Virus record (IMG/VR): IMGVR_UViG_3300048999_000173
Span: 1 to 64,000 of that record
Source of the DNA: a virus
Direction: 5' to 3' (one strand)
DNA: 64,000 nucleotides
Shown one piece after another: positions 1 through 64,000 of the stretch (position 1 is its first letter; the number at the start of each line of letters is the position of its first letter). The position numbers and the translations under genes were made by a program. The notes under the pieces were generated by a model. It had not been told where the DNA came from and searched no databases. It saw only the letters and a list, made by a program, of their open reading frames with translations.

Positions 1-126
1 GCATCCCGGCCGCGCGGCCCCACCCCCCAACCCCACCCCGGGGCCGCGCGGCCAACCCTCACTACCACCGCTCGTCCCGCGGATCCTCCACCACGCCATC
101 CACACCCTCACGCGAAGGAGTCCCGC

Positions 127-303
127 ATGCACGTAGAGACCGTCTCTGTCCTGATCGCCATCGGCTGTCTGATCGCCTTCGCCGTCCACCGGCTGCGCGT
201 CGCGAACAGGGAAATCGACTTGATCATTCAGGACTGCAAGGCACCCGACACGACCCCCGCTTCAACCGTCACTCCGTCCCCGAAGGGGAACCACATCCGA
301 TGA
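127..303 (+). CDS. small membrane protein (58 aa)
   Basis: GAAGGAG RBS at 114-120; ATG 127; hydrophobic N-terminus (VSVLIAIGCLIAFAV); stop overlaps next ATG. Below the ORF-track cutoff. Confidence 0.7.
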   Translation: MHVETVSVLIAIGCLIAFAVHRLRVANREIDLIIQDCKAPDTTPASTVTPSPKGNHIR

Positions 304-799
304 GCAGCACACCCGGCGCGGCGTTGATCGCGGCGAAGTTCCACGCGCAGAACTCCTGGCAGCTGTTCACCGAACCGCACGGCTACGACGCGACCGTGCC
401 GTCGTGGAAGGAGGGCAGCACCGGGGATGGTTCTCCTCGCGTGTCGTCGGAGGTGGTGGGCGAGAGCGCCGCGCACGCACTGCAGCGATTCGCCCGCGAC
501 TTCTACCTGACGCTCCCGAATCCGGGGACCAGCGGCCGCAGTTCGATGTGACGCAGTCGGGGCGGACGGTGCTGGCGTGGCGGTACGACGGCGTGTGGGT
601 GGAGCTGTGGCACTCAGACAGCGCCACGGACACCCCGCAGCCCCCGCGCCCCGCACACGGCGCCCCTACCCCGCCTGTGACCGCCCAGGCCGCGCCCCCG
701 GCCAGCCCTTCCGCCCGCCGCGCACTCCTGCTCCGACCCAGCGCGCGACTCCCGTTCACCCGCCGCTCCAAGACCCCGAAGGAGACACCCGCCGGATGA
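300..799 (+). pseudogene. hypothetical protein split by a 1-nt frameshift at GGGG 524-527
   Basis: ORF 300-551 reads ...LTLPNPG; the overlapping frame continues DQRPQFDVTQSGRTVLAWRYDGVWVELW to a stop at 799 that overlaps the next ATG. Confidence 0.6.
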
Positions 800-1161
800 G
801 CAGCATCATCACCGACCCGGCCACCGAGGACACCCACTACGGCATCCCCGTCTGCCACATCGGCGAGGACGGCAACATGCTCGCCCTCGGCCACCCCGGC
901 AAGCGCAAGGCCTTCGCCGCGTTCAACCGCCACGCCCGCGTCTTCTGCGGGCTCCCCAACCTTGCCGACGACTTCAGCGCCCGCCTCGCGGACTGGCTGG
1001 ACGGCGTCAAGGAGGAGTGGGTCGTCTTCCGCAAGCCCGACCCGGACAACGAGTTCGAGGACCCGGGATACGAGTGGTACTTCGACCAGTCCACGGTGGA
1101 CAACCCGAACTCCCAGCCCGTCACCGTCCTGCGTGCCCGCAAGACGGCAGTCACCGCATGA
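796..1161 (+). CDS. hypothetical protein
   Basis: AAGGAG RBS, ATGA coupling, high GC3 codon usage. Confidence 0.8.
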   Translation: MSSIITDPATEDTHYGIPVCHIGEDGNMLALGHPGKRKAFAAFNRHARVFCGLPNLADDFSARLADWLDGVKEEWVVFRKPDPDNEFEDPGYEWYFDQSTVDNPNSQPVTVLRARKTAVTA

Positions 1162-1175
1162 GGAGGTACCACCGC

Positions 1176-1637
1176 ATGACCGCCACACCCGAAACCACCG
1201 ACCGTGCCGCACAGACGCCCAAGGAGCCCGTAGTCGACCTGGACCAGATCGCCGCGCGTGCCGCCGACGACCCGTTCTTCATGTCCGACTGCGAGGGCAG
1301 CCTCCAGGTATGGCACGAGCGGGCGCTGGTCCGGGTCGCCCGCGACAGCGCGGGCGTCATCACCAGCTACGACTTCCCGTTCGCGTTCCCGCCCGCCGAG
1401 CAGATCATCGAGATCGACCTCGACTCCTGGGATCCCGGCGAGGACGCGACGGACGACAAGCGGCGCCAGGACATCGGCGACCTCGTTGACGCGCGCGCCG
1501 CGCTGCCCGCGCTCGTCGACGAAATCGCCAAACTGCGCGCTCAGGTTAAGAGCGTTCGGGACTGGGCCACCAGCCATGAGTACAAGTGGCTGCACGAACT
1601 GCTGGACGGATACGGGACCCACGGCGGGCATCTGTGA
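1176..1637 (+). CDS. hypothetical phage protein
   Basis: GAGGAGG RBS upstream; coupled to the next gene by GTGA. Confidence 0.75.
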   Translation: MTATPETTDRAAQTPKEPVVDLDQIAARAADDPFFMSDCEGSLQVWHERALVRVARDSAGVITSYDFPFAFPPAEQIIEIDLDSWDPGEDATDDKRRQDIGDLVDARAALPALVDEIAKLRAQVKSVRDWATSHEYKWLHELLDGYGTHGGHL

Positions 1638-2224
1638 GCGTCCTGACCTTGATGCCGCCGAACACCGAGGCGCCCGTGCATGTGGAGCAGCAGGAGGACC
1701 TGGCGGGCGGGATCGCAGCCGCGGTGTTCGACTCCAAGGAACGCGTCTACCGGTACTTGCTGACCAGGATCTGGGATCCGGCCGTGCCGCCCGCCGTGTT
1801 CCTCATGCTGAACCCGAGCACGGCGGACGCGCTCGAGGACGACAACACGATCCGGCGCCTGGCCGGCCCGAACGGGTTCGCCCGCCGTATGGGTGCGGGC
1901 GGCCTGGTCGTGGTCAACCTATTTGCCCTCTGCTCCACCGACCCGCGCGTTCTGCGCCACCATCCCGATCCGGTGGGCCCGTTGAACGACGCGTTCATAC
2001 GCCAGGCCACTCACCGCGCCCGCGCGGTGGTTGCGGCGTGGGGTGCGGCCGGTGTGGAGCACGGGCGCGGCGCCCGCGTCACCGAGACGCTGCGCGGGCG
2101 CCGGGTCGCCCTGCACTGCCTGGGCCAGACGTCGACCGGGCAACCCCGGCATCCCCTGTACCTGCCAGGTGACGCCGCCCTCGAGCCGTACAACGCCACC
2201 AGTAAGGAGAACCAGCCGTCATGA
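1634..2224 (+). CDS. DUF1643 domain protein
   Basis: motifs YRYLLTRIW, FLMLNPSTAD, DNTIRR, VVNLFA, AAWG, PRHPLY. Confidence 0.9.
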   Translation: MSVLTLMPPNTEAPVHVEQQEDLAGGIAAAVFDSKERVYRYLLTRIWDPAVPPAVFLMLNPSTADALEDDNTIRRLAGPNGFARRMGAGGLVVVNLFALCSTDPRVLRHHPDPVGPLNDAFIRQATHRARAVVAAWGAAGVEHGRGARVTETLRGRRVALHCLGQTSTGQPRHPLYLPGDAALEPYNATSKENQPS

Positions 2225-2577
2225 CCCAGCACAGTGCAGCCGTTGGCGCGCCGATCGTCGTCATCTGCGGCTCCACCCGCTTCATGCCGGAGATGGCGGA
2301 GGCGAACCTGCAAGAGACCGCCGACGGGAAGATCGTGCTCGCCCCGGGCTGCAACATGAAGGAGCCGCACCCGCGTTGGGCTGACCCGATCGAGGCGGAA
2401 CGCCTGAAAGGCCGCCTGGACCAGCTGCACCGGGCGAAGATTCGGTTGGCGGACGAAGTCCTGGTCGTCGGGGACTACATCGGGTCGTCCACGATCGCGG
2501 AGATCCAATATGCGCGGGCGCTGGGCAAGCCGATCCGGTTCACACACCCGGACGTAGACCCGGCTCGGGCCGCATGA
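2221..2577 (+). CDS. nucleoside 2-deoxyribosyltransferase-like (DUF4406-like) protein
   Basis: ICGSTRF ... HRAKIRLADEVLVV ... YIGSSTIAEIQYARALGKPI pattern. Confidence 0.7.
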   Translation: MTQHSAAVGAPIVVICGSTRFMPEMAEANLQETADGKIVLAPGCNMKEPHPRWADPIEAERLKGRLDQLHRAKIRLADEVLVVGDYIGSSTIAEIQYARALGKPIRFTHPDVDPARAA

Positions 2578-3083
2578 CCGCCCCCGCCATGGTGGGCCCG
2601 TCGCCTTCGGGTGGCGGGCCCGCGCCGTCTACGGACTGGGAAGACGTCCTGGCCGACATCGGCGACCGCATCCGCGCCGAACGCCAAGCCCGCAGCTGGT
2701 CACAGACCGAGTTCGCGCTGCGATCTGGCCTGTCCCGGAGCACCGTCAAGCGCATCGAGAACGGGCAGACGACCCTGCGGTTCTTCGTCGCGGCATGCGC
2801 TGCGCTGGGAGTTGGGGTCGGGGATGTTCTGTCCGGCGAGTGGCAGGCGCCCGTACGACGGCCGTTCCTGACGCCCACGCAGTCCCGGGTGCTCGGGGCG
2901 GTGGCTGGCACCGGGTCTGCGACGGATGCCGCCGTCCGGCTGGGGATTCCGCTGAACACGGTGACGTCTCGGCTGTCGGAGATCTACCGGCTGCTGAACG
3001 TGATGCATGTGCCGCGGGGGCCGGAGCGTTGCGCTGCTGCCGTACGTGCGGCCCGCAAGCACGGCCTGATCGACGCAGCGTAG
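2574..3083 (+). CDS. double-HTH regulator (XRE-type plus LuxR-like HTH)
   Basis: IRAERQARSWSQTEFALRSGLSRSTVKRIENG and LTPTQSRVL...AVRLGIPLNTVTSRLSEIYRLL. Confidence 0.8.
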   Translation: MTAPAMVGPSPSGGGPAPSTDWEDVLADIGDRIRAERQARSWSQTEFALRSGLSRSTVKRIENGQTTLRFFVAACAALGVGVGDVLSGEWQAPVRRPFLTPTQSRVLGAVAGTGSATDAAVRLGIPLNTVTSRLSEIYRLLNVMHVPRGPERCAAAVRAARKHGLIDAA

Positions 3084-3152
3084 GGCCGAAAACCTGGACA
3101 TCTTAGACACGCCCACCGTTGGGTAAGACCGATCAACGCCCGGGAGGGCTCC

Positions 3153-3398
3153 GTGTACTTCCTGATCACGCTCGCCCTCGCCACGGCCGCCGGCACCGCG
3201 TGGGGCTGGACTCAGCACACCTGGCACATGCCGTACTGGATGATCCTCGCCTTCGGGATCGGGCCCGCGCTGGCGGCCGAAGTCGTCGACCGGGCGCTGA
3301 AGAAGCGCGCGATGCGGCGACAGATCTACGACCGAGCCGTCGTCGTCCACTGCTGGAACACCCGCCGCCAGGCCCGGCACCGCAAGACTCCCGCCTGA
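3153..3398 (+). CDS. small membrane protein
   Basis: GGGAGG RBS; two hydrophobic segments; basic tail. Confidence 0.7.
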   Translation: MYFLITLALATAAGTAWGWTQHTWHMPYWMILAFGIGPALAAEVVDRALKKRAMRRQIYDRAVVVHCWNTRRQARHRKTPA

Positions 3399-3460
3399 CC
3401 GAACGTCAAGACCGTTTGCACGACCTGCAAACCAGCACGTCACCAACCCGAAGGAGCAGT

Positions 3461-3817
3461 GTGACCACCACCGAACCGACCAAGACCCGCCCCGGCGATC
3501 AGCCGCTTCCCGTGGGCGGCCAGGAGTGTGTGCAGGACGCGCTGATCGCCGACATCCGCGCCCGCCGTGACATCGGAATCGAGAGGTACGGGTCCGCGCT
3601 GATGACACACAACGGCCGCGACGCGATGCAGGACGCCCTCGAAGAGGCCGTCGATCTGGCCGTGTACCTGAAGCAGGTGGCACTTGAGGTTCGTGACTAC
3701 GAGGCCGCCCTGGACCGGTTGGCCGCGGTGCGGAACGAGTGGAAGGGACACTCCCTGAACCCGCAGACCAAGGACCTCTTGGACGCGCTCACCACGGCCC
3801 TGGGGGAGGTGCGGTGA
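3461..3817 (+). CDS. all-alpha NTP pyrophosphohydrolase (MazG-like) phage protein
   Basis: AAGGAG RBS; R..GIERYG..L..NGRDAMQDALEEAVDLAVYL (EExxD). Confidence 0.6.
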   Translation: MTTTEPTKTRPGDQPLPVGGQECVQDALIADIRARRDIGIERYGSALMTHNGRDAMQDALEEAVDLAVYLKQVALEVRDYEAALDRLAAVRNEWKGHSLNPQTKDLLDALTTALGEVR

Positions 3818-4344
3818 CCGGGAAGCCCAAGGGCCCGGTCGAATGGGCCCGTCACTACGCGGACCTGCGGGAGCGCGGCGAGCACCCGGAGCTCACCGCG
3901 CGGGAAGCCCGCGACCTCGCCGACGAACTCGGCACCGACCTGTACCGGGCGCAGGACGCGCTCGCATTCGTGGGCGAGATGTGCGACATCATCGACACCA
4001 AGCAGAACGCGCCGGCCGGGTACGGGACGCTGCTGACGTCGGACGTACGGGACTGGATGAAGGGGCCGCGCTGCGTGCGGATGCGCGCTGCCGACGCCAC
4101 CCTGGTGCCGGACAGGCGGCCGGAGGAGGACACCGAGCAGCTGGTGGAGGCTCTGCGTACCGTCGTAAGGGCAGCGATCGAGGCGTCCGGTCGCTCGCAG
4201 GCCTCGATCGCGCGGGAGTTGATCGTGTCGACGAAGCACCTGAACCAGATGCTGAAGGGCAGGCAGCCGATCACCTTGTGGTGGGCGGCGCGGATCCTGC
4301 GCACCTGCGGGATGCGTCTCGTCGTGGGGGAGGTCGACCGGTGA
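3814..4344 (+). CDS. protein with C-terminal XRE-type HTH
   Basis: SGRSQASIARELIVSTKHLNQMLKG; GTGA coupling on both sides. Confidence 0.75.
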   Translation: MTGKPKGPVEWARHYADLRERGEHPELTAREARDLADELGTDLYRAQDALAFVGEMCDIIDTKQNAPAGYGTLLTSDVRDWMKGPRCVRMRAADATLVPDRRPEEDTEQLVEALRTVVRAAIEASGRSQASIARELIVSTKHLNQMLKGRQPITLWWAARILRTCGMRLVVGEVDR

Positions 4345-4787
4345 ACGGTACGACCGAGGCCGACCTGGATAAGACGCGGCGTTACCTGCGCCCCGTGCGC
4401 GCCACGATCATCTCCGACGATCCGTACGGCGTGCACTTGGCCGTGTACTCGTGGCTGGAGTTGGGGTTCGACGCGTGGGTGACCGGCCCGGGGATCTGCG
4501 GGGAGTCCACGATGCAGGGCCCGCTGCCGGAGGGCACCGCGGTGACGTGCGCGGGGTGTCTCGAGCGGCAGGCGGACTACGAGCGGTACCTGGCGCCCGG
4601 CTACCTGCCCGAGGACGACAACCCGAAGATCCTGCGCCAGCGACTCGAGGAGGCTGAGGCGTCCCTGGTGCGGGTGCTGGCGTTCGCGGCGGAGATCGAC
4701 GACCGGACCTGGCGGGCACCGGGGACTGAGGTGGCGTTGCGGATCCGGTCCGTGGTCTCCGGGGAGCGGACGGAGGGCGGCCGGTGA
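4341..4787 (+). CDS. hypothetical protein, possible Zn-binding (H..C..CxxC)
   Basis: coupled GTG start with GGAGG RBS; VTCAGC motif. Confidence 0.7.
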   Translation: MNGTTEADLDKTRRYLRPVRATIISDDPYGVHLAVYSWLELGFDAWVTGPGICGESTMQGPLPEGTAVTCAGCLERQADYERYLAPGYLPEDDNPKILRQRLEEAEASLVRVLAFAAEIDDRTWRAPGTEVALRIRSVVSGERTEGGR

Positions 4788-5443
4788 CTGCGTACGGCAA
4801 CAGTGCGGCGCGTGAGGCTGCGGCGATTCGTGCGCGGGCCCGGAAGGGCGTGTGGCGGCGTCTGACGGCCGCGGTGGGGCTCAACCAGGCTGCCGTGCGG
4901 GCGGACGCTCAGGCGGCCCTGTGGGAGCGCGGCGCCCAAGGCGAGACCACGACCGCCCGCATGCTCGCCCAACTCGCCGGGCACGGCTGGCAGATCCGGC
5001 ACGACCTCCGATTACGGGGCCGCCGCTTCAACCTCGACCACGTCCTCATAGCCCCCGAAGGGACGGTGGTGGTGCTGGACACGAAGGTGTGGCATCGCGG
5101 CCAGCCCACCACTCTAGTCGGGGGCCGGGTGCACTGCGGGACGCAGGACCGGCACGACCAGGTCGTGAAGGTCGCCGGGTACGCGGCCGCCGTGCAGGAG
5201 GTGTTGGCGTTGCCGGGGGTGGTGGTGTGGCCGCTGCTCGTCGTCCACAACTCCCCGGTCCAGGACGGGGTCCTGACGGTGCAGGCGCCGGAGGCGGGAT
5301 GGGCGGGCCCCGTGTACGTGCTGTCGCCGCCGTACCTGGTACCGACGCTGGCCGGCGGTCCGAATCGGCTGGACCCGCGCCGTGCGGCCGCGGTGACCGC
5401 GCGGGTGGATGTAGTGCTTCGGCCGTACGCGGAGGGCGGTTGA
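4784..5443 (+). CDS. NERD (nuclease-related, PD-(D/E)xK) domain protein
   Basis: GAQGE...HDL...NLDHVLIAPEGTVVVLDTK...QV. Confidence 0.85.
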   Translation: MTAYGNSAAREAAAIRARARKGVWRRLTAAVGLNQAAVRADAQAALWERGAQGETTTARMLAQLAGHGWQIRHDLRLRGRRFNLDHVLIAPEGTVVVLDTKVWHRGQPTTLVGGRVHCGTQDRHDQVVKVAGYAAAVQEVLALPGVVVWPLLVVHNSPVQDGVLTVQAPEAGWAGPVYVLSPPYLVPTLAGGPNRLDPRRAAAVTARVDVVLRPYAEGG

Positions 5444-5492
5444 GGCTACGGTGGACGGCACCACCGAGGGGGCGCCCTGCCTGTGTGGCCCG

Positions 5493-5531
5493 GAGGCCCG
5501 TGATCTGCGACTGCAGATGGCGGGCCTCTTT
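5493..5531 (+). terminator. intrinsic terminator between convergent genes
   Basis: GAGGCCCG/CGGGCCTC stem with inner ATCTGC/GCAGAT stem, followed by TTT. Confidence 0.7.
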
Positions 5532-5538
5532 CGTGCGT

Positions 5539-6246
5539 TCAGCGGCGTCCGTCTCGGATCTGGTAGATCCGGGCGCGCGACAGGTTCGCCTTCTCCGCGA
5601 TCGAGATGACCGAGTGCCCGGCGGCGAGCGCGGTGCGGATGGCTTCGTCCCGGGCCTCTTCCGCCTGTCCGATCCGGCTGGCGGCGATGGCGACCTGGGA
5701 GAGGTCGTCGTTGGCGGCCGGGTGGACGGGGAGGGGTTCGGTGATGCGCCATCCGCTGGCGTACATGACGGCCTGGCGGTCGGCGACCGTCTCCCAGCCG
5801 TTGTCGCGCAGCCAACGAAGGGCGGCCGTCCTGACGTTGAGGTCGTTGGTGAGTCCGCCCTCGAAGATGCCGAGTTCGCCGAAGGTGGCGTACCTGGTGG
5901 TGTCGATGTCTTCGTGGCCGTTGACGTCCTGGACCTCGATGGAGATGCAGTCGTGGCTGTCGCGGAGTACGGCGACGTGCGGGGCGTCGACGACTTCCTG
6001 GAGGGCGCTGGTGGTGGCGATGACGTCGACGAGTTCGGTCATGTTGGCCGGGTCGGGGGCGCCGAGGACGTCGGCGAGGATCTGCCACTGGTCTTCTGTG
6101 GGGCGGCCGTTGTCGTCGGTGTCGATGTCGCAGGCGTCGATGTACTGGACGAGGTCGTCGTGGGTGAGTGTGTCGCCGTTGGGGAGTTGGATCGGGCCGC
6201 GGTTGTCGAAGAGGTTCTCGATCTGCTTTGCGGTGATCTGGTTCAT
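5539..6246 (-). CDS. protein with C-terminal HTH, likely autoregulated
   Basis: AAAGGG RBS; C-terminal GHSVISIAEKANLSRARIYQIR HTH. Confidence 0.8.
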   Translation of the reverse strand: MNQITAKQIENLFDNRGPIQLPNGDTLTHDDLVQYIDACDIDTDDNGRPTEDQWQILADVLGAPDPANMTELVDVIATTSALQEVVDAPHVAVLRDSHDCISIEVQDVNGHEDIDTTRYATFGELGIFEGGLTNDLNVRTAALRWLRDNGWETVADRQAVMYASGWRITEPLPVHPAANDDLSQVAIAASRIGQAEEARDEAIRTALAAGHSVISIAEKANLSRARIYQIRDGRR

Positions 6247-6273
6247 GGTGGGCCCTTTCCCCCGGCGCCACCG

Positions 6274-6334
6274 TGTGTAGCGCGCTACACATAGAGTGCA
6301 CCCCACGCCTCTACATGTCAAGCGCGCTACACAT
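6274..6334 (-). promoter_or_regulatory. sigma70-type promoter flanked by operator palindromes
   Basis: minus-strand TTGACA (6321-6316)-17 nt-CACTCT; perfect 18-bp palindrome TGTGTAGCGCGCTACACA at 6274-6291; second partial copy at 6321-6334. Confidence 0.7.
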
Positions 6335-6361
6335 GTCGCAGGGTCGGGTCATCACCAGCCC

Positions 6362-6505
6362 CTACTTCGACCCCTGCTCCCTCTGCTCTCTCTGCCGCCG
6401 CTGCTCAGCGCCCAGCGCGTAGACGTGACGGCCCGTGAACCAGAACAAAGCGCCGATGACCCCGCCGGTGATCGTGGTCACGATGAGATTGAAGTACCAG
6501 TTCAT
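6362..6505 (-). CDS. 47-aa single-TM peptide, probably leaderless
   Basis: MNWYFNLIVTTITGGVIGALFWFTGRHVYALGAEQRRQREQREQGSK; TAGCGT -10 box 6 nt before ATG. Confidence 0.6.
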   Translation of the reverse strand: MNWYFNLIVTTITGGVIGALFWFTGRHVYALGAEQRRQREQREQGSK

Positions 6506-6735
6506 GCGGCCACGCTAGGACGCCGGACCCGGCAACCGATTCCGATGACCGGTATCGATCGGAAATGCCTGCCGGCCTGGACGTGCGAGCGCCCGCCCCA
6601 ATGGACCGAAGGGGCGGGCGCGTTCCGGCGTTGACGCGGATCGCGGCCGGGCAGGGCGGGGCGGACGCCACAACAGGGGGTGCGGCATCAGCTCTCTCAG
6701 CAGTCTGGCAGACGCCACCGACAACCGGGGCAGGT

Positions 6736-6999
6736 TCAGATGCCCAGCCACGAGGGAGGCGGCTGGATGCACGGCGCTGTGGCAGGCCTGCGCCACGCCG
6801 ACGTCGGGTCCTCAGGGTCGACCTGCTTGCGGCCGTCCTCGGTGAGGACGAACTCCTCGTACCTGATCACCAGGTCGCCGTCGACCGTGTCGATTGACAG
6901 GTTGGTGTGCAGGGGAACAGCGTTCGGGTCGATGCCGTTCGCGGTCAGCCACTTGCACAGGGCTACGCGTTCTTCTTCAATCGGATTGCCCATGGCCAT
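6736..6999 (-). CDS. hypothetical protein
   Basis: TGATG coupling with the upstream gene; CKWLTANGIDP motif. Confidence 0.75.
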   Translation of the reverse strand: MAMGNPIEEERVALCKWLTANGIDPNAVPLHTNLSIDTVDGDLVIRYEEFVLTEDGRKQVDPEDPTSAWRRPATAPCIQPPPSWLGI

Positions 7000-7400
7000 C
7001 AGAGCGGAATCCATCCGTCGCCGCCGTCGCCCTTCAGCGTGGCGTTGCAGTCGTAACAGATCCCCGTTCCACACCCAGGCTGGTCGCCCATCTCCTTGGT
7101 GTCGATGACGTTCTGGTGGGAGCAGTGGTTCTCCAGGACGTGCCACACCAGCAGCCCGTCCGAGGAGATCGCAGTGCGCGCGTTGCGTCCCAGGTAGCAG
7201 GGGATGGGCTGCCCGGTGCCGACGATCTGGAAGCCGCGCCGCATGTGCTGCTGGCTTGCGTGGCGGGCCAGGTACCAGACGTCGACGGCACCGGGGCGGC
7301 GTACAGCCGCGTGGAGGATGTCGCCGGTCAGGTCGACGCCATGCGGACGGTCGTCGATGGGGAGTTCGGTGCGGTGGATTACGTCCTGGGCAGCCAGCAT
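6999..7400 (-). CDS. hypothetical phage protein with C-terminal Cys/His cluster
   Basis: FQIVGTGQPIP...LVWHVLE motif; TGATG coupling. Confidence 0.75.
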   Translation of the reverse strand: MLAAQDVIHRTELPIDDRPHGVDLTGDILHAAVRRPGAVDVWYLARHASQQHMRRGFQIVGTGQPIPCYLGRNARTAISSDGLLVWHVLENHCSHQNVIDTKEMGDQPGCGTGICYDCNATLKGDGGDGWIPL

Positions 7401-7828
7401 CAGGGAGCCTCTTCGGCGGGCTGTGGGAGGTCGATGTGCTTGCTGTGGTGGAGCGGGGTGGTGGCGATGTCGCCAGCGGCTTCCTGTTCGGACAGCAGGT
7501 AGTACGTCTTGCCGCCGTCGTGGGAGAACGCCTCCGAGTTGCGGACGGATTGCCACAGAGGACTGGTCGTCATGCCTTCGGCGTACCGGTCGATCCACTC
7601 GTCGGGGTTGTCGGTAAGGTCGGACAGCGGCTGGTAGCGCAGGAGTTTGTCGAGGTAGAGCGCGGTGAAGTGGGCGCTGCCGCCGGAGTGGCCCATGTCG
7701 GCGAAGGCTTGGACGACACGGCACACGCCGTTGATGAAGTCTTGGTCCTCGCCGACGATTCGGAGTTCGCGGCGGGCGTGGGCGACGAGGTTGGACTCTT
7801 CGCGGGGGCGTTTCTGGGCTGGGGGCAT
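7400..7828 (-). CDS. conserved hypothetical phage protein
   Basis: NLVAHARREL...F..MGHSGGSA...PLSDLT..PDEW...WQSVRNSEAFS.DGGKTYY. Confidence 0.8.
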   Translation of the reverse strand: MPPAQKRPREESNLVAHARRELRIVGEDQDFINGVCRVVQAFADMGHSGGSAHFTALYLDKLLRYQPLSDLTDNPDEWIDRYAEGMTTSPLWQSVRNSEAFSHDGGKTYYLLSEQEAAGDIATTPLHHSKHIDLPQPAEEAP

Positions 7829-7875
7829 ACGTCCACGGTGCCGCGTTTCGGCGGGGGTGTTGCCCCCTGCTGGGT

Positions 7876-7929
7876 CGTGGGGCCTGGTGGTGGCTGCTTC
7901 CCCTTGTGAGCGCTCCACCGGGCCCCACG
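7876..7929 (-). terminator. long stem-loop immediately downstream of the DTTWG peptide gene
   Basis: CGTGGGGCCTGGTGG (7876-7890) and CCACCGGGCCCCACG (7915-7929) are 14/15 complementary. Confidence 0.6.
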
Positions 7930-7941
7930 CGTGCAGGGTGG

Positions 7942-8214
7942 TCAGCCCCAGGTGGTGTCGAGGGGGGTGACGGTGCCGCCGGTGCCCGTGCCGGGGTTGG
8001 TGGGCGGGGTGGTGCCGTCGGTGGTGGTGCCGTTGTCGACGGTGGGGGTGGTGTCGGGGGCGCCCCAGGTGGTGTCGCCCTGCGGGCTGGCGATGAGGTC
8101 GTTGGTGAGGGCGGCGCCGGTCGCGGTCGCGGCGGCGAGTCCGAGGCCGGCGGCGATGGTGCGGAAGCGGAGGGTTTTTGCGGGTTTCGGGGTGCGGTGT
8201 TTTCCGTGACTCAC
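7942..8214 (-). CDS. secreted pre-peptide with two DTTWG units (candidate signalling peptide)
   Basis: AAGAGGT RBS; basic n-region, hydrophobic h-region (IAAGLGLAAATATGAAL), Thr/Gly/Pro linker; DTTWG both internal and C-terminal. Confidence 0.85.
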   Translation of the reverse strand: MSHGKHRTPKPAKTLRFRTIAAGLGLAAATATGAALTNDLIASPQGDTTWGAPDTTPTVDNGTTTDGTTPPTNPGTGTGGTVTPLDTTWG

Positions 8215-8506
8215 AAAGGACCTCTTTCTTCGGATTGTTCGGATGTGTGGACAAACTGTAAAGGGGGCGTCTTGCCCGTTCTCGTGCTCAATGATCCTGC
8301 TGCGAATCCCGTTGCCCCCAGGGCGTGTTACTGGCAGTTACACGCATGGGGTGGGGGGAAGGACATTGAGTACGAGCGTCGGGGGACGCCCCACGTGAAT
8401 GCTGCCGTAGGCTGTTTGCACACTCAACCTGTTCACGCTGCGTATTGCCGCAGTGCGCGTTCCCGCAGCGGGACGGTCTGTTTTCTCGGGGGATCGAACG
8501 GTGGTC

Positions 8507-9556
8507 ATGGAATCTGGGATAGGCGGCGACACCCTGCTGTTGTCGGAGGACGCGGTCCGGGTTTTCGGACTGATCGCCGCTGGTGCGCCGCTCGCGGACG
8601 GGGATGCGGAATTCGTTGCCGAACTCACCACCCTCGGCTATGTGGTGATCAATTCGGAGCACGGGAAGCTGGTCGCATTGGACCCGCGGCACGTGTCCAT
8701 GCGCCGGCTGAAGCAGGAGCTCGCGGAGGCCGCGGAACGCGTCAGCACCCTCCGCGCGCTCCCCGACACCACGAAGGACCTCCTCGCCCAGTTCGAGCAC
8801 TCCCAACTCCGGGCTGGTGAGGGAGCCGAGTACATTCACGACGTGGCGGTGGTCAACACCCGCCTCGATGATGTCGTTGGCGGCGCGGAGTGGGAGATCC
8901 TCGCCGCGCAGCCCGGCGGCCCCCGCACCCGCGAACAACTCGACCGCTCCATGGCCCGTGACACGGCCGCCCTGGACCGCGGGGTGGTGAAACGCACCCT
9001 GTACCGAGCGAGTGTGCGCGACAACCCGGTGACAGCCGAGTACGCGCGGACGATGTCCCACCGCGTCGCGGGCCGTCCTGCGGAGTTCGCAACGCTGACG
9101 GAGCCGTTCGAGCGGGTCATCATCGTCGACCGCAGGACGGCGTTCATCTCCAACCACCTGGTCGCGGACGGCCCGGAGCATGCGGCGTGGCAGGTGACGG
9201 ATCAGGCCGTCATCGCCTACATGGTCGCGGAGTTCGATGAGAAGTGGCGGCGCGCGGACCCGTGGAAGGGCGAGGTCCGCGGCAGGGCGCTGGACATGAT
9301 GTGCGGGCCGGGCGCGGGCGGGGTGCGCACTACCGCCCGGCAGCGGGAGATCATGCGGGACATGGTCGCCGGGAAGGACCAGCGGGCGACGGCGGCCCGC
9401 CTGGAGGTGTCACCCCGGACGGTGTCCGACGAGATCAAGGAACTGAAGAGCCTGTTCGACGCGGAGTCGCGGGAGCAGCTGGCGTTCAAGTGGGCGTTCT
9501 CCCAGGACCGCCTGGTCGGCGTGAACCCGGCGGCCGGGGTGGAGGCCGCGGCGTAG
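8507..9556 (+). CDS. TrmB-like sensor / LuxR-family C-terminal HTH transcriptional regulator
   Basis: central ILAAQPGG..RGVVKRTLY..RVIIVDRRTAFI..FDEKWRRA.PW domain; C-terminal TARQREIMRDMVAG...ARLEVSPRTV. Confidence 0.85.
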   Translation: MESGIGGDTLLLSEDAVRVFGLIAAGAPLADGDAEFVAELTTLGYVVINSEHGKLVALDPRHVSMRRLKQELAEAAERVSTLRALPDTTKDLLAQFEHSQLRAGEGAEYIHDVAVVNTRLDDVVGGAEWEILAAQPGGPRTREQLDRSMARDTAALDRGVVKRTLYRASVRDNPVTAEYARTMSHRVAGRPAEFATLTEPFERVIIVDRRTAFISNHLVADGPEHAAWQVTDQAVIAYMVAEFDEKWRRADPWKGEVRGRALDMMCGPGAGGVRTTARQREIMRDMVAGKDQRATAARLEVSPRTVSDEIKELKSLFDAESREQLAFKWAFSQDRLVGVNPAAGVEAAA

Positions 9557-9560
9557 GCCG

Positions 9561-10151
9561 CTACTCGGCAGGATGGCCCGGGCACAGACGCGGACTGTCG
9601 TACCGCGGGCAGCGCGGGCAGTCCGCGGCAGTACCGCCCCACGGAGTCGCTGGCTTCCTGGTCGCGTTCGACGGCTGCACGCCCTTGATGACCGCCAACT
9701 CGCGCTGCACGGCGGTCAGCTTGGCCAGGTATTCGGCGGCCTGCTGCTGCCAGTCCGGTGCCGCGCCCGCGCGGAGGCGGCCGGTCATGAACCGGTCCCA
9801 GCCTTCCAGCGCGTACTCCAGGTCCTTGATGCGGGCACGGAGGCCTTCCGGGTCGCGGTCCTGACGCAGTTCAGCAACCTCCGCCTCGAGGCGCCGCATG
9901 TCGGCAGCAGCGCGGACCTTCTGCCGTTCCTTGCCCTTGTCGAAGCCCCGCCCGAACGCGGCCCGGCGCTCCTCGCGCGGGCACTCCGCAATCCACTTGG
10001 CGAGCGCGGCCGCCGCGTCGCGGTGCTCCTGCGCGCGCTCGGGGTCGTCCTGCTCGAGTTCGTCGATGCTCCGGTAGTCGTACTCGCGGGACAACTGGTC
10101 GGGGAGGCGCTGCTCCACGGTCAGATGGTCCGGGGTGGGCTCATCGGTCAC
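9561..10151 (-). CDS. hypothetical coiled-coil protein
   Basis: GTGA-coupled; C-terminal CPRC..CPGH. Confidence 0.75.
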   Translation of the reverse strand: MTDEPTPDHLTVEQRLPDQLSREYDYRSIDELEQDDPERAQEHRDAAAALAKWIAECPREERRAAFGRGFDKGKERQKVRAAADMRRLEAEVAELRQDRDPEGLRARIKDLEYALEGWDRFMTGRLRAGAAPDWQQQAAEYLAKLTAVQRELAVIKGVQPSNATRKPATPWGGTAADCPRCPRYDSPRLCPGHPAE

Positions 10152-10294
10152 GGCAGGTCGTCCTCGTCCAGGGTTGGCTGTTCGTAGCGCGGTGTCAGGT
10201 CGATGGTCTCCTGGCCCTCGAGCGGTTCCGGTGTCGGCTGCGCCAGGCTGGCCTGTAACGCGGCCACGCGGTCGCTGATGGCCGGGTCGGTCAC
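10148..10294 (-). CDS. small hypothetical protein (48 aa)
   Basis: MTDPAISDRVAALQASLAQPTPEPLEGQETIDL...; GTGA overlaps at both ends. Confidence 0.65.
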   Translation of the reverse strand: MTDPAISDRVAALQASLAQPTPEPLEGQETIDLTPRYEQPTLDEDDLP

Positions 10295-10692
10295 CGGCCG
10301 CTCCTGGGCTCTTTGAGACGCGTCTCCGCCTCGTACTGGTACTGCTCCGCCTTCTCCCGGGCCATGTCGGCGGTCTCCTTGCGGCCTTCCAGGTACCAGT
10401 ACTCGCCCTTCAGTGCCTCACCGCCGGGCGGCAGGTTGTCGACGTAGTCGGCGAAAGCGCGGAGGACTTGGGCGGCATGCCGGTCCAGGGCGGCCTTGAA
10501 AGCGCGCGGGTCAACGATGCCCCCGAGTCCGGTTGCGAGGGTGAAGGCCATGCCCTCGAGTTCCGTGCGGGCGTCGCATGCGCAGCGGACACCGCCATCG
10601 TGGTGGGGTGGGTCGGGTTCGACGGTGATGAGGTTGCGGCATTGGTCGGGGAAGCCGGCGCACGGCTGCGGGTCGGGCGGGTTTCCAGTCAT
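10291..10692 (-). CDS. hypothetical protein
   Basis: AGGAG RBS, ATGA coupling. Confidence 0.7.
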   Translation of the reverse strand: MTGNPPDPQPCAGFPDQCRNLITVEPDPPHHDGGVRCACDARTELEGMAFTLATGLGGIVDPRAFKAALDRHAAQVLRAFADYVDNLPPGGEALKGEYWYLEGRKETADMAREKAEQYQYEAETRLKEPRSGR

Positions 10693-11078
10693 CGCTTCTC
10701 CTGGTCGGGGCAGTTGTGAGTGCGGCAGCCGTCGTGGATGTAGCAACCGTGGACGCAGCGCGGCCGGTTGTAGTCGGGGGCTTCGTAGCGGCGTGGCGCA
10801 CGGCGTACGGGCGTGGTGGGCCGCTTGTGCCAGCCGGACGGCTCGTCCTCAATGTCCGGGTGCCACTCGTTGACCGCTTCCCGGACGACTTCCGGGTCGC
10901 GGGGATAGCACCAGGCGTGGTCGTAGCCGAATTGGCCTTCCTCGCCGTGGGTGACGGCGATGAGACGGATGTTGAAGCCCTGCCAGATCCACAGGTAGCG
11001 GTGGGTGTCGTCGGCGGCGAGCTCTTCGCCCTGCCAGTGCTCGTCGACGATCGGCGCGGCGTGGTGCGTGACGGTCAC
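10689..11078 (-). CDS. hypothetical protein
   Basis: GGAGG RBS; GYDHAWCY..W.P...EPSGWHK motif. Confidence 0.75.
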   Translation of the reverse strand: MTVTHHAAPIVDEHWQGEELAADDTHRYLWIWQGFNIRLIAVTHGEEGQFGYDHAWCYPRDPEVVREAVNEWHPDIEDEPSGWHKRPTTPVRRAPRRYEAPDYNRPRCVHGCYIHDGCRTHNCPDQEKR

Positions 11079-11485
11079 CGTGTCGCCTCCATTCCGATCT
11101 GCCGCTGCACGGCGGCCAGGTCGTCGTCGCCGACGGTCCACAGTCCGAGTTGGCCGCGGACCGGGCGTGGCGGGTGCGGGACGGGCCGTACGTCCTCGAG
11201 CACCCAGTGCCAGGCGCCGGGGAACCCCCAGGGGGCGCAGCAGCGCGGGGTGGCGGCCTGGTGGCAGGAGGCCAGGGTCGCGACGGCGACGATCGCGGAG
11301 AAGTGGCGGGGCCACTTGCGGATCATGTCGGAAGGGAGGGCGTTCTCGTCTTCGGCGGCGCCGGCGTGGATCAGGATGGTGGTGCCGAGGTGCTTGGGTG
11401 GGATCGGCTTGGGCCGGTTCTCGATGCGCTTCGGACCGTGGGCGATGGCGGCCGCCCACGGCTGTCGTACGGTCAGGGCGCGCAC
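11075..11485 (-). CDS. ASCH domain protein
   Basis: RALTVRQPWAAAIAHGPKRIENR...ILIHAG...RGQLGLW. Confidence 0.85.
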   Translation of the reverse strand: MRALTVRQPWAAAIAHGPKRIENRPKPIPPKHLGTTILIHAGAAEDENALPSDMIRKWPRHFSAIVAVATLASCHQAATPRCCAPWGFPGAWHWVLEDVRPVPHPPRPVRGQLGLWTVGDDDLAAVQRQIGMEATR

Positions 11486-12237
11486 GTGGTGGGCTCCTTG
11501 GTCTCGATGGCGGGGCAGGCGGGGTGCTGCTTGCGGGCGTCGTCGATCCCGTACGGGTGGTCGTAGCCGCCGGGCAGGAGCGGGCGGTAACTTTCCCCGC
11601 GGGCGGGGCAGGTGCGGCACTGCCAGTACTCGCCGTCCCGGTCGTGCTCGAGGTCGAAGCGGTCGTACCAGGGGAGGAGTTCAGCGGCCCGGCGTTGGTA
11701 GATGGTGGTGCGCTGCTTGTACTCCTTGTACGTGGCGCTGTCGGCGTTCGGAGCGTCGATGTTCTGGTTCCAGGCCGGGTTGTAGTCGGGGTGGGTGCGG
11801 TAGAGGCGGGCGAGGCCGCGCATGGTTTGGCAGGGGACGCCGCTGCCGGAGATGGTGCAGGTGATGCAGCGGCCGGCGGACTGGCCGCGGGAGTCGACCC
11901 AGATGTTGTGGTCGGCGGCGATGAGGTAGAGGGAGTCGATGCGGCCCAGTTCGGTGTCCCGGGCATCGCCGGGCGGCATCTGCTCGGCTGCGGTCTGGGC
12001 GTCGGCGAGGCGGGCGTAGACGAAGTCCTCGCACCTGAACTCCCACCGCCAGCTCGGGTCTTCGGGGCCGGTCATCTGGTTGGTCACAGGGATATCCAGC
12101 AGGCCTCCACGGCGGGAGGCCGCCGGGGCGATGACGAACGGGTTGCCCCAGCGGCTACCACGCCCTACGTACTGGGCGTCTTCGGGTGCGCGCCATCCCT
12201 TCGTTCGGCGGCGCTGGATTCGGTAGGTCACGGTCAC
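11473..12237 (-). CDS. chimeric protein: truncated DUF4326 N-terminus plus DUF6221-like segment
   Basis: RIQRRRTKGWR...YVGRGSRWGNPF, then an unrelated region with PCQTMRGLARLYRTHPDYNPAW. Confidence 0.65.
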   Translation of the reverse strand: MTVTYRIQRRRTKGWRAPEDAQYVGRGSRWGNPFVIAPAASRRGGLLDIPVTNQMTGPEDPSWRWEFRCEDFVYARLADAQTAAEQMPPGDARDTELGRIDSLYLIAADHNIWVDSRGQSAGRCITCTISGSGVPCQTMRGLARLYRTHPDYNPAWNQNIDAPNADSATYKEYKQRTTIYQRRAAELLPWYDRFDLEHDRDGEYWQCRTCPARGESYRPLLPGGYDHPYGIDDARKQHPACPAIETKEPTTCAP

Positions 12238-12365
12238 GTCTCCTGGTCGTGGTGTCGGGTGCGGTGGGCCCAGTCGACGGTCGCGAGGAACGTCCAGCCC
12301 CAGGTGAATCCGGTGACGGCGACCGCGGTGAGCGTGTCGGCCGCCCAGGACGGCAGGTGCATCAC
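12234..12365 (-). CDS. small membrane peptide
   Basis: MHLPSWAADTLTAVAVTGFTWGWTFLATVDWA...; coupled at both ends. Confidence 0.55.
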   Translation of the reverse strand: MMHLPSWAADTLTAVAVTGFTWGWTFLATVDWAHRTRHHDQET

Positions 12366-12844
12366 GGGCTGGACTCCGGGACTGCGTCGTCGTTGGCGGT
12401 GTGGCCGGGGAGGGGGATGTCCACGGTTCGGGCGGCCGCGGGCCGGTTGGGGCGAATGTTGGGGGTGGGCGTGCACCAGGGGCAGTCGGGCACGGTCAGG
12501 TTCTTGTGCTCGCGGACGTGGACGGCCTGACGGCACGTGCACGGGGTGAGGGCCGGCGGGGCAGGGGCGGTCACGGGCGCGGTGGGCGGCTGACTGGTGC
12601 CGGGCCAGATCCACGGATGCAGCACGGTGTGGTCCATGTCCGGCTGGCAGGCCGGGCACCGTGCCGCACTGTCCCCGGTATGCGATAGGGCGGCGGGCGC
12701 TTGCAGGAGGTGCCGTACCTGGAGGGCGACGGGGTGGATGGCGGTTTCATCGTTGAGTGCGGCCTGGGTGTGGGCGTCCAGGCCGGCCGCCCACGCCAGG
12801 AGCCGTCCGATGGCATCGGATTGATGCTGCGTGCCGTCGACCAT
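12362..12844 (-). CDS. hypothetical Cys/His-rich protein
   Basis: GGAGG RBS; CPAC..H, CTC..H..CPWC. Confidence 0.7.
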   Translation of the reverse strand: MVDGTQHQSDAIGRLLAWAAGLDAHTQAALNDETAIHPVALQVRHLLQAPAALSHTGDSAARCPACQPDMDHTVLHPWIWPGTSQPPTAPVTAPAPPALTPCTCRQAVHVREHKNLTVPDCPWCTPTPNIRPNRPAAARTVDIPLPGHTANDDAVPESSP

Positions 12845-12845
12845 G

Positions 12846-13409
12846 TCAGGCCCCCTCCGGTTGCTGCTGGATCAGGACGTCGGCGCCGCACTGGGCGCAC
12901 AGTCCGCCGTCCGGCAGGTCCTCGGACGTGAGCGGAATGGCCCCGTCGCCGAGGTCGTCGGTGTGGCGGGTGCAGTACACGGAGAAGGCGCCGGGAAGCG
13001 CTGATCGGTAGGCGACGATGCGGTCGCCGTCGTCCTCCTTAGGCTGCTGTGTCCCACCAGCGGGCCCGGTAGCGGGCTGGTGCTCTGCTTCGACGGTCTG
13101 GGTGGTGAGCGAGGACACCAGCCGGAACCCCCGCTTGCTGCCGCTCGCGGCGACGGTCTGCGCGTAGTCGCCGTGGGCTTCCGCCTCATCGACAATCGGT
13201 GCGCTCCAGCTGCTCCAGGAGCCGTCCCGGCGCGGCGTGAGGATCTGCCGCACGCGGACGGGAGGATGCTCGGGCCGGTCGATGCCGAGGGCCTGGCGGA
13301 GTTCGTACTGGGCGGCGAGGGCTTCGGTGCTGGGGTTCGGGGTGTTGAGGATGAGGGTGGCGAGTGCGTCCAGCGCCCGCCGGGCGGATGCTTCCAGCGG
13401 TGTGGTCAT
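12846..13409 (-). CDS. hypothetical protein with C-terminal Zn ribbon
   Basis: GGAG RBS; YCTRH...LPDGGLCAQCG. Confidence 0.75.
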   Translation of the reverse strand: MTTPLEASARRALDALATLILNTPNPSTEALAAQYELRQALGIDRPEHPPVRVRQILTPRRDGSWSSWSAPIVDEAEAHGDYAQTVAASGSKRGFRLVSSLTTQTVEAEHQPATGPAGGTQQPKEDDGDRIVAYRSALPGAFSVYCTRHTDDLGDGAIPLTSEDLPDGGLCAQCGADVLIQQQPEGA

Positions 13410-13438
13410 AGGGGCGGCTCCAGGGCGGGGATTCCGGG

Positions 13439-14185
13439 TCAGGCGGCGGGCAGGGTAAGGGCGTCCAATCGGAGTGCGGCGCGTTCGGCGTACTCCTCGC
13501 TGGCCTCGATGCCGATAGCGCGCCGACCGGATAGACGGGCGGCGTCCAAGGTGCTGCCCGATCCGAAGAACGGGTCGACGACGAGGCCGCCTTCAGGGCA
13601 GGAGTAGCGGATCAGCCGCTCCAGCAGAGAGACAGGCTTCTCTGTCGGGTGGAGGCCGCCGCGGACGGACTTGGCGTACTGCACCGAACGCATAAGGCGG
13701 GTGCCGTCGTCCTCGTACCGTTGCGCGCCGATCTTCCCTAGGTGCTGGCCACGGTCGGTGCGGGCGCGGGCGTGTTTGTCCGGCCCGGTGTAGGCGTCGC
13801 GCGGAGTGTCGTGGTGCACGGCACTCCAGTCGCCGCGGTACCAGTGGGTGGCGATTTCGTGGACGCGCTTGAAGCGGTCGGTGGCGAACCCGGTTCCGTT
13901 GGCTTTCTCCCAGACGACGTCCTGGGAGAGTTTCCAGTCGGCGAACTCGTCAGCACGGTCGATGAACATGCGCATCGATCCGAAACACCACATCGACGAT
14001 GTGATGGTCGCAGCCAACTGCGGCCAGCCGTCGGGCCACCGGTCCCACGCCAGGCTGGTTTCCGCGTACGGGGGATCCGTGACGACCACGTCGGCCTGCA
14101 GCGCGAGCGTGGGCAGGACCTCACGCATGTCGCCGACATACAACTGAAGGCCGGCTTCGGGGTCTTCCCAGTACGGGGTGGGCAT
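13439..14185 (-). CDS. orphan DNA methyltransferase (N6-A/N4-C, beta class)
   Basis: catalytic DPPY motif precedes HPTEKP and the SAM-binding DPFFGSGST. Confidence 0.95.
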   Translation of the reverse strand: MPTPYWEDPEAGLQLYVGDMREVLPTLALQADVVVTDPPYAETSLAWDRWPDGWPQLAATITSSMWCFGSMRMFIDRADEFADWKLSQDVVWEKANGTGFATDRFKRVHEIATHWYRGDWSAVHHDTPRDAYTGPDKHARARTDRGQHLGKIGAQRYEDDGTRLMRSVQYAKSVRGGLHPTEKPVSLLERLIRYSCPEGGLVVDPFFGSGSTLDAARLSGRRAIGIEASEEYAERAALRLDALTLPAA

Positions 14186-14285
14186 CCTGCCTCCTGTGGC
14201 GGATGGGTGGGGGCGGGTCCGGTTCAAGCCTGTCGCGGATCGGGCAGCACGTTGCCCCCGCACGGTGGCGGGGGCGCGGTGGTGG

Positions 14286-14453
14286 TCAGGTGGTGGGGAG
14301 CGGGAACTCGTAGACGCCGCCCTGGTCCGGCTTGGCGTACTTGCTGGGGGCTTCGGTCTGGTGGACGATCCGGAGCGGGTTGCCGGCGCGGTCGGTGGTC
14401 TCGATGGCCAGGGCGGTCAAGAGGGCGTAGTGGACGTAGGGGTGGCCGGACAT
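14286..14453 (-). CDS. small hypothetical protein (55 aa)
   Basis: GAAAGGT RBS; MSGHPYVHYALL... Confidence 0.55.
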   Translation of the reverse strand: MSGHPYVHYALLTALAIETTDRAGNPLRIVHQTEAPSKYAKPDQGGVYEFPLPTT

Positions 14454-14607
14454 GGACTGGTTAACTACCTTTCGGAGAGGGAGACTTGGCCAGTCCGGCT
14501 TAGGGCGGGCACGCAGTGCCCCGTCCGAGGATGGGTCTCGGGCGGGGCTTGCGTGACCACGGTATCCCCTAATCCATGGCGAGAGCAATAGGGAGGGTCG
14601 GGCTCGG

Positions 14608-14775
14608 GTGGAAACCATCTTCATCTGCGGCTGGTGCGGCACCGAATGCGTCGTCTGGCTCGAGCCCATCGCCTCATGGTGGACGGACAAGTTCCGCGCC
14701 CCGGCCACCTTCGAGTGCTGGTGGTGCGAAGGAGAGAGCACCAGCCCGCCCCCACCCTGGGAAGAAGCCGGCTGA
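14608..14775 (+). CDS. 55-aa Zn-ribbon protein
   Basis: GGGAGGG RBS; CGWC...CWWC; Trp-rich; below the ORF-track cutoff. Confidence 0.65.
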   Translation: METIFICGWCGTECVVWLEPIASWWTDKFRAPATFECWWCEGESTSPPPPWEEAG

Positions 14776-14790
14776 ACCAGGACGGGCCCG

Positions 14791-15300
14791 TCAGTAGTCC
14801 ATCACGATGCCGAGCGCCATCAGCCAGTAGCCCATCACCCGGCAGCTCATCCCGAAACGCGGCGCAAGCAAGTCCACCAGCTGCCGCGCTGTCCGGAAGT
14901 CCGCCTCGGCCGCCATCCGCCGCACGACCGGCTCCGGGGCGATGAGGGCGGCCGCGAAGCGGTTCGCCTCCATCTCCTCCCGGTCCAGCGGAATACACCC
15001 CATGTTCCCCAGCCGGTACCGGTCGGCCACATCGAGGATCAACTCGCGGCGCTGGTGGATCTGGTGGTGACCGATCAGATGCGCGAGCGCGAACCGCTGT
15101 GCTTCTTCCGGGTGATGGTCGTTGACGCCGATGACGTCCTGGTCGCCTCGGCGGATCAGCATGCCGTTGACGTCTGTCTCGGCCGGCTGCCGGATCACGG
15201 TCACCCCCAACTCGCCGGCGACCTGGTCGAGGTCGACGGGCAGCGTGGTGAGGGCGAACCGGTCGACCAGGGCCCGCGCGGTCACATCAGCCCTCGTCAT
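14791..15300 (-). CDS. ImmA/IrrE family metallopeptidase homologue (HExxH changed to HLIGH)
   Basis: PVDL..VA..LG, GML, IGVN..H...QRFALAHLIGH, E.EANRFAAALIAP, LAPRFGMS. Confidence 0.85.
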   Translation of the reverse strand: MTRADVTARALVDRFALTTLPVDLDQVAGELGVTVIRQPAETDVNGMLIRRGDQDVIGVNDHHPEEAQRFALAHLIGHHQIHQRRELILDVADRYRLGNMGCIPLDREEMEANRFAAALIAPEPVVRRMAAEADFRTARQLVDLLAPRFGMSCRVMGYWLMALGIVMDY

Positions 15301-15304
15301 GCCC

Positions 15305-15787
15305 TCATCCCCGCGGTGTCGGTTCAGACGGGGGGAATCGGTCGTCGAACGACGAAAAGGACTCGCCGGAAGGGGCGAAGACCCCATGCCTGATCAGTTC
15401 CGGGGGAACGTCGGAATCGCAGGCTACGACGGTTACTCCGTTCTCATGGCTCGCCTGAGCCGACTGCAGGACTGGATACCTGTAGGGCTGGCCGGCCAGC
15501 AAAGTGCGGCCGCTGGACTGGAACTCGCGCGCCTTGTGGATCTCGTCTTTGACGGCCTGGACGGGGTCTCCGAATGAGGAGAGATCGAACCATTCGCCCT
15601 GGACCCGGTAGTCGTTGAAGACGACGTGCAGATGCCTTTCCAGTAGTTGGTCACCGTCTCCAGACCAACGCAGAACAAGGCGCGCCGGGTTGCCGGTCTG
15701 GAGGCCAGCAACCCGGCGAGCGGGCTCACCGGCCGTGTATCCGATCTTCACGGTGTTCGAGCCTTCGGGTGCAATTATGTAGATCAC
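15305..15787 (-). CDS. GIY-YIG / T5orf172-like nuclease
   Basis: IYII...VKIGYT...RRVAGLQTGNP...LERHLH..F..YRVQGEWF. Confidence 0.85.
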   Translation of the reverse strand: MIYIIAPEGSNTVKIGYTAGEPARRVAGLQTGNPARLVLRWSGDGDQLLERHLHVVFNDYRVQGEWFDLSSFGDPVQAVKDEIHKAREFQSSGRTLLAGQPYRYPVLQSAQASHENGVTVVACDSDVPPELIRHGVFAPSGESFSSFDDRFPPSEPTPRG

Positions 15788-16907
15788 GCAGTCACGTCCT
15801 CTCGAACGTCGACGCTGCTCTTGGCGTGGTTCCTGCACAGAAGGCTGCCAGGGTCTGTGGGGCGTCCGCACATCCCGTAGTTGCCCTCGCACTCCCCAGA
15901 GCCCTTCCGCGGTGCCACGGTCTCAGCCGACCACGCAGCCGGAGTAGGCGTCGGCCTTTCCTCCTTCGGGCGCCAACCATCGAACGAACTTGCGCTACTG
16001 GGAGGCGGGCTAGAGAGGGCCTGGCGAAGACGGCCAGCGACGACCGCGCCCACCGTGGTGGTGATCTGGTCCGGCAACTTGCGTCCGGCGATGACCTGCC
16101 TGATCTGTTTCGGCGTCCAGCCGGTCACCAGCATGCCGGCGACAGCCATTCCCTGATCCTGAAGCGTCTTTCCCGTCAGGAGAAACTCGGGCTGGTCCGC
16201 CCCAATGGCGAGGAGGAGGTCTACGCCCGGATTCCTGTTGATCTGATGGGGGACCGCTGGCCCGTCCGTCCCTCCGTCCTGTCCTCCTGCCGCGTCCTCG
16301 GGGACGGAGGGACGGGGAGTGTCCAGGGGTGGGTTAGTAGGGGAGGGTTGGGGGTCTTGCAGTCCCCGGGTGCCGGACTTGTAGTCCCCACCCCCAGGAC
16401 TTGTAGTCCCCCCCTCTTGCCCGGATTGCCCTAGGGACTCTGAGTCCCTACCGGGGGACTTGTAGTCCCCCCGTCGGTTTCGGGCTTCCGGCGGCGCCCC
16501 TTGTCCGCGCGCTGCTTCCGAGGCGGCGCTTCCGACAGATCGGGTCGCTCCATCGGCGTCAGGGGCGGCTTCCCCTTCGCCTTCCGATCGGCATTCACCT
16601 GGGTGATGTCCGGGAACCACGAGTACGGAATCATCAGGTCGTACACCTGAGGCCGGAAGTGCTCCGGGATGTATGCGGCGGCCGCCTGGTTCCCCTTGGA
16701 GATCAGGCCGCGCTCCGTCATCGCCTTCAGCCGACGCTGCACGGTCTTCGGGTCGATCTTCGCGATATCGGCGATCGTCTTCTTCGACGGGAACGCATCG
16801 GTTCCGTCCGACCAAGCGCTTTCCCCCAGAGGCATCAGGATGACGCGTTCCTCAGCGTCGACTACTGGGGCCGTCTTCATGGCCCACAGGATCGGCAGCA
16901 GGCTCAC
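15784..16907 (-). pseudogene. HTH replication initiator-like protein with a frameshift in the G-run at 16467-16472
   Basis: N-terminal ILWAM..AP...AFPSKKTIADIAKIDPKTVQRRL winged HTH (16907-16431); C-terminal half lies in the overlapping frame ending at 15784; iteron-like repeats in the linker. Confidence 0.7.
16352..16472. repeat. five imperfect palindromic iteron-like repeats (GGACTTGTAGTCCCC); candidate origin
   Basis: copies at ~16352, 16375, 16397, 16434, 16453, inside the initiator-like gene as in lambda O-type origins. Confidence 0.7.
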
Positions 16908-17170
16908 GCCGTCACCCCCACCATGTGAAGGATCACGCGGGGGCTACTTGCGGTAAGTCTGACGAGTGCGGCTACCCTAAGCACCGAAGTCTTCTTTCGA
17001 TAGGTGTGGCTTCGTTTCGCCAGCAGATTCCAGTCCGCTGGTTGTGCTTGACGGCCGGTGGGTGCTGCGACCTGCCGGCCGCTCGCGTATCCCGAGGTCT
17101 GAGGCTGCGATCTCAGATCGGACACCTGCCGTACACGCTGACCGTAGTCAGGTATCGACCGAACGTTGCC

Positions 17171-17497
17171 CTACGTCTGCGGCTTCGGCTTGTTGCCCAG
17201 CCCGCCCCGACGAGGGCCCTCCTTGAAGTAGGACAGGAACGTCCCCGTCTCCATGGTTCTGGCGTTGCCGACCCTGCCGTAAGGGATCCGCCCGGGCTTG
17301 TCGCCAAACGGCCACGAGTTCACCTCGCGGGCGATGTACCTGAGCCCATCGGGCGTGATGCTGTCGACCAGACCGCGCTCCATGAGCAGCGCGGGGCCGG
17401 TCTTGAAGGTGACAAACAGGGGCGTTCCGTCTTTGGAGACAGGGACGCCGTCACCATCGATCTTCGGAGACACCGAAGATTTCTGTACTCTCGACAC
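17171..17497 (-). CDS. small DNA-binding-like protein
   Basis: AAGGA RBS; SITPDGLRYIAR..WPF; basic tail. Confidence 0.7.
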   Translation of the reverse strand: MSRVQKSSVSPKIDGDGVPVSKDGTPLFVTFKTGPALLMERGLVDSITPDGLRYIAREVNSWPFGDKPGRIPYGRVGNARTMETGTFLSYFKEGPRRGGLGNKPKPQT

Positions 17498-17640
17498 GTG
17501 CAGATCCTTCTTTCAGGAGGGGGTTCTCTGTGCTGCCGATACGCATTCGCAGTGCGTCGGCGTGGAGACGGTCGGCCGGTAACCCGGTTCGGCCGTCTCT
17601 GCTGTTCAGGGCGGTGAACGCATCCCGTCCTCGTCTCCTC

Positions 17641-18843
17641 TCACGCCGCTAGGGCGTTGATCGCCTCGACCGTGGCCGCCGCGGTCTGGTTACCGGCGTA
17701 CCGAGGTGCGCTGAGCATCCCCGCCACCCGCTCCATCCGCTTCACGATCCACGAAATCTGCTCCTCCACTGGCAACGACAGCACCGCCGCCAGGGCATCG
17801 GCCGCACCCTCCACGTCATCGAGCTGCACGCGCGCCGTCGCCAGGTAGATGTGCGCCAGCCGCTCATCGTCCAGCGACCGCTCATCCGCCGGACCCGACT
17901 GCCACAACGCGATCGCCTCAATGGCCTCCCGCGCCGCGCGCTCCGCATCGTGGCCGCCTTGCAGCCAGATCAGCGAAGACCCCGCGTAGTAGCACTGCTT
18001 CGCCCTCGAGAACCCGAACAGACCCTCCAGGGAGTCCGCCTTGCGGATCCGCTCCCGCGCCGCTTCGGCGCCGTCCAGGGCCTGGTTCGCGGCCCGGCTG
18101 TCTCCCAGGTTGGCCAGGCACTGGGCCTCACCACACCGCAGACGAGTCTCACCGGTCCCGTGCCCGTGACCGACCCACTGGTAGCCGTCCCGCACGTACT
18201 CCAGCGCGCGCCCGTAGTCGCCCTGGAAACGGGCGATCAACGACTTCGTGCCAGCCACCCACGCGGACAGCTCCGCGTCCCCGGCGAACTCCGCGCACCG
18301 CCCGGCCGCCGTCGCATGCTCGAGCGCCTCATCGGCGTCGCCCATGTCCAGCAGCGCATACGACAGCACACCCGACAGGCGTCCGGCCGTCACGTACAGG
18401 TCCGAACGGTCCTGCGGCCGGTGATGCCCCGAACGGATCCGCTCGAACGCCTCACCACGCAGCACGTGCGCCCGGTCCATCATCGGCCCCGGGGGAGACG
18501 CCAGATAGTCGACCGCCGTGACCGCGACACCCTCCTGAAGTTCGGAGATGTCCAGGTCCGCGAGCGCGGACAGGTCCCGCGACATCGCCAACGCCGCCGC
18601 GCGGGTGCGGTGCACGGCCGCGGCCTCACGCCGCGCCAGGTCCTCACGCCGCCACTGAGCGACGAGCCGACCGCCCGCCTGCAGCGCTTCGTCGGCGGCT
18701 TCCGCCACCTCGAGCGGCGCAGGCCTGCGCCCGGTCTCCCAGTGGTGCAGAGACGTCCGGTCGTAGTGGATGTGCTGCGCCAGCCGGGCCAGCGACATGC
18801 CAGCCTCCAAGCGCAGCGTACGAAGCAGCTCCGGGAAGGTCAT
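17641..18843 (-). CDS. XRE-HTH plus TPR-like transcriptional regulator
   Basis: LRTLRLEAGMSLARLAQHIHYDRTSLHHWETGRR; Ala-rich helical repeats; GAGGAGG RBS. Confidence 0.85.
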   Translation of the reverse strand: MTFPELLRTLRLEAGMSLARLAQHIHYDRTSLHHWETGRRPAPLEVAEAADEALQAGGRLVAQWRREDLARREAAAVHRTRAAALAMSRDLSALADLDISELQEGVAVTAVDYLASPPGPMMDRAHVLRGEAFERIRSGHHRPQDRSDLYVTAGRLSGVLSYALLDMGDADEALEHATAAGRCAEFAGDAELSAWVAGTKSLIARFQGDYGRALEYVRDGYQWVGHGHGTGETRLRCGEAQCLANLGDSRAANQALDGAEAARERIRKADSLEGLFGFSRAKQCYYAGSSLIWLQGGHDAERAAREAIEAIALWQSGPADERSLDDERLAHIYLATARVQLDDVEGAADALAAVLSLPVEEQISWIVKRMERVAGMLSAPRYAGNQTAAATVEAINALAA

Positions 18844-19041
18844 GCGGTGAGTGTTCCTCCTCTCTCGTCTCCGGGTCAGTGCGTCTTACGGCTTATGTAA
18901 CTGATGCCGGGATCTGAACTGTTGGCAGATCCCCGTGGCCGGAGTTGCCAACACGGCGATCAACTCCACCGTGTCCGACCGGTGCTGGCATGGAGTCAGC
19001 GACTGATCGACGAGACGGAAAGGGGTCGCACCGATGGCCTG

Positions 19042-19311
19042 TCACTCCTTGTCGTCCGGCTTGGGGCTCTCCGGTCTCTCTCTGGCTTCCAGGTCCGTAC
19101 GCCGGCCTGGACGGAGCACCCGGTTGGCGAAGAACTCCGCGACCTTGTCAGCCGGGTACTTCGCCCGCGTACTTCCTGGCGTGATCACCGGGGGAGGGAA
19201 CGCCGGATCTGACTGCGCGATCCGGTGGACCAGCTGGCGACTCACACCGCGGTCCGCCGCGATCTCCGGGATGGTCAGCAAACGGGGCTCCTCCTCTTCC
19301 TCGTTGGTCAA
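19042..19311 (-). CDS. AlpA/excisionase-like HTH protein
   Basis: GAAGGAG RBS, TTG start; LLTIPEIAADRGVSRQLVHRI...FPPP. Confidence 0.8.
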   Translation of the reverse strand: MTNEEEEEPRLLTIPEIAADRGVSRQLVHRIAQSDPAFPPPVITPGSTRAKYPADKVAEFFANRVLRPGRRTDLEARERPESPKPDDKE

Positions 19312-19339
19312 CGCGTCTCCTTCATCATGCCGCACCTTG

Positions 19340-19368
19340 TTGACAAAGTCCACGGGGTGCGAGAGTCT
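19340..19368 (+). promoter_or_regulatory. putative promoter of the rightward transfer operon
   Basis: TTGACA-17 nt-GAGTCT in the divergent intergenic region. Confidence 0.5.
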
Positions 19369-19497
19369 CGTACCAGCACAACAGAACGACCCCGGCCAGC
19401 AAGAGCCGGACCGGGGCCGCGCGTCCGGAACGGTGTTGGAGCACCGCGAAGGACTTTGGAACCGCCCTACCTGCGCTATCAGGAGGCCAGATCCGTC

Positions 19498-19740
19498 ATG
19501 AAGGATCTCACGACAACCCCTTCCAGGGCACTGCACCCTGACGACTTCGTCCACACGGTCCCCACGGCGACGGCCCCCGGCCGCACCGTCCTGGAGCGTT
19601 TCCCCGCCGGTGCCCCGCGCGGCTCCTGGCCGGCAGAGAAGTTCGCCGCCGACCGGCGCGCCGCCGGACAGCCCGCGACCGTCGTCATGGACCTTCGCAC
19701 CGACAGCTTCCTCGTCGTCGTGAACGGCGGTGCCCGCTGA
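19498..19740 (+). CDS. hypothetical protein
   Basis: AGGAGG RBS; first gene of a coupled operon. Confidence 0.75.
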   Translation: MKDLTTTPSRALHPDDFVHTVPTATAPGRTVLERFPAGAPRGSWPAEKFAADRRAAGQPATVVMDLRTDSFLVVVNGGAR

Positions 19741-19976
19741 TGGCCCGCATGTCTCGCCGCGAGATGAACGAACTCGCCGAAGACCGCGACAAGTGCGCGG
19801 CCCGCTCCACCCGCAACGCCGCCTCCGCCAAGGCCGCGGCCGCTGACCCGAACCTCTCCGACAGCCTCCGCAAGCAGGCCTCCGCCACCATCCCGATCGC
19901 CCTCCGCCACGCGCAGGAGTACCGGGAGGAAGCCGCAGCGCTCCGCGAGGGCCGCATCCCCGGAGAGGACTGGTGA
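19740..19976 (+). CDS. hypothetical protein
   Basis: TGATG coupling. Confidence 0.75.
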   Translation: MARMSRREMNELAEDRDKCAARSTRNAASAKAAAADPNLSDSLRKQASATIPIALRHAQEYREEAAALREGRIPGEDW

Positions 19977-20335
19977 CCATGTTCGACGAGACCCCACAGA
20001 CGCCGCAGGAACCGCAGGAGTTGGCCGCGCTGGAGCTGTACCACCAGCTCGTCAACCTGTCCCCGGACAACGGCGACCGCGCCCTCATGGTCACCCTCCG
20101 CCTCCCGAACGGCCGTTACGTCGGCGACGTGTGGCTGTCCGCCTCGGACGTGGAGCAGTTGATCGACGGTGCGCTGACGGTTGCCCAGCACCGCGTCGCG
20201 TTCGGCGCCCCCGAGGAGGCTGCCGGGCCGCTACCGAAGGACGACGACGACATCAGCGACGAGGTCGCGGACGTCATGGCCGGCTTCGACACCGACCTCG
20301 CGGCGCTCCTCGACTCCGAGGGTGGGCAGGCGTGA
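19973..20335 (+). CDS. hypothetical protein
   Basis: GTGA coupling; acidic C-terminus. Confidence 0.75.
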   Translation: MTMFDETPQTPQEPQELAALELYHQLVNLSPDNGDRALMVTLRLPNGRYVGDVWLSASDVEQLIDGALTVAQHRVAFGAPEEAAGPLPKDDDDISDEVADVMAGFDTDLAALLDSEGGQA

Positions 20336-20736
20336 TGAACGGCCCGCACGACGTGCACACCGACGGCAACGCCATCCCCCCGCTGGACCGTGAACTCGCC
20401 GGCCTCCTCGAGGACCTCGCCGACGTCCACGACCCCGGCGTCGACCAGATCATCGCCGGACTCCGCCTGATCGCCCTGTCCCGCCACAGCATCGACCGCA
20501 CCCAAACCCTCGTCGCTGTCCTCGCGGGCGGTGATGACGGCACCCACCTCGTCGCCGCGATCGGGCAGGTCATCGCCCGACTCGCCACCCCCGACACCAA
20601 CCCCGCCCTCCGCACCCTGCCCTTCGAGCAGCAGAAACGCGCCCAACTCAACGGCGAAACCACCGCGTTCGTCCTCGCCCACCCCGAACTCGCCCAATTC
20701 GCAGCCGACACCAGCGCCGCCATCGACGGCCTCTGA
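20335..20736 (+). CDS. hypothetical protein
   Basis: TGATG coupling; strong C3 codon bias. Confidence 0.75.
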   Translation: MNGPHDVHTDGNAIPPLDRELAGLLEDLADVHDPGVDQIIAGLRLIALSRHSIDRTQTLVAVLAGGDDGTHLVAAIGQVIARLATPDTNPALRTLPFEQQKRAQLNGETTAFVLAHPELAQFAADTSAAIDGL

Positions 20737-20755
20737 CCCGGAAAGGACCGACCGC

Positions 20756-21019
20756 ATGCCGCTCCCCGCCTGGATGGCCGGACACCGCCCCAAGACCAGC
20801 AAGCCCGACATGTGGAACGGCAAGCCGCTCCCCGTCCGCAACATCACCTACACCGACCTCAACTACCGGCTCTACGACGGCCGAACCGGTGCCCTCCTCT
20901 CCTTCAACTCCACCAACAGCATCGGATCTCTCGTCGCCGACGTCCTCCGCACCCGCGACGAGAACCCCACTGCCCACATCGTCGCCGTCGAATACGACGG
21001 CCCCGCCTACCCCAACTGA
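20756..21019 (+). CDS. hypothetical protein
   Basis: GAAAGGA RBS. Confidence 0.75.
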   Translation: MPLPAWMAGHRPKTSKPDMWNGKPLPVRNITYTDLNYRLYDGRTGALLSFNSTNSIGSLVADVLRTRDENPTAHIVAVEYDGPAYPN

Positions 21020-21174
21020 CCACCACCCGGGGCCTGGCCGCCGAGCCGACAGACGGCCAGGCCCCACACCGCCGGCCTTCCCGAAGGCTGCACCGCCTCA
21101 CATCCCCCACGGGCGGTGCAGCCCTCAGCAAGACCGGAATCCACCCGACGACCCCCATGCCGAAAGGACACCAG

Positions 21175-21354
21175 ATGCCGAAGGCGAAGAAGCAGAGCCT
21201 GTGGGCCGAAGTCCGCAGCGAGATGAAGAAGTCCAGGCAGGCCAGCAGTGCCCCGTCCGGCTGGGACTGTGCCCGCTGTGGCACCGGCAACGCCGCAAAC
21301 GCCAGCCAGTGCGGATGCGGCGCCGACGCCCGACTGGCAGCCATCCGCTACTGA
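21175..21354 (+). CDS. 59-aa protein with RanBP2-like zinc finger
   Basis: GAAAGGA RBS; WDCARCGTGNAANASQCGCG. Confidence 0.7.
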   Translation: MPKAKKQSLWAEVRSEMKKSRQASSAPSGWDCARCGTGNAANASQCGCGADARLAAIRY

Positions 21355-21399
21355 CCACCCACCCGCACACCCGCACACCCGGACCGGAAGGAGCCCGCC

Positions 21400-21576
21400 G
21401 TGGCCACCACACCGAAGACGTTCACCACCGCTCACACCCAGCCCCTCACCAGCGAGGACTACGAGGCCTACTACGTCCTCACCGAAACCACCCGTCGCCA
21501 CCGCTACGGCCTCCGCCTGCAGCACCCGATCCGCGCCATCCGCCACCTCACCCACCGACCCCGCACCGCAGCCTGA
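21400..21576 (+). CDS. small hypothetical protein (58 aa)
   Basis: GAAGGAG RBS; GTG start; MATTPKTFTT... Confidence 0.65.
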   Translation: MATTPKTFTTAHTQPLTSEDYEAYYVLTETTRRHRYGLRLQHPIRAIRHLTHRPRTAA

Positions 21577-21622
21577 CTAGCAACAGCCCTGCCGCCACCT
21601 GAACCCGGAAGGACCACCCGTC

Positions 21623-21895
21623 ATGGACACCACGACCGACACCACCCAGGCCGCCTGGCCGGAGAACGTCACCGCCCGCATCCTCACCCGCCTCGGCATG
21701 TGCGCCCGCGACTTCCACGACGCCACCGTCGACATCATCGACGTCTCCAGCCCCGGCACCAACGGCACCACCACCGCCCTGTGCCGGCCCTGCGGCTGGA
21801 CCCGCCACCACGGCCTCCCCTACCGCGACAAGGCCCTCGAGATGGCCCGCGAGCACGCCGCCGAATGCACCGCCCTCCCGCAGCCCACCACCTGA
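21623..21895 (+). CDS. small Zn-finger-like mobile-element protein
   Basis: GAAGGA RBS; CRPCG...AREHAAECTALP. Confidence 0.75.
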   Translation: MDTTTDTTQAAWPENVTARILTRLGMCARDFHDATVDIIDVSSPGTNGTTTALCRPCGWTRHHGLPYRDKALEMAREHAAECTALPQPTT

Positions 21896-21939
21896 CCACC
21901 AGCCCCCGATCCCGCCCCACACCCAGGAAGGACCCGCCC

Positions 21940-23133
21940 ATGCTCTCCACAGTGCAGAACGCGGTCGAGCAACTGCCCGTACAGGCATGGGCCGTCCTGC
22001 TCGCCACCCTCACCCTCGTCTTCGGCTACCGCATCGCCCGCAAGACGACGCCGAACACCAAAACCGAGCCCGGCCGGGACAAGATCGAGCGGCGCACCCT
22101 CATCGGCTTCACCGGCATGGGCCTCGTCGCCCTCCTCGGCTTCGGCCTCTCCGCCAACACCAGCATCCGCTTCGCCGAAAAACGCCTCCACATGGAGGCC
22201 CCCTGGACCCTCACCATCGGCCTCGCCCTCGAAGGCATCGTCCTCGGACTCACGCTCTACTCCTGGGCCTTCGACGACAAGGGCACCGCCCGCGCCGCCT
22301 ACCTCCTCGTCCTCGCCCAGGCAGTCGGCGCCATCGAAGTCGTCCGCCAGGAACACGAAGACGCCGGCACCGCCCTCGTCCGCATCGTCGGCCCCGTCAT
22401 GCTCGCCTACGGCCTCCACAAGCTCCTCGGGCTGGAAGCCAAGCTGGGGAAGCTGAAGATCACATCGGACGGCATGATCGCCCGACTGTGGCGGGACCGC
22501 CTGAAGCGGCTCGAGAGCAAGCTCGGCATCGGATCCCGCGGCGCCGACGCCGAAGCCATCTCCCGCAGCAACGCCGCCGACAAGTTCGTCAACCTCAACT
22601 CCGTTGGGAAGCCCGCGCTCATGACCGACCGCATGTACCGGCGCGCGCTCGTGAAGGCCGGCCGGGCCGCCCTCCACGGCCTCGACGGCTTCGAGCGGCA
22701 GATGGCCGAAGCCGTCCTCGTCGACCGGATCGCCTACGAGAAGGGCATGCAGAAGGGCGGTGACCACTTCGAGGTGGCCCTCATGCGGGGCGTGCGGTCG
22801 AACACCGGATCGCTGGAACTGGACGCGTCCTCTCCGGCTGCACTCGGCTTCCTGACCAGCGCGGCTATCGAAGCCGCACCCGCGAGCCGAGCCGAAGACG
22901 CACCCCAGCCGCACGACGACAAGCCGCAGCCGCGTTCGAACCCCGCCGCGACCGAAGCCGAGCGGAAGGCCCGCGCGTTCCGCGTCTACGCCGACCTTGG
23001 ACAGCCCTCCCAGCGCGCCTTCATCAAGGTGTGGCGGGAGCGCGGATTCGGCGAGTCCGACCAGACCGTCCGCGAGCTCTACAACGAGATGCACGAGGCC
23101 TTCGAGAACGCCCGCAAGGGAGACACGGCCTGA
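21940..23133 (+). CDS. multi-TM spread (SpdB/DUF2637-like) protein with C-terminal HTH-like tail
   Basis: several TM helices in the N-terminal half; position in the transfer operon. Confidence 0.65.
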   Translation: MLSTVQNAVEQLPVQAWAVLLATLTLVFGYRIARKTTPNTKTEPGRDKIERRTLIGFTGMGLVALLGFGLSANTSIRFAEKRLHMEAPWTLTIGLALEGIVLGLTLYSWAFDDKGTARAAYLLVLAQAVGAIEVVRQEHEDAGTALVRIVGPVMLAYGLHKLLGLEAKLGKLKITSDGMIARLWRDRLKRLESKLGIGSRGADAEAISRSNAADKFVNLNSVGKPALMTDRMYRRALVKAGRAALHGLDGFERQMAEAVLVDRIAYEKGMQKGGDHFEVALMRGVRSNTGSLELDASSPAALGFLTSAAIEAAPASRAEDAPQPHDDKPQPRSNPAATEAERKARAFRVYADLGQPSQRAFIKVWRERGFGESDQTVRELYNEMHEAFENARKGDTA

Positions 23134-23645
23134 TGCGCCAGCCGACTACCGAACAGCGTCCGCAGGCCGCCCCCCGGCCTGCGGTGCCCCTGCACGTTCC
23201 CGCACCGCCGCGATCGGCCCCGGCCCCCCTCCCGGTACCGCCCGCCGCACCCGACTGGCCTTCGCGCTGGCACCTTCTCCTCCCCGCCGGCGTCCGCAAC
23301 CAGATGGCCGCGCTCGGGCTGTGGCAGAACCCGGTACCCCTGTGCCCCTCCCTGCACCTCGAGCAGACCCTCGCCGTCCTCGAACGCTACGGCTGGGCCC
23401 GCAGCCTCGACTTTTCCCCCACCGGCCGCATGTGCATCCGCGGCTCCCAAACCCTCCTCGAGCGCACCGGGCACGTCACCCCCGCCGCGCGCGCGAGGGC
23501 CGTCGACTTCATGCAGCAAACCCTCCAGGAACACGGCTACCACCAGCCGTTCTTCGCCTGGAACGACCACCAGGAACGCACCCTCACCCACGTCCGCAAC
23601 CTGATCCTCACCTCCGCCCATGCCGCCCGATCCAACGGAGAATGA
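23133..23645 (+). CDS. DUF6197-like protein
   Basis: LERYGW.R...GRMCIRG...AWND...RT...V..L. Confidence 0.7.
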   Translation: MRQPTTEQRPQAAPRPAVPLHVPAPPRSAPAPLPVPPAAPDWPSRWHLLLPAGVRNQMAALGLWQNPVPLCPSLHLEQTLAVLERYGWARSLDFSPTGRMCIRGSQTLLERTGHVTPAARARAVDFMQQTLQEHGYHQPFFAWNDHQERTLTHVRNLILTSAHAARSNGE

Positions 23646-24358
23646 CCATGAACGAGTACAACGACCCCAACGCCGACTTCAACGGCATCATCAACAACGC
23701 GTTCACCCCCAACCCGGCCACAAACCCGCAGGTCACACCCGGGCAGACCTACACCAGCCCGGCCGGCTTCTACACCGACACCCACACCGGCACGCACGGC
23801 CCCTACGGCCCGCCGCCCGCCCACCAGGCCCGCCCCGTCAAGACCGGCCTCACCCCCCGCGGGAAGGCCGCCCTCGCTATCGCCGCGACCATCTGCGCCG
23901 GCGGCGGCCTCCTCGGGTGGCAGCACTACGCCGCCGCCCAGGCGGCCAACCAGGTCAAGGCCCAGGAACTGCGGATCGAGCAGCAGAAGCTCGCCATCGA
24001 GCAGCAGAAAGCCCTCGACAAGGCCACGCAGACCGCGCAGAAGACCCAGAGTGCGGCCGACGCGAACCGGCAGAAGAAGATCGACGCCTGTGTGCAGGCC
24101 AACCGCGGCCTGGTCGGCAAGCAGCTCGGCGCGACCCTCTCCTCCGTCATCCAGGACTGCCAGACCCAGTACCCGGCCACCGCCGGGACCGGCGACATGC
24201 AGGAGGCGGCGACGTCCAGCACCACCGGCGGCAGCGGAAACGCCACCGACATCCTCCTCGTCGGAGGTGCCGCCCTCGCCCTCGGTGTCGGATTCGCCGT
24301 CAGGCGCGCCACCCGCCCCGCACCGGCCCCCGTCTACACCGGATACCCCACCCACTGA
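23642..24358 (+). CDS. two-TM coiled-coil membrane protein (spread-protein-like)
   Basis: TM, Gln/Lys coiled coil with a Cys pair, second TM. Confidence 0.75.
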   Translation: MTMNEYNDPNADFNGIINNAFTPNPATNPQVTPGQTYTSPAGFYTDTHTGTHGPYGPPPAHQARPVKTGLTPRGKAALAIAATICAGGGLLGWQHYAAAQAANQVKAQELRIEQQKLAIEQQKALDKATQTAQKTQSAADANRQKKIDACVQANRGLVGKQLGATLSSVIQDCQTQYPATAGTGDMQEAATSSTTGGSGNATDILLVGGAALALGVGFAVRRATRPAPAPVYTGYPTH

Positions 24359-24360
24359 CC

Positions 24361-24457
24361 TACTTCCCACTCACTTCCCGGCCAGGAAAACCCCAGCTCA
24401 CACCCCCACAACCGGCGAAGATCCTGGATCTTCGCCCTGGCCGGGAGGTGGGAAGTA
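24361..24457. repeat. nested inverted repeats upstream of the core transfer genes
   Basis: TACTTCCCAC..CTTCCCGGCCAGG / CCTGGCCGGGAGGTGGGAAGTA, with an inner perfect 11-bp IR GGCGAAGATCC-T-GGATCTTCGCC. Confidence 0.7.
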
Positions 24458-24489
24458 AACGACCTTCACCCACGGGAGGAACCCGACTC

Positions 24490-26655
24490 ATGGCGAGCGA
24501 CACCGCCCCCGCCGCACCCGGCCCGGACGCCCCCGACATGCCCGCCCACGCCCCCCACCCGGCGACCGGAGCACCGGACGCCCCGACCCGCGGAGGCCTG
24601 GGCTGGCTCGCATCCGCCCTCCAGCCCGTCGACCCCGCCCGCCCCACCTTCGACCTCACCCCCACCCTGGGCGACACCACCGCCGACCTGAACGGCATCG
24701 ACCTCACCGCCCTCACCGGCGGGCCCGGCGGCGGCCCGTCCAGCGCCGCCTACCACGACGGCACCACCCCCCCCACCGACACCACCGGCACGAACAGCGC
24801 CGGCGGCCAGGAGAAGAGCATCGTCCGCGCCTGGCTCCTCGCCGGCGCCGAACGCTGGCGCAAGGGCGCCGACGCCCGCAACAAGGCGTTGGACATCCAA
24901 AAGGCCAAGGCCACCGCCCTGCAGGTCAAGGAGTCCCGCACCGTCAACCGCTCCGAGAAGATCGTCGGAGGGGGAACCAGCTCCGCCACCAGCGGCAAGA
25001 CCGACGCCGGGAAGTCGAACACCAGCAAGACCAGCAACTCCGGCCCGGGCGGGGCGAAGAACGGCTCCGCCGGCGGTAAGAGCACAGGGTCCGGCGCTGG
25101 CTCGGGGGCCGGTGGCCGCGGTGGAGGATCCGGCACCGGACGAGGAAACGGGGCGGGTACGGGCGGCGGCCGCGGCGGCACCAGGGGCAGCGACGCCGGC
25201 ACCAGCAAGGACCCGAAGACCAATCACGCCAAGGGCGCCGACCACACCAAGTCCCCCAGCCCCTCCAACAGCGGCGGGAAGCCCGGCAAGGACGGCCCGT
25301 CCGGCAGCCACGGCTCCTCCGGGAAGCTCGGCAAGGACACCGCCTCCCACAACGGCAGCGGGAAGAGCCCCAAGCAGCAGACCACCAGCACCTGCGGCGA
25401 CGCGTCCGGCATCAGCATGACCAAGGACAAGAAGCCCAAGGCGCCCAAGGACACCAGCGGCGACACCACGGCGGCCGCCCCGAAGACGCCCAAGCCGTCA
25501 CCCACGAAGAACCCGCCCCAACCGGGAAGCGGCACGCCGGGCCCCAAGGGCGGCCCGGGCGCGGGCGGGGGAGCGGGCGGCACCACTACACCCGGCGCGG
25601 GGACCGGCAAGCCCGTCGACATGAAGAAGAACCCCGACCTCAAGGGCGGCGACAAGACCAAGCCCAGCACCGACACCACCGGCCGCACCGACCTCACGAA
25701 GAAGCCCAAGACCGACCCCAAGATGCCGAGGGCCGGCGAGCAGCAGACCACCGGGCCGACCGTCCGCACCCAGGCCACCCGCGAAGCCGGATACCGCGAC
25801 GGCACCCGCCTCGGCACCGCCGTCGCCCACGCCGGCGCCTACAAGGACGGGGTCAAGGACGGCTACCGCGACACCTCCGAGGCTGCCGCCCGCGAGAAGG
25901 ACCGCCTCGACAAGGCCCACCAGAAGCACAAGCCGGGCGCCGCACCGCAGCCCGCCCCGGCACCCATACCGCCCAAGCCGACCGTTCCGCCGAAGCCCAC
26001 CACACCACCCCCCACCCCCACAGCCACCCCCCGCCCGGGCCCCGCAGCAGCGCCCAAGCCGACCAAGCCCACCACCGTCCCCGACCCGCGTACCGCCCTG
26101 ATGAAGCCCAAACCCAAGCCGAAGCCTGACCCCAAGGAGGCACCCGTGGCCGCCCCCAGCAGCGCCGACTACCACCCCCCGCAGCGACCAGCCGACACCC
26201 CGATCGGCGTCTCCCGCGTGGGCCAGACCCACGTCGTCCTGGACAGCGGACAGGTCATCTCCCGCGGCGAAGTCCGCAACCTCAAGGACTACGAACGGCG
26301 CTTGGACGAGAAGACCATCGCGATGCACAAACTCGCCGACCTGGCCAAAGCCCTCCAGGCGCACGCCCAGGACCAGAACAAGGAAGTCACCACCCTCCTC
26401 GAGCAGGCCCGCACCAAGTCCGTCGGCGCCACCCTCATCGGAAACCTGACCAGGCTCCAGGAACGCACGGCCCTCCAAGCCCACCAGGCAACCGAACTCC
26501 TCAAGCGGGCCGTTCGGGCAGCCGAGTCCACCACCGTCCTGCTCGCCAACGTGACCACCCGCTACGGCGGCATCTACAAGGCCGTCTGCGACTCCCCACT
26601 CGAGATCCCCGGCGAACTCGACTTCTACGACGACAGGACGGCCACCAGTGTCTGA
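24490..26655 (+). CDS. large low-complexity transfer-associated protein with helical C-terminal domain
   Basis: GGGAGGA RBS; G/K/P/T-rich middle; in-frame AAGGAGG-GTG at 26134-26148. Confidence 0.75.
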   Translation: MASDTAPAAPGPDAPDMPAHAPHPATGAPDAPTRGGLGWLASALQPVDPARPTFDLTPTLGDTTADLNGIDLTALTGGPGGGPSSAAYHDGTTPPTDTTGTNSAGGQEKSIVRAWLLAGAERWRKGADARNKALDIQKAKATALQVKESRTVNRSEKIVGGGTSSATSGKTDAGKSNTSKTSNSGPGGAKNGSAGGKSTGSGAGSGAGGRGGGSGTGRGNGAGTGGGRGGTRGSDAGTSKDPKTNHAKGADHTKSPSPSNSGGKPGKDGPSGSHGSSGKLGKDTASHNGSGKSPKQQTTSTCGDASGISMTKDKKPKAPKDTSGDTTAAAPKTPKPSPTKNPPQPGSGTPGPKGGPGAGGGAGGTTTPGAGTGKPVDMKKNPDLKGGDKTKPSTDTTGRTDLTKKPKTDPKMPRAGEQQTTGPTVRTQATREAGYRDGTRLGTAVAHAGAYKDGVKDGYRDTSEAAAREKDRLDKAHQKHKPGAAPQPAPAPIPPKPTVPPKPTTPPPTPTATPRPGPAAAPKPTKPTTVPDPRTALMKPKPKPKPDPKEAPVAAPSSADYHPPQRPADTPIGVSRVGQTHVVLDSGQVISRGEVRNLKDYERRLDEKTIAMHKLADLAKALQAHAQDQNKEVTTLLEQARTKSVGATLIGNLTRLQERTALQAHQATELLKRAVRAAESTTVLLANVTTRYGGIYKAVCDSPLEIPGELDFYDDRTATSV

Positions 26656-27028
26656 CCTGACCAACAAGCAGCTCCAGGCCCGAACCATCGCGATTGCCAA
26701 GCAGGCCGCCCGCAGCAGCCAAGAGATCAACCAGGTGGCCTCGCTGTTCGCTGAGGAAGCCCGCGACACCCGCCGCATCGTCAACATGATCGGCTCGAAG
26801 AAGGTCGACCCCGACACGGTGGCGGAGACGGAAGAACTCGCAAAGATCATCGACGGGCTGTCGGACGCCGCCCTCACCTACGCCACCACCACCGAGGACA
26901 CCTCCCGCAGCGCCGACTGGACCGCACAAACGGCCCGCACCGTCCACGACAACATCGGCGAACAGGTCAACCGCTCGCCGGCCCGCAACATCCACGACGT
27001 CCAACGCGAATGGCTCCAGCAGCAGTAA
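26648..27028 (+). CDS. small helical transfer-associated protein
   Basis: amphipathic helical hairpin, directly upstream of the FtsK gene. Confidence 0.75.
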   Translation: MSDLTNKQLQARTIAIAKQAARSSQEINQVASLFAEEARDTRRIVNMIGSKKVDPDTVAETEELAKIIDGLSDAALTYATTTEDTSRSADWTAQTARTVHDNIGEQVNRSPARNIHDVQREWLQQQ

Positions 27029-27080
27029 CCCCCGCCCACACCGTCACCACCCGCCAACCCGACAGGAGAACCCGCCCCTC

Positions 27081-29408
27081 ATGACCACGGCCACCACCAC
27101 CCAGCACCGGCCCGGCACCGAGCGCGCCATCGCCGCCGTCACCGCCGCCGCCCCCGTGGCCGTCGGCATCCTCACCCCCTTCCTGGACGGCGACGCCACC
27201 ACCGTCCTCGCAGGCACCTACGTTGCAGCCAGCGCCCTCACCATCAGCAACGCCATGAACTTGATCCCAGCCGACCTCGCCGAACAACTCCCCGCCTCCG
27301 ACGTCCTGAAGGCACACAAGGCCACCCTGTTCGGATCCACCCTCACCACCGGCCTCGCCCTCGCCATGGGCTCCTTCGCAGGCGGGCCCGGCGCCGACGC
27401 GCTGATGCTCGGCTGGCTCCACACAGCCTCCAACCCGATCCCCGGGATCGTCTCCCTCGGCTGGTGGGCCGCCACCCTCCTCGTCCCCTACAAACTGCGC
27501 CGCATCCTCTGGCCCACCCGCGCCCGCAAGACCGCCCAGCCCGCCCGCCCGCAGCGTCCGGCCCAGCACCCGGCCATGCCCGCCCTTCCCCCCGACGTCC
27601 ACGACATCCTCGCCAAGTGGGGCCAGCACATCTCCCCGGACACCGGCACCCACAAGGGACAAGTCCTCCACGTCACCCACTTCGTCCCCGGCCGGTACTG
27701 GAAGGGAACCATCACCGCCACCACCCCCGGCGCCCCCGTCACCGTCACCCCCGAAACCGTCTCCGGCGTCTACCGCAAGCCCGCCGAATGGATCCACATC
27801 AACACCGGTGCACACGCAGGGGAACGCCACATCACCGTCAACCTGACCGCCCCACCGGAACTCGACACCAGCACTCTCCAAGGCGCCTGGCGCAAGTGGG
27901 CCGCCCGCTCCGGCGGCATCATGGCCGACACCCACCTCGAGAACGTGCAGGACGACCCCAACACCGGCGGCCAAGTCGCCGTCGTCGTCGCCGGAGAGAA
28001 CCTCGACAAGCTGCCAGTCCCCGACCGGGCCTCCCTCGCCGGAGCCCTCCGCACCAAGCCTCTCCTCATCTCCTACGAGCTGCGCCAGGACCCCCGCCAG
28101 GCCGTCATCCGCAAGATGGACCGCAACCCCCTCCAAGACGGCGCCGAATTCCCCGGCCTCCACGTCCTCAAGCCCAACGCCAACGGCTACATCCAGATCG
28201 GCCCCGGCATCAGCGGCTTCCCCGCCCGCATCCAACTCCACGACCCGAAACTGGGCGGCCAGCACGTCATCGTCGCCGGCGTCACCGGATCCGGGAAAGG
28301 CGGAACCCTCCAACTCATCGCCCTCGCCCACCACACCAGCGGATCAGCGATCATCTACGCCGACCCCAAGGGCTCCAGCAACCCCGCCATCACCAAGATG
28401 GCCGCCTACTCCGGCCTCGGCGAAGACGCCGCAATGGGCGCCCTCCGCATCTGGTACCACGGCCTGATGCGCCGCATCGAAGCGTCAGCGCGCGCGGAGA
28501 TGAAGAACTTCAAGCCCGCCAAGGACCGCCCCTGGGCCCCCCTCATCTTCGACGAGGCCAGCACCTTGCTGACCTCCGCCACCTACAAGAAGGAAGCCGT
28601 CCACATCATCAAGGACGGAGCAAAAAAGGGCCGCTCCCTCGGCATGCCGATCGTCCTCGCCAACCAGATCCTCCAACTGGCTGAACTGGGCGGCGAATCA
28701 GCCATCCGCGACAACATGTTCTACGGCGGCTCCCTCATCCTCCTGCGCTCCGACAGCTCCCAGAAGCACCTCGTCGACCTCCCCGACACGTTCGCCGGCT
28801 GCAACCCCGCCGACATCCCCCCCGCCTGGGCCGAAGACCGCGCCCTCGTCTTCGACCCCAACACCCCCCAGAACGACCCCATCCGCACCTTCGGCCTCAA
28901 CTTCTGCGCAGCCCCCGGCGCGCACGCCGAAATGTCCCGCACCTGGATCCTCGAGGACGCCACCCCCTACATCGAACAGGACAACGTCGGCATCCCTCAC
29001 GACTGGCCCTTCTGGGAAGACCGCCACGAACTCGCCCAGATCTCCGTCCTCCCCGACGGCGAAGGCAACGAGGACGACGACTACGAAGGCGGATCAGCCG
29101 GCACCTTCCTCACCGGACTCGACATCGGCCCGAAGAAGCCCGCCAGCGCCGACGACAAGATCCTCACCGCGCTCAAGGACGTCGCCGACCCCATGGGCCT
29201 CGAGTCCATCTACCTCGACAAGCCCACCATCACGCGGATCACCAGCGTCGAAGGCTCCACCCTCGACAACGCCCTCTCCCGCCTCGCCACCAACGGCAAA
29301 ATCCACCGCCAGATCAAGGACGGCAAGGAGATCCGCGGCATGTACGCCCACGGCCCCCGCCCCATCACCCCCACCGACGAGACCGACAACGGAGACGCGA
29401 CAACCTGA
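27081..29408 (+). CDS. traB: TraB-type FtsK/SpoIIIE conjugative DNA translocase
   Basis: N-terminal TM helices; Walker A GVTGSGKG; Walker B LIFDEA; GRSLGM..VLANQ; C-terminal winged helix. Confidence 0.85.
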   Translation: MTTATTTQHRPGTERAIAAVTAAAPVAVGILTPFLDGDATTVLAGTYVAASALTISNAMNLIPADLAEQLPASDVLKAHKATLFGSTLTTGLALAMGSFAGGPGADALMLGWLHTASNPIPGIVSLGWWAATLLVPYKLRRILWPTRARKTAQPARPQRPAQHPAMPALPPDVHDILAKWGQHISPDTGTHKGQVLHVTHFVPGRYWKGTITATTPGAPVTVTPETVSGVYRKPAEWIHINTGAHAGERHITVNLTAPPELDTSTLQGAWRKWAARSGGIMADTHLENVQDDPNTGGQVAVVVAGENLDKLPVPDRASLAGALRTKPLLISYELRQDPRQAVIRKMDRNPLQDGAEFPGLHVLKPNANGYIQIGPGISGFPARIQLHDPKLGGQHVIVAGVTGSGKGGTLQLIALAHHTSGSAIIYADPKGSSNPAITKMAAYSGLGEDAAMGALRIWYHGLMRRIEASARAEMKNFKPAKDRPWAPLIFDEASTLLTSATYKKEAVHIIKDGAKKGRSLGMPIVLANQILQLAELGGESAIRDNMFYGGSLILLRSDSSQKHLVDLPDTFAGCNPADIPPAWAEDRALVFDPNTPQNDPIRTFGLNFCAAPGAHAEMSRTWILEDATPYIEQDNVGIPHDWPFWEDRHELAQISVLPDGEGNEDDDYEGGSAGTFLTGLDIGPKKPASADDKILTALKDVADPMGLESIYLDKPTITRITSVEGSTLDNALSRLATNGKIHRQIKDGKEIRGMYAHGPRPITPTDETDNGDATT

Positions 29409-29530
29409 CCGCCCGCCCAGCGACCCAAGCGACTGAGCCCCCGACCACACCCGGCCGGGGGCCCAGTCGCGTCCGATGGGGAGGGGGAAGGCGGCTCAGA
29501 CAAACACCGAAACGTACGGCAGCATCAGAA

Positions 29531-29609
29531 GTGCGCGGCCCGGGAGCTGCTTATTCCTTGAGAGACGTCCCCGCGCCCCTCGCAGGAGAACATGGCCCGG
29601 GCCGCGCAC
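29531..29609 (+). ncRNA. putative ~80-nt hairpin small RNA
   Basis: perfect 14-bp closing stem, internal bubble, second stem; promoter-like CAGACA-17 nt-CAGCAT just upstream. Confidence 0.35.
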
Positions 29610-29730
29610 CCCCTGCATATATGCGCCCCTCGCCGGGCAGCAGTACCCGCATACCCCCCCGGCATCCGAGCCCCGCAGCCCCGACCCAGTACCCCCAGTA
29701 CCAGGTTGGGGCTGCGGCACACCCCCAACC

Positions 29731-30177
29731 TCACGCACCCGGATGCGACCGGAACCACGCCACCATCCGCTGCAACGGCAACCCCACCGCCAGCATGTTC
29801 CCCCTCCCCGCCAGGTTGTCCCGACCGTAGTGATCGGCCTGCGCATCCGCCTGGCCCACGTACCCGATGGGCTCCGCATACACCGTGGCGTCCGCCGCCT
29901 TCATCGCATCCCGCACCCGGTCGGCCGCCGCCAGCTTCCGCGTCATGAACGCCTGACAGTCCGCCGCGTCCGTACACCCCGGCGCCACCACCTCCTGATA
30001 CGCCGCCAACGCCTCACGCGGCGACAACGCGGCCGCAGACGAGGCCGCGGCCGACACGGACGCAGACGACCCAGCGCCCGCCGTCTCGTCCCCGCCACTG
30101 CTCGAGCAGCCCGCCACCAACACCCCCACGACCACCGCACACACGGCCGCCGCCCCCCTCACACCCATACGTCTCAT
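29731..30177 (-). CDS. lipoprotein
   Basis: basic n-region, hydrophobic core, lipobox VAGC, Ser/Ala linker. Confidence 0.8.
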   Translation of the reverse strand: MRRMGVRGAAAVCAVVVGVLVAGCSSSGGDETAGAGSSASVSAAASSAAALSPREALAAYQEVVAPGCTDAADCQAFMTRKLAAADRVRDAMKAADATVYAEPIGYVGQADAQADHYGRDNLAGRGNMLAVGLPLQRMVAWFRSHPGA

Positions 30178-30244
30178 CCGCGCAGGATGACCCCACACCC
30201 CGGCCAGGGGGAACACACAGGCGGAAATCGGCGATCATTCGACA

Positions 30245-30257
30245 CAGGCGCGGGGCC
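30245..30257 (+). promoter_or_regulatory. late-gene leader motif CAGGCGCGGGGCC (copy 1, before terS)
   Basis: the same 13-mer occurs at 32497 and 34465. Confidence 0.55.
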
Positions 30258-30290
30258 GACAACCACACACCGAGCGGGAGCCCCACCGCC

Positions 30291-30848
30291 ATGGCCTGGT
30301 CGAAATACAAGCTGGACGAAGTCATCGTCCGCCGCACCAAACTCCTCGAGCTGCGCCGCCAAGGCGTCCGATACGACGACGAGCGCATCGAGAAGCTCGG
30401 CTACAGCAGCCCCGGCGCCGCCCGCAAAGACCTCGCACGCGCCCTCGAAGCCCACCGCGACGAGGAAGCCGCCGAGGTCGGCATCTACCGGCAGCAGGAG
30501 AACGAACGCCTCGACGCCCTTCTCGAGGCCGTATGGTCGCGCGCCACCACCCTCTCACCCGTCCTCGATAAGGAAGGCGAGGTCATAGACCACGTCCTGG
30601 ACGTGAAGGCCGTCGACACCGTGCTGCGCCTCATGGACCGCCGCGCCAAACTCAACGGCCTTGACATGCCCGTCAAGGCGGAACTGTCCGGGCCCAACGG
30701 AGGCGCCCTGAGGATCGGGCCGGCCGGAATCGATGAACTGAACAAGCTGATCAACATGGCTGGCGACCCCGACGCCGAAGACGACGCCCCGGTCGAAGAC
30801 GAAGAACTGGAAGACGGCGACGTGGATGACGACGGCGACCACACCTGA
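30291..30848 (+). CDS. terS: terminase small subunit
   Basis: HTH (LELRRQGVRY..IEKLGYSSPGAARKD); RLMDRRAKLNGLD; immediately upstream of TerL. Confidence 0.8.
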   Translation: MAWSKYKLDEVIVRRTKLLELRRQGVRYDDERIEKLGYSSPGAARKDLARALEAHRDEEAAEVGIYRQQENERLDALLEAVWSRATTLSPVLDKEGEVIDHVLDVKAVDTVLRLMDRRAKLNGLDMPVKAELSGPNGGALRIGPAGIDELNKLINMAGDPDAEDDAPVEDEELEDGDVDDDGDHT

Positions 30849-32442
30849 CCAGTGGGACGGCCTCGAAGAACACGAAGTCGTCCAAGAGGCCGAAGCCCTC
30901 CTCCAACTCGTCGCCCGCTACCGGCGCCTCAACCGCGCCCAACGCCGCCGCATCGCCTTCCAGGCCAGCCCCGAAGTCCGCAGCGTCCTGGCCCAGGTCG
31001 AGTGCGACATGGCGCTCGAGCGATCCCCCGGCTCGATGGCCGCAGTCCTCACCGACGGACGCGAAAAGCAGGCCCGCCACCTCGACCTGATCGACCGAGT
31101 GTTCCGCGACATCGCCCGCGGCCACTCCCGCAAGGTCCTCATCACCATGCCCCCACGGCACGGCAAGTCCCGCCGCGCCGCCCGCTGGGCCCCCCTGTGG
31201 TTCCTGTCCCGGCACCCCGACCGCCGCGTAATGATCGCCTCCTACAGTGCCGACCTCGCCGACGACCACGGCCGGTGGATCCGCGACGCGATCGTCTCCT
31301 ACGGCCCCCAACTCGGCCTCGCCCTCCACGCCGGATCCAAGGCCGCCAACCGCTTCGACCTCGCCGACCCCGAGACCGGAGAACGCCTCGAAGGCGGCCT
31401 CGTCACCGCAGGCGTCGGCGGAGGCCTCACCGGCAAGGGCGCCCACCTCGCGATCGTCGACGACCCCATCAAGGACGCCGCAGACGCCGAATCACCCACC
31501 ATGCGCAAACGGCTGTGGGAGTGGTGGACATCCGTCCTCAACACCCGCGTCGAACCCGGCGGATCCATCATCGTCATCCAGACCAGATGGCACGAAAAGG
31601 ACCTCGCCGGCCGCATCCTCGAAGGCGAAGACGCCTCCGACTGGACCGTCATCGACCTGCCCGCGATCTGCGACAGCGAAGACGACCCCCTGGGCCGGGA
31701 GATCGGACAGCCGCTGTGGCCCATCCGATACGGCCTCAAAGCCCTCGAGAAGATCCGGCGCGCGGTCGGGGAACGCGTCTGGTGGTCCCTCTTCCAGCAG
31801 AAGCCACGCCCCCTCGAAGGCGGCGTGTGGAAGTGGCCATGGATCACCGACAACCGGATCAGTGCCGAGCGCTACCGGGCTGTCGACCTTTCGCGCACCG
31901 TCGTCGCCGTCGACCAGGCCGGAGGCGAGGGCGACACCCACGACGAGACCGGCATCATCGGCGCCGGCCGGACCACCGACGGCAACATGTACGTCCTCGC
32001 CGACCGGTCGGCGAACATGGGCGCGGACACGTGGGGGCACGTAGCGTGCCGCCTGGCCATCGAGCTGAAGGCCGACGCGTTCGTCGTCGAAGACAACTTC
32101 GGCGGCGACCAGTCCTCCCAGATCATCCGTCAGGCTTGGCGTGACCTGCAACGATCCGGGGAGACGGAGGGCCTCATCATGCCCCTGATCATCCCCGTGC
32201 ACGCCAAGCAGGGTAAGAAGCTTCGCGCCGAACCCATCGGCCAACTCGCTGCGCAGGCCCTCATCCACCACGTCGGCGAGTTCCCCCGCCTCGAAGGCCA
32301 GTTGGTCACCTGGATACCCGGCATGGATTCCCCGGACCGTATGGACGCCTACGTTCACGCCCTCACCGAACTTGCCGACCCTGCGCAAGAGGGCATCGGC
32401 GCTCAGCAGTATTCCGACCAGCGCCTCCGAGGCCGCCGCTGA
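30826..32442 (+). CDS. terL: terminase large subunit
   Basis: MPPRHGKS, AIVDDP, IIVIQTRWH, nuclease VAVD, DETGII, SPDRMDA. Confidence 0.95.
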   Translation: MTTATTPDQWDGLEEHEVVQEAEALLQLVARYRRLNRAQRRRIAFQASPEVRSVLAQVECDMALERSPGSMAAVLTDGREKQARHLDLIDRVFRDIARGHSRKVLITMPPRHGKSRRAARWAPLWFLSRHPDRRVMIASYSADLADDHGRWIRDAIVSYGPQLGLALHAGSKAANRFDLADPETGERLEGGLVTAGVGGGLTGKGAHLAIVDDPIKDAADAESPTMRKRLWEWWTSVLNTRVEPGGSIIVIQTRWHEKDLAGRILEGEDASDWTVIDLPAICDSEDDPLGREIGQPLWPIRYGLKALEKIRRAVGERVWWSLFQQKPRPLEGGVWKWPWITDNRISAERYRAVDLSRTVVAVDQAGGEGDTHDETGIIGAGRTTDGNMYVLADRSANMGADTWGHVACRLAIELKADAFVVEDNFGGDQSSQIIRQAWRDLQRSGETEGLIMPLIIPVHAKQGKKLRAEPIGQLAAQALIHHVGEFPRLEGQLVTWIPGMDSPDRMDAYVHALTELADPAQEGIGAQQYSDQRLRGRR

Positions 32443-32496
32443 CGGCCACCGATCCAGCAGGGGGAAGCACATCGCCCCGCGCCCGTACTCTGATCA

Positions 32497-32511
32497 CAGG
32501 CGCGGGGCCTG
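32497..32511 (+). promoter_or_regulatory. late-gene leader motif (copy 2, before portal)
   Basis: CAGGC-GCGGG-GCCTG hairpin downstream of a TACTCT -10-like box. Confidence 0.55.
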
Positions 32512-32532
32512 CACACGGTGAGGGAGCACGTA

Positions 32533-34443
32533 GTGGGCCTGCGCGAGGTCGTCATTCACGCCTGGTCGTGGCTGAACTACAAGCCCGTCTACTCCGGCCA
32601 CGACGGCGACGGCATGCCCAACCGGCGGGCCTTCCCCGAGTCCACCGCCATGTGGGTCCCCGAAGAGGACCAGAAACGCCTCGCCGCCTACAAGCTCCTC
32701 GCCGCCTACGACAACAACCAGTCCGCGGAACTCTCCGAGGTGTCCGGCGACCTGCACGCCCGTGAGCGGCGCGAGTTCGGCGACCCCTCCATGTACGTGG
32801 AGACCGTCATGTCCCACGTCCTTGGCCGCGAGCAGACCATCACCGTGCCCGGCGCCGACCACGAGGGTGACACCCCCACCCCCGACGAGGCGATGGCCGC
32901 CCGCATTGAGGAACTCCTGCGGGAGTGGGCGGAGGACGAGCAGCTGGCCATGCGGGTCCAGCAGTGCGAACGCAAGGCTGTCAGCCTCGGCGACGGCGTC
33001 TACCGGGTCGCGTGGGAGCCCGGCCGTATGCGGCCCACCGTCCGCGTCCACGACCCCGGCTTCTACTTCCCCGTGCTGCCCGAAGACGGCGACGCCGGCG
33101 ACTACCCCACCCGCGTCCACTTCGCGTGGGAACTCCCCGCCGACGAACGCCGCGGCCTGAAGGCGCGGCTGCGGCGCATCACCTACGAACTGGACTGGAT
33201 CGGCCCCGCGACCGGCTCCGGCGTCGACGAGCAAGGCCGCGCCGTGCGCGCCCCGCTCCCGCCCGACGAACCCGCCCTGGACATGCCGGACAACGAGGTG
33301 CCGCCGCCCCCGATCACCCCCGGCGACGTGTACTACCCGGCCACCGGCGCCATCGCCCGCCAGTACCCGTGGAACGACACCCCCTCCTACGTCACCTGCT
33401 ACCTCACCGACGCCACCTGGCAGTTGGAGGACCTGAAGGGCGCCCCCGACGTCGATTCCCTCCCGCTGTCGTCGGCGACGTTCGCGACCCGCGCGGACGG
33501 AGAGGTCCTCGACCACCTCGACCTGATGATCGACTTCGTTCCGGTGGTCCACCTCCCCAACACCGTCCCCCCGGCAGAAGAGCACTGGGGGCAGAGCAGC
33601 CTCGCCAAGGTCCTGCAGATCTTCGACGAACTCACCTCGTCCGACACCGACTCCGCGAAAGCCTCCGCCACCACCGGTGCCCCCATGATCGGGCTGTGGG
33701 GCAAGGCCGCCGGCTCCAGCATGGAAGCCCACCAGGTCACACCGGGCATGCTCCTGAAACTCGGCGAGAACGGCGGTATGACCGCCCTCGACACCAGCAA
33801 GAACCTCGCCGAACTCCGCAACCACATCCACGACCTGTCCGACCGCGCCGCGAAGGTTGCCCGCCTGCCCGCCGTCGCGCTCGGCACCGTCGACCCCTCT
33901 CTCGTACCGTCCGGGTACGCCCTGGAGATCTCCCTCGGCCCGCTGGACGCCCTCATCGCCTCCATGCGGCTGGCCCGTGACCACAAGTACGCGCTGCTCC
34001 TGAAGATGGTGCAGCGCCTCTACCTGGCCGGACAGCACCCCGACTGGGCGGGCATCACGCCGATGCCCGCGCGCCTCGCGTTCGGCTCCTACAAGCCGAC
34101 CGACAAGGCTGCCGTCCTCGAGCAGGTCACCACCGGCGTCGACAAGGGCGTCATCTCCCTGGAGACCGGCCTGAAAATGCTCGAGGAGGCCGGCTTCCCC
34201 ATCGACGACATCCCGGCGGAGATCGAACGCATCCAGTCCCGCCAGTTCGAAAAGGCCCGCACCCTCGCCGACGCCACTGGAGACACCCAACTGGTCGGCG
34301 ACTTCCTCGGGGTGAAGGTCAACGAACCCGACCCGGCGCCCGCACCACAACTCCCCGCCACACCCGGCGACCGGAACTCGGCCGCGCCCGCTACAGCGGC
34401 AGCCGGACAGGCAGGGCAACAGGACGGGGGGAACACTCCGTGA
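32533..34443 (+). CDS. portal protein
   Basis: follows TerL; AVSLGDGVY, VPVVHLPN, WGQSSL, PSGYAL motifs. Confidence 0.85.
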   Translation: MGLREVVIHAWSWLNYKPVYSGHDGDGMPNRRAFPESTAMWVPEEDQKRLAAYKLLAAYDNNQSAELSEVSGDLHARERREFGDPSMYVETVMSHVLGREQTITVPGADHEGDTPTPDEAMAARIEELLREWAEDEQLAMRVQQCERKAVSLGDGVYRVAWEPGRMRPTVRVHDPGFYFPVLPEDGDAGDYPTRVHFAWELPADERRGLKARLRRITYELDWIGPATGSGVDEQGRAVRAPLPPDEPALDMPDNEVPPPPITPGDVYYPATGAIARQYPWNDTPSYVTCYLTDATWQLEDLKGAPDVDSLPLSSATFATRADGEVLDHLDLMIDFVPVVHLPNTVPPAEEHWGQSSLAKVLQIFDELTSSDTDSAKASATTGAPMIGLWGKAAGSSMEAHQVTPGMLLKLGENGGMTALDTSKNLAELRNHIHDLSDRAAKVARLPAVALGTVDPSLVPSGYALEISLGPLDALIASMRLARDHKYALLLKMVQRLYLAGQHPDWAGITPMPARLAFGSYKPTDKAAVLEQVTTGVDKGVISLETGLKMLEEAGFPIDDIPAEIERIQSRQFEKARTLADATGDTQLVGDFLGVKVNEPDPAPAPQLPATPGDRNSAAPATAAAGQAGQQDGGNTP

Positions 34444-34464
34444 GATCTGTGCTGGACTTGATCT

Positions 34465-34479
34465 CAGGCGCGGGGCCTG
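34465..34479 (+). promoter_or_regulatory. late-gene leader motif (copy 3, before scaffold)
   Basis: TGATCTCAGGCGCGGGGCCTG versus TGATCACAGGCGCGGGGCCTG at 32491. Confidence 0.55.
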
Positions 34480-34505
34480 AACTGTCCTTGGGAGGACTGT
34501 CCCCG

Positions 34506-35297
34506 ATGCGTCGCCCCGCGCAGCACCACCTCGGCCCCATCGCTCGCACCTGGGCCCACCCCTACCACGGGGTGGCAGGCCTCGCCGTGTTCTACAACGA
34601 CGGCGGCCAGAACCCGGCGGTGCCCCCGGTGGTACCCCCGGCTACTGACCCGGCCGCCGGAGACCCCCCCAAGCCGGGACCGCCCGCCGCCCGCACCTTC
34701 ACCCAGGCCGAAGTCGAAGCACTCGCCGCCCGGGAGAAGGCTCAGGGCAAGCGGTCGGCCGCCAAGGAGTTCGCCGAGAAGCACGGCTTCAGCACCATCG
34801 AGGACGCTGAGGCGTTCATCGCCACCGCCCGCAAGGCGCAAGAGGACGCCCTGTCTGAGCAGGAGCGCGCCCAGAAGCAGCTCGAGGACGACCGTGCCCG
34901 CGTGGAGTCCGAACGGACCACGCTGGCCGCTGAACGCCGCACCCTGCGACGTGAGCAGGCCCTTGCCCGCCTTGGGGCCGTCGACATCACCGACGAGCAG
35001 GGGCAGGTCGTCCCCAACCTGGCGGACGCGCTCGCCATGCTGGACCGGGACCTCAGCGCAACCCCCGACGCCGACGAACAGACGGTCACAGAAGCCGCCA
35101 CCAGGCTGAAAGCCCGCCGCCCCGAACTCTTCGGCGCACCTGCCACCGTTCCGGCCGCCGGGCAGATGCCGCCCGCGCCGGGCGGGGCCCCAGCCGGCGG
35201 CCCGCCCCCGCGGCAGACGCCCGCAGGGAAGCCCGGAGACCGCGGACGGGAGATGGCACGCCTGCGCGGCCACGTCCGCGACAGCAAAGCCGCATAG
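34506..35297 (+). CDS. capsid scaffolding protein
   Basis: GGAGGA RBS; TFTQAEV, coiled coil, RPELF, C-terminal GREMARLR. Confidence 0.85.
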   Translation: MRRPAQHHLGPIARTWAHPYHGVAGLAVFYNDGGQNPAVPPVVPPATDPAAGDPPKPGPPAARTFTQAEVEALAAREKAQGKRSAAKEFAEKHGFSTIEDAEAFIATARKAQEDALSEQERAQKQLEDDRARVESERTTLAAERRTLRREQALARLGAVDITDEQGQVVPNLADALAMLDRDLSATPDADEQTVTEAATRLKARRPELFGAPATVPAAGQMPPAPGGAPAGGPPPRQTPAGKPGDRGREMARLRGHVRDSKAA

Positions 35298-35409
35298 ACC
35301 ACCCCGGCCCACCCCGGGCCGGGTTAATGGGACCACGCCCTCTCCACGTGGACGCGCACCCCCGGGGTGCCGCTGTCACCGCACCCCCGCAGTTCACCAG
35401 GAGAAGGCC

Positions 35410-36159
35410 GTGAACGACTTCCAGCCCTACTCCTACACGGACAGCGTCACCGCCGACCGGCCGTGGCTCGCGTCCCTGGTAGGAGTCCAGGACACCAACA
35501 GCATCACCCTCGACCTGACCAAGTTCACGCAGGGCACCCACTACGTGACCTCCGCGAACCCGGCCCTGCAGGGCCGCAACGTCATGAAGTCCGGCATCCC
35601 GCTGGGCAAACTCAACTCCTCCGGCCTCTACGCCCCGTACTCGGGGCCCCGGTCCGAGGTCCAGACCGTCACCATCACCGGCGGCCCCACCGGCGGGACC
35701 TACACCCTGACCTTCTCGGGTCAGACCACCGCCGCGATCCCGTACAACGCGACCGCCGCCCAGGTGAAGACCGCGCTGGAGGCCCTGTCCAACGTGGCGG
35801 TCGGGGAGGTCGCCGTTTCCGGTGGCCCGCACCCCGGCACGGCGATCGTCGTCACGTTCGGCGGCCAGTACATGGGCGACGACGTTCCCCAGATGACCGC
35901 CACCAGTTCCCTCACCGGCGGCACCAGCCCGGCCGTCGCCGTGGCCACCACCACCGCGGGCGGCGGCGCCTCTGCGTCCGACGGCAGCGAGGTCCTCGCC
36001 GGATTCCTCGTCTCGGAGATCAGCTTCAACCCGACCTCCGTCAAGGCGGCCGGCGCACTGCTGTGGCGCGGCGAGGTCTTCGCCGACCAGTGCCCCATCC
36101 CGTTCGACCCCACCGACGTCGCGTCCACCGCGCCCGGCGTCAACATCCACTACCGGTAA
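35410..36159 (+). CDS. head decoration protein with an inserted ~100-aa beta-rich module
   Basis: SGIPLGK..SGLYAPY and ASDG..VLAGFL are split by an EVQTVTITG module. Confidence 0.8.
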   Translation: MNDFQPYSYTDSVTADRPWLASLVGVQDTNSITLDLTKFTQGTHYVTSANPALQGRNVMKSGIPLGKLNSSGLYAPYSGPRSEVQTVTITGGPTGGTYTLTFSGQTTAAIPYNATAAQVKTALEALSNVAVGEVAVSGGPHPGTAIVVTFGGQYMGDDVPQMTATSSLTGGTSPAVAVATTTAGGGASASDGSEVLAGFLVSEISFNPTSVKAAGALLWRGEVFADQCPIPFDPTDVASTAPGVNIHYR

Positions 36160-36178
36160 GTAGAAGGAGCCGACCACC

Positions 36179-37225
36179 ATGGAAGCTCTCGAGCTCCTCC
36201 TGCGGGACACCAACGACACCGACCTGACGGTGTTCGCCCGGGCCATGTACACCCCGGCGAACTACCGCCTCACCCGGGAGATCCTTCCGGAGTTCCCCAT
36301 CCAGGGCGTCAAGTTCCGCACCACGTCCGCGAAGCGGCGCGTCAACGCGGCCAAGTTCCGCGCCTACGACGCACCGACCGCGCTCGCCAAGCGCCAGGCG
36401 GAACGAGTCGTCAACGAGGGCATGCTGCCCGCCCTCGGCCAGACCCTCCCCATCACCGAGATGGACCAGATCCTGCTGGACGTCGGCCGCGGGGCCGACA
36501 CCCAGCAGTACATCGACCTGCTCTACTCGGACGTCGAACGGCACGTCGAGTCCATCAAGACCGCGCAGGAGATCGCTGCCGGCCAGCTCCTGGCCACCGG
36601 CAGGGTCGACCTGCCCGGCATCGGCCTGGACGTCAACTGGAACGTCCCCTCGGCGAACATGCCCACCGCCGGAGTGCTTTGGGACCAGCCGACCGCCACC
36701 CCGCTGTCTGACGAGCGCGCGTGGATCGACTACCTCGTCGACTCCGGCGCCCCCGCGCCGAAGGAGGTCCTCACCTCCCGGCGCGCCCGCTCCATGCTGG
36801 CCTCCAACGCTGAGTATCAGATGGCCTTCTACGGGCAGAACTCCGCCAACAACCCGGGCACCACGCTGTCGCCGCTCGAGGTCGACGCCGTGCGCGCCCG
36901 CTTCGGCCTCCCGCCGATCGTCATCTACGACGTCCAGGTGTGGAACGACGACGTCTACCAGCGGGTCATCCCGGACAACAAGTGGATCCTCATCCCCGAC
37001 GTCCCGGCGTCGGAGTGGGCGCAGACGCAGTACGGCGTCACCCGCGAGGCCGCGAAGTTCACCTCCGGCACCAACCCGGCCCTCACCCGCGAAGAGGCCC
37101 CCGGCATCGTCGTCGTCACCAAGGTCGAGGACGACCCGGTGCAGATCTACACCCGAGGCGCCGCGATCGGCATGCCGGTCCTCTACGTCCCGGACATTCA
37201 CATCTCCGCCACCGTCCTGGGGTGA
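36179..37225 (+). CDS. major capsid protein (lambda gpE-like)
   Basis: follows scaffold and decoration genes; AAKFRAYDA, LPALGQ, DDPVQIYTRGAAIGMP. Confidence 0.9.
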   Translation: MEALELLLRDTNDTDLTVFARAMYTPANYRLTREILPEFPIQGVKFRTTSAKRRVNAAKFRAYDAPTALAKRQAERVVNEGMLPALGQTLPITEMDQILLDVGRGADTQQYIDLLYSDVERHVESIKTAQEIAAGQLLATGRVDLPGIGLDVNWNVPSANMPTAGVLWDQPTATPLSDERAWIDYLVDSGAPAPKEVLTSRRARSMLASNAEYQMAFYGQNSANNPGTTLSPLEVDAVRARFGLPPIVIYDVQVWNDDVYQRVIPDNKWILIPDVPASEWAQTQYGVTREAAKFTSGTNPALTREEAPGIVVVTKVEDDPVQIYTRGAAIGMPVLYVPDIHISATVLG

Positions 37226-37231
37226 CGCGCC

Positions 37232-37561
37232 ATGCCCAAGCTGATCACGGCCGTGTTCGTACGGGACCCTGACCGGCACCGCACGGTCCTCCTGCAGCCC
37301 GGCGAGGAACCGGAGCCGCGTCTCGCAGCCCTGGTGACCAACCCGGACTGCTGGGAGGACGGGAAGCTGCCCGAGCCCGTGGAAGCACCCGACGGCGACA
37401 ACACCGACGGTGACTCCGCGGACGACAGCAGCAAGCCCGAAGCCGATCCGGAGACCGACAAGGCCGCCCCTGCGGCCAAGAAACCGGCCGCGCGCAAGCC
37501 AGCGGCCCCCAAGCCGGCCCGGAGCCGGACCGCCGCTGCGGAGGGTGTCAGCGGCGAGTAG
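37232..37561 (+). CDS. hypothetical virion-module protein
   Basis: LVTNPDCW motif; K/P/A-rich tail. Confidence 0.75.
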   Translation: MPKLITAVFVRDPDRHRTVLLQPGEEPEPRLAALVTNPDCWEDGKLPEPVEAPDGDNTDGDSADDSSKPEADPETDKAAPAAKKPAARKPAAPKPARSRTAAAEGVSGE

Positions 37562-37562
37562 T

Positions 37563-37615
37563 CGGATGCGGGCCCGCCCCTGTGGTGGGGGCGCCAACCG
37601 GCGGGCCCGCATCCG
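37563..37615 (+). terminator. stem-loop terminator after the capsid genes
   Basis: perfect 16-bp IR CGGATGCGGGCCCGCC / GGCGGGCCCGCATCCG. Confidence 0.75.
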
Positions 37616-37647
37616 CTATCCCCTCATCCGCCCCTGAGGAGGACCAG

Positions 37648-37974
37648 ATGGACGCTGCCGTCATGCCGTGGCTGCTCGCCCAACTCGGCACAGACACCGA
37701 CCAGACCGACCTGACGGTCCGGTACCTGCGCCTCGGCACCGCGCGCGCCGTCGCCCTCGAAGTCCTGCGGGAGCGCCTTGCCGAACTACGGGCCAACCCC
37801 ACTGCGATCTCCGTGTCCAGCGTCGTCCTGGTCAACTACACCGCGAACCTTGCCGCCTACGAGCGGCAGATCGCCCTGCTGGAAGACGGCGACCCGACCG
37901 CACCCGACGACCCGCCGGGTAGCGGCCGTTACGCCATCGGCTACCTCCAGCTCGTCGAACGCCGCCGCCGATGA
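37648..37974 (+). CDS. putative head-tail connector
   Basis: GAGGAGG RBS; size and position. Confidence 0.6.
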   Translation: MDAAVMPWLLAQLGTDTDQTDLTVRYLRLGTARAVALEVLRERLAELRANPTAISVSSVVLVNYTANLAAYERQIALLEDGDPTAPDDPPGSGRYAIGYLQLVERRRR

Positions 37975-38819
37975 CGACCCCGACCCGGCAGGCCACCGGC
38001 GACCGGTTGGAACTTCTCGCCCTCATCACCGCCACGACCGCCGAACTCGTACTGCAGTGGCATCGCCTTACCACCGCCCAGGACGCCCTGCTGCGCGCCC
38101 TGGAACGGCTCCGCCCCGGCCTCGGCTCCACCACCCGCATCCGCGGCATCGTCGCCGACTTCAACACCCAGGTAGGCGAGTTCGACCGCCTCGCCCGCGC
38201 GGTCGCCGTGCGCTGGGCCGGCCAGGACCTGCCCGTCGCCTACCGCGACGGAGCCCTGCGCGCCCTGCGGCAGGCGTCCGCCGACATCACCCTGTTCCAG
38301 TGGACCGCCGACCACCAAGCCGCGCTCACCGCGCTGACCGCCACCTTCTACACCGACCTCATCAGTCGCATCCAGGAGACCGTGCGGCGCGCCCAAGCCT
38401 TCGCCCGCGCCGCCCAGGAAGCCGCCCGCGAGGTCACCCTGGGCCGCAACCACTCCGGGATGGACTCCGCCCGCCTGGCTGCCGAGCATCCACTGGGCAC
38501 CATCATCTACGCCGACCAGGCCCGCCACCCGATCAAGTCGTGGGCCGCGTCGGCGCTCACCTACCAGGGAGCGGTGACGGCCAACCACGGAGCCATCAAC
38601 ACCGGCCGCCTCGAGCTGGACGCCAGCTGGTTCGAATGCACTGACGGACCGGAGTGCGGGTTCGTATCCCATCAGGACACCGATCACGCCAGTGGCACCA
38701 TCCGGTCAGCCGACGATGCAGCCGCCTACCCGGTCGCGCACCACGGATGCATCCGCTCCTGGACACCCCGCCCCGACCTCAACGGCCGAAACGACCTCGT
38801 CTCCGGAGACTCCGCATGA
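37971..38819 (+). CDS. minor capsid / MuF-like protein
   Basis: helical N-terminal region; C-terminal DG.EC ... PVAHHGCIRSW. Confidence 0.7.
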   Translation: MTTPTRQATGDRLELLALITATTAELVLQWHRLTTAQDALLRALERLRPGLGSTTRIRGIVADFNTQVGEFDRLARAVAVRWAGQDLPVAYRDGALRALRQASADITLFQWTADHQAALTALTATFYTDLISRIQETVRRAQAFARAAQEAAREVTLGRNHSGMDSARLAAEHPLGTIIYADQARHPIKSWAASALTYQGAVTANHGAINTGRLELDASWFECTDGPECGFVSHQDTDHASGTIRSADDAAAYPVAHHGCIRSWTPRPDLNGRNDLVSGDSA

Positions 38820-39052
38820 GCGACCAGCCGGTAGGGCCCATCCTCGATGGCCTCGGCAACACCCTCGAACTCGAAGACGGCGACTTCGTCGTCTCAGCCC
38901 TCATCATCGCCAAGGTCGTCGATAAGAACGGCGAGGTCTCCCTCACCCTGAGCACCAGCGAGGGACTGTCCTGGATCGATCAGCACGGCCTCCTTGCGTC
39001 CGCCCAACTGGTCGCCAACCAGTCGGAGATCGGAAGGAAGGGCGACGAATGA
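38816..39052 (+). CDS. hypothetical protein
   Basis: ATGA coupling at both ends. Confidence 0.75.
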   Translation: MSDQPVGPILDGLGNTLELEDGDFVVSALIIAKVVDKNGEVSLTLSTSEGLSWIDQHGLLASAQLVANQSEIGRKGDE

Positions 39053-39438
39053 CGACCCCACCAGAGCCGGCCGCCCACGGCGTACGGATCGACGCGCAGC
39101 CCGGCGACGCCACCGTCACCATCGACGGCACCCCGCTGCCGCGCGGTCAGCTCACCGGATATGTCCTGCAGCACGACATCCATCAGGCCCTGCCGTCGCT
39201 GATCCTGCACACCCGCCAGCCCGAATCCGTGCTGTTCGAAGGCCTCGCCACGGTCGCCGTAGCCGTCGACCAGAGCGACGCCACGGAGATGATGGTGCAG
39301 TTCCTGCAGGGCATCGACCCGGCGGCGCTCCAGCGGGTCGCTATGGACCGGGACGACCTGGACGACGGCAAGACCGGCGTCACGGAGGCCATCCTGCGGC
39401 AGTTGGTCGACTGGGTGCAGGGACAGGGTGGTTCCTGA
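39049..39438 (+). CDS. hypothetical protein
   Basis: coupled ORF. Confidence 0.75.
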   Translation: MTTPPEPAAHGVRIDAQPGDATVTIDGTPLPRGQLTGYVLQHDIHQALPSLILHTRQPESVLFEGLATVAVAVDQSDATEMMVQFLQGIDPAALQRVAMDRDDLDDGKTGVTEAILRQLVDWVQGQGGS

Positions 39439-39887
39439 TGCCGGGCCTGGACCGCGCTCTCGCCAGCGTCACCAAGTGGATCGGCACCAACCTCCTCGTC
39501 GACACCGTGCGCGTCGAACTCCCCGCCGTCGGCAAGCCCGTCCTCAACGAGCAGACCGGTGTCCTCGAGCGCCCGCAGCGTGAGGTGCTCTATGAAGGCC
39601 CGGGCGCCGTCCAGGGCGGCACCGCGCAGTCGGAGATCTCCGCCACCCCGGGCGCGCTGCAGCCGTGGACGCAGGAGACAAAGTCCCGCTACCGCCTGTT
39701 CACCCCCCTCACCGCCCCTGTGTCGCCGAAGGACGCCATCGTCACCGTGGTCCAAGTCCACGACCCGGCTAACACCGCTCTCATCGGCCGCTCCTGGACG
39801 TGCCAAGATCCCGGCCGCGCGGCCACAGTGGAAGTCGTCCGCATCACCCCACTTGACCAGGACCAGGACCAGGGGGTGACGGGGTGA
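39438..39887 (+). CDS. DUF6093-like head closure protein
   Basis: LVDTVRV...LYEGPGAVQ...D.ALIGRSW. Confidence 0.7.
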   Translation: MPGLDRALASVTKWIGTNLLVDTVRVELPAVGKPVLNEQTGVLERPQREVLYEGPGAVQGGTAQSEISATPGALQPWTQETKSRYRLFTPLTAPVSPKDAIVTVVQVHDPANTALIGRSWTCQDPGRAATVEVVRITPLDQDQDQGVTG

Positions 39888-40273
39888 CACCCGACGAACT
39901 TGCCGACCGGCTCGAGCACGCCGCCATGAAGGTTGGCCCGGCAATCCAGAGGGGCGTGAAGCACACGGCCACGCTCGGCGCCGCACGGATCCGAGGGAAC
40001 GCGTCCGGACGCCCGGGCCCGAATGTCATCAGCGGCGCCTACCGCAATTCCTGGCAGCCCGCTCCGCTCCGCGCGATGCCGTATGGCGCGTCGTGCACCA
40101 TCGGCACTGAACTGCCGTACGGGCGGCGCCTGGAATTCGGGTTCACCGGTACCGACAGCCTGGGCCGGAACTACAACCAACCGCCATTTCCGCACGTAGA
40201 ACCCGCCATCGACTTCATCGGAACCCTTCTGCTGGGGCAGATGAAGATGGCCGTGGCGGAGGTCCTGCTGTGA
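39884..40273 (+). CDS. HK97 gp10-like tail completion protein
   Basis: SGAYRNSW...YGRRLEFG...PPFPHVEPA. Confidence 0.8.
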   Translation: MTPDELADRLEHAAMKVGPAIQRGVKHTATLGAARIRGNASGRPGPNVISGAYRNSWQPAPLRAMPYGASCTIGTELPYGRRLEFGFTGTDSLGRNYNQPPFPHVEPAIDFIGTLLLGQMKMAVAEVLL

Positions 40274-40725
40274 TCGACACACTCGCCGTGACCAAAGCCC
40301 TGGTCTCCCTCCTGGAATCCGCCACCGGGAAACCCGTGGGGGAGGGACGCCGCCCCGACGACGCAGACGACCTGTCGCACTACTACATCCTGTACTTCAT
40401 CACCCGCAGCACAGACGGGGCCGCCTTCTCCGACCTCAACGAGGACGCCGACATCACCTACCAGGTGACCTCCGTGTCCGGTCCCGACCCGACCGAGCCG
40501 GACAGCTACGGCACGCAGTCCCAGATCCAGTGGATGGACGACAAAGCCCGCCAAGCGATCCTCGGACGCGACCCCAACACCCGCAGGTGGCTGTACGACT
40601 TGACCGTGCCCGGCTGCCGCGTCACCGCACGCCGGTCGGCCGGGGAAGCAGGGGAAACACCCGACGCAACCGATGCAATCATGAGCAGTGCACCGAGGTT
40701 CACTTTCTGCGTGACCTCACCCTGA
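40270..40725 (+). CDS. tail terminator-like protein
   Basis: YYILY..., YQVTSV; position before the tail tube gene. Confidence 0.65.
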   Translation: MIDTLAVTKALVSLLESATGKPVGEGRRPDDADDLSHYYILYFITRSTDGAAFSDLNEDADITYQVTSVSGPDPTEPDSYGTQSQIQWMDDKARQAILGRDPNTRRWLYDLTVPGCRVTARRSAGEAGETPDATDAIMSSAPRFTFCVTSP

Positions 40726-40862
40726 CTAGCTCAGGACGTTAGACCGCACCGCGGCGGGACCCCACGCGGACGCCACCACCACAGGTGGCCGCCACCCATA
40801 CACCACGTGTAAGGGGCCGGGTCCCGAAAGGATCGCACTGGCCCCGGGACCAAGGGGCCCCC

Positions 40863-41669
40863 ATGCTGCTCGCCAGGCCGAAGAAGTACATGCGGCGCGG
40901 CACTTCCAGGTTCTACCTGGTGCCGACGATCGCCGCCGACTCGATGATCCCCACCCGCGCCGAACTCTCCGCCGGCACGGAGTTCTCCGCCTACATCGCC
41001 GCGATGGACGGATGGACGGTCGCCAACCAGGAGATCGACACCCCGGACATGGCGGACACGTACGACTCCACCATCCCGGGCTCGGACAAGGCCGACACGT
41101 CCACGTTCACGTTCTACGAGGACGAAGAGGACGCCGACCTCGAGGAGCTGTTCGCGAAGGGCACCAACGCCCACATCGTGATCCTCCGCAAGGGCGACGT
41201 CCCCGGCAACAAGTCCATGGACGTGTTCCCGATCCGGGTCGCCTCCCAGTCCCCGCAGTACACGGTGGACAACCAGGCCGCCCAGTTCATGGCGACCTGC
41301 TCCATCACCAGCCGCCCCCTGCAGGGCGCCGCGGTGCCGCTCGCGGGCACCGACGAGGTCCAGACCGTCACCATCACCGGCACCCCGACCGGCGGCACGT
41401 TCACCCTGACGTTCTCCGGCCAGACCACCAGCGCGATCCCGTACAACGCGAATGCTGCGGCCGTGCAGTCCGCGCTGGAAGCGCTGTCGAACATCTCCTC
41501 CGGCGACATCGTCGTCGCGGGCGGCCCGCTGCCCGGCACCCCCGTCACCGTCACGTTCAGCGGCGGCTCCTACGACGGAGCGGACGTCCCGCAGATGACG
41601 GCGACGGCCTCCTTCACCGGCGGCACCAGCCCGGCCGTCGCGGTCACCACGACCACCCCCGGCGGCTGA
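40863..41669 (+). CDS. major tail tube protein with C-terminal beta-rich module
   Basis: PTRAEL..GT, IDTPDM, DVFPIRV; C-terminal EVQTVTITG module. Confidence 0.85.
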   Translation: MLLARPKKYMRRGTSRFYLVPTIAADSMIPTRAELSAGTEFSAYIAAMDGWTVANQEIDTPDMADTYDSTIPGSDKADTSTFTFYEDEEDADLEELFAKGTNAHIVILRKGDVPGNKSMDVFPIRVASQSPQYTVDNQAAQFMATCSITSRPLQGAAVPLAGTDEVQTVTITGTPTGGTFTLTFSGQTTSAIPYNANAAAVQSALEALSNISSGDIVVAGGPLPGTPVTVTFSGGSYDGADVPQMTATASFTGGTSPAVAVTTTTPGG

Positions 41670-41772
41670 CCCAGCCGACGTCCCCTCAGTTCCTGGCCGG
41701 GCGCCCGCGCCTTGGGAAGGGCCCTCGTCGCCCGGCCAGGTCCCGCCCCCCTGACAAAGGACACCACCGAGC

Positions 41773-42330
41773 ATGCCCACCACCCCGAGCACCCTGCCGG
41801 AGCCGCCCGCCAGCGCGGTCGCCGCCGACCCGCACTGGACCGCCACCCGCGAGAAGCTCCGCAACCGGCAGCGGCCCACCGCCTCCCTGGTCATCTGCGA
41901 CGACCCGACCGTCCGCAAGGCCCTGGAGGAGGCCAAGTTCATCGTCCGCAGTGTCACCGCCTCCCTGGACGCCAGTCCCGACGACGCCAGCCTGAAGAAG
42001 GACCTGACGGCCGCACAGAAGACTCTGGACGCGGCGCAGGAAGCGTTCGACGCCATCGCGGTCACGCTGCGGTTCCAGGCGATGCGCCGGCCCGACTTCG
42101 AGGACCTGAAGAAGAACCACCCGCCGACCGAGGAACAGGCTGAAGACGGCCTATCCGTCAACGTCGACTCCATCGGGCCCGCGCTGATCGCCGCCTGCTC
42201 CCTGGACGGCATCACCGCCGACGACGCCTCCTACTACCTCGACGAATGGGCCGAAGGCGAAGCCGCCGCCATGTTCTCCACCGCCTGGAACGTGCAGTCC
42301 GGGGTGCGCATGGACGTGGGAAAAGGCTGA
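41773..42330 (+). CDS. tail assembly chaperone (gpG-like)
   Basis: between tail tube and tape measure genes; ends at the slippery G GGA AAA. Confidence 0.85.
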   Translation: MPTTPSTLPEPPASAVAADPHWTATREKLRNRQRPTASLVICDDPTVRKALEEAKFIVRSVTASLDASPDDASLKKDLTAAQKTLDAAQEAFDAIAVTLRFQAMRRPDFEDLKKNHPPTEEQAEDGLSVNVDSIGPALIAACSLDGITADDASYYLDEWAEGEAAAMFSTAWNVQSGVRMDVGKG

Positions 42331-42698
42331 CCTCCGATGACCGCTTCCGCAGCGACATGGCCTTGTGCCGGGAGTACGGCATCCCGCACAGCCAGTTCCT
42401 CGGCGCCGGAGACGGCACCTGGACGCCCCGCGACCGGGCCAAGGCCCGCGCCTACGAGGAGTTCCTGCGGACCGTGTGCCCCCAGTGCGGCACCCGGGAG
42501 TCGGAGTGGGTCACCGAGGACGGCGAGTACGAGGACGCCTACATCGCCGTCACCCACCGCTGCTTCGGCTGCGAGGAGATCGCGAACAAGCAGGACGAAG
42601 TCCCTGAGGGCAAGGCCGGGGCCGGGGTGAAGGTCCTGCTGCTGCCCGCGTCGATCCGCGCGGCACAGGAGGTCCTGGAGGAACTGACAGCCCGGTAG
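42318..42698 (+). CDS. -1 frameshift extension of the tail chaperone (gpGT-like)
   Basis: GGGAAAA at 42318-42324; -1 frame open to 42698 with CPQC and CFGC. Confidence 0.8.
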   Translation, partial: GKRLTSDDRFRSDMALCREYGIPHSQFLGAGDGTWTPRDRAKARAYEEFLRTVCPQCGTRESEWVTEDGEYEDAYIAVTHRCFGCEEIANKQDEVPEGKAGAGVKVLLLPASIRAAQEVLEELTAR

Positions 42699-42737
42699 CG
42701 GGCGCCGCAGCGACAACACGGAAGGGAGGGCAGGGGA

Positions 42738-45700
42738 GTGGCCAACTGGAACCTGTCGGTAGACCTGCGCGGGCACGGCAACGACCTCGCCCAGTCCCTG
42801 AAGTCGTCCGCGAAGAACGCCCGCACCCTCGCCAACGCCGCCCGAACGGCGAAGACCGAGGTGAAGGAGCTCGGTCAGGCGTCGCTCACCGCGTCCCGGC
42901 ACGTACGCACCCTCGGCAGCGAAGCCCGCACCACCGCGCGCCGCCTCAACTCCCTGGGTGACGGCGCCCAGACCGCGGCCCGCCGCCTCACTCGCTACGG
43001 AGATGCAGCACAGACCGCGAACCGGCACGTTAACTCCCTGGGCGACAACTCCCGCACCAGTGCCCGGCAGCTGGCCCGCATGTCCGGGCAGATCGACACC
43101 GCCGTCCGCGACCTGCTGCGCCTGGCCGACGCCGCCCGGCGCGCCGACGCCCGCCTGACCCGGGTGGGCGGCGCGGGCGTTACCGGGGTGCGCCGCTACA
43201 GCGAGGAGACCGGCCGGCTGCGCAGCCACCTCGTGTCGGTGGCCGCTCTGCTGTCCGGCGGCGCCCTGGTCATGGGTGCCGGGGAACTGATCAAGCAGGG
43301 CAACGAGTACCAGCAGGCGATGAACGCGTTCGGTGCGACCACCGGCGCCACGCAGATGCAGATGAAGCGGGCCGGAGCGACCGCCAACCAGCTCGGCGGC
43401 GACCTGAAACTCCCCGGGGCGACCGCCGCGGACGCTGCCGACGCCATGGTGGAACTCGCCAAGGCGGGATTCCGGACCGACCAGGCGATCTCCGCCACCC
43501 GGGCCAGCCTCACGCTCGCGTCCGCCGCGCAGGTCAACGCCGCCGACAGCGCGAAGTACTTGGGCGACATGATGGACCAGTTCGGCCTCGGCGCCGACCA
43601 GGCGTCCGTCGCCGCCGACACCCTGGCCGCCACCGCCAACGCCGCCAGCGGCGACATCACTGACATCTACTACGCGATGAAGTACGCCGGCCCGGTGGCG
43701 CACGGGCTCGGGATCTCCCTGCAGGAGACCGCGGCCGGCGTCGGCATGCTCGGCAAGGCGGGCATCCTCGGCCAGACCGCGGGTACCACGCTGCGCGGCA
43801 TGTTTGCCAACCTGGCGGCCCCCACCAAGCAGATGACCGAGGGCCTGGACTCCCTGGGCATCAAGGCGTGGGACGCGCAGGGCAACTTCAAGGGCCTCCG
43901 CAACATCATCGACGGCCTGTCCAAGGCCCAGCACACGATGAACCAGCAGGACTTCGCGGCCGCCGTGAAGAAGGCGTTCGGCAAGCCCGCGATGTCCGGT
44001 GCCATCGCCATGGCCCACCAGGGCACCGCCTCGTTCGACTCGCTGATGCAGTCCGTCTCCCAGACCGGGGCCGCATCGGAGATCGCCGCCGCCAAGGGCA
44101 AGGGCCTGGCCGGTGCGATGCTGCAGCTCAAGACGCAGGCCAAGCAGACCGGCCTGACGATCTACCAGGGGACGGCGCCCGGCCTCGAGCGCCTCACCCG
44201 CGCCGCCACCGACGGCCTGTCCAAGGCCACCCCGCACATCAAGGAGTTCTTCGACTACCTCAACTCCGCATCTGCCCTCCTGGGCCCCGACATCGGGAAC
44301 GCCCTGAAGAAGGAGTTCTCCGGGATCGGCGACGCGGCCGGCGACATGATGGCCCCGCTGAAGGACCTGGCCGGCACCGCAGCCGCCGACGGCCTCCACC
44401 TCCTGATCACCGCCGGGCAACTGGTCATCGAGGTCCTCAAGAACGCCGCCGACGCGATCCAGCCCATCGTGTCCGCCCTGGACGGCCTGTCCGGCGAGTC
44501 AGGGACCGTCGCCTCCACCATGGACCTCGTCGTCACCGCCCTCGACCTGGCCGCCACCGCCGCAGGCGCCCTCTCCGGTGTACTCGTCCCGATCGGGCAC
44601 GTCGTCGGCACCCTTGTCTCCGGGTTCGCCGCCCTGCCCGGCCCCATCCAGCAGTTCGTCCTCGCCGCGCTGCTGGTGCGCCGCATCCAGCCCGGCATGA
44701 CCGGCCTGGCCACCACCGTCCGCACCCGCGTCGGCGGCGCCTTCCAGGCCCTCAACCAGCAGATGGCCGTCCAGCGCGGCCTGGCCGCCTCCGCCGGGGT
44801 CTCCCTCACCCGCTACGGCGCCGCGATGGCCGTCCTCCAGACGCGGGTCCCGGTCATCGGGCAGATGGGCAACGCGTTCCGTACCGCCGCCACACAGGGC
44901 GAAGGCTTCCGCGGCACGCTGCGCGGCATCACGGCCGCCGCCGGGACCGGGCTGCGCGGCGCGATGGGTGGCCTGATGGGTGCGATGGGCGGCCCGTGGG
45001 GGCTCGCCCTGACCGGGCTCACCGTGGGCCTCGGGCTCCTCGCGGACTCCCAGCAGAAGGCGGCCGCGCGCGCTGCCGAGCACAAGGCCACCATCGACGG
45101 CCTCACCTCCGCGATGCGCCAGTCCAACGGGGTCATCGACGAGAACGTCCGCCAGCAGGCCGCCCAGACCATCCAGAACACGAAGCTGGCCGGCAGCAAC
45201 CAGACGCTGTCCACGTTCATGGGGAAGATGGGCTACAGCCTGTCCGACCTGACGGACGCCTACCTGGGCCAGGGCACCAGCGTCGACAAGCTCGCCGACA
45301 AAATGCTCAACCTGGCGCGGGCGAAGGGCGCGGAGGCCCTCAAGGACGGACCCCACAACGTGGACAAGTCCGTCATGGCGCAGGCCAACGCGTACGCCGC
45401 CGCCGGGAAGGCACTGAAGGGCATGTCGGGGGACGCCTCGACCGCGGCGAAGAACGCCAAGGACCTGGACGCGGCGACCAAGGGCACCGGCGACGGGGTC
45501 AGCGCCTACAGCAGGCTCAAGGACGCCGTCACGGCGCTCGGCGACAAGACCGCGGACGCCGACCAGCGCACCCGGGCCCTGCGGGACGCCCTCGACCTGC
45601 TGTCCGGCGGGTCCGTGTCACTCCAGGCCGCGCAGGCCCGCGTGAACGAGGCCATCACCAACGCCAACGAGGCGATGCAGGAAGGCATCGACCACGCCGA

Positions 45701-47981
45701 CGGCTGGGGCAAGGCCCTCATCAAGGCCAACGGGTCCCTGGACACCACCACGAAGAACGGGCAGGGCCTGTTCAACACGTTCAACACGATCGCCGACGGC
45801 GCGTCCAACGCCGCGGTGGCCGCCTACGACTTCGCCCAGTCCCAGGGCAAGGACCTGCCTTCCTCGCTGGCCGCCGCGCGCCGGGAGATGCAGTCCGCCC
45901 GGGACTCCGCGGTCAAGCTGGGCACCCAGTACGGGCTGAGCAAGACGCAGGCCGAAGGCGTCGCTGACTCCCTGGGCCTGATCCCCGGACAGGTTTCGAT
46001 CCTCCTCCAGACCGAGGGCGTCGACTCCACCCTGTCCGAACTGGTCGCCGTACAGGCCGCGTTCCAGCAGGTCCCGAACTCGAAGACGGTGACGGTCGAT
46101 TCGATCAGCACCCAGGCGAAGGCGGACCTGGAGGACCTGGGCTACAAGATCGAGCTGATCCCCGGCACGCGCGAATACAAGATCACGGCGCCGACGAAGC
46201 AAGCCCGCGACGACCTCGACCTCCTCATCGGCGAGATGTCCAAGGTCCCGCCCGCCAAGGGCGTCCAGGTCGACGCGAAGACCGCAGTCGCCATCGGTGA
46301 ACTCGAAGCCGTCCAGGCCAAGATCGAGACGACGCACGGCAAGACCATCACCATGAAGGCGCCGACCGCGGCGGCTCAGACCCAGCTCGAAGCCCTCGGC
46401 TTCAAGATTCATCAGGTGCCGGGGTCGAAGAACGTCACCATCAGCGTCCCCACCGGCGGCCCGAAGAGCGCGGTCAGCTCCATCCAGAGCGCCATCAACA
46501 GCCTCCACGGCAAGACGGTCACCAACTACGTCAACTCGATCGTCACGACCACGAAGAAGTCCGTTCACGAGGTCGTCGGCAACGCGGACGGCGGCGTGTG
46601 GGACTACTTCGCCGACGGCGGCGTCCGCGCGCCCCGCGTCACCAAGTTCGCCGGTGGCAGCGAGAACCACGTCGCACAGATCGCCCGCGGTGGCGACTGG
46701 CGCATGTGGGCGGAACCCGAGACTCACGGCGAGGGCTACGTCCCCTTCGCCCGCTCCAAGCGACCCCGCTCCCGGAAGATCACCGAAGAGATCGTGCGGC
46801 GCCTGGGTGGCGACCCGTCCGCCATCCAGTGGAACGCCGACGGCAACGTCACCGACTGGCGCTACGACCCCGCCACCGGCTCCCTCTACTCCGCCTCCGA
46901 CGCCGGACAGGCAGGCCACAAGACCAAGAAGGTGAAGGTCAAGGTCAAGGGAAAGGTCACGACGAAGGACGTCGACTACTTCGACATCGGGGCTGTCGAA
47001 GCGAAGCTGAAGTCGGCGGCCAAGGCGACCACGGCCTGGAACAAGGACCTCGAGAAGGTCGCGGACCGGGCCGGCGGAGACGTCGCCGACGCCCTCGCGG
47101 GCATGGGCGAGGACGGCATGAAGCTCGCCCACAAGATGGCCACCGGCAGCACCAAGTACATCAACGACATGGCGGCCGCCCTCCGCAACCTGCAGAAGAC
47201 CGCGAAGGCTTCCCTGACGGACTACACCCGCCAGCTCGGGCAGTCCAACACCCTGACCAAGGCGTTCTCCGACAACCTGGCCAAGCTGGCCGCTGAGGGA
47301 TTTGGCGACCTCGCCTCCCAGCTGGCCGCGCAGAACGACCAGGCAGCGCAGGAACTGGCCGCCGCCGCGGTGAAGGACAAGGGCAAGGCGTCGAAGGCGA
47401 ACGCCGCGGCGAAGACCGCGAACAACGCGCTGACCGCCGACCAGGTCTCCGAGCTCGTGCAGATCATCGCAGCGATCGGCACATCGAAGACCGGCATCCA
47501 CGACGTGGCCGCGAAAACGCTCCTGGGCGAGGACGAGATCATCACCGTCGGGAACAAGGCGAAGGCGCAGATCTCCAAGGCGCTCGGCACCCGCGCCACC
47601 AAGTTCCTCGCCGACCTCGGGCGCGCCAACAACCACCTGTCGTACGCCGACGGCGGCATCCGCTCCGGGATCTACGCCACCCGGGGCGGCGCCGTCACGT
47701 TCGCGGAGCCGGAGACCGGCGGCGAAGGCTTCATCCCCCTCAGCCCGAGCAAGCGGCGCAGCGCCCTGCCTGTCCTCGGGGACATCGCACACCGCTTCGG
47801 CCTGGGCCTGACCGACGTGGCCGCCTCCCGCGCGGTAGTCGTCATCCGGGAGGGCGGCGACACCCACGTCAGCGTCACCGCGGTCCGCACCGGCGCCACC
47901 GCGTCCGACATCGGATCGCAGGTCGGGCGCTCCGTCCGCCGCGCGCGCAGGGGAGGGGTGAACGCCCGTGCCGGATCTTGA
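42738..47981 (+). CDS. tape measure protein (TP901-type core)
   Basis: 1747 aa, Ala-rich helical; GILGQTAGTTLR, DAQGNFKGL; C-terminal ADGG..AEPETxGE motifs. Confidence 0.95.
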   Translation: MANWNLSVDLRGHGNDLAQSLKSSAKNARTLANAARTAKTEVKELGQASLTASRHVRTLGSEARTTARRLNSLGDGAQTAARRLTRYGDAAQTANRHVNSLGDNSRTSARQLARMSGQIDTAVRDLLRLADAARRADARLTRVGGAGVTGVRRYSEETGRLRSHLVSVAALLSGGALVMGAGELIKQGNEYQQAMNAFGATTGATQMQMKRAGATANQLGGDLKLPGATAADAADAMVELAKAGFRTDQAISATRASLTLASAAQVNAADSAKYLGDMMDQFGLGADQASVAADTLAATANAASGDITDIYYAMKYAGPVAHGLGISLQETAAGVGMLGKAGILGQTAGTTLRGMFANLAAPTKQMTEGLDSLGIKAWDAQGNFKGLRNIIDGLSKAQHTMNQQDFAAAVKKAFGKPAMSGAIAMAHQGTASFDSLMQSVSQTGAASEIAAAKGKGLAGAMLQLKTQAKQTGLTIYQGTAPGLERLTRAATDGLSKATPHIKEFFDYLNSASALLGPDIGNALKKEFSGIGDAAGDMMAPLKDLAGTAAADGLHLLITAGQLVIEVLKNAADAIQPIVSALDGLSGESGTVASTMDLVVTALDLAATAAGALSGVLVPIGHVVGTLVSGFAALPGPIQQFVLAALLVRRIQPGMTGLATTVRTRVGGAFQALNQQMAVQRGLAASAGVSLTRYGAAMAVLQTRVPVIGQMGNAFRTAATQGEGFRGTLRGITAAAGTGLRGAMGGLMGAMGGPWGLALTGLTVGLGLLADSQQKAAARAAEHKATIDGLTSAMRQSNGVIDENVRQQAAQTIQNTKLAGSNQTLSTFMGKMGYSLSDLTDAYLGQGTSVDKLADKMLNLARAKGAEALKDGPHNVDKSVMAQANAYAAAGKALKGMSGDASTAAKNAKDLDAATKGTGDGVSAYSRLKDAVTALGDKTADADQRTRALRDALDLLSGGSVSLQAAQARVNEAITNANEAMQEGIDHADGWGKALIKANGSLDTTTKNGQGLFNTFNTIADGASNAAVAAYDFAQSQGKDLPSSLAAARREMQSARDSAVKLGTQYGLSKTQAEGVADSLGLIPGQVSILLQTEGVDSTLSELVAVQAAFQQVPNSKTVTVDSISTQAKADLEDLGYKIELIPGTREYKITAPTKQARDDLDLLIGEMSKVPPAKGVQVDAKTAVAIGELEAVQAKIETTHGKTITMKAPTAAAQTQLEALGFKIHQVPGSKNVTISVPTGGPKSAVSSIQSAINSLHGKTVTNYVNSIVTTTKKSVHEVVGNADGGVWDYFADGGVRAPRVTKFAGGSENHVAQIARGGDWRMWAEPETHGEGYVPFARSKRPRSRKITEEIVRRLGGDPSAIQWNADGNVTDWRYDPATGSLYSASDAGQAGHKTKKVKVKVKGKVTTKDVDYFDIGAVEAKLKSAAKATTAWNKDLEKVADRAGGDVADALAGMGEDGMKLAHKMATGSTKYINDMAAALRNLQKTAKASLTDYTRQLGQSNTLTKAFSDNLAKLAAEGFGDLASQLAAQNDQAAQELAAAAVKDKGKASKANAAAKTANNALTADQVSELVQIIAAIGTSKTGIHDVAAKTLLGEDEIITVGNKAKAQISKALGTRATKFLADLGRANNHLSYADGGIRSGIYATRGGAVTFAEPETGGEGFIPLSPSKRRSALPVLGDIAHRFGLGLTDVAASRAVVVIREGGDTHVSVTAVRTGATASDIGSQVGRSVRRARRGGVNARAGS

Positions 47982-48870
47982 CCTCGTCGACTGGCAGTAC
48001 GACCTCGGTGGTGTCCTCATCGGCAAGGGCACCGCCGTCAACATCATCGAGACCACAGGCCTGGGACGGCCGCCCGTACGCGACAACGACGTGGACCAGC
48101 CGTCCATGGACGGGCAGTGGGCGGGCCCCGACTACTGGGCCGGACGGCAGATCCAGATCGACGCCGCCATCAAGATCCCCGGGGATGCGGACGCCTGCCA
48201 CGACATGATCGCCACGCTTCAGGCCGCGTCCGACCCGGCCGCCGTCCGCCTCGTCGGCGGCGCCGGCATGACGGTGCGCATCAAACGCCCCGGGCGCCCG
48301 GTGAAACGCCTCACGGCCCGCATGCGCAAGCTGGACCCGGAGTTCAAGGACGTCCTGCACGGCTACGTCCCCCTCGACATCGAACTCCTCGCGCACGATC
48401 CGACGTTCTACGCCGACACCGAGTCCGTCACCGAGATCCCTCTGGGATGGCTCACCGGGGGAGGATTCGCCGCCCCCGTCGCCGCCCCGATCTACGTGCA
48501 GGACGGCACCGTCGCCGCCGACCGGCCCGGCTGGGTCACCAACCAGGGCGACACCGACGCCTGGCCCGTCATCCGCATCACCGGCCCGTGCTCCAACGTG
48601 TCGATCATCCACGCCGACTCCGGGCGCACCCTCGCCCTGCCCACCCTGAACCTGACGGCCGGCCAGTGGGTGGACATCGACACCCGGCCCGGATACCGCA
48701 CCGTCACCCGGGAGAACGGCGGCAACGCCTCCACCACCCTCTCCCCGAGCAGCCGCATCGACCTGTTCTCCCTGCCGCCCGGCCAGTCCGAGATGCGGTG
48801 GACCGCCTTCGACAACACCAACACCGCCCGCATGCGCCTCACCTGGCGCGACGCCTACATCGCCCTGTGA
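47968..48870 (+). CDS. distal tail (Dit-like) protein
   Basis: follows TMP; DGQWAGPDYW, DPTFY, NQGDTDAWP, WRDAY. Confidence 0.8.
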   Translation: MPDLDLVDWQYDLGGVLIGKGTAVNIIETTGLGRPPVRDNDVDQPSMDGQWAGPDYWAGRQIQIDAAIKIPGDADACHDMIATLQAASDPAAVRLVGGAGMTVRIKRPGRPVKRLTARMRKLDPEFKDVLHGYVPLDIELLAHDPTFYADTESVTEIPLGWLTGGGFAAPVAAPIYVQDGTVAADRPGWVTNQGDTDAWPVIRITGPCSNVSIIHADSGRTLALPTLNLTAGQWVDIDTRPGYRTVTRENGGNASTTLSPSSRIDLFSLPPGQSEMRWTAFDNTNTARMRLTWRDAYIAL

Positions 48871-48880
48871 GGACCTGACC

Positions 48881-49813
48881 ATGAGCCTGTTCCCCCGGCC
48901 CATCCTGACCAACGGGGCCACTCACTCCGCGCAGCAGTTCCGCCTCCTGGTCCGCGACCTGGCGCGCGGCGCCGAAGGAGTCACCGAAGGCGACGACCTG
49001 AAAGTGACCCAGCGCTCCACCCCCGGCGCCGGAGTGACCGTCAGTGACGGATCCGGCGTCATCCAAGGACGCGTGAACGCCTATCAAGGCCACTACGCGA
49101 TCTGCAACACCGGGTCCTTCGACGTGGACATCGCCTCCACGTCGGCGACCCCGCGATCGGACATGCTGATCGTGCGTGTCGAAGACCCCGAGTACGAGGG
49201 CTCCCTCAACCCCGCCACCCAGGACGTCTGCTACTTCCAGGTCCTCTCCGGAGTTTCCAGCGGCGCCACCGCCATTCCCGACGGACGTACCGGCATCCCG
49301 CTGGCCCGGATCGACATCCCGTCCAGCACCAGCACCATCACCAACGCAATGATCACCGACCTCCGGAAGGTCGCCAACCCGCGCCGCGAACGCACCCGCT
49401 ACCTGTACTCCCCGCCCTCCCTGACCGAGTTCTCCGGGGACGGCGTCTACCGCACTCTCGGCGGCGCCGGCGCACCCTGGACCATCCCCGTACCCTCCTG
49501 GGCCACCAAGGCGATCATCTCCGTCGACGGGTCCAGCATCCGCCTGTCCACCAACCCGATCTTCGGCCAGTTCCGGTTCCTCTTCGGTGCCTCCCTGACC
49601 GGGCAGTCCGTCAACCTGGACGACAACCAGACCGGCGTCCGGCGCATCACCGCGATGACCGCCGACACTCTCACGCTGCCCTCCGCCTACCGCGGCACCA
49701 ATCAGGTCCTCACCCCGCAGTTCACCGGCCAGACCGGCTACGGCGGAAAGATCGGATACGACGGCGCCACCACCATTTTGGCCGACGTCGAATTCATCGA
49801 GGCCCCCCGGTGA
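48881..49813 (+). CDS. minor tail protein
   Basis: PRSDMLIVRVEDPEY, IPLARIDIP..ITNAMITDLR. Confidence 0.8.
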   Translation: MSLFPRPILTNGATHSAQQFRLLVRDLARGAEGVTEGDDLKVTQRSTPGAGVTVSDGSGVIQGRVNAYQGHYAICNTGSFDVDIASTSATPRSDMLIVRVEDPEYEGSLNPATQDVCYFQVLSGVSSGATAIPDGRTGIPLARIDIPSSTSTITNAMITDLRKVANPRRERTRYLYSPPSLTEFSGDGVYRTLGGAGAPWTIPVPSWATKAIISVDGSSIRLSTNPIFGQFRFLFGASLTGQSVNLDDNQTGVRRITAMTADTLTLPSAYRGTNQVLTPQFTGQTGYGGKIGYDGATTILADVEFIEAPR

Positions 49814-50919
49814 CCGCGACCGTCCCCGACCGGGTCCTCACCCAGAACGCTCTCACCGGAGCGTGGCTCGCCCTCGCCCTGCCCGTCACCGACCTCGAGT
49901 ACGGGGATGAGCTGTCCGGCCCCGGCTCCCTCAGCGGGAAACTCTCCCCCCGCCTCCTGGCCTCCGACCCCCTCGTCGTCGACCCCGGCAACACCCTCAT
50001 CTACGTGGAGTCCGCCGGCCAGCTGCAGTGGGGCGGCATCGTCTGGGACGTCCGCGCCCAGGGCAACGACTACGCGATCGAAGCCGCCTCCTGGTCGTCG
50101 TACCTGCAGCACCGCTACGACTTCGACGGCGAGCACGGCGGCCGCGGCCCCTACACGTACGCCGACCGCTGCCAGGTCATCCGCAACATCTGGACCTACG
50201 CCCAGTCCATCGCCGACGGCGGCCTGGGCGTCATCGTCGATTCGACGACCTCCACCTCCACCATCGGCACCCCGGACGACGTCTACCGCTCCAACTGGTG
50301 GGAGAACCCGTGCCTGGGGGACCAGGTCGACGACCTCGTCTCCGGGGACGCCGTCCCTGACTACACGTGCGCCACCGCCTGGAACACCGCGCGCACTGGC
50401 ACGGTGAAACGGATCCGGCTGGGCTGGCCCCGCCTGGGCGCGCGCCGCACCGACATCGAGTTCTCCTCCGGCGTCAACATCATCGAAGACCCCGAGGACG
50501 CCCTCGCCGGCGACGACTACGCCCAGGTCGTCCAGGCCGCGGGTGCGGGGGAGGGCCGGTCCCGGCTGCGGCAGATCTCCGCCGTCCGCAACGGACGGCT
50601 GCGCCTGGAGTCCGTCCTTGACCTGCCCGACGTCAACGGCAACGACATCCTGAAGGCCCGCGCGGACGAGGAACGCACCTGGCGGCAGACCACGGTGAAG
50701 GGCTCCGTCGACGAGGTCACCATCCGCGACACCCCGGCCGCACCGTTCGGCTCCTACCAGATCGGCGACGACGTCTACACCCGCGTCCACAACCCGTGGA
50801 CCTCCTACACCGGCTGGTCCCGCATCACCGGCTTCACCCGCAAACCGCAGGCGCAGGGCGGCCCCCAGACCGTCATCAGCCTCAAGCCCGCCGACTCCTT
50901 CCAGTACGGGGGCGTGTGA
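49810..50919 (+). CDS. tail hub (Tal / Gp37-like) protein
   Basis: LSGPGSL, WGGIVW, GAGEG, GSYQIGD. Confidence 0.8.
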   Translation: MTATVPDRVLTQNALTGAWLALALPVTDLEYGDELSGPGSLSGKLSPRLLASDPLVVDPGNTLIYVESAGQLQWGGIVWDVRAQGNDYAIEAASWSSYLQHRYDFDGEHGGRGPYTYADRCQVIRNIWTYAQSIADGGLGVIVDSTTSTSTIGTPDDVYRSNWWENPCLGDQVDDLVSGDAVPDYTCATAWNTARTGTVKRIRLGWPRLGARRTDIEFSSGVNIIEDPEDALAGDDYAQVVQAAGAGEGRSRLRQISAVRNGRLRLESVLDLPDVNGNDILKARADEERTWRQTTVKGSVDEVTIRDTPAAPFGSYQIGDDVYTRVHNPWTSYTGWSRITGFTRKPQAQGGPQTVISLKPADSFQYGGV

Positions 50920-50920
50920 C

Positions 50921-53020
50921 GTGGACATCGGCAAGGAACTCGTCCGCCTCCAGAAGCAGGTCACCACCCTGCAGCGCTCCCCGCGCCTTAACCACGCCTC
51001 CATCGAGGACACGGCCATCCTGGTCAACGACGGCACGGGGAGCCTGCGCGGCATCATCGGCGTCCAGGCGGACGGCACCACCGCGGTGAACGTCGTCAAC
51101 GGACCGCCCCCGCCCCAGACGTCCGCGCCGATCGTCGCCTCCGTCCTCGGCGGCGTCACCGTCTCCTGGGACGGCCTCTTCGCCGGCGGCGCCGTCATCC
51201 CCCTGGACTGGGCCCGCGTCGAAGTCCACGCCTCCATCACCCCCGTCTACGACCCAATCGCCGCCACCCTGCAGGGCACCATCGAGACCGCGCAGGGCGC
51301 CACCGTCGTCGTCCCCTGCGACACACCCGTATACGTCCGCCTGGTGGCCCGCAACACCTCCGGCACCGCATCCACGCCCTCGGACACCGTGGGACCGCTC
51401 GGGCCGATCGCTGTGGTCGCCGACGACATCCTGGACGGCATCGTCACCACGGCGAAGCTCGCCGACGACGCGGTCACCGCAGCGAAGGTCGCCACCGGCG
51501 CCATCGACGTGGACGCCCTCGCCGCCGCCGCCGTGACAGCGGCGGCCATCGCCGCGGACGCCGTCACGGCGACCGCGATCGCCGCCGGAGCGGTCGGCAG
51601 CACGGAACTCACCGCGGCCGCCGTCACCGCCGCGAAGATCGCCGCCGGAGCCGTCATCGCGGGCAAGTTGGACGCGGCCAGTGTCGTCGCCGGGAACATC
51701 GCCGCCGCCGCCGTCCAGGCCGGGAACCTGGCCGCGAACAGCGTCCAGGCGGGGAACATCGCCGCCAACGCCGTCCAGGCCGGCACCGTCGACGCGAACG
51801 CCATCACCGCCCGAGAAATCGCCGCACTCGCCGTCACCGCCGGGAAGATCGCCGCGAACGCGGTCACCGCGGGCACCATCAACGCGGGCGCCGTCACCAC
51901 CGCCAGCCTCGCCGCCGGATCCGTCGACGCCACCGCCCTGTCCGCAACCGCCATCACCGGCAAGACCATCACCGGCGGCACCGTCACCGGCGCCCTCATC
52001 CAGACCGCCGCGTCCGGCCAGCGCATCACCCTCAACGAGTCCTCCGCCAACAAGATCCTCGTCTACAACGCCTCCGGCACCGCCATCGGGGAACTGTCCG
52101 CCAGCGGACTCCTCGTCAAGGGCACCAACGGGTCGGTGCTCCAACTGGACCCGAACGCCACGTACCCGAACTTCAAACTGACCAACGCAGCCGGCACCAA
52201 TGCAGCCGTCATCAACGTCGTCGGCACCAACGCCTTCATGGGCCTGAACTCCGGTCTCTTCACCTCCGGCGCAGTCACGGACTGGAAATGGCGGACCCTC
52301 TTCGGCAGCGACGGCACCAACGAGATATGGGTAGCAGAACGCGTCCGGGACTCCAGCACCAGCACCTACCTCGGCGGCCGCGTCCTTCTAGACGCCAGCC
52401 ACGCCGTCATCGGCTTCGGCGACAGCAGCGGCGCCAGCCCGGACAACTACCTCCGGCTGTACTCCGGACTCTCCCAGTTCCTGTCGAGCCGTCTCGAGGT
52501 ATTCGCCCCGGCCTCCAGTAGCAGCACCTTCTACCTCCAGGCCGACTCCGGCCAGACCGGGAACCTGCTGCGCATCAACGTCGGCGCGACCTCGGACAAG
52601 TTCACCGTCGACAAGGACGGCAACGTCACCGCCGCCGGGGACGTCACCTCAACCCCCATCAAGACCACCACCGGGCTCACCGCGGGCAGCGGCTTCACCA
52701 TCAACACCGGCGGCTTCACCGGCTACAAGGTCGGCAAACAGGTCGTCATCGACATGTACCTCCACCGCTCGGGCACCACCATCACCTCCAGCAGCGGCAA
52801 CATCACCGACACGACGGTCGCGACCCTTCCCGCCGGATGGCGGCCCACCAGCGGCACCATCAACGCCGCCTGGGACGACGGCACCACCTCCGGCGGCTGG
52901 GTCGTCGGCACCGACGGCATCTGCACCCTGCGCACCAGCATCAGCGACATCGTCGGCGACGCCACCACCGCCGGATCCGGGCGCAACCTGCGCTTCCACA
53001 TCGCCTTCATCCAGGACTAG
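50921..53020 (+). CDS. tail fibre / receptor-binding protein
   Basis: 10-aa AVTAAKIAAG-type repeats; C-terminal ATLPAGWRP domain. Confidence 0.8.
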   Translation: MDIGKELVRLQKQVTTLQRSPRLNHASIEDTAILVNDGTGSLRGIIGVQADGTTAVNVVNGPPPPQTSAPIVASVLGGVTVSWDGLFAGGAVIPLDWARVEVHASITPVYDPIAATLQGTIETAQGATVVVPCDTPVYVRLVARNTSGTASTPSDTVGPLGPIAVVADDILDGIVTTAKLADDAVTAAKVATGAIDVDALAAAAVTAAAIAADAVTATAIAAGAVGSTELTAAAVTAAKIAAGAVIAGKLDAASVVAGNIAAAAVQAGNLAANSVQAGNIAANAVQAGTVDANAITAREIAALAVTAGKIAANAVTAGTINAGAVTTASLAAGSVDATALSATAITGKTITGGTVTGALIQTAASGQRITLNESSANKILVYNASGTAIGELSASGLLVKGTNGSVLQLDPNATYPNFKLTNAAGTNAAVINVVGTNAFMGLNSGLFTSGAVTDWKWRTLFGSDGTNEIWVAERVRDSSTSTYLGGRVLLDASHAVIGFGDSSGASPDNYLRLYSGLSQFLSSRLEVFAPASSSSTFYLQADSGQTGNLLRINVGATSDKFTVDKDGNVTAAGDVTSTPIKTTTGLTAGSGFTINTGGFTGYKVGKQVVIDMYLHRSGTTITSSSGNITDTTVATLPAGWRPTSGTINAAWDDGTTSGGWVVGTDGICTLRTSISDIVGDATTAGSGRNLRFHIAFIQD

Positions 53021-53031
53021 GGAGACCATCC

Positions 53032-53322
53032 GTGCTGACCAAACCGACCGACGGCACCTTCAACAGACTCACCGTGAAGGTCAACGGCGGACCCGACGAA
53101 GACGCCATGGACTCCTTCCCGATCCCGCTCGCCTTCGACAGCTTCTCCGTCGACAACCTCACCGACGACGACCTCAACGCCATCATCGACATCATCGTGA
53201 ACCGGATCCGTACCGCCCGACCCGACTACACCGTGACCGTCTCGAGGGCCTGGACCGGAGCCCGCAGCGAGCCCTTCCAGACCGTGTACACACCGCCTCC
53301 CGCCGATCAGCCCACCGAGTAG
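53032..53322 (+). CDS. small acidic protein after the fibre gene
   Basis: GGGAG RBS; GTG start. Confidence 0.7.
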   Translation: MLTKPTDGTFNRLTVKVNGGPDEDAMDSFPIPLAFDSFSVDNLTDDDLNAIIDIIVNRIRTARPDYTVTVSRAWTGARSEPFQTVYTPPPADQPTE

Positions 53323-53474
53323 AACGAGGCTGGGGCAACACCGGCCACACCAGGCCGTAGCCTGATCAAAGGGTGACCCTCCACCCCCCTGGCACCGCCC
53401 CCCGAGGGACGGCCGCACCATAGCGGCCCGCCACCAATTCACCTGGGCGCGGGGAGATCCAGGAGTACGGGCGC

Positions 53475-54302
53475 GTGCCCGACCTCAAGATCAAGCGGTA
53501 TGACGTAGGGCCGCGGCTCGGCCGCCACATGGTCCTCGACCCCCGCAGCCTCGCCTACCGCCGCCCCTACTCGGGTGAAGTCCTCAAGCCGGTCGAGTGG
53601 GCGCCCAAGGTGCCCGTCCTGGACCAGGAAGACCTCCTCGCCCAGGGCATCAGCGTCGCCGCGATGTTCCCCGGCATGGAGGACGTTGACGCCCTCGGCT
53701 CGTGCACCGGGAACGCGGGCACCGAGCTCGCCTCGATCCTCCACGACGCCCGCGCCCTCAAGGACGCGGGCCTGGACGTCGCCGACCCGGTGAACGCCGA
53801 GAAGTGGGCGATCGGCCTGTACTCCGACGGCAGCCAGCGCGACCAGTGGCTGGACGTGTCCTTCCCCACCACCGACTGCGGCTCATCCGGCCTCGGCATC
53901 GCCAAGGCTCTGCGCGGCCGCGGCCTCGCCGACCAGTACGGGCCCGCCACCACCGGCCTCGAGCTGTGCCGCGACCTCGCCAACGGCGGCGTCCTCGCCG
54001 GACTGCCCTGGTACCAGGCGTGGTTCGAGCCCGTCGGCGCCTCCGCGCTCCTGGACGACATCCCGAACTGGGAGAGGTCGCCGATCGCCGGGGGCCACGA
54101 ACTGTGCATCACCGCCCTCGAGTCGGTCCGGCAGACCGCCAGCGGTCGCCTCGACTACAAGCGCACGATCATCCGCCTGCGCAACCACTGGTCTCGATCT
54201 TGGGGCGACGAGGGCGAGTTCCGCATGTCGCTGGCCATCTACCAGCGCCTCCGTAAGCAGATCGACCTCATCCAGCCCCGTCTCGACAGCTCTCGCAGCT
54301 GA
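53475..54302 (+). CDS. papain-like (C1) cysteine peptidase
   Basis: GSCTGNA (Cys), GGHELC (His), RNHWSRSWGDEG (Asn). Confidence 0.85.
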   Translation: MPDLKIKRYDVGPRLGRHMVLDPRSLAYRRPYSGEVLKPVEWAPKVPVLDQEDLLAQGISVAAMFPGMEDVDALGSCTGNAGTELASILHDARALKDAGLDVADPVNAEKWAIGLYSDGSQRDQWLDVSFPTTDCGSSGLGIAKALRGRGLADQYGPATTGLELCRDLANGGVLAGLPWYQAWFEPVGASALLDDIPNWERSPIAGGHELCITALESVRQTASGRLDYKRTIIRLRNHWSRSWGDEGEFRMSLAIYQRLRKQIDLIQPRLDSSRS

Positions 54303-54338
54303 CCTCCGTCTTCCCCCGCCCTGACCTAGGAGACCGAC

Positions 54339-55598
54339 ATGGGCGAGCTCCGCCCCATCGAGGACGACATCACCCAGGATCGCCAAGCAGCGCTCCTCAC
54401 CAGCAGCGGCAACGGTCCGACCGTCGACAACGAGGAAGCCCTCCTCGCAGCCGAGTTCGGGCCCGCCGACGCCCGCGGCGTCTACGGTGCCCCCACCGAA
54501 CCGCCGCCCGCAGCGCCCGAACCGGCGACGGACGACGGACCGCGCACCCTCGGCGGGAACACCGGCGGCCTCGAGGCCATGATCTCCGCCTACGAGGCGT
54601 GGCTCGGCACCGGTGAACCCAACGCCATCCAGGTGTGGTACCGCGAACGCAACGGCAACGCCTACTCCGGGAACTTCGCCTGGTGCGACGCCACCACCAC
54701 CATCAGCGCGTACGCCAGCGACAACTACGAAGCGGTCTGCTTCGGCACCGACTACGCCTACACCGTCGCCCACGCCGCCCGCTTCAACGCCGCCAAGCAG
54801 TGGACGCCGATGAAGAACGGCATCCTCAAGTCCGGCATCCGCCGCGGCGACATCATCTTCTTCGACTGGGACGGCTCCAGCGAGATCGGCGCCATCGACC
54901 ACGTCGGCATCGTCACCAGCGTCTCCACCGACGGCCAGTACGTGTACACGATCGAGGGCAACACCGCGAACGTGTGCGCCCGACGGGTCCGCGTGGTCCA
55001 CGACATCGCCGGCTTCGGCCGCCCCAAGTACGCCACCCCCGGCGGCGTCACCGCCTCCACCCCGGCCCGATACCAGGTCACCATCAACGGCCTGGCCTAC
55101 GGCTACGGCGCCTCCGGCGCCCACATCACGGCCGTCCGTGCCGCGCTCGCCAAGGACGGCTTCGGGAAGACCACCAGCAGTTCCTCCACCACCTGGTCGG
55201 ACGCGGACACCAAGAACTACAGCGCCTTCCAGAAATCCCTGGGCCTCAAGGGCACCGCGCCGGGGCAGGACGCCGACGGCGTCCCGGGCGCCTCCTCTCT
55301 GACCAAGCTCCTCGGGAAGCTGCCCGCCAAGCCCGCACCGAACGTCGTCTACGCGCCGTTCCCCGGCGAAGGCTTCTTCCACGCCGGCCGCCACAGTCCG
55401 CTCATCACCGCCATGGGCCGCCGCCTGGTGGCCCTCGGCTTCGGCAGGCACTACACCAGCGGGCCCGGCCCGAACTGGACCAACGCCGACCGCGCGAACG
55501 TCCGCGACTTCCAGCTGTCCCGCGACGACCTGAAGGGCGACGCCGACGGCTACCCGGGCCCGAAGACGTGGGCCGCCCTCAAGGTCCCCAAGATCTGA
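54339..55598 (+). CDS. endolysin (CHAP domain plus two peptidoglycan-binding domains)
   Basis: AWCDA, DHVGIV, TIEGN; FQ..DADGVPG and FQ..DADGYPG..TW. Confidence 0.9.
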   Translation: MGELRPIEDDITQDRQAALLTSSGNGPTVDNEEALLAAEFGPADARGVYGAPTEPPPAAPEPATDDGPRTLGGNTGGLEAMISAYEAWLGTGEPNAIQVWYRERNGNAYSGNFAWCDATTTISAYASDNYEAVCFGTDYAYTVAHAARFNAAKQWTPMKNGILKSGIRRGDIIFFDWDGSSEIGAIDHVGIVTSVSTDGQYVYTIEGNTANVCARRVRVVHDIAGFGRPKYATPGGVTASTPARYQVTINGLAYGYGASGAHITAVRAALAKDGFGKTTSSSSTTWSDADTKNYSAFQKSLGLKGTAPGQDADGVPGASSLTKLLGKLPAKPAPNVVYAPFPGEGFFHAGRHSPLITAMGRRLVALGFGRHYTSGPGPNWTNADRANVRDFQLSRDDLKGDADGYPGPKTWAALKVPKI

Positions 55599-55638
55599 CC
55601 ACCCCCTCCACCCCCACCAACCACCAAGGAGGCCCGTC

Positions 55639-56010
55639 GTGGCCGCATCACCCGTCAAGATCTTCGGCAGAGAGCCGTCCGTCATCCTCGGCGCGTTCGC
55701 GATCGTCGTGCAGTTCGTGTCCGCGTTCGTCATCAACGTCTCCCAGGACACCCAGACCGCCATCAACGCGGCCGCGGCCGCGGTCATCGGCTTCGCGGTG
55801 GCCTACATGGTCAAGGACGAGGGCACCTTCGCCGCGTTCACCGGCCTCGGGCAGGCCGCGCTCGCGCTCGCGATGAACATGGGCCTGCACTGGTCGGGCG
55901 ACAAGCAGACCGCGTTCATGGCGCTGTTCACCATCGTCGGCCAGTTCTGGCTGGTCAGGGACCGGGTCACCGCACCCGTCTCGAAGGAACAGCTCCGGCT
56001 CGCTGCCTGA
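55639..56010 (+). CDS. holin-like membrane protein
   Basis: IFGREP start; 3-4 TM segments; follows the endolysin. Confidence 0.8.
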   Translation: MAASPVKIFGREPSVILGAFAIVVQFVSAFVINVSQDTQTAINAAAAAVIGFAVAYMVKDEGTFAAFTGLGQAALALAMNMGLHWSGDKQTAFMALFTIVGQFWLVRDRVTAPVSKEQLRLAA

Positions 56011-56083
56011 CATGAGAATCCGACTCGCTGGCGTCTGTCTGGCAGCAGCCGCCAGCGAGCCCCCACCCACAAGGAGCGGCACC

Positions 56084-56416
56084 GTGAACGAGCTCCTGGG
56101 CATCGACGTCGCGCAAGGCGGCGCCGTAGCCCTCGTCACGCTGGTCGTGCTGCTCATCTTCTTCGGCAAACTCGTCCCCCGCCGCATCGTCGACGACGTC
56201 CGCGCCGATCGCAACGACCGCATCGCCGAACTGGCGGCGGAGCGCGATACGTGGCGCAACGCCTACGTGGAGAGCGAGAAGGCGCACAGGCAGTCGCAGA
56301 ACCAGGTCGACGAGCTGCTGGAACTGTCCCGAGCAGCCGACCACGTGCTGCGTTCGCTACGAGGGGAGGTGCCCGGGGATGCGATGGATAAGCCGGTTGC
56401 TGCACCGCCGTCCTAA
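56084..56416 (+). CDS. lysis-cassette membrane protein (1 TM plus coiled coil)
   Basis: AAGGAG RBS; GKLVPR...ERDTWR. Confidence 0.8.
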   Translation: MNELLGIDVAQGGAVALVTLVVLLIFFGKLVPRRIVDDVRADRNDRIAELAAERDTWRNAYVESEKAHRQSQNQVDELLELSRAADHVLRSLRGEVPGDAMDKPVAAPPS

Positions 56417-56618
56417 GCCCACCCCCACGCGCCCGGAGAACGCCACGCCAGGGCAACAGGCCGCCGAGAAGGCCCTGTTCCGCGCCCAGAATGCCCGCCG
56501 GGAAGCCGAGTCGCGCGGGCCCGCCGTCACCGAGGTCGCCAGACGCCTCGCGCGTGAGCGACAGCAAAACCACTTCGCGGAGATGTTCCGCAACGCCCTG
56601 GAGGGAGGCCACCACTGA
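56379..56618 (+). CDS. small lysis-cassette protein
   Basis: RQQNHFAEMF motif; GGGGAGG RBS. Confidence 0.75.
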   Translation: MRWISRLLHRRPKPTPTRPENATPGQQAAEKALFRAQNARREAESRGPAVTEVARRLARERQQNHFAEMFRNALEGGHH

Positions 56619-56965
56619 TGGACTGCGCACAAGTCGCCAACACAGCCGCATCAAGCCTGGTCGCCCTATGCAGCCTGGTCTTCGCTGCGGTGTACCACCG
56701 GAGAGCCCCCTGGAGATCGACTCCGGTGGGACGCCACCTCATGATCTTCACCCTGGCCATAGGCGCGCTAGGCGCCTACACCGTCATCGTCACGGCCTGG
56801 CCCGACGGCCCCGTCGCCACCGTGCTGCGCTTCGCCCGCACCCTGCTCCTCCTGCTGATCGCCGTCCTGGTCATGCAACGCACTCGCATGGTCGTCATCG
56901 CACAGCACCCCCACCCGGAACAGGGAACCCAACCTGACCGAACCGGTCCGCAAGAACTGGAGTGA
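56618..56965 (+). CDS. putative holin (3 TM)
   Basis: APWRSTPVGRHLM motif typical of actinophage lysis cassettes. Confidence 0.75.
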   Translation: MDCAQVANTAASSLVALCSLVFAAVYHRRAPWRSTPVGRHLMIFTLAIGALGAYTVIVTAWPDGPVATVLRFARTLLLLLIAVLVMQRTRMVVIAQHPHPEQGTQPDRTGPQELE

Positions 56966-56971
56966 CACACC

Positions 56972-57409
56972 ATGGCCACCATCACCTTCAACGTAGCCCT
57001 CGGGCGGGCCTCCGCGCTGGCCGCACTGCCCGCCGCGAGCGACGCACTCATCCTGATCCCGCTGGAGTCCAGCGGGCTGGAGAGCGACGCGGTCCTGAAG
57101 GACAAGGACACCTTCGCCGACGTTGTCTCGGGCACCACCAACGAGCAGACCAGCGTCGGCCGCAAGACCCTGTCGGGCATCACGGTCACGGTCAACGACA
57201 CCCTCGACCGCGTAGAAGTCGACGCCGCGGACGTGTCCTGGACGTCGCCGACCGGGAACCCCGTCGGAGCGGCGGTGATCGTCTACGACCCGGACGCCAC
57301 CACCGGCACGGACGCCGATCTGATCCCCGTTACCAAGGCCGATGTGGTGTGGTCGCCGGACGGCACCACCTTCACCCTGGCCATCGCCGACTTCTTCCGG
57401 GCCAGCTAG
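56972..57409 (+). CDS. putative structural protein of the second fibre module
   Basis: beta-rich; DAADVSW, PDGTTFT. Confidence 0.7.
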   Translation: MATITFNVALGRASALAALPAASDALILIPLESSGLESDAVLKDKDTFADVVSGTTNEQTSVGRKTLSGITVTVNDTLDRVEVDAADVSWTSPTGNPVGAAVIVYDPDATTGTDADLIPVTKADVVWSPDGTTFTLAIADFFRAS

Positions 57410-57420
57410 GCCCAACCGCC

Positions 57421-58665
57421 GTGACGACCTTCACCGACGACTTCAACAGGGCCAACTCCACCGACCTGGGGGCCAACTGGGTTGAGGTGTCCGGCGACTG
57501 GTCGATCGTCTCGAACCAACTCTCCCCGGGCGCGGCGGGCGGCACGATCATCCTGCGTGCCACCGGTGCGATGGCCAGCAGCGACCACTTCGCGCAGGTC
57601 ACGATCGCCGCAACAACGTCGGCGTCCCAAGGTGTGTGGTGCCGCGGCAACAGCAACATCAGCCAGGGCTACCTGCTGCGCAACAACGGCACCTCGTGGG
57701 ACCTGTTCTCCGTCGTCGGCGCATCCTTCGTCGTCATCGGCACCTACACGGCAGCAGCAGCACCAGGCGACGTGGCGAAGATCCAGGCCGTCGGAAGCCT
57801 CATCAAGGGGTTCATCAACGGGATCGAACGGATCAGCGTCACGAACACTGCCGTCACGGCAGGCACCAGCGTCGGGATTCGCTCCGACTCGGCCGGCGCC
57901 GTCAAGTACGACAACTTCTCCGCCGGAGACGTCACCGCAGGAGCGACCCTCGGCACCGCCAGCAGCACCGAGACCGCCCAACCGCTTACCGGCGCGAAGG
58001 CGGACACGCTCAACACTGCCACGGAAACTGACGCCGCGCAGGGCCTCACCGGATCCAAGGCAAGCACCCTCGGCACCGCCAGCGCCTCCGAATCTGCCCA
58101 GCCGCTCACAGGCTCCAAGGCGGCCACGCTCGCCGCCGCCGGAGAAACGGAGGCTGCGCAGCCCCTCACCGGCGCCAAGTCCGCAGCCCTCGCCCCGGCT
58201 GTCGAGCACGACGCGGCGCAGGACGTCGCCGGGGGCAAGACGGCCACCCTCGACGTCGCCGGTACCACCGAAACCGCTCAGCCCCTCACCGGAACCAAGA
58301 CGACCGGTCTCGCGCCAGCCGGCGAACAGGACACCGCCCAGGGCCCCGTTGGGGCGAAGACGGCCACGCTCGACGTTGCGACCTCCGTCGAAGCCGCGCA
58401 ACCTCTCACCGGGTTCGTCCCTGAGGTGCTCGGGACGGCCACTGATGTTGAGACGGCCCTGCCGCTCACCGGCTCCAAGACCGCCGCACTCGGGACCGCA
58501 GTCGAAGCCGACACAGCGCACCCCCTCACCACACCGTCCACCACCATCCCCAGCCCGGAACGCACGTACAAGATCCCGGCCGAGCCCCGGCGTCTCGCCG
58601 TGGCCGCCGAGAACCGGCGATACGCCGTGCCTGCCGAGCACCGCACCCTGATCGTTCGGAGGTAG
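57421..58665 (+). CDS. fibre-like protein: lectin-like N-terminal domain plus ~10 x 20-aa repeats
   Basis: FTDDFNRANS..LGANW...YDNF; LGTAxxxETAQPLTGxK repeats with a 60-bp period. Confidence 0.8.
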   Translation: MTTFTDDFNRANSTDLGANWVEVSGDWSIVSNQLSPGAAGGTIILRATGAMASSDHFAQVTIAATTSASQGVWCRGNSNISQGYLLRNNGTSWDLFSVVGASFVVIGTYTAAAAPGDVAKIQAVGSLIKGFINGIERISVTNTAVTAGTSVGIRSDSAGAVKYDNFSAGDVTAGATLGTASSTETAQPLTGAKADTLNTATETDAAQGLTGSKASTLGTASASESAQPLTGSKAATLAAAGETEAAQPLTGAKSAALAPAVEHDAAQDVAGGKTATLDVAGTTETAQPLTGTKTTGLAPAGEQDTAQGPVGAKTATLDVATSVEAAQPLTGFVPEVLGTATDVETALPLTGSKTAALGTAVEADTAHPLTTPSTTIPSPERTYKIPAEPRRLAVAAENRRYAVPAEHRTLIVRR

Positions 58666-58670
58666 TCCGC

Positions 58671-58985
58671 GTGTCCGACTTCGTCGTGGTCCGCGTGGCC
58701 AACAACTACGTCAAGAGCTACATCAAGGACCCCACAGCACGGCTGGACTACACCTGGGACTGGGCGAAGTGGCTGGACGATATCGACGACACCATCGGCA
58801 CCGCGACCGTCGCGCTGCCCGAGGGCCTCACGGCCGTTGGGGACCCCGTCGTGAACGGCGCTTTCGTCACCCAGGTGGTTGAGGACGGGGACCTCGGAAG
58901 CGTCTACAGGATGATCTGCCACATCACCACGGAGGGCGGACGTGTCGACCAGCGGTCGATCTACCTGACGATCGGCGACCGCTGA
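58671..58985 (+). CDS. fibre-tail adaptor-like protein
   Basis: KDPTARLDYTWDWAKWL...ITTEGGRVDQRSI. Confidence 0.75.
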   Translation: MSDFVVVRVANNYVKSYIKDPTARLDYTWDWAKWLDDIDDTIGTATVALPEGLTAVGDPVVNGAFVTQVVEDGDLGSVYRMICHITTEGGRVDQRSIYLTIGDR

Positions 58986-59020
58986 CCGGCAGCGGGCCCG
59001 GGCGTACGTACGATGGCCGC

Positions 59021-59185
59021 ATGACCAGCACTTCACCGATGCCCGTCCCGCCCGCGCCGGTGTGCTCGCCCGCCCAGGTCGGCCCGTGCACGGGCTGCGG
59101 GTACCCCACCCACCGCTACGGGCCCGGCGGCTGCCCGCTCTGTGTGGTGTGCCTCTCCGCCCTGGAGACGGCGCGCGGCAAGTAG
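59021..59185 (+). CDS. 54-aa Zn-binding protein, probably leaderless
   Basis: CTGC...HRYG.GG.PLCVVC; TACGAT 6 nt before ATG. Confidence 0.65.
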   Translation: MTSTSPMPVPPAPVCSPAQVGPCTGCGYPTHRYGPGGCPLCVVCLSALETARGK

Positions 59186-59221
59186 GCGGCGGAGTGCCGT
59201 TGTAAGTGCGGCGGCGTAGCG

Positions 59222-59461
59222 CTACTTCTTGGTGGCCGCCCGGGTGCTGCGGATGATGGCCAGGCAGTCCGGGCACCACCGTTCGCCCGGCTTGTCCAGA
59301 CTCAACGGCACATCCTGCTTCGGCGGCGGGAAAACGATGCCGTCAGTGGTGGAGCAGGCGATGCCCTGGAACTCCTCCGAGACTCGGCCGACGGGCTTGT
59401 GCCAGACGATCGACTCCTCCCAGACGGTTGCTCCTTGGGCGCGTTCGCGTGTTGCCAGCAT
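59222..59461 (-). CDS. small Zn-binding protein
   Basis: AAGGA RBS; WH..C..WCPDC. Confidence 0.7.
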   Translation of the reverse strand: MLATRERAQGATVWEESIVWHKPVGRVSEEFQGIACSTTDGIVFPPPKQDVPLSLDKPGERWCPDCLAIIRSTRAATKK

Positions 59462-59472
59462 GGTCGGTGTCC

Positions 59473-59994
59473 TTACTTCTTGGGAGCCCGCCTCTTTGGA
59501 CGCGGGGTGCTCAGCAAGTCGGCCAGGTGGTGTGCAGAGTCGGAGGCGTCGTTGATTCCCTGCGGGTCGACAGGACCGGTTTTCTCCGTACGGTCGATGG
59601 CGGTGAAGAACGTCTGAACGAGGTCGTCAGGCATCCGGTACCCAACCACCTTGCCGAACCCCGGCCCCTGCGCCTCGATGGGGGCGGGCATGTTCTCCGG
59701 CCACAGGCCGCGCATGAACCCGCGCTGGAGTGCCCGGCTCAACGCTGCACTGTGGCCGCGAAGGCTGGAGTTCTCGTCGTTGCGCAGTTCCTCAGCAGGA
59801 ACGTAGCCGTCGCGGATCACGGCCTCCCTGACGATGCGGCGCGCACGGGCAGGGAGGGATCGGTAGTAGTCCTCGGCTCGCTCCACGGTCCACGCGGTGT
59901 CCATCTCGACGTCGGCCGTGTGTTCGGCCAGGAGGGCGAGCAGCTTGGCCTGGAAGTCTCCGGTGGGTTGGTCGATGGTGACGGTGATTCGCAT
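59473..59994 (-). CDS. hypothetical protein, possibly winged-helix
   Basis: GGAGAG RBS; SLPARARRIVREAV...SLRGHSAAL. Confidence 0.75.
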   Translation of the reverse strand: MRITVTIDQPTGDFQAKLLALLAEHTADVEMDTAWTVERAEDYYRSLPARARRIVREAVIRDGYVPAEELRNDENSSLRGHSAALSRALQRGFMRGLWPENMPAPIEAQGPGFGKVVGYRMPDDLVQTFFTAIDRTEKTGPVDPQGINDASDSAHHLADLLSTPRPKRRAPKK

Positions 59995-60165
59995 ACGGCT
60001 CTCCGTAGCAACAGACGTGAATAGATGTGTAACTTACGAGTAGAGCGTCCTGTAGTCCGTCTCGTTAGTCAACCGTCTATCCACTTCTATCGCATGACGG
60101 GGGATCACCTGCTCTGGTTTTGGATAAGCTCACATATGGCTTGTGATCACCGGTAGAATTTGACC

Positions 60166-60573
60166 ATGACTCAGACCGCCGACGACCTGGTGCAGTTTCT
60201 GCATGTCCGACTCGAAGAAGAAGAGCAACTCGCGCAGGCGGCAACGCCGGGCCCGTGGAAGCAGAACGGCATCGGCGAATACGGATGGACGGTCAGCTTC
60301 AGTCGACCGGGCTCCGGGGTAGAGACCGAGGACAGCGGCCAGGGGCGCGCCGACGCCGACTACATCGCCGCGCACGCCCCCGAGCGCGCCCTGCGGGAGA
60401 TCGCCTTCAAGATGAGCCTCCTGACCGAGTACACCAAGGAGGAGTGGGTGATGAAGCAGGGGCACCGCAGCGGATGGACTGAGGGCGGCCAGTCCGTACG
60501 CGACCTCCTCATCAAGGAGTGGGCCTCCGCCTACGACGCCCACCCCGAGTACCGCCAGGAGTGGCGGCCGTGA
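60166..60573 (+). CDS. DUF6221 family protein, probably leaderless
   Basis: FLHVRLEEEE..A..ATPGPW, IAAHAPERALREI, YDAHPEYRQEWRP; TAGAAT 6 nt before ATG. Confidence 0.85.
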   Translation: MTQTADDLVQFLHVRLEEEEQLAQAATPGPWKQNGIGEYGWTVSFSRPGSGVETEDSGQGRADADYIAAHAPERALREIAFKMSLLTEYTKEEWVMKQGHRSGWTEGGQSVRDLLIKEWASAYDAHPEYRQEWRP

Positions 60574-61601
60574 GCGCTGACAACCTGCCCGCCAGACCCG
60601 CCGAACGCCCGCTCCTGCCCGCAGAGTTCGACGACGAGCTGCGCGCGCGCCTCGCCGCCCTCGACTCCGCCTCCGACGAACACGCCGCCGACCAACGCCC
60701 CGACAACACCACCCGCGCCTACGCCGGAGACTGGAAGACCTGGGAAGCCTTCTGCACCCAACTCCAGATCCCCCCAACGGCTGCCACCCGCGGCACGCTG
60801 CGCGCGTTCGTCGACTACCTGTGGAACCGGGAGAAGCGCGCCTACACCACCATCGACCGCAAACTCGCCGGGCTCGTCGTCACCCTCCGGCGGCCGCCGT
60901 ACAACGTCCTCGTCGACCCCGACGCCACCCGCGCCGCCCGGGAACTGCTGAAGGACTACCGCAAGAAGGCCGACGCGGCAGAGGAGCCCGCGCGCGGCCG
61001 CGGCAAAGCCCCCGCCATGCGCCTGGTCGACCTGAGGCTCATCGTCTCCAAGTGCGACACCGACATCTTCGGCCTCCGCGACCGCGCGATGATCCTGCTC
61101 GGGTTCTCCATCGCCGCACGCCGCGCCGAGTTGGCCGGGCTCCGGCTGCGGAACATCCGCGACGACGACAACGGCCTCCTGGTCGACGTCCGCGTCTCCA
61201 AGACCGAACCCCGCACGGTGGCTGTGCCGTACGGGCAGCATGCGGCCACCTGCCCCGTGAAGGCGTGGCAGGCCTGGCGAGACGCCGCGCAGATCGCCGA
61301 CCCGGACCGGCACGCCTTCCGCCGTATCCACCACACCGGCTCCGTACAGCCCCAGGGTCTCACCCCGCAGCGCGCCGGCGACCTCATCACCGCCGCCGGG
61401 CTGCGCGCAGGGTTCGAGGAACTCTTCACAGGGCACTCCGTGCGCTCCGGCATGGCCACCGAGGCACGCCGTGCAGGGAAGGACCGCAAGGCCATCGCCG
61501 CGGTCACCGGGCACGCGGACGGCTCCAAGGTCCTGGACGGCTACATGCGGATCGTCGACCAGTGGAGCGAGCAGGACAACGCCCTCATCGGTCTCATGTA
61601 G
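60570..61601 (+). CDS. Cre-like tyrosine recombinase / resolvase
   Basis: NTTRAY..DW; RDRAMILLGF..AARRAEL; SKT; GHSVRSG; TGH; GY - full catalytic set. Confidence 0.92.
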   Translation: MSADNLPARPAERPLLPAEFDDELRARLAALDSASDEHAADQRPDNTTRAYAGDWKTWEAFCTQLQIPPTAATRGTLRAFVDYLWNREKRAYTTIDRKLAGLVVTLRRPPYNVLVDPDATRAARELLKDYRKKADAAEEPARGRGKAPAMRLVDLRLIVSKCDTDIFGLRDRAMILLGFSIAARRAELAGLRLRNIRDDDNGLLVDVRVSKTEPRTVAVPYGQHAATCPVKAWQAWRDAAQIADPDRHAFRRIHHTGSVQPQGLTPQRAGDLITAAGLRAGFEELFTGHSVRSGMATEARRAGKDRKAIAAVTGHADGSKVLDGYMRIVDQWSEQDNALIGLM

Positions 61602-62550
61602 CAGGCGCTGCCTCACCGTTGGCGGCTTGCCTGGCCCGGCGCTGCGCCCGCACCCCGGTACCCGGCTTGTCCTGGGCGTCCCAGTCCGGCTCCGGTCCTG
61701 GGTCCTTCGTCGCGACCTTCGTGACGGTCAGGCCGACCGCGCAGCCGCGGGTGTGCTGGCTGGTGTCGCACGTCAGCAGCCGCACCCGACTCCCGGAAAG
61801 GGCCTGGATCGCGACGGCCCGGTCAATGACCTCGTCGTCGGCAAGGGGGAGGCGGATGTGGCCGGGCTGGTCCAGGACGATCTCCATGCTGAGCTGGCCC
61901 CGCCACAGGGCAGGCTCGCCGTCCATGTCCGCGTACCGCAGGACCCCAGACGTCTTCCCGTTGAGAGTGCCGTCCAGAAGACCCAGCGTGTGGCCCGCAC
62001 GCCAGCGGGACCGCTGCTTACCCGCCTCCTTCATCCCGTCAAGCTCGTCGACGACCACGATGGGGAACACCAGACGGATGTGCTCGGCCGGCGGCAGGCT
62101 GAGGATCTGGTGCAGGTCGGCGTCGGCCAGCATGGCGGGGTTCTGAACGTAGAAGCTGGAGTCCGCTACGACCAGCCACTCCCTCCCGTCCCACCGCGTC
62201 GACTGCTCCCTCAGGAAAGTGACCGCCGCGGACAGGGCACCGACCCGGTCCTCCAGTTCCTGGCTGACGAGCAGGTTCACCAGCCGCTGCTGCGAGGAGC
62301 CGGCCAGATGCCCGACGCCGTCCAGGAGTGTGTCATGACGCCTGGTCAGCACCAGGGTGGTCAGATCCTCCTGGCTGACCATGTTCCGCAACCGCCTCGT
62401 GGACAGCTGCGCCCACTCCAGGTAGTTCAGCAGACGGTCGTACGCAGTCCCAGAGCCGCCGCCCTGAGCGTTCATCGCTTCCGAGTGCACGGTCTGAAGA
62501 ACCTGGAGGAGGTCGTCCCTGTTGATCCCTGGACGGGGCGTGATGAGCAT
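61594..62550 (-). CDS. PIN domain protein
   Basis: VVADSSFY, PIVVVDELDGMK, ADDEVI, LLTCD; CAGGAT 6 nt before ATG. Confidence 0.85.
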   Translation of the reverse strand: MLITPRPGINRDDLLQVLQTVHSEAMNAQGGGSGTAYDRLLNYLEWAQLSTRRLRNMVSQEDLTTLVLTRRHDTLLDGVGHLAGSSQQRLVNLLVSQELEDRVGALSAAVTFLREQSTRWDGREWLVVADSSFYVQNPAMLADADLHQILSLPPAEHIRLVFPIVVVDELDGMKEAGKQRSRWRAGHTLGLLDGTLNGKTSGVLRYADMDGEPALWRGQLSMEIVLDQPGHIRLPLADDEVIDRAVAIQALSGSRVRLLTCDTSQHTRGCAVGLTVTKVATKDPGPEPDWDAQDKPGTGVRAQRRARQAANGEAAPAT

Positions 62551-62594
62551 GGGCTGATCCTGCCAGGCAGCGCTGACAGAGGAACCCGACTTAC

Positions 62595-63443
62595 TCAGCT
62601 CATCCCGACCGGCGGGGTGTCCCAGAACCCGGTGTGAGCGACGGCGTCGGCCGTGACGTGGCCGAGCATGGGGTCGGCGGAACAGATGGACCCGATCAGC
62701 TTGTTCGGGTACTCCGCGGTGATGGGCCGCCCGCCCTGGCCCAGGACCAGCGCGTGGACCCCCTCCGCAGGGCGGACCCGGTGGGGAAGGTAGGCGTTGA
62801 CCGCGCTGGCAGTGACCCTGTTCAGGACGTGCTTCGGGCCTACCGACTCGAATGCGTAGTCGGGCGCCCGGACTTCGTAGCCGCCGTTGTCCAGCGGGTA
62901 CAGGTGGCGGATGTCGACGCGGGTGACTTCCGCCGGTCGCAGGCCTTCGAGGAGGAGGAAGGCGACGACCCGGTCGCGCAGGTAGTGGCGGGCGGGCGGC
63001 CCCCACTGGCCGATGCACACCAGCAGCGCGGAGCGTTCCTCCGGGGTGAGGCGGCGCGGGTTGCCGGCGGCCCGGTCCAGGCCGGAGCGCAGCATCGTCA
63101 GGTCGGGGATGAGGCGGATCTGCCCGCGGTCGCGGCATGCCTTGTTGAACTGGTTGACGGCGGTGACCCGGCGGTCGTGGGTGAGGGCGGCGTCGGGGTG
63201 GTGTTCGGCGACGTGCGCGAGCGCGGCGGGGTCGTTGAAGAGGCGGCCCTCGAGCTGCTCGGTGAGGAAGGTGCCGCACCAGGCGGCGACGTGCTCAATT
63301 CCGCAGTCGTAGGGGTCGACGGGGGGATGCTGCCGGGTGCACCAGGACAGCCACCGGCTGATCTCACGCCGGTACTCGACCTGGCTGGAGGGGCGCAGGG
63401 TGCCGTCGGTGAGCCAGTCGTCCAGGAGCGCGTGGGGGTCCAT
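62595..63443 (-). CDS. tyrosine recombinase-fold protein lacking HxxR and the catalytic Tyr
   Basis: LRPSSQVEYRREI; RDRVVAFLLLEGLRPAEV; ends VTADAVAHTGFWDTPPVGMS. Confidence 0.75.
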   Translation of the reverse strand: MDPHALLDDWLTDGTLRPSSQVEYRREISRWLSWCTRQHPPVDPYDCGIEHVAAWCGTFLTEQLEGRLFNDPAALAHVAEHHPDAALTHDRRVTAVNQFNKACRDRGQIRLIPDLTMLRSGLDRAAGNPRRLTPEERSALLVCIGQWGPPARHYLRDRVVAFLLLEGLRPAEVTRVDIRHLYPLDNGGYEVRAPDYAFESVGPKHVLNRVTASAVNAYLPHRVRPAEGVHALVLGQGGRPITAEYPNKLIGSICSADPMLGHVTADAVAHTGFWDTPPVGMS

Positions 63444-63482
63444 GGGCCCTCAGTATGCCGCCACTCCACACAAGATCAAGGA

Positions 63483-63603
63483 TTTACGTAAAACTTCGGA
63501 GCCCCCACCCACTAGGAGAGGGGCGCGGGGGCGAGACGCGGGGTTCCGGCGTCGTGCACCACAAACAGCTCCTGGGCTGAGGCGTCCCGAAGTTTTACGC
63601 AAA
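63483..63603. repeat. 17-bp AT-rich inverted repeat with an 87-bp spacer
   Basis: TTTACGTAAAACTTCGG (63483-63499) / CCGAAGTTTTACGCAAA (63587-63603), 16/17 match. Confidence 0.7.
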
Positions 63604-63719
63604 GATCATGACGATGCGGGGGACGGCCCTCTCGGGCCCCTCCCTCAGGTCGTGCGATCACGCTATGACGGAACCGGCGGTTTGTCTGAGCCGCCTTCCC
63701 CCTGCATCCCTCCGCCGGG

Positions 63720-64000
63720 TCAGTCCATCCCCGGGTAGCACATCGCGTGGTCCTCGCCCGGCTGCTTCTCCCGGCCGCACCAGCAGATGTCCCGCTCCGG
63801 CCGTGCGCTCCCCTGACGGGCGCGGGCCTCCTGAACGGCATCCTCGACACCGTTCTCGTAGAAGCGGTTGAAGACCCCGCCGGCCAGGCCCTCGTAGAGG
63901 GCGCCGACGAGCACACTGCCGCCCGCGAGGATCTTCTCCTCCTGATTGCCCTTCATCCGACCCAGCAGTGCGGCCAGGAACACGGACTCGTCATGGGACA
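63720..64000 (-). CDS. hypothetical protein, 5' end probably outside the window
   Basis: frame is open to the window edge; C-terminal CWC..H..C. Confidence 0.55.
   Translation of the reverse strand, partial: SHDESVFLAALLGRMKGNQEEKILAGGSVLVGALYEGLAGGVFNRFYENGVEDAVQEARARQGSARPERDICWCGREKQPGEDHAMCYPGMD

What the first reader, a model, noticed from the sequence alone, without database searches (positions are those of the whole stretch)
7876..9556. Candidate peptide communication system: secreted DTTWG pre-peptide divergent from a TrmB-sensor/LuxR regulator
Seen: a 90-aa ORF (8214-7942) has a Sec-like signal peptide followed by a T/G/P linker. Its only informative sequence is DTTWG, present twice (identical 15-nt copies at 8062-8076 and 7945-7959), with the second copy at the exact C-terminus. 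It has its own RBS and a strong downstream stem-loop, so it looks monocistronic. Across a ~290-bp lower-GC spacer lies a regulator with a TrmB/PLD-like putative ligand-binding domain and a LuxR HTH. Established: Phr and arbitrium AimP precursors of Firmicutes have this signal + short C-terminal peptide layout next to their receptor, but use RRNPP (TPR) receptors. Inference: the element releases a short Trp-containing peptide, e.g. (G/L)DTTWG, that is re-imported and sensed by a non-RRNPP receptor. It could control lysis versus plasmid maintenance or conjugation according to density. I know of no characterised system of this type in Streptomyces phages.
Basis: partly seen in the sequence, partly recalled or inferred. 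Interest (0 to 1): 0.92.

Follow-up and report, generated by a model that had tools for sequence, protein, structure and literature searches.

The report
Secreted Trp-peptide with paired regulator
A Streptomyces phage-plasmid carries a tiny exported protein holding two copies of the peptide DTTWG back-to-back with an unusual regulator; the same pairing recurs across actinobacterial phages, plasmids and chromosomes, so it is a strong but untested candidate for gene-encoded peptide signalling in a phylum thought to signal with small molecules.

Summary
A 90-aa ORF (7942-8214, minus strand) has a signal peptide, a T/G/P linker and two DTTWG copies, the second at the exact C-terminus. A 286-bp, 59% GC spacer separates it from a divergent regulator (8501-9556). 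That regulator folds as a TrmB-like winged helix, a long helix and a PLD-like domain, followed by a LuxR HTH.

Of 55 regulator homologues from genomes, 47 have a small secreted D-[T/S]-x-W ORF within 800 bp. The same detector gave one false hit in 316 kb of flanking DNA. The pairing survives a change of gene order (divergent in Streptomyces, convergent in Nocardioidaceae) and also appears in phage Chymera and in Streptomyces chromosomal paralogues.

The core differs between clades, with 18 variants seen, yet all copies within one precursor were identical in 32 of 37 cases. No modifying enzyme or dedicated transporter is linked. Pfam, NCBIfam and the literature searches returned nothing on it.

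This scan has reported the same module several times on other DNA.

Verdict: a real two-gene module, most likely non-RRNPP peptide signalling (about 0.55).

The parts
7942..8214 (-). Propeptide gene, 90 aa, GTG start. Basic n-region, then hydrophobic signal segment, T/G/P-rich linker and two DTTWG cores.
   Evidence: GC3 0.91. 25 homologues keep QGDTTWGAPDT and the C-terminal DTTWG. No Pfam, PHROG or NCBIfam family matches.
8062..8076 (-). Core copy 1 (DTTWG, residues 47-51), a few residues after the predicted signal-peptidase region.
   Evidence: identical 16-nt copy at 8062-8077.
7945..7959 (-). Core copy 2 (DTTWG, residues 86-90), at the exact C-terminus and followed by the stop codon at 7942-7944.
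   Evidence: The C-terminal position is kept in almost all Streptomyces relatives.
7876..7929 (-). Strong stem-loop just downstream of the propeptide gene. It is terminator-like but lacks a T-run.
   Evidence: pair I2, 15-nt arms, 93% complementary. (-59.4 kcal/mol for 116 nt, z = -3.7).
8215..8500 (.). Divergent control region, 59% GC. Its invariant blocks across 13 phage-plasmid relatives are GGGGCGTC (8263-8270), CCTGCTGCGA (8296-8305), TGGCAG (about 8332-8337) and TACGAGCGTCGGGGGACGCCCC (8371-8392).
   Evidence: Alignment A3 has nucleotide blocks that are invariant although the regulators are only 45-66% identical. The boxes occur nowhere else in the window above chance.
8408..8413 (+). 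Candidate -10 hexamer (TAGGCT) of the regulator promoter. The T, A and final T are invariant in all 13 relatives.
   Evidence: Invariant columns T194, A195 and T199 of A3. This is an inference and no transcription start site was mapped.
8399..8427 (-). Candidate distal promoter of the propeptide gene: -35 TTGAGT at 8427-8422 and -10 CAGCAT at 8404-8399, spacer 17. It would give a leader of about 180 nt.
   Evidence: Invariant TCAA and A185/T189/G190 columns of A3. The leader folds at -74 kcal/mol, z = -3.9. A metatranscriptome contig of a relative about 90% identical covers 7940-8361. A proximal alternative is the -10 TACAGT at 8260-8255. Unresolved.
8501..9556 (+). Regulator, 351 aa from GTG 8501 or 349 aa from ATG 8507. 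Numbered from the ATG: winged HTH (residues 14-57), long helix (60-99), PLD-like alpha/beta domain (101-250), linker, LuxR/GerE HTH (277-336).
   Evidence: Residues kept in at least 90% of 59 family members all lie in the PLD-like domain or the HTH: E130, P136, R140, R151, D152, R158, R163, Y166, R171, R195, R203, D208, W247.

Best explanation
This is a self-contained two-gene peptide-signalling module carried by an 83.6-kb Streptomyces phage-plasmid.

- Export: the propeptide leaves the cell by the general secretion pathway.
- Processing: signal peptidase and extracellular or cell-wall proteases release short peptides built on the D-T-T-W-G core. The C-terminal copy needs only one cut.
- Sensing: the peptide accumulates with the density of cells carrying the element. 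An oligopeptide permease takes it up again, and it binds the PLD-like (TrmB-type) domain of the adjacent cytoplasmic regulator.
- Response: binding changes how the regulator's two DNA-binding domains act on the conserved divergent promoter region. This gives feedback on the peptide gene and on the regulator gene. It may also drive read-through into the leftward genes, with the Tad3 anti-defence gene first.

Shown:
- the two genes, their anatomy and the regulator fold;
- the very strong, order-independent linkage of the pair across actinobacteria;
- diversification of the core between clades alongside homogeneity within a precursor;
- the conserved control region.

Inferred:
- secretion, processing and uptake;
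- peptide binding to the regulator;
- the sign of regulation;
- the phage decision that is controlled.
For: (1) Linkage. 47 of 55 regulator homologues from species genomes have a small signal-peptide ORF with D-[T/S]-x-W within 800 bp. The same detector gave 1 false hit in 316 kb of flanks.

(2) Gene order. The pair survives rearrangement. It is divergent in Streptomyces, Leifsonia and Kitasatospora, and convergent just downstream of the regulator in Nocardioidaceae and MAGs. The other neighbours differ between contexts.

(3) What is conserved in the small protein. Only the 4-5 residue core and the leader are conserved. Linker length and sequence are free.

(4) Position of the core. It sits at a terminus.
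- In Nocardioidaceae, Kitasatospora and phage Chymera it follows directly, or within 1-2 residues, a textbook AxA signal-peptidase site. Examples are AHA|DTSWG, AQA|DTGWG and AQA|DPGWG.
- In Streptomyces a copy is also at the exact C-terminus.

(5) Diversity of the core. 18 different cores were seen across the family, yet all copies within a precursor were identical in 32 of 37 multi-copy precursors. The core type follows the regulator clades, with the DSVW clade at SH-aLRT 100.

(6) The regulator. It has a TrmB-type ligand-domain fold and no other sensory domain. It also has an invariant charged and aromatic residue set in that domain across all clades.

(7) What is absent. No modifying enzyme, dedicated exporter or kinase is linked.

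(8) Phage context. In the cultured temperate phage Chymera the pair lies beside the integrase and immunity repressor genes.

(9) Control region. The intergenic region is conserved at nucleotide level and is unique within the element.

(10) Expression hint. The only contig from a soil RNA library that spans more than a few dozen bases of the 2.2-kb stretch covers the small gene plus 147 nt upstream. This is a weak hint only.
Against: - No experiment and no co-fold supports binding.
- Solved TrmB domains bind sugars, not peptides (established knowledge of TrmB, PDB 2f5t and 3qph).
- Seven near-invariant arginines in the PLD-like domain would equally suit an anionic small molecule such as a phosphorylated or nucleotide ligand.
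- Motif type tracking the regulator clade is what co-inheritance alone gives. Within-precursor homogeneity can arise from repeat homogenisation at the DNA level, and the two copies here share an identical 16-nt stretch.
- Mixed precursors exist, for example DTTWG with DTGWG, or DTAWG with DTGWG. So the variable position may not set specificity.
- Many distinct phage-plasmids share the same DTTWG core, which would allow cross-talk.
- In Streptomyces the first core is often 5-15 residues beyond the likely signal-peptidase site, so extra processing has to be assumed.
- No regulator boxes were found elsewhere in the element, so the output is unknown.
Confidence: 0.55

Rival explanations
1. Regulated secreted effector. 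The regulator senses something else, or nothing: a sugar, a phosphorylated or nucleotide-type ligand, or no ligand as in TrmBL2. It simply controls the neighbouring gene. The small exported protein then acts outside the cell through its repeated Trp motifs and is never sensed back. Possible roles are cell-wall or receptor binding, superinfection exclusion, surface activity or antagonism.
For: - The fold match is to sugar-binding TrmB and to ligand-free TrmBL2.
- The conserved site is arginine-rich.
- A regulator paired with its target gene is a common reason for conserved linkage.
- Up to 8 repeats per protein (L056) fit a multivalent binder.
- In chromosomal clusters one peptide gene sits beside 2-4 regulator paralogues.
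Against: - The Nocardioidaceae mature products would be only about 12-20 residues with one core. That is too small for a multivalent binder.
- Only the core is conserved, and it lies at a terminus.
- The core diversifies between paralogues while the leader stays conserved. This is the pattern of pheromone precursors.
- The pairing is kept in very different genomic contexts with no other conserved partner.
Confidence: 0.25
2. The peptide is a signal, but an unlinked receptor senses it, for example a membrane histidine kinase or a host regulator. The adjacent regulator only drives production of the peptide.
For: Many Gram-positive peptide signals are sensed at the membrane (established: the Agr and ComP types). 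Nothing here shows uptake.
Against: No kinase or membrane sensor is linked in any context examined. Strict one-to-one linkage with a cytoplasmic ligand-domain regulator across phages, plasmids and chromosomes is unexplained under this reading.
Confidence: 0.08
3. The small protein is the precursor of a modified (RiPP-like) Trp peptide. Candidate modifications are prenylation as in ComX, or disulfide or other cyclisation. It would be tailored by unlinked enzymes and would act as a natural product or as a modified pheromone.
For: - An invariant Trp is the modified residue in ComX (established knowledge).
- Nocardioidaceae versions carry CxxC or CxxxC right after the core, which suggests a disulfide loop.
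- Multi-core precursors are known among RiPPs.
Against: No tailoring enzyme, leader-peptide protease or dedicated exporter is linked at any locus. A classical Sec-type signal peptide is unusual for RiPP precursors.
Confidence: 0.06

Closest known systems
Arbitrium (AimR-AimP-AimX) of Bacillus SPbeta-like phages
   Same: Both are phage-borne. Both have a small Sec-exported propeptide whose active part is at the C-terminus. The gene lies next to a cytoplasmic DNA-binding receptor, and in phage Chymera the pair sits in the lysogeny module. Peptide variants differ between phage lineages.
   Different: The receptor is not a TPR protein and is unrelated to AimR. It is TrmB-like plus PLD-like plus LuxR HTH. 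The core is repeated 2-4 times. No aimX-like output was identified. The hosts are Actinomycetota. The family is also chromosomal and multi-copy in the hosts. No function has been tested.
RRNPP systems with tandemly duplicated propeptides (Rap-Phr, PlcR-PapR, NprR-NprX; PMC11343458, PMC10075063)
   Same: Two adjacent genes make up the module: a propeptide and an intracellular receptor. No dedicated exporter or tailoring enzyme is present. Some precursors hold several pheromone copies that are released by extracellular proteolysis.
   Different: The defining TPR receptor is absent. The systems are not homologous. RRNPP is confined to Bacillota, and Actinomycetota are described as using enzyme-made small molecules (PMC10075063).
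TrmB / TrmBL2 archaeal regulators (PDB 3qph, 2f5t, 5bpd)
   Same: They share the winged HTH, the long dimerisation helix and a non-catalytic PLD-like effector domain (Foldseek E 1.8e-12 to 8e-10).
   Different: This regulator carries an extra C-terminal LuxR/GerE HTH. No Pfam TrmB model matched at sequence level. Known TrmB ligands are sugars, and TrmBL2 has none. TrmB proteins are not paired with secreted peptides.
ComX pheromone of Bacillus subtilis
   Same: Both are short peptide signals built around an essential Trp near the C-terminus.
   Different: ComX has no signal peptide, needs the ComQ prenyltransferase and is sensed by the membrane kinase ComP. None of these is linked here.
The unidentified 655-Da peptide imported by the BldK oligopeptide permease of Streptomyces coelicolor (cited in PMC9640686)
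   Same: It is evidence that Streptomyces takes up a small extracellular peptide as a developmental signal. The size class of 5-6 residues matches core-containing peptides; DTTWG is 578.2 Da and GDTTWG is 635.3 Da.
   Different: No link has been shown. The S. coelicolor members of this family were not retrieved here, and the original paper could not be read. This is a lead only.

Membership tests
RRNPP / arbitrium peptide-receptor systems | Cytoplasmic receptor built of TPR repeats that binds the peptide | tested here: not met
   The model folds as winged HTH, long helix, PLD-like domain and LuxR HTH. The best structural matches are TrmBL2, TrmB and PLD, and no TPR appears. Pfam finds only GerE.
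RRNPP / arbitrium peptide-receptor systems | Small exported propeptide gene adjacent to the receptor gene | tested here: met
   47 of 55 homologous loci have one, as do phage Chymera and the chromosomal paralogues.
RRNPP / arbitrium peptide-receptor systems | Mature short peptide re-imported by Opp and bound by the receptor | not testable with these tools
This needs LC-MS, binding assays and permease mutants.
TrmB family regulators | N-terminal winged HTH, coiled-coil helix and C-terminal PLD-like effector domain | tested here: met
   Foldseek: 5bpd 1.8e-12, 3qph 8.1e-10, 2f5t 2.4e-5. The Pfam TrmB models themselves did not match, so the kinship is at fold level.
TrmB family regulators | Sugar as effector | not testable with these tools
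   No ligand prediction was possible. The conserved site is rich in Arg, Asp, Tyr and Trp.
LuxR/GerE (FixJ/NarL-type) HTH | C-terminal four-helix GerE DNA-binding domain | tested here: met
   PF00196 at 27.6 bits against a cut-off of 23.5. A profile search hits NarL, RhlR and GerE chains.
PLD superfamily enzymes | Catalytic HxK(x)4D (HKD) motif | tested here: not met
   The invariant columns of 32 and of 59 family members contain no conserved His-x-Lys.
ComX-type or RiPP pheromones | Linked tailoring enzyme (ComQ-like prenyltransferase, radical SAM and the like) and/or dedicated exporter | tested here: not met
   Neighbours in the window and in four other contexts were scanned with Pfam and none was found. 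Unlinked enzymes cannot be excluded.

The most novel reading that the evidence does not exclude
The pair is one member of a phylum-wide family of gene-encoded peptide quorum-sensing systems in Actinomycetota that is not related to RRNPP. The receptor would be a TrmB-like/LuxR regulator that reads a terminal D-x-x-W peptide.

Streptomyces chromosomes carry several diversified copies. Temperate phages and phage-plasmids have captured their own copies to measure the density of carrier cells. They would use that measure to set lysogeny, plasmid maintenance or transfer, and anti-defence expression.

The host copies could include the long-unidentified peptide imported by BldK.
Probability: 0.45. Interest if true: 0.95.

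Novelty: new variant of a known kind. Interest (0 to 1): 0.85.

Why it matters
Actinomycetota, including the antibiotic-producing Streptomyces, are described as communicating with enzyme-made small molecules such as gamma-butyrolactones. Gene-encoded peptide signalling with a cytoplasmic receptor is considered a trait of Bacillota (PMC10075063).

If this module works as proposed:
- It would add a second, non-homologous solution to the "propeptide plus intracellular receptor" design.
- It would extend phage-to-phage communication beyond Bacillus phages to actinophages and phage-plasmids.
- It would offer a concrete candidate family for the peptide signals that Streptomyces is known to import.

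It is directly testable. A cultured phage, Chymera on S. venezuelae ATCC 10712, and several complete plasmids of about 90 kb carry it. The predicted ligands are cheap synthetic pentapeptides or hexapeptides. It could also give orthogonal peptide-inducible switches for Streptomyces engineering.

Tried and rejected
- Co-folding: complex prediction of the regulator (residues 1-262) with the mature small protein was not available, so no co-fold evidence exists either way.
- Phage database: megablast of 7000-10500 against the phage collection gave no match.
- Rfam: the search on 7800-8600 gave only a sub-threshold chance hit.
- Literature:
  - Full-text searches for the core motifs and leader motif found nothing relevant.
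  - Searches for peptide signalling in Streptomyces or with TrmB-LuxR regulators also found nothing relevant.
  - The original BldK-signal paper is not held.
- Operator search:
  - A simple conserved palindromic operator was not found across relatives. The near-perfect 23-bp palindrome at 8323-8345 is specific to this window in sequence.
  - Its position corresponds to the one helix that shows compensatory changes.
- Leader RNA:
  - Consensus folding of the intergenic region on either strand gave little covariation, because most blocks are invariant.
  - The outer GGGGCGUC/GACGCCCC pairing is kept in 13 of 13 sequences on the peptide-sense strand. A structured leader RNA is plausible but not shown.
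- Other targets: the conserved boxes occur elsewhere in the window only at chance level, so no further regulator targets were found.
- Detector error, corrected: my first detector required two motif copies and wrongly scored most Nocardioidaceae loci as lacking a peptide. A tblastn search and a one-copy detector corrected this.
- Sequencing runs:
  - All runs were laid as contigs only, so they say nothing on expression levels, transcript ends or strand.
  - The single RNA-library contig may also be DNA carry-over.
- Exceptions seen:
  - L005 has a truncated regulator and no peptide.
  - L006 has lost its last core.
  - L010 has a degenerate first core.
  - In several chromosomal clusters no peptide was detected with my filters.
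Full report
WHAT IS THERE

The window belongs to an 83,576-bp virus record assembled from a soil metagenome. It carries a large terminase (30826-32442) and a tape-measure protein (42738-47981). Its relatives are Streptomyces plasmids and contigs of about 85-94 kb, so it is a Streptomyces phage-plasmid-type element.

The small ORF sits on the minus strand at 7942-8214 and encodes 90 aa.
- It starts with GTG, preceded by AAGAAAGAGG, and has GC3 0.91.
- It has a long basic n-region, an 18-residue hydrophobic segment and a T/G/P-rich linker.
- It has two DTTWG copies, at residues 47-51 and 86-90, the last directly before the stop codon.
- The two copies share an identical 16-nt stretch.
- A strong stem-loop (7876-7929, z = -3.7) follows the gene.

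Across a 286-bp spacer of 59% GC lies the regulator, whose best start is GTG 8501.
- Pfam sees only the C-terminal GerE/LuxR HTH.
- An AlphaFold model (pLDDT 84.8) shows a winged HTH, a 40-residue helix, an alpha/beta domain and the LuxR HTH.
- Foldseek puts TrmBL2 (1.8e-12), TrmB and PLD/Nuc folds first.
- There is no HKD motif.

IS THE PAIRING REAL?

The small protein has 25 database homologues. All keep a core right after the signal segment and one at the C-terminus, and some have a third copy.

I collected 55 regulator homologues from species genomes.
- In Streptomyces, Leifsonia and Kitasatospora a divergent small ORF with a signal peptide and 2-4 copies of D-[T/S]-x-W(G) lies 250-480 bp upstream (mostly 250-360). 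The last copy is at the exact C-terminus.
- My first filter missed the Nocardioidaceae and MAG loci. A tblastn search and a one-copy filter then showed that they too have a small secreted ORF.
  - It is convergent, usually 150-400 bp downstream of the regulator (about 1.5 kb in two loci), and 42-65 aa long.
  - The core follows a textbook AxA site directly or within 1-2 residues (AHA|DTSWG, AQA|DTGWG).
  - Usually a CxxC or CxxxC and a short tail follow.
- With one detector, 47 of 55 loci score within 800 bp of the regulator. Elsewhere there is one false hit in 316 kb.
- The other neighbours differ between contexts: GMC oxidoreductase or PucR, Sir2 or a permease, pckG, and phage genes. Only the pair is conserved.

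The pairing extends further.
- The cultured temperate phage Chymera (host S. venezuelae) has gp30, which reads AQA|DPGWG...NDPGWG-stop. It is divergent from gp29, a 29% identical regulator, and lies beside the integrase and immunity repressor genes.
- The wider regulator family is found in 183 of 201 Streptomyces species genomes, at 1-10 copies each.
- It comprises 221 clusters (50% identity) at E <= 1e-30.
- Chromosomal paralogues again sit next to small secreted ORFs. These have a conserved leader (MRTKPTM..RMLRS) and very different Trp cores: DAGWQ, DLPWT, DIAWG, DVGWS, DSTWV, NTSWP, EPSWE and DAIWN/DPVWN.

PATTERN OF VARIATION

On a tree of the 55 regulators the core type follows the clades.
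- There is a DTTW clade that includes the window, a DTGW/DTAW/DTWW clade, a DSVW clade (support 100) and a DTSW/DTGW Nocardioidaceae clade.
- This is what co-evolution predicts, but co-inheritance predicts it too.
- More telling, 18 different cores exist, yet all copies within one precursor are identical in 32 of 37 multi-copy precursors.
- The leader is more conserved than the mature part.
- Five precursors mix close variants (T, G or A at the third position).

In the regulator, the residues kept in at least 90% of 59 members from all clades are concentrated in the PLD-like domain: E130, P136, R140, R151, D152, R158, R163, Y166, R171, R195, R203, D208 and W247. This points to one conserved ligand site. 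That site could hold the invariant Asp and Trp of the peptide. It could equally suit an anionic small molecule.

CONTROL REGION

The intergenic DNA is conserved at nucleotide level among 13 phage-plasmid relatives whose regulators are only 45-66% identical.
- Invariant TAnnnT (8408-8413) fits a -10 for the regulator.
- Invariant TTGA-17-cAnnnT on the other strand (8427-8399) fits a distal promoter for the peptide gene, with a leader of about 180 nt.
- The ends of that leader (GGGGCGUC and GACGCCCC) pair in 13 of 13 sequences on that strand. The leader folds at -74 kcal/mol, z = -3.9.
- Because most blocks never vary, covariation cannot decide between RNA structure and protein-binding sites.
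- The boxes do not recur in the element. The regulator therefore probably acts here, and the output is unknown.
- The next gene downstream on the peptide strand is a Tad3 anti-Thoeris homologue. Read-through past the hairpin is a possibility I could not test.
- In one soil RNA library the only contig spanning more than a few dozen bases of this 2.2-kb stretch covers 7940-8361 of a relative about 90% identical. This is a weak hint of expression and of a long leader.

HOW IT MOST LIKELY WORKS

The best reading (about 0.55) is a secreted propeptide processed to short core-containing peptides. These are taken up and bind the PLD-like domain of the adjacent regulator, which acts on the divergent promoters.

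Rivals:
- The small protein is a regulated extracellular effector and the regulator senses something else (0.25).
- The peptide is a signal for an unlinked receptor (0.08).
- The peptide is modified by unlinked enzymes, which is compatible with signalling (0.06).

Against the effector reading, the mature products in Nocardioidaceae are 12-20 residues with a single core. The core also sits at a terminus, and the leader is conserved while the core diversifies.

Against the main reading, there are no binding data, TrmB ligands are sugars, and the conserved site is arginine-rich.

COMPARISON WITH WHAT IS KNOWN

It works like arbitrium and other RRNPP systems: a propeptide gene beside an intracellular receptor, with no tailoring genes and sometimes several pheromone copies per precursor (PMC11343458). 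It fails the defining membership feature, a TPR receptor.

It is a fold-level relative of TrmB with an added LuxR HTH. Pfam, PHROGs and NCBIfam have no family for any of the small proteins. Full-text searches found no description. A recent survey states that Actinomycetota typically signal with enzyme-made small molecules (PMC10075063).

Streptomyces is reported to import a 655-Da peptide through BldK as a developmental signal (PMC9640686). That peptide's relation to this family is an open lead.

EARLIER NOTES OF THIS SCAN

After my own analysis I found that this scan has reported the same kind of module at least ten times on other genomes. The cores there were DSTWG, DSVW, DTAWG, DTTWG and DTNWGG, plus a Nocardioides case, and the conclusions were similar. 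These are unchecked AI notes and I do not count them as support. I re-derived the recurrence independently here.

VERDICT

It is a new, non-homologous variant of the propeptide-plus-intracellular-receptor design. It occurs in a phylum and in phages where none is described.

Noticed in passing
window 7400-7828 (-): A Tad3 (type I Thoeris inhibitor) homologue, PF25185, E 6e-32. It is the next gene downstream of the propeptide gene on the same strand, separated only by the 7876-7929 hairpin. Peptide-promoter read-through could couple signalling to anti-defence.
   Followed up: partly
L028, L032-L035, L042-L045, L049 and others (Nocardioidaceae and MAG loci): GTP-dependent PEP carboxykinase (pckG) lies immediately upstream of the regulator and in the same orientation, with the peptide gene convergent downstream. 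Pfam confirmed pckG in L042 and L045; in the other loci it is read only from stray tblastn alignments. Mature peptides there would be 12-20 aa: DT[S/G]W(G) followed by CxxC or CxxxC, a possible disulfide loop.
   Followed up: partly
L094, L096-L100, L102 (Streptomyces core chromosomes): A conserved cluster of one small secreted ORF followed by two to four regulator paralogues. The ORF has the leader MRTKPTM..RMLRS. The mature Trp motif is hypervariable between species: DSKWD, NTSWP, DSHWP, VTEWP, DSVWP, DTVWS.
   Followed up: partly
L056 2329-2715 (-) and 2847-4850 (+): One precursor has eight repeats alternating two cores (DAIWN and DPVWN). It sits next to two tandem regulator paralogues, so two cores may match two receptors. 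This is a single case.
   Followed up: no
L060 (Streptomyces phage Chymera KU958700, gp29-gp33) and L065: A cultured temperate phage carries the pair (core DPGWG) beside its integrase and immunity repressor. An identical peptide occurs in one Streptomyces genome, presumably as a prophage. This is a ready experimental system.
   Followed up: partly
window 8263-8392: A nested imperfect palindrome of about 130 nt centred on an invariant TGGCAG. Only the innermost helix shows compensatory changes among relatives. It could be a structured leader RNA or a set of dyad protein sites.
   Followed up: partly
window 4784-5443 (+) and 17641-18843 (-): A NERD-domain protein (PF08378, 9e-12), and a 400-aa XRE-type HTH_31 protein with a long uncharacterised C-terminal region.
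   Followed up: no
plasmid records: 101 PLSDB plasmids hold a homologue of the regulator, 97 of them from Streptomyces. They include the 89.7-kb plasmid of S. ambofaciens ATCC 23877 (44% identity). Most are typed non-mobilizable and are about 88-94 kb, like this element.
   Followed up: no
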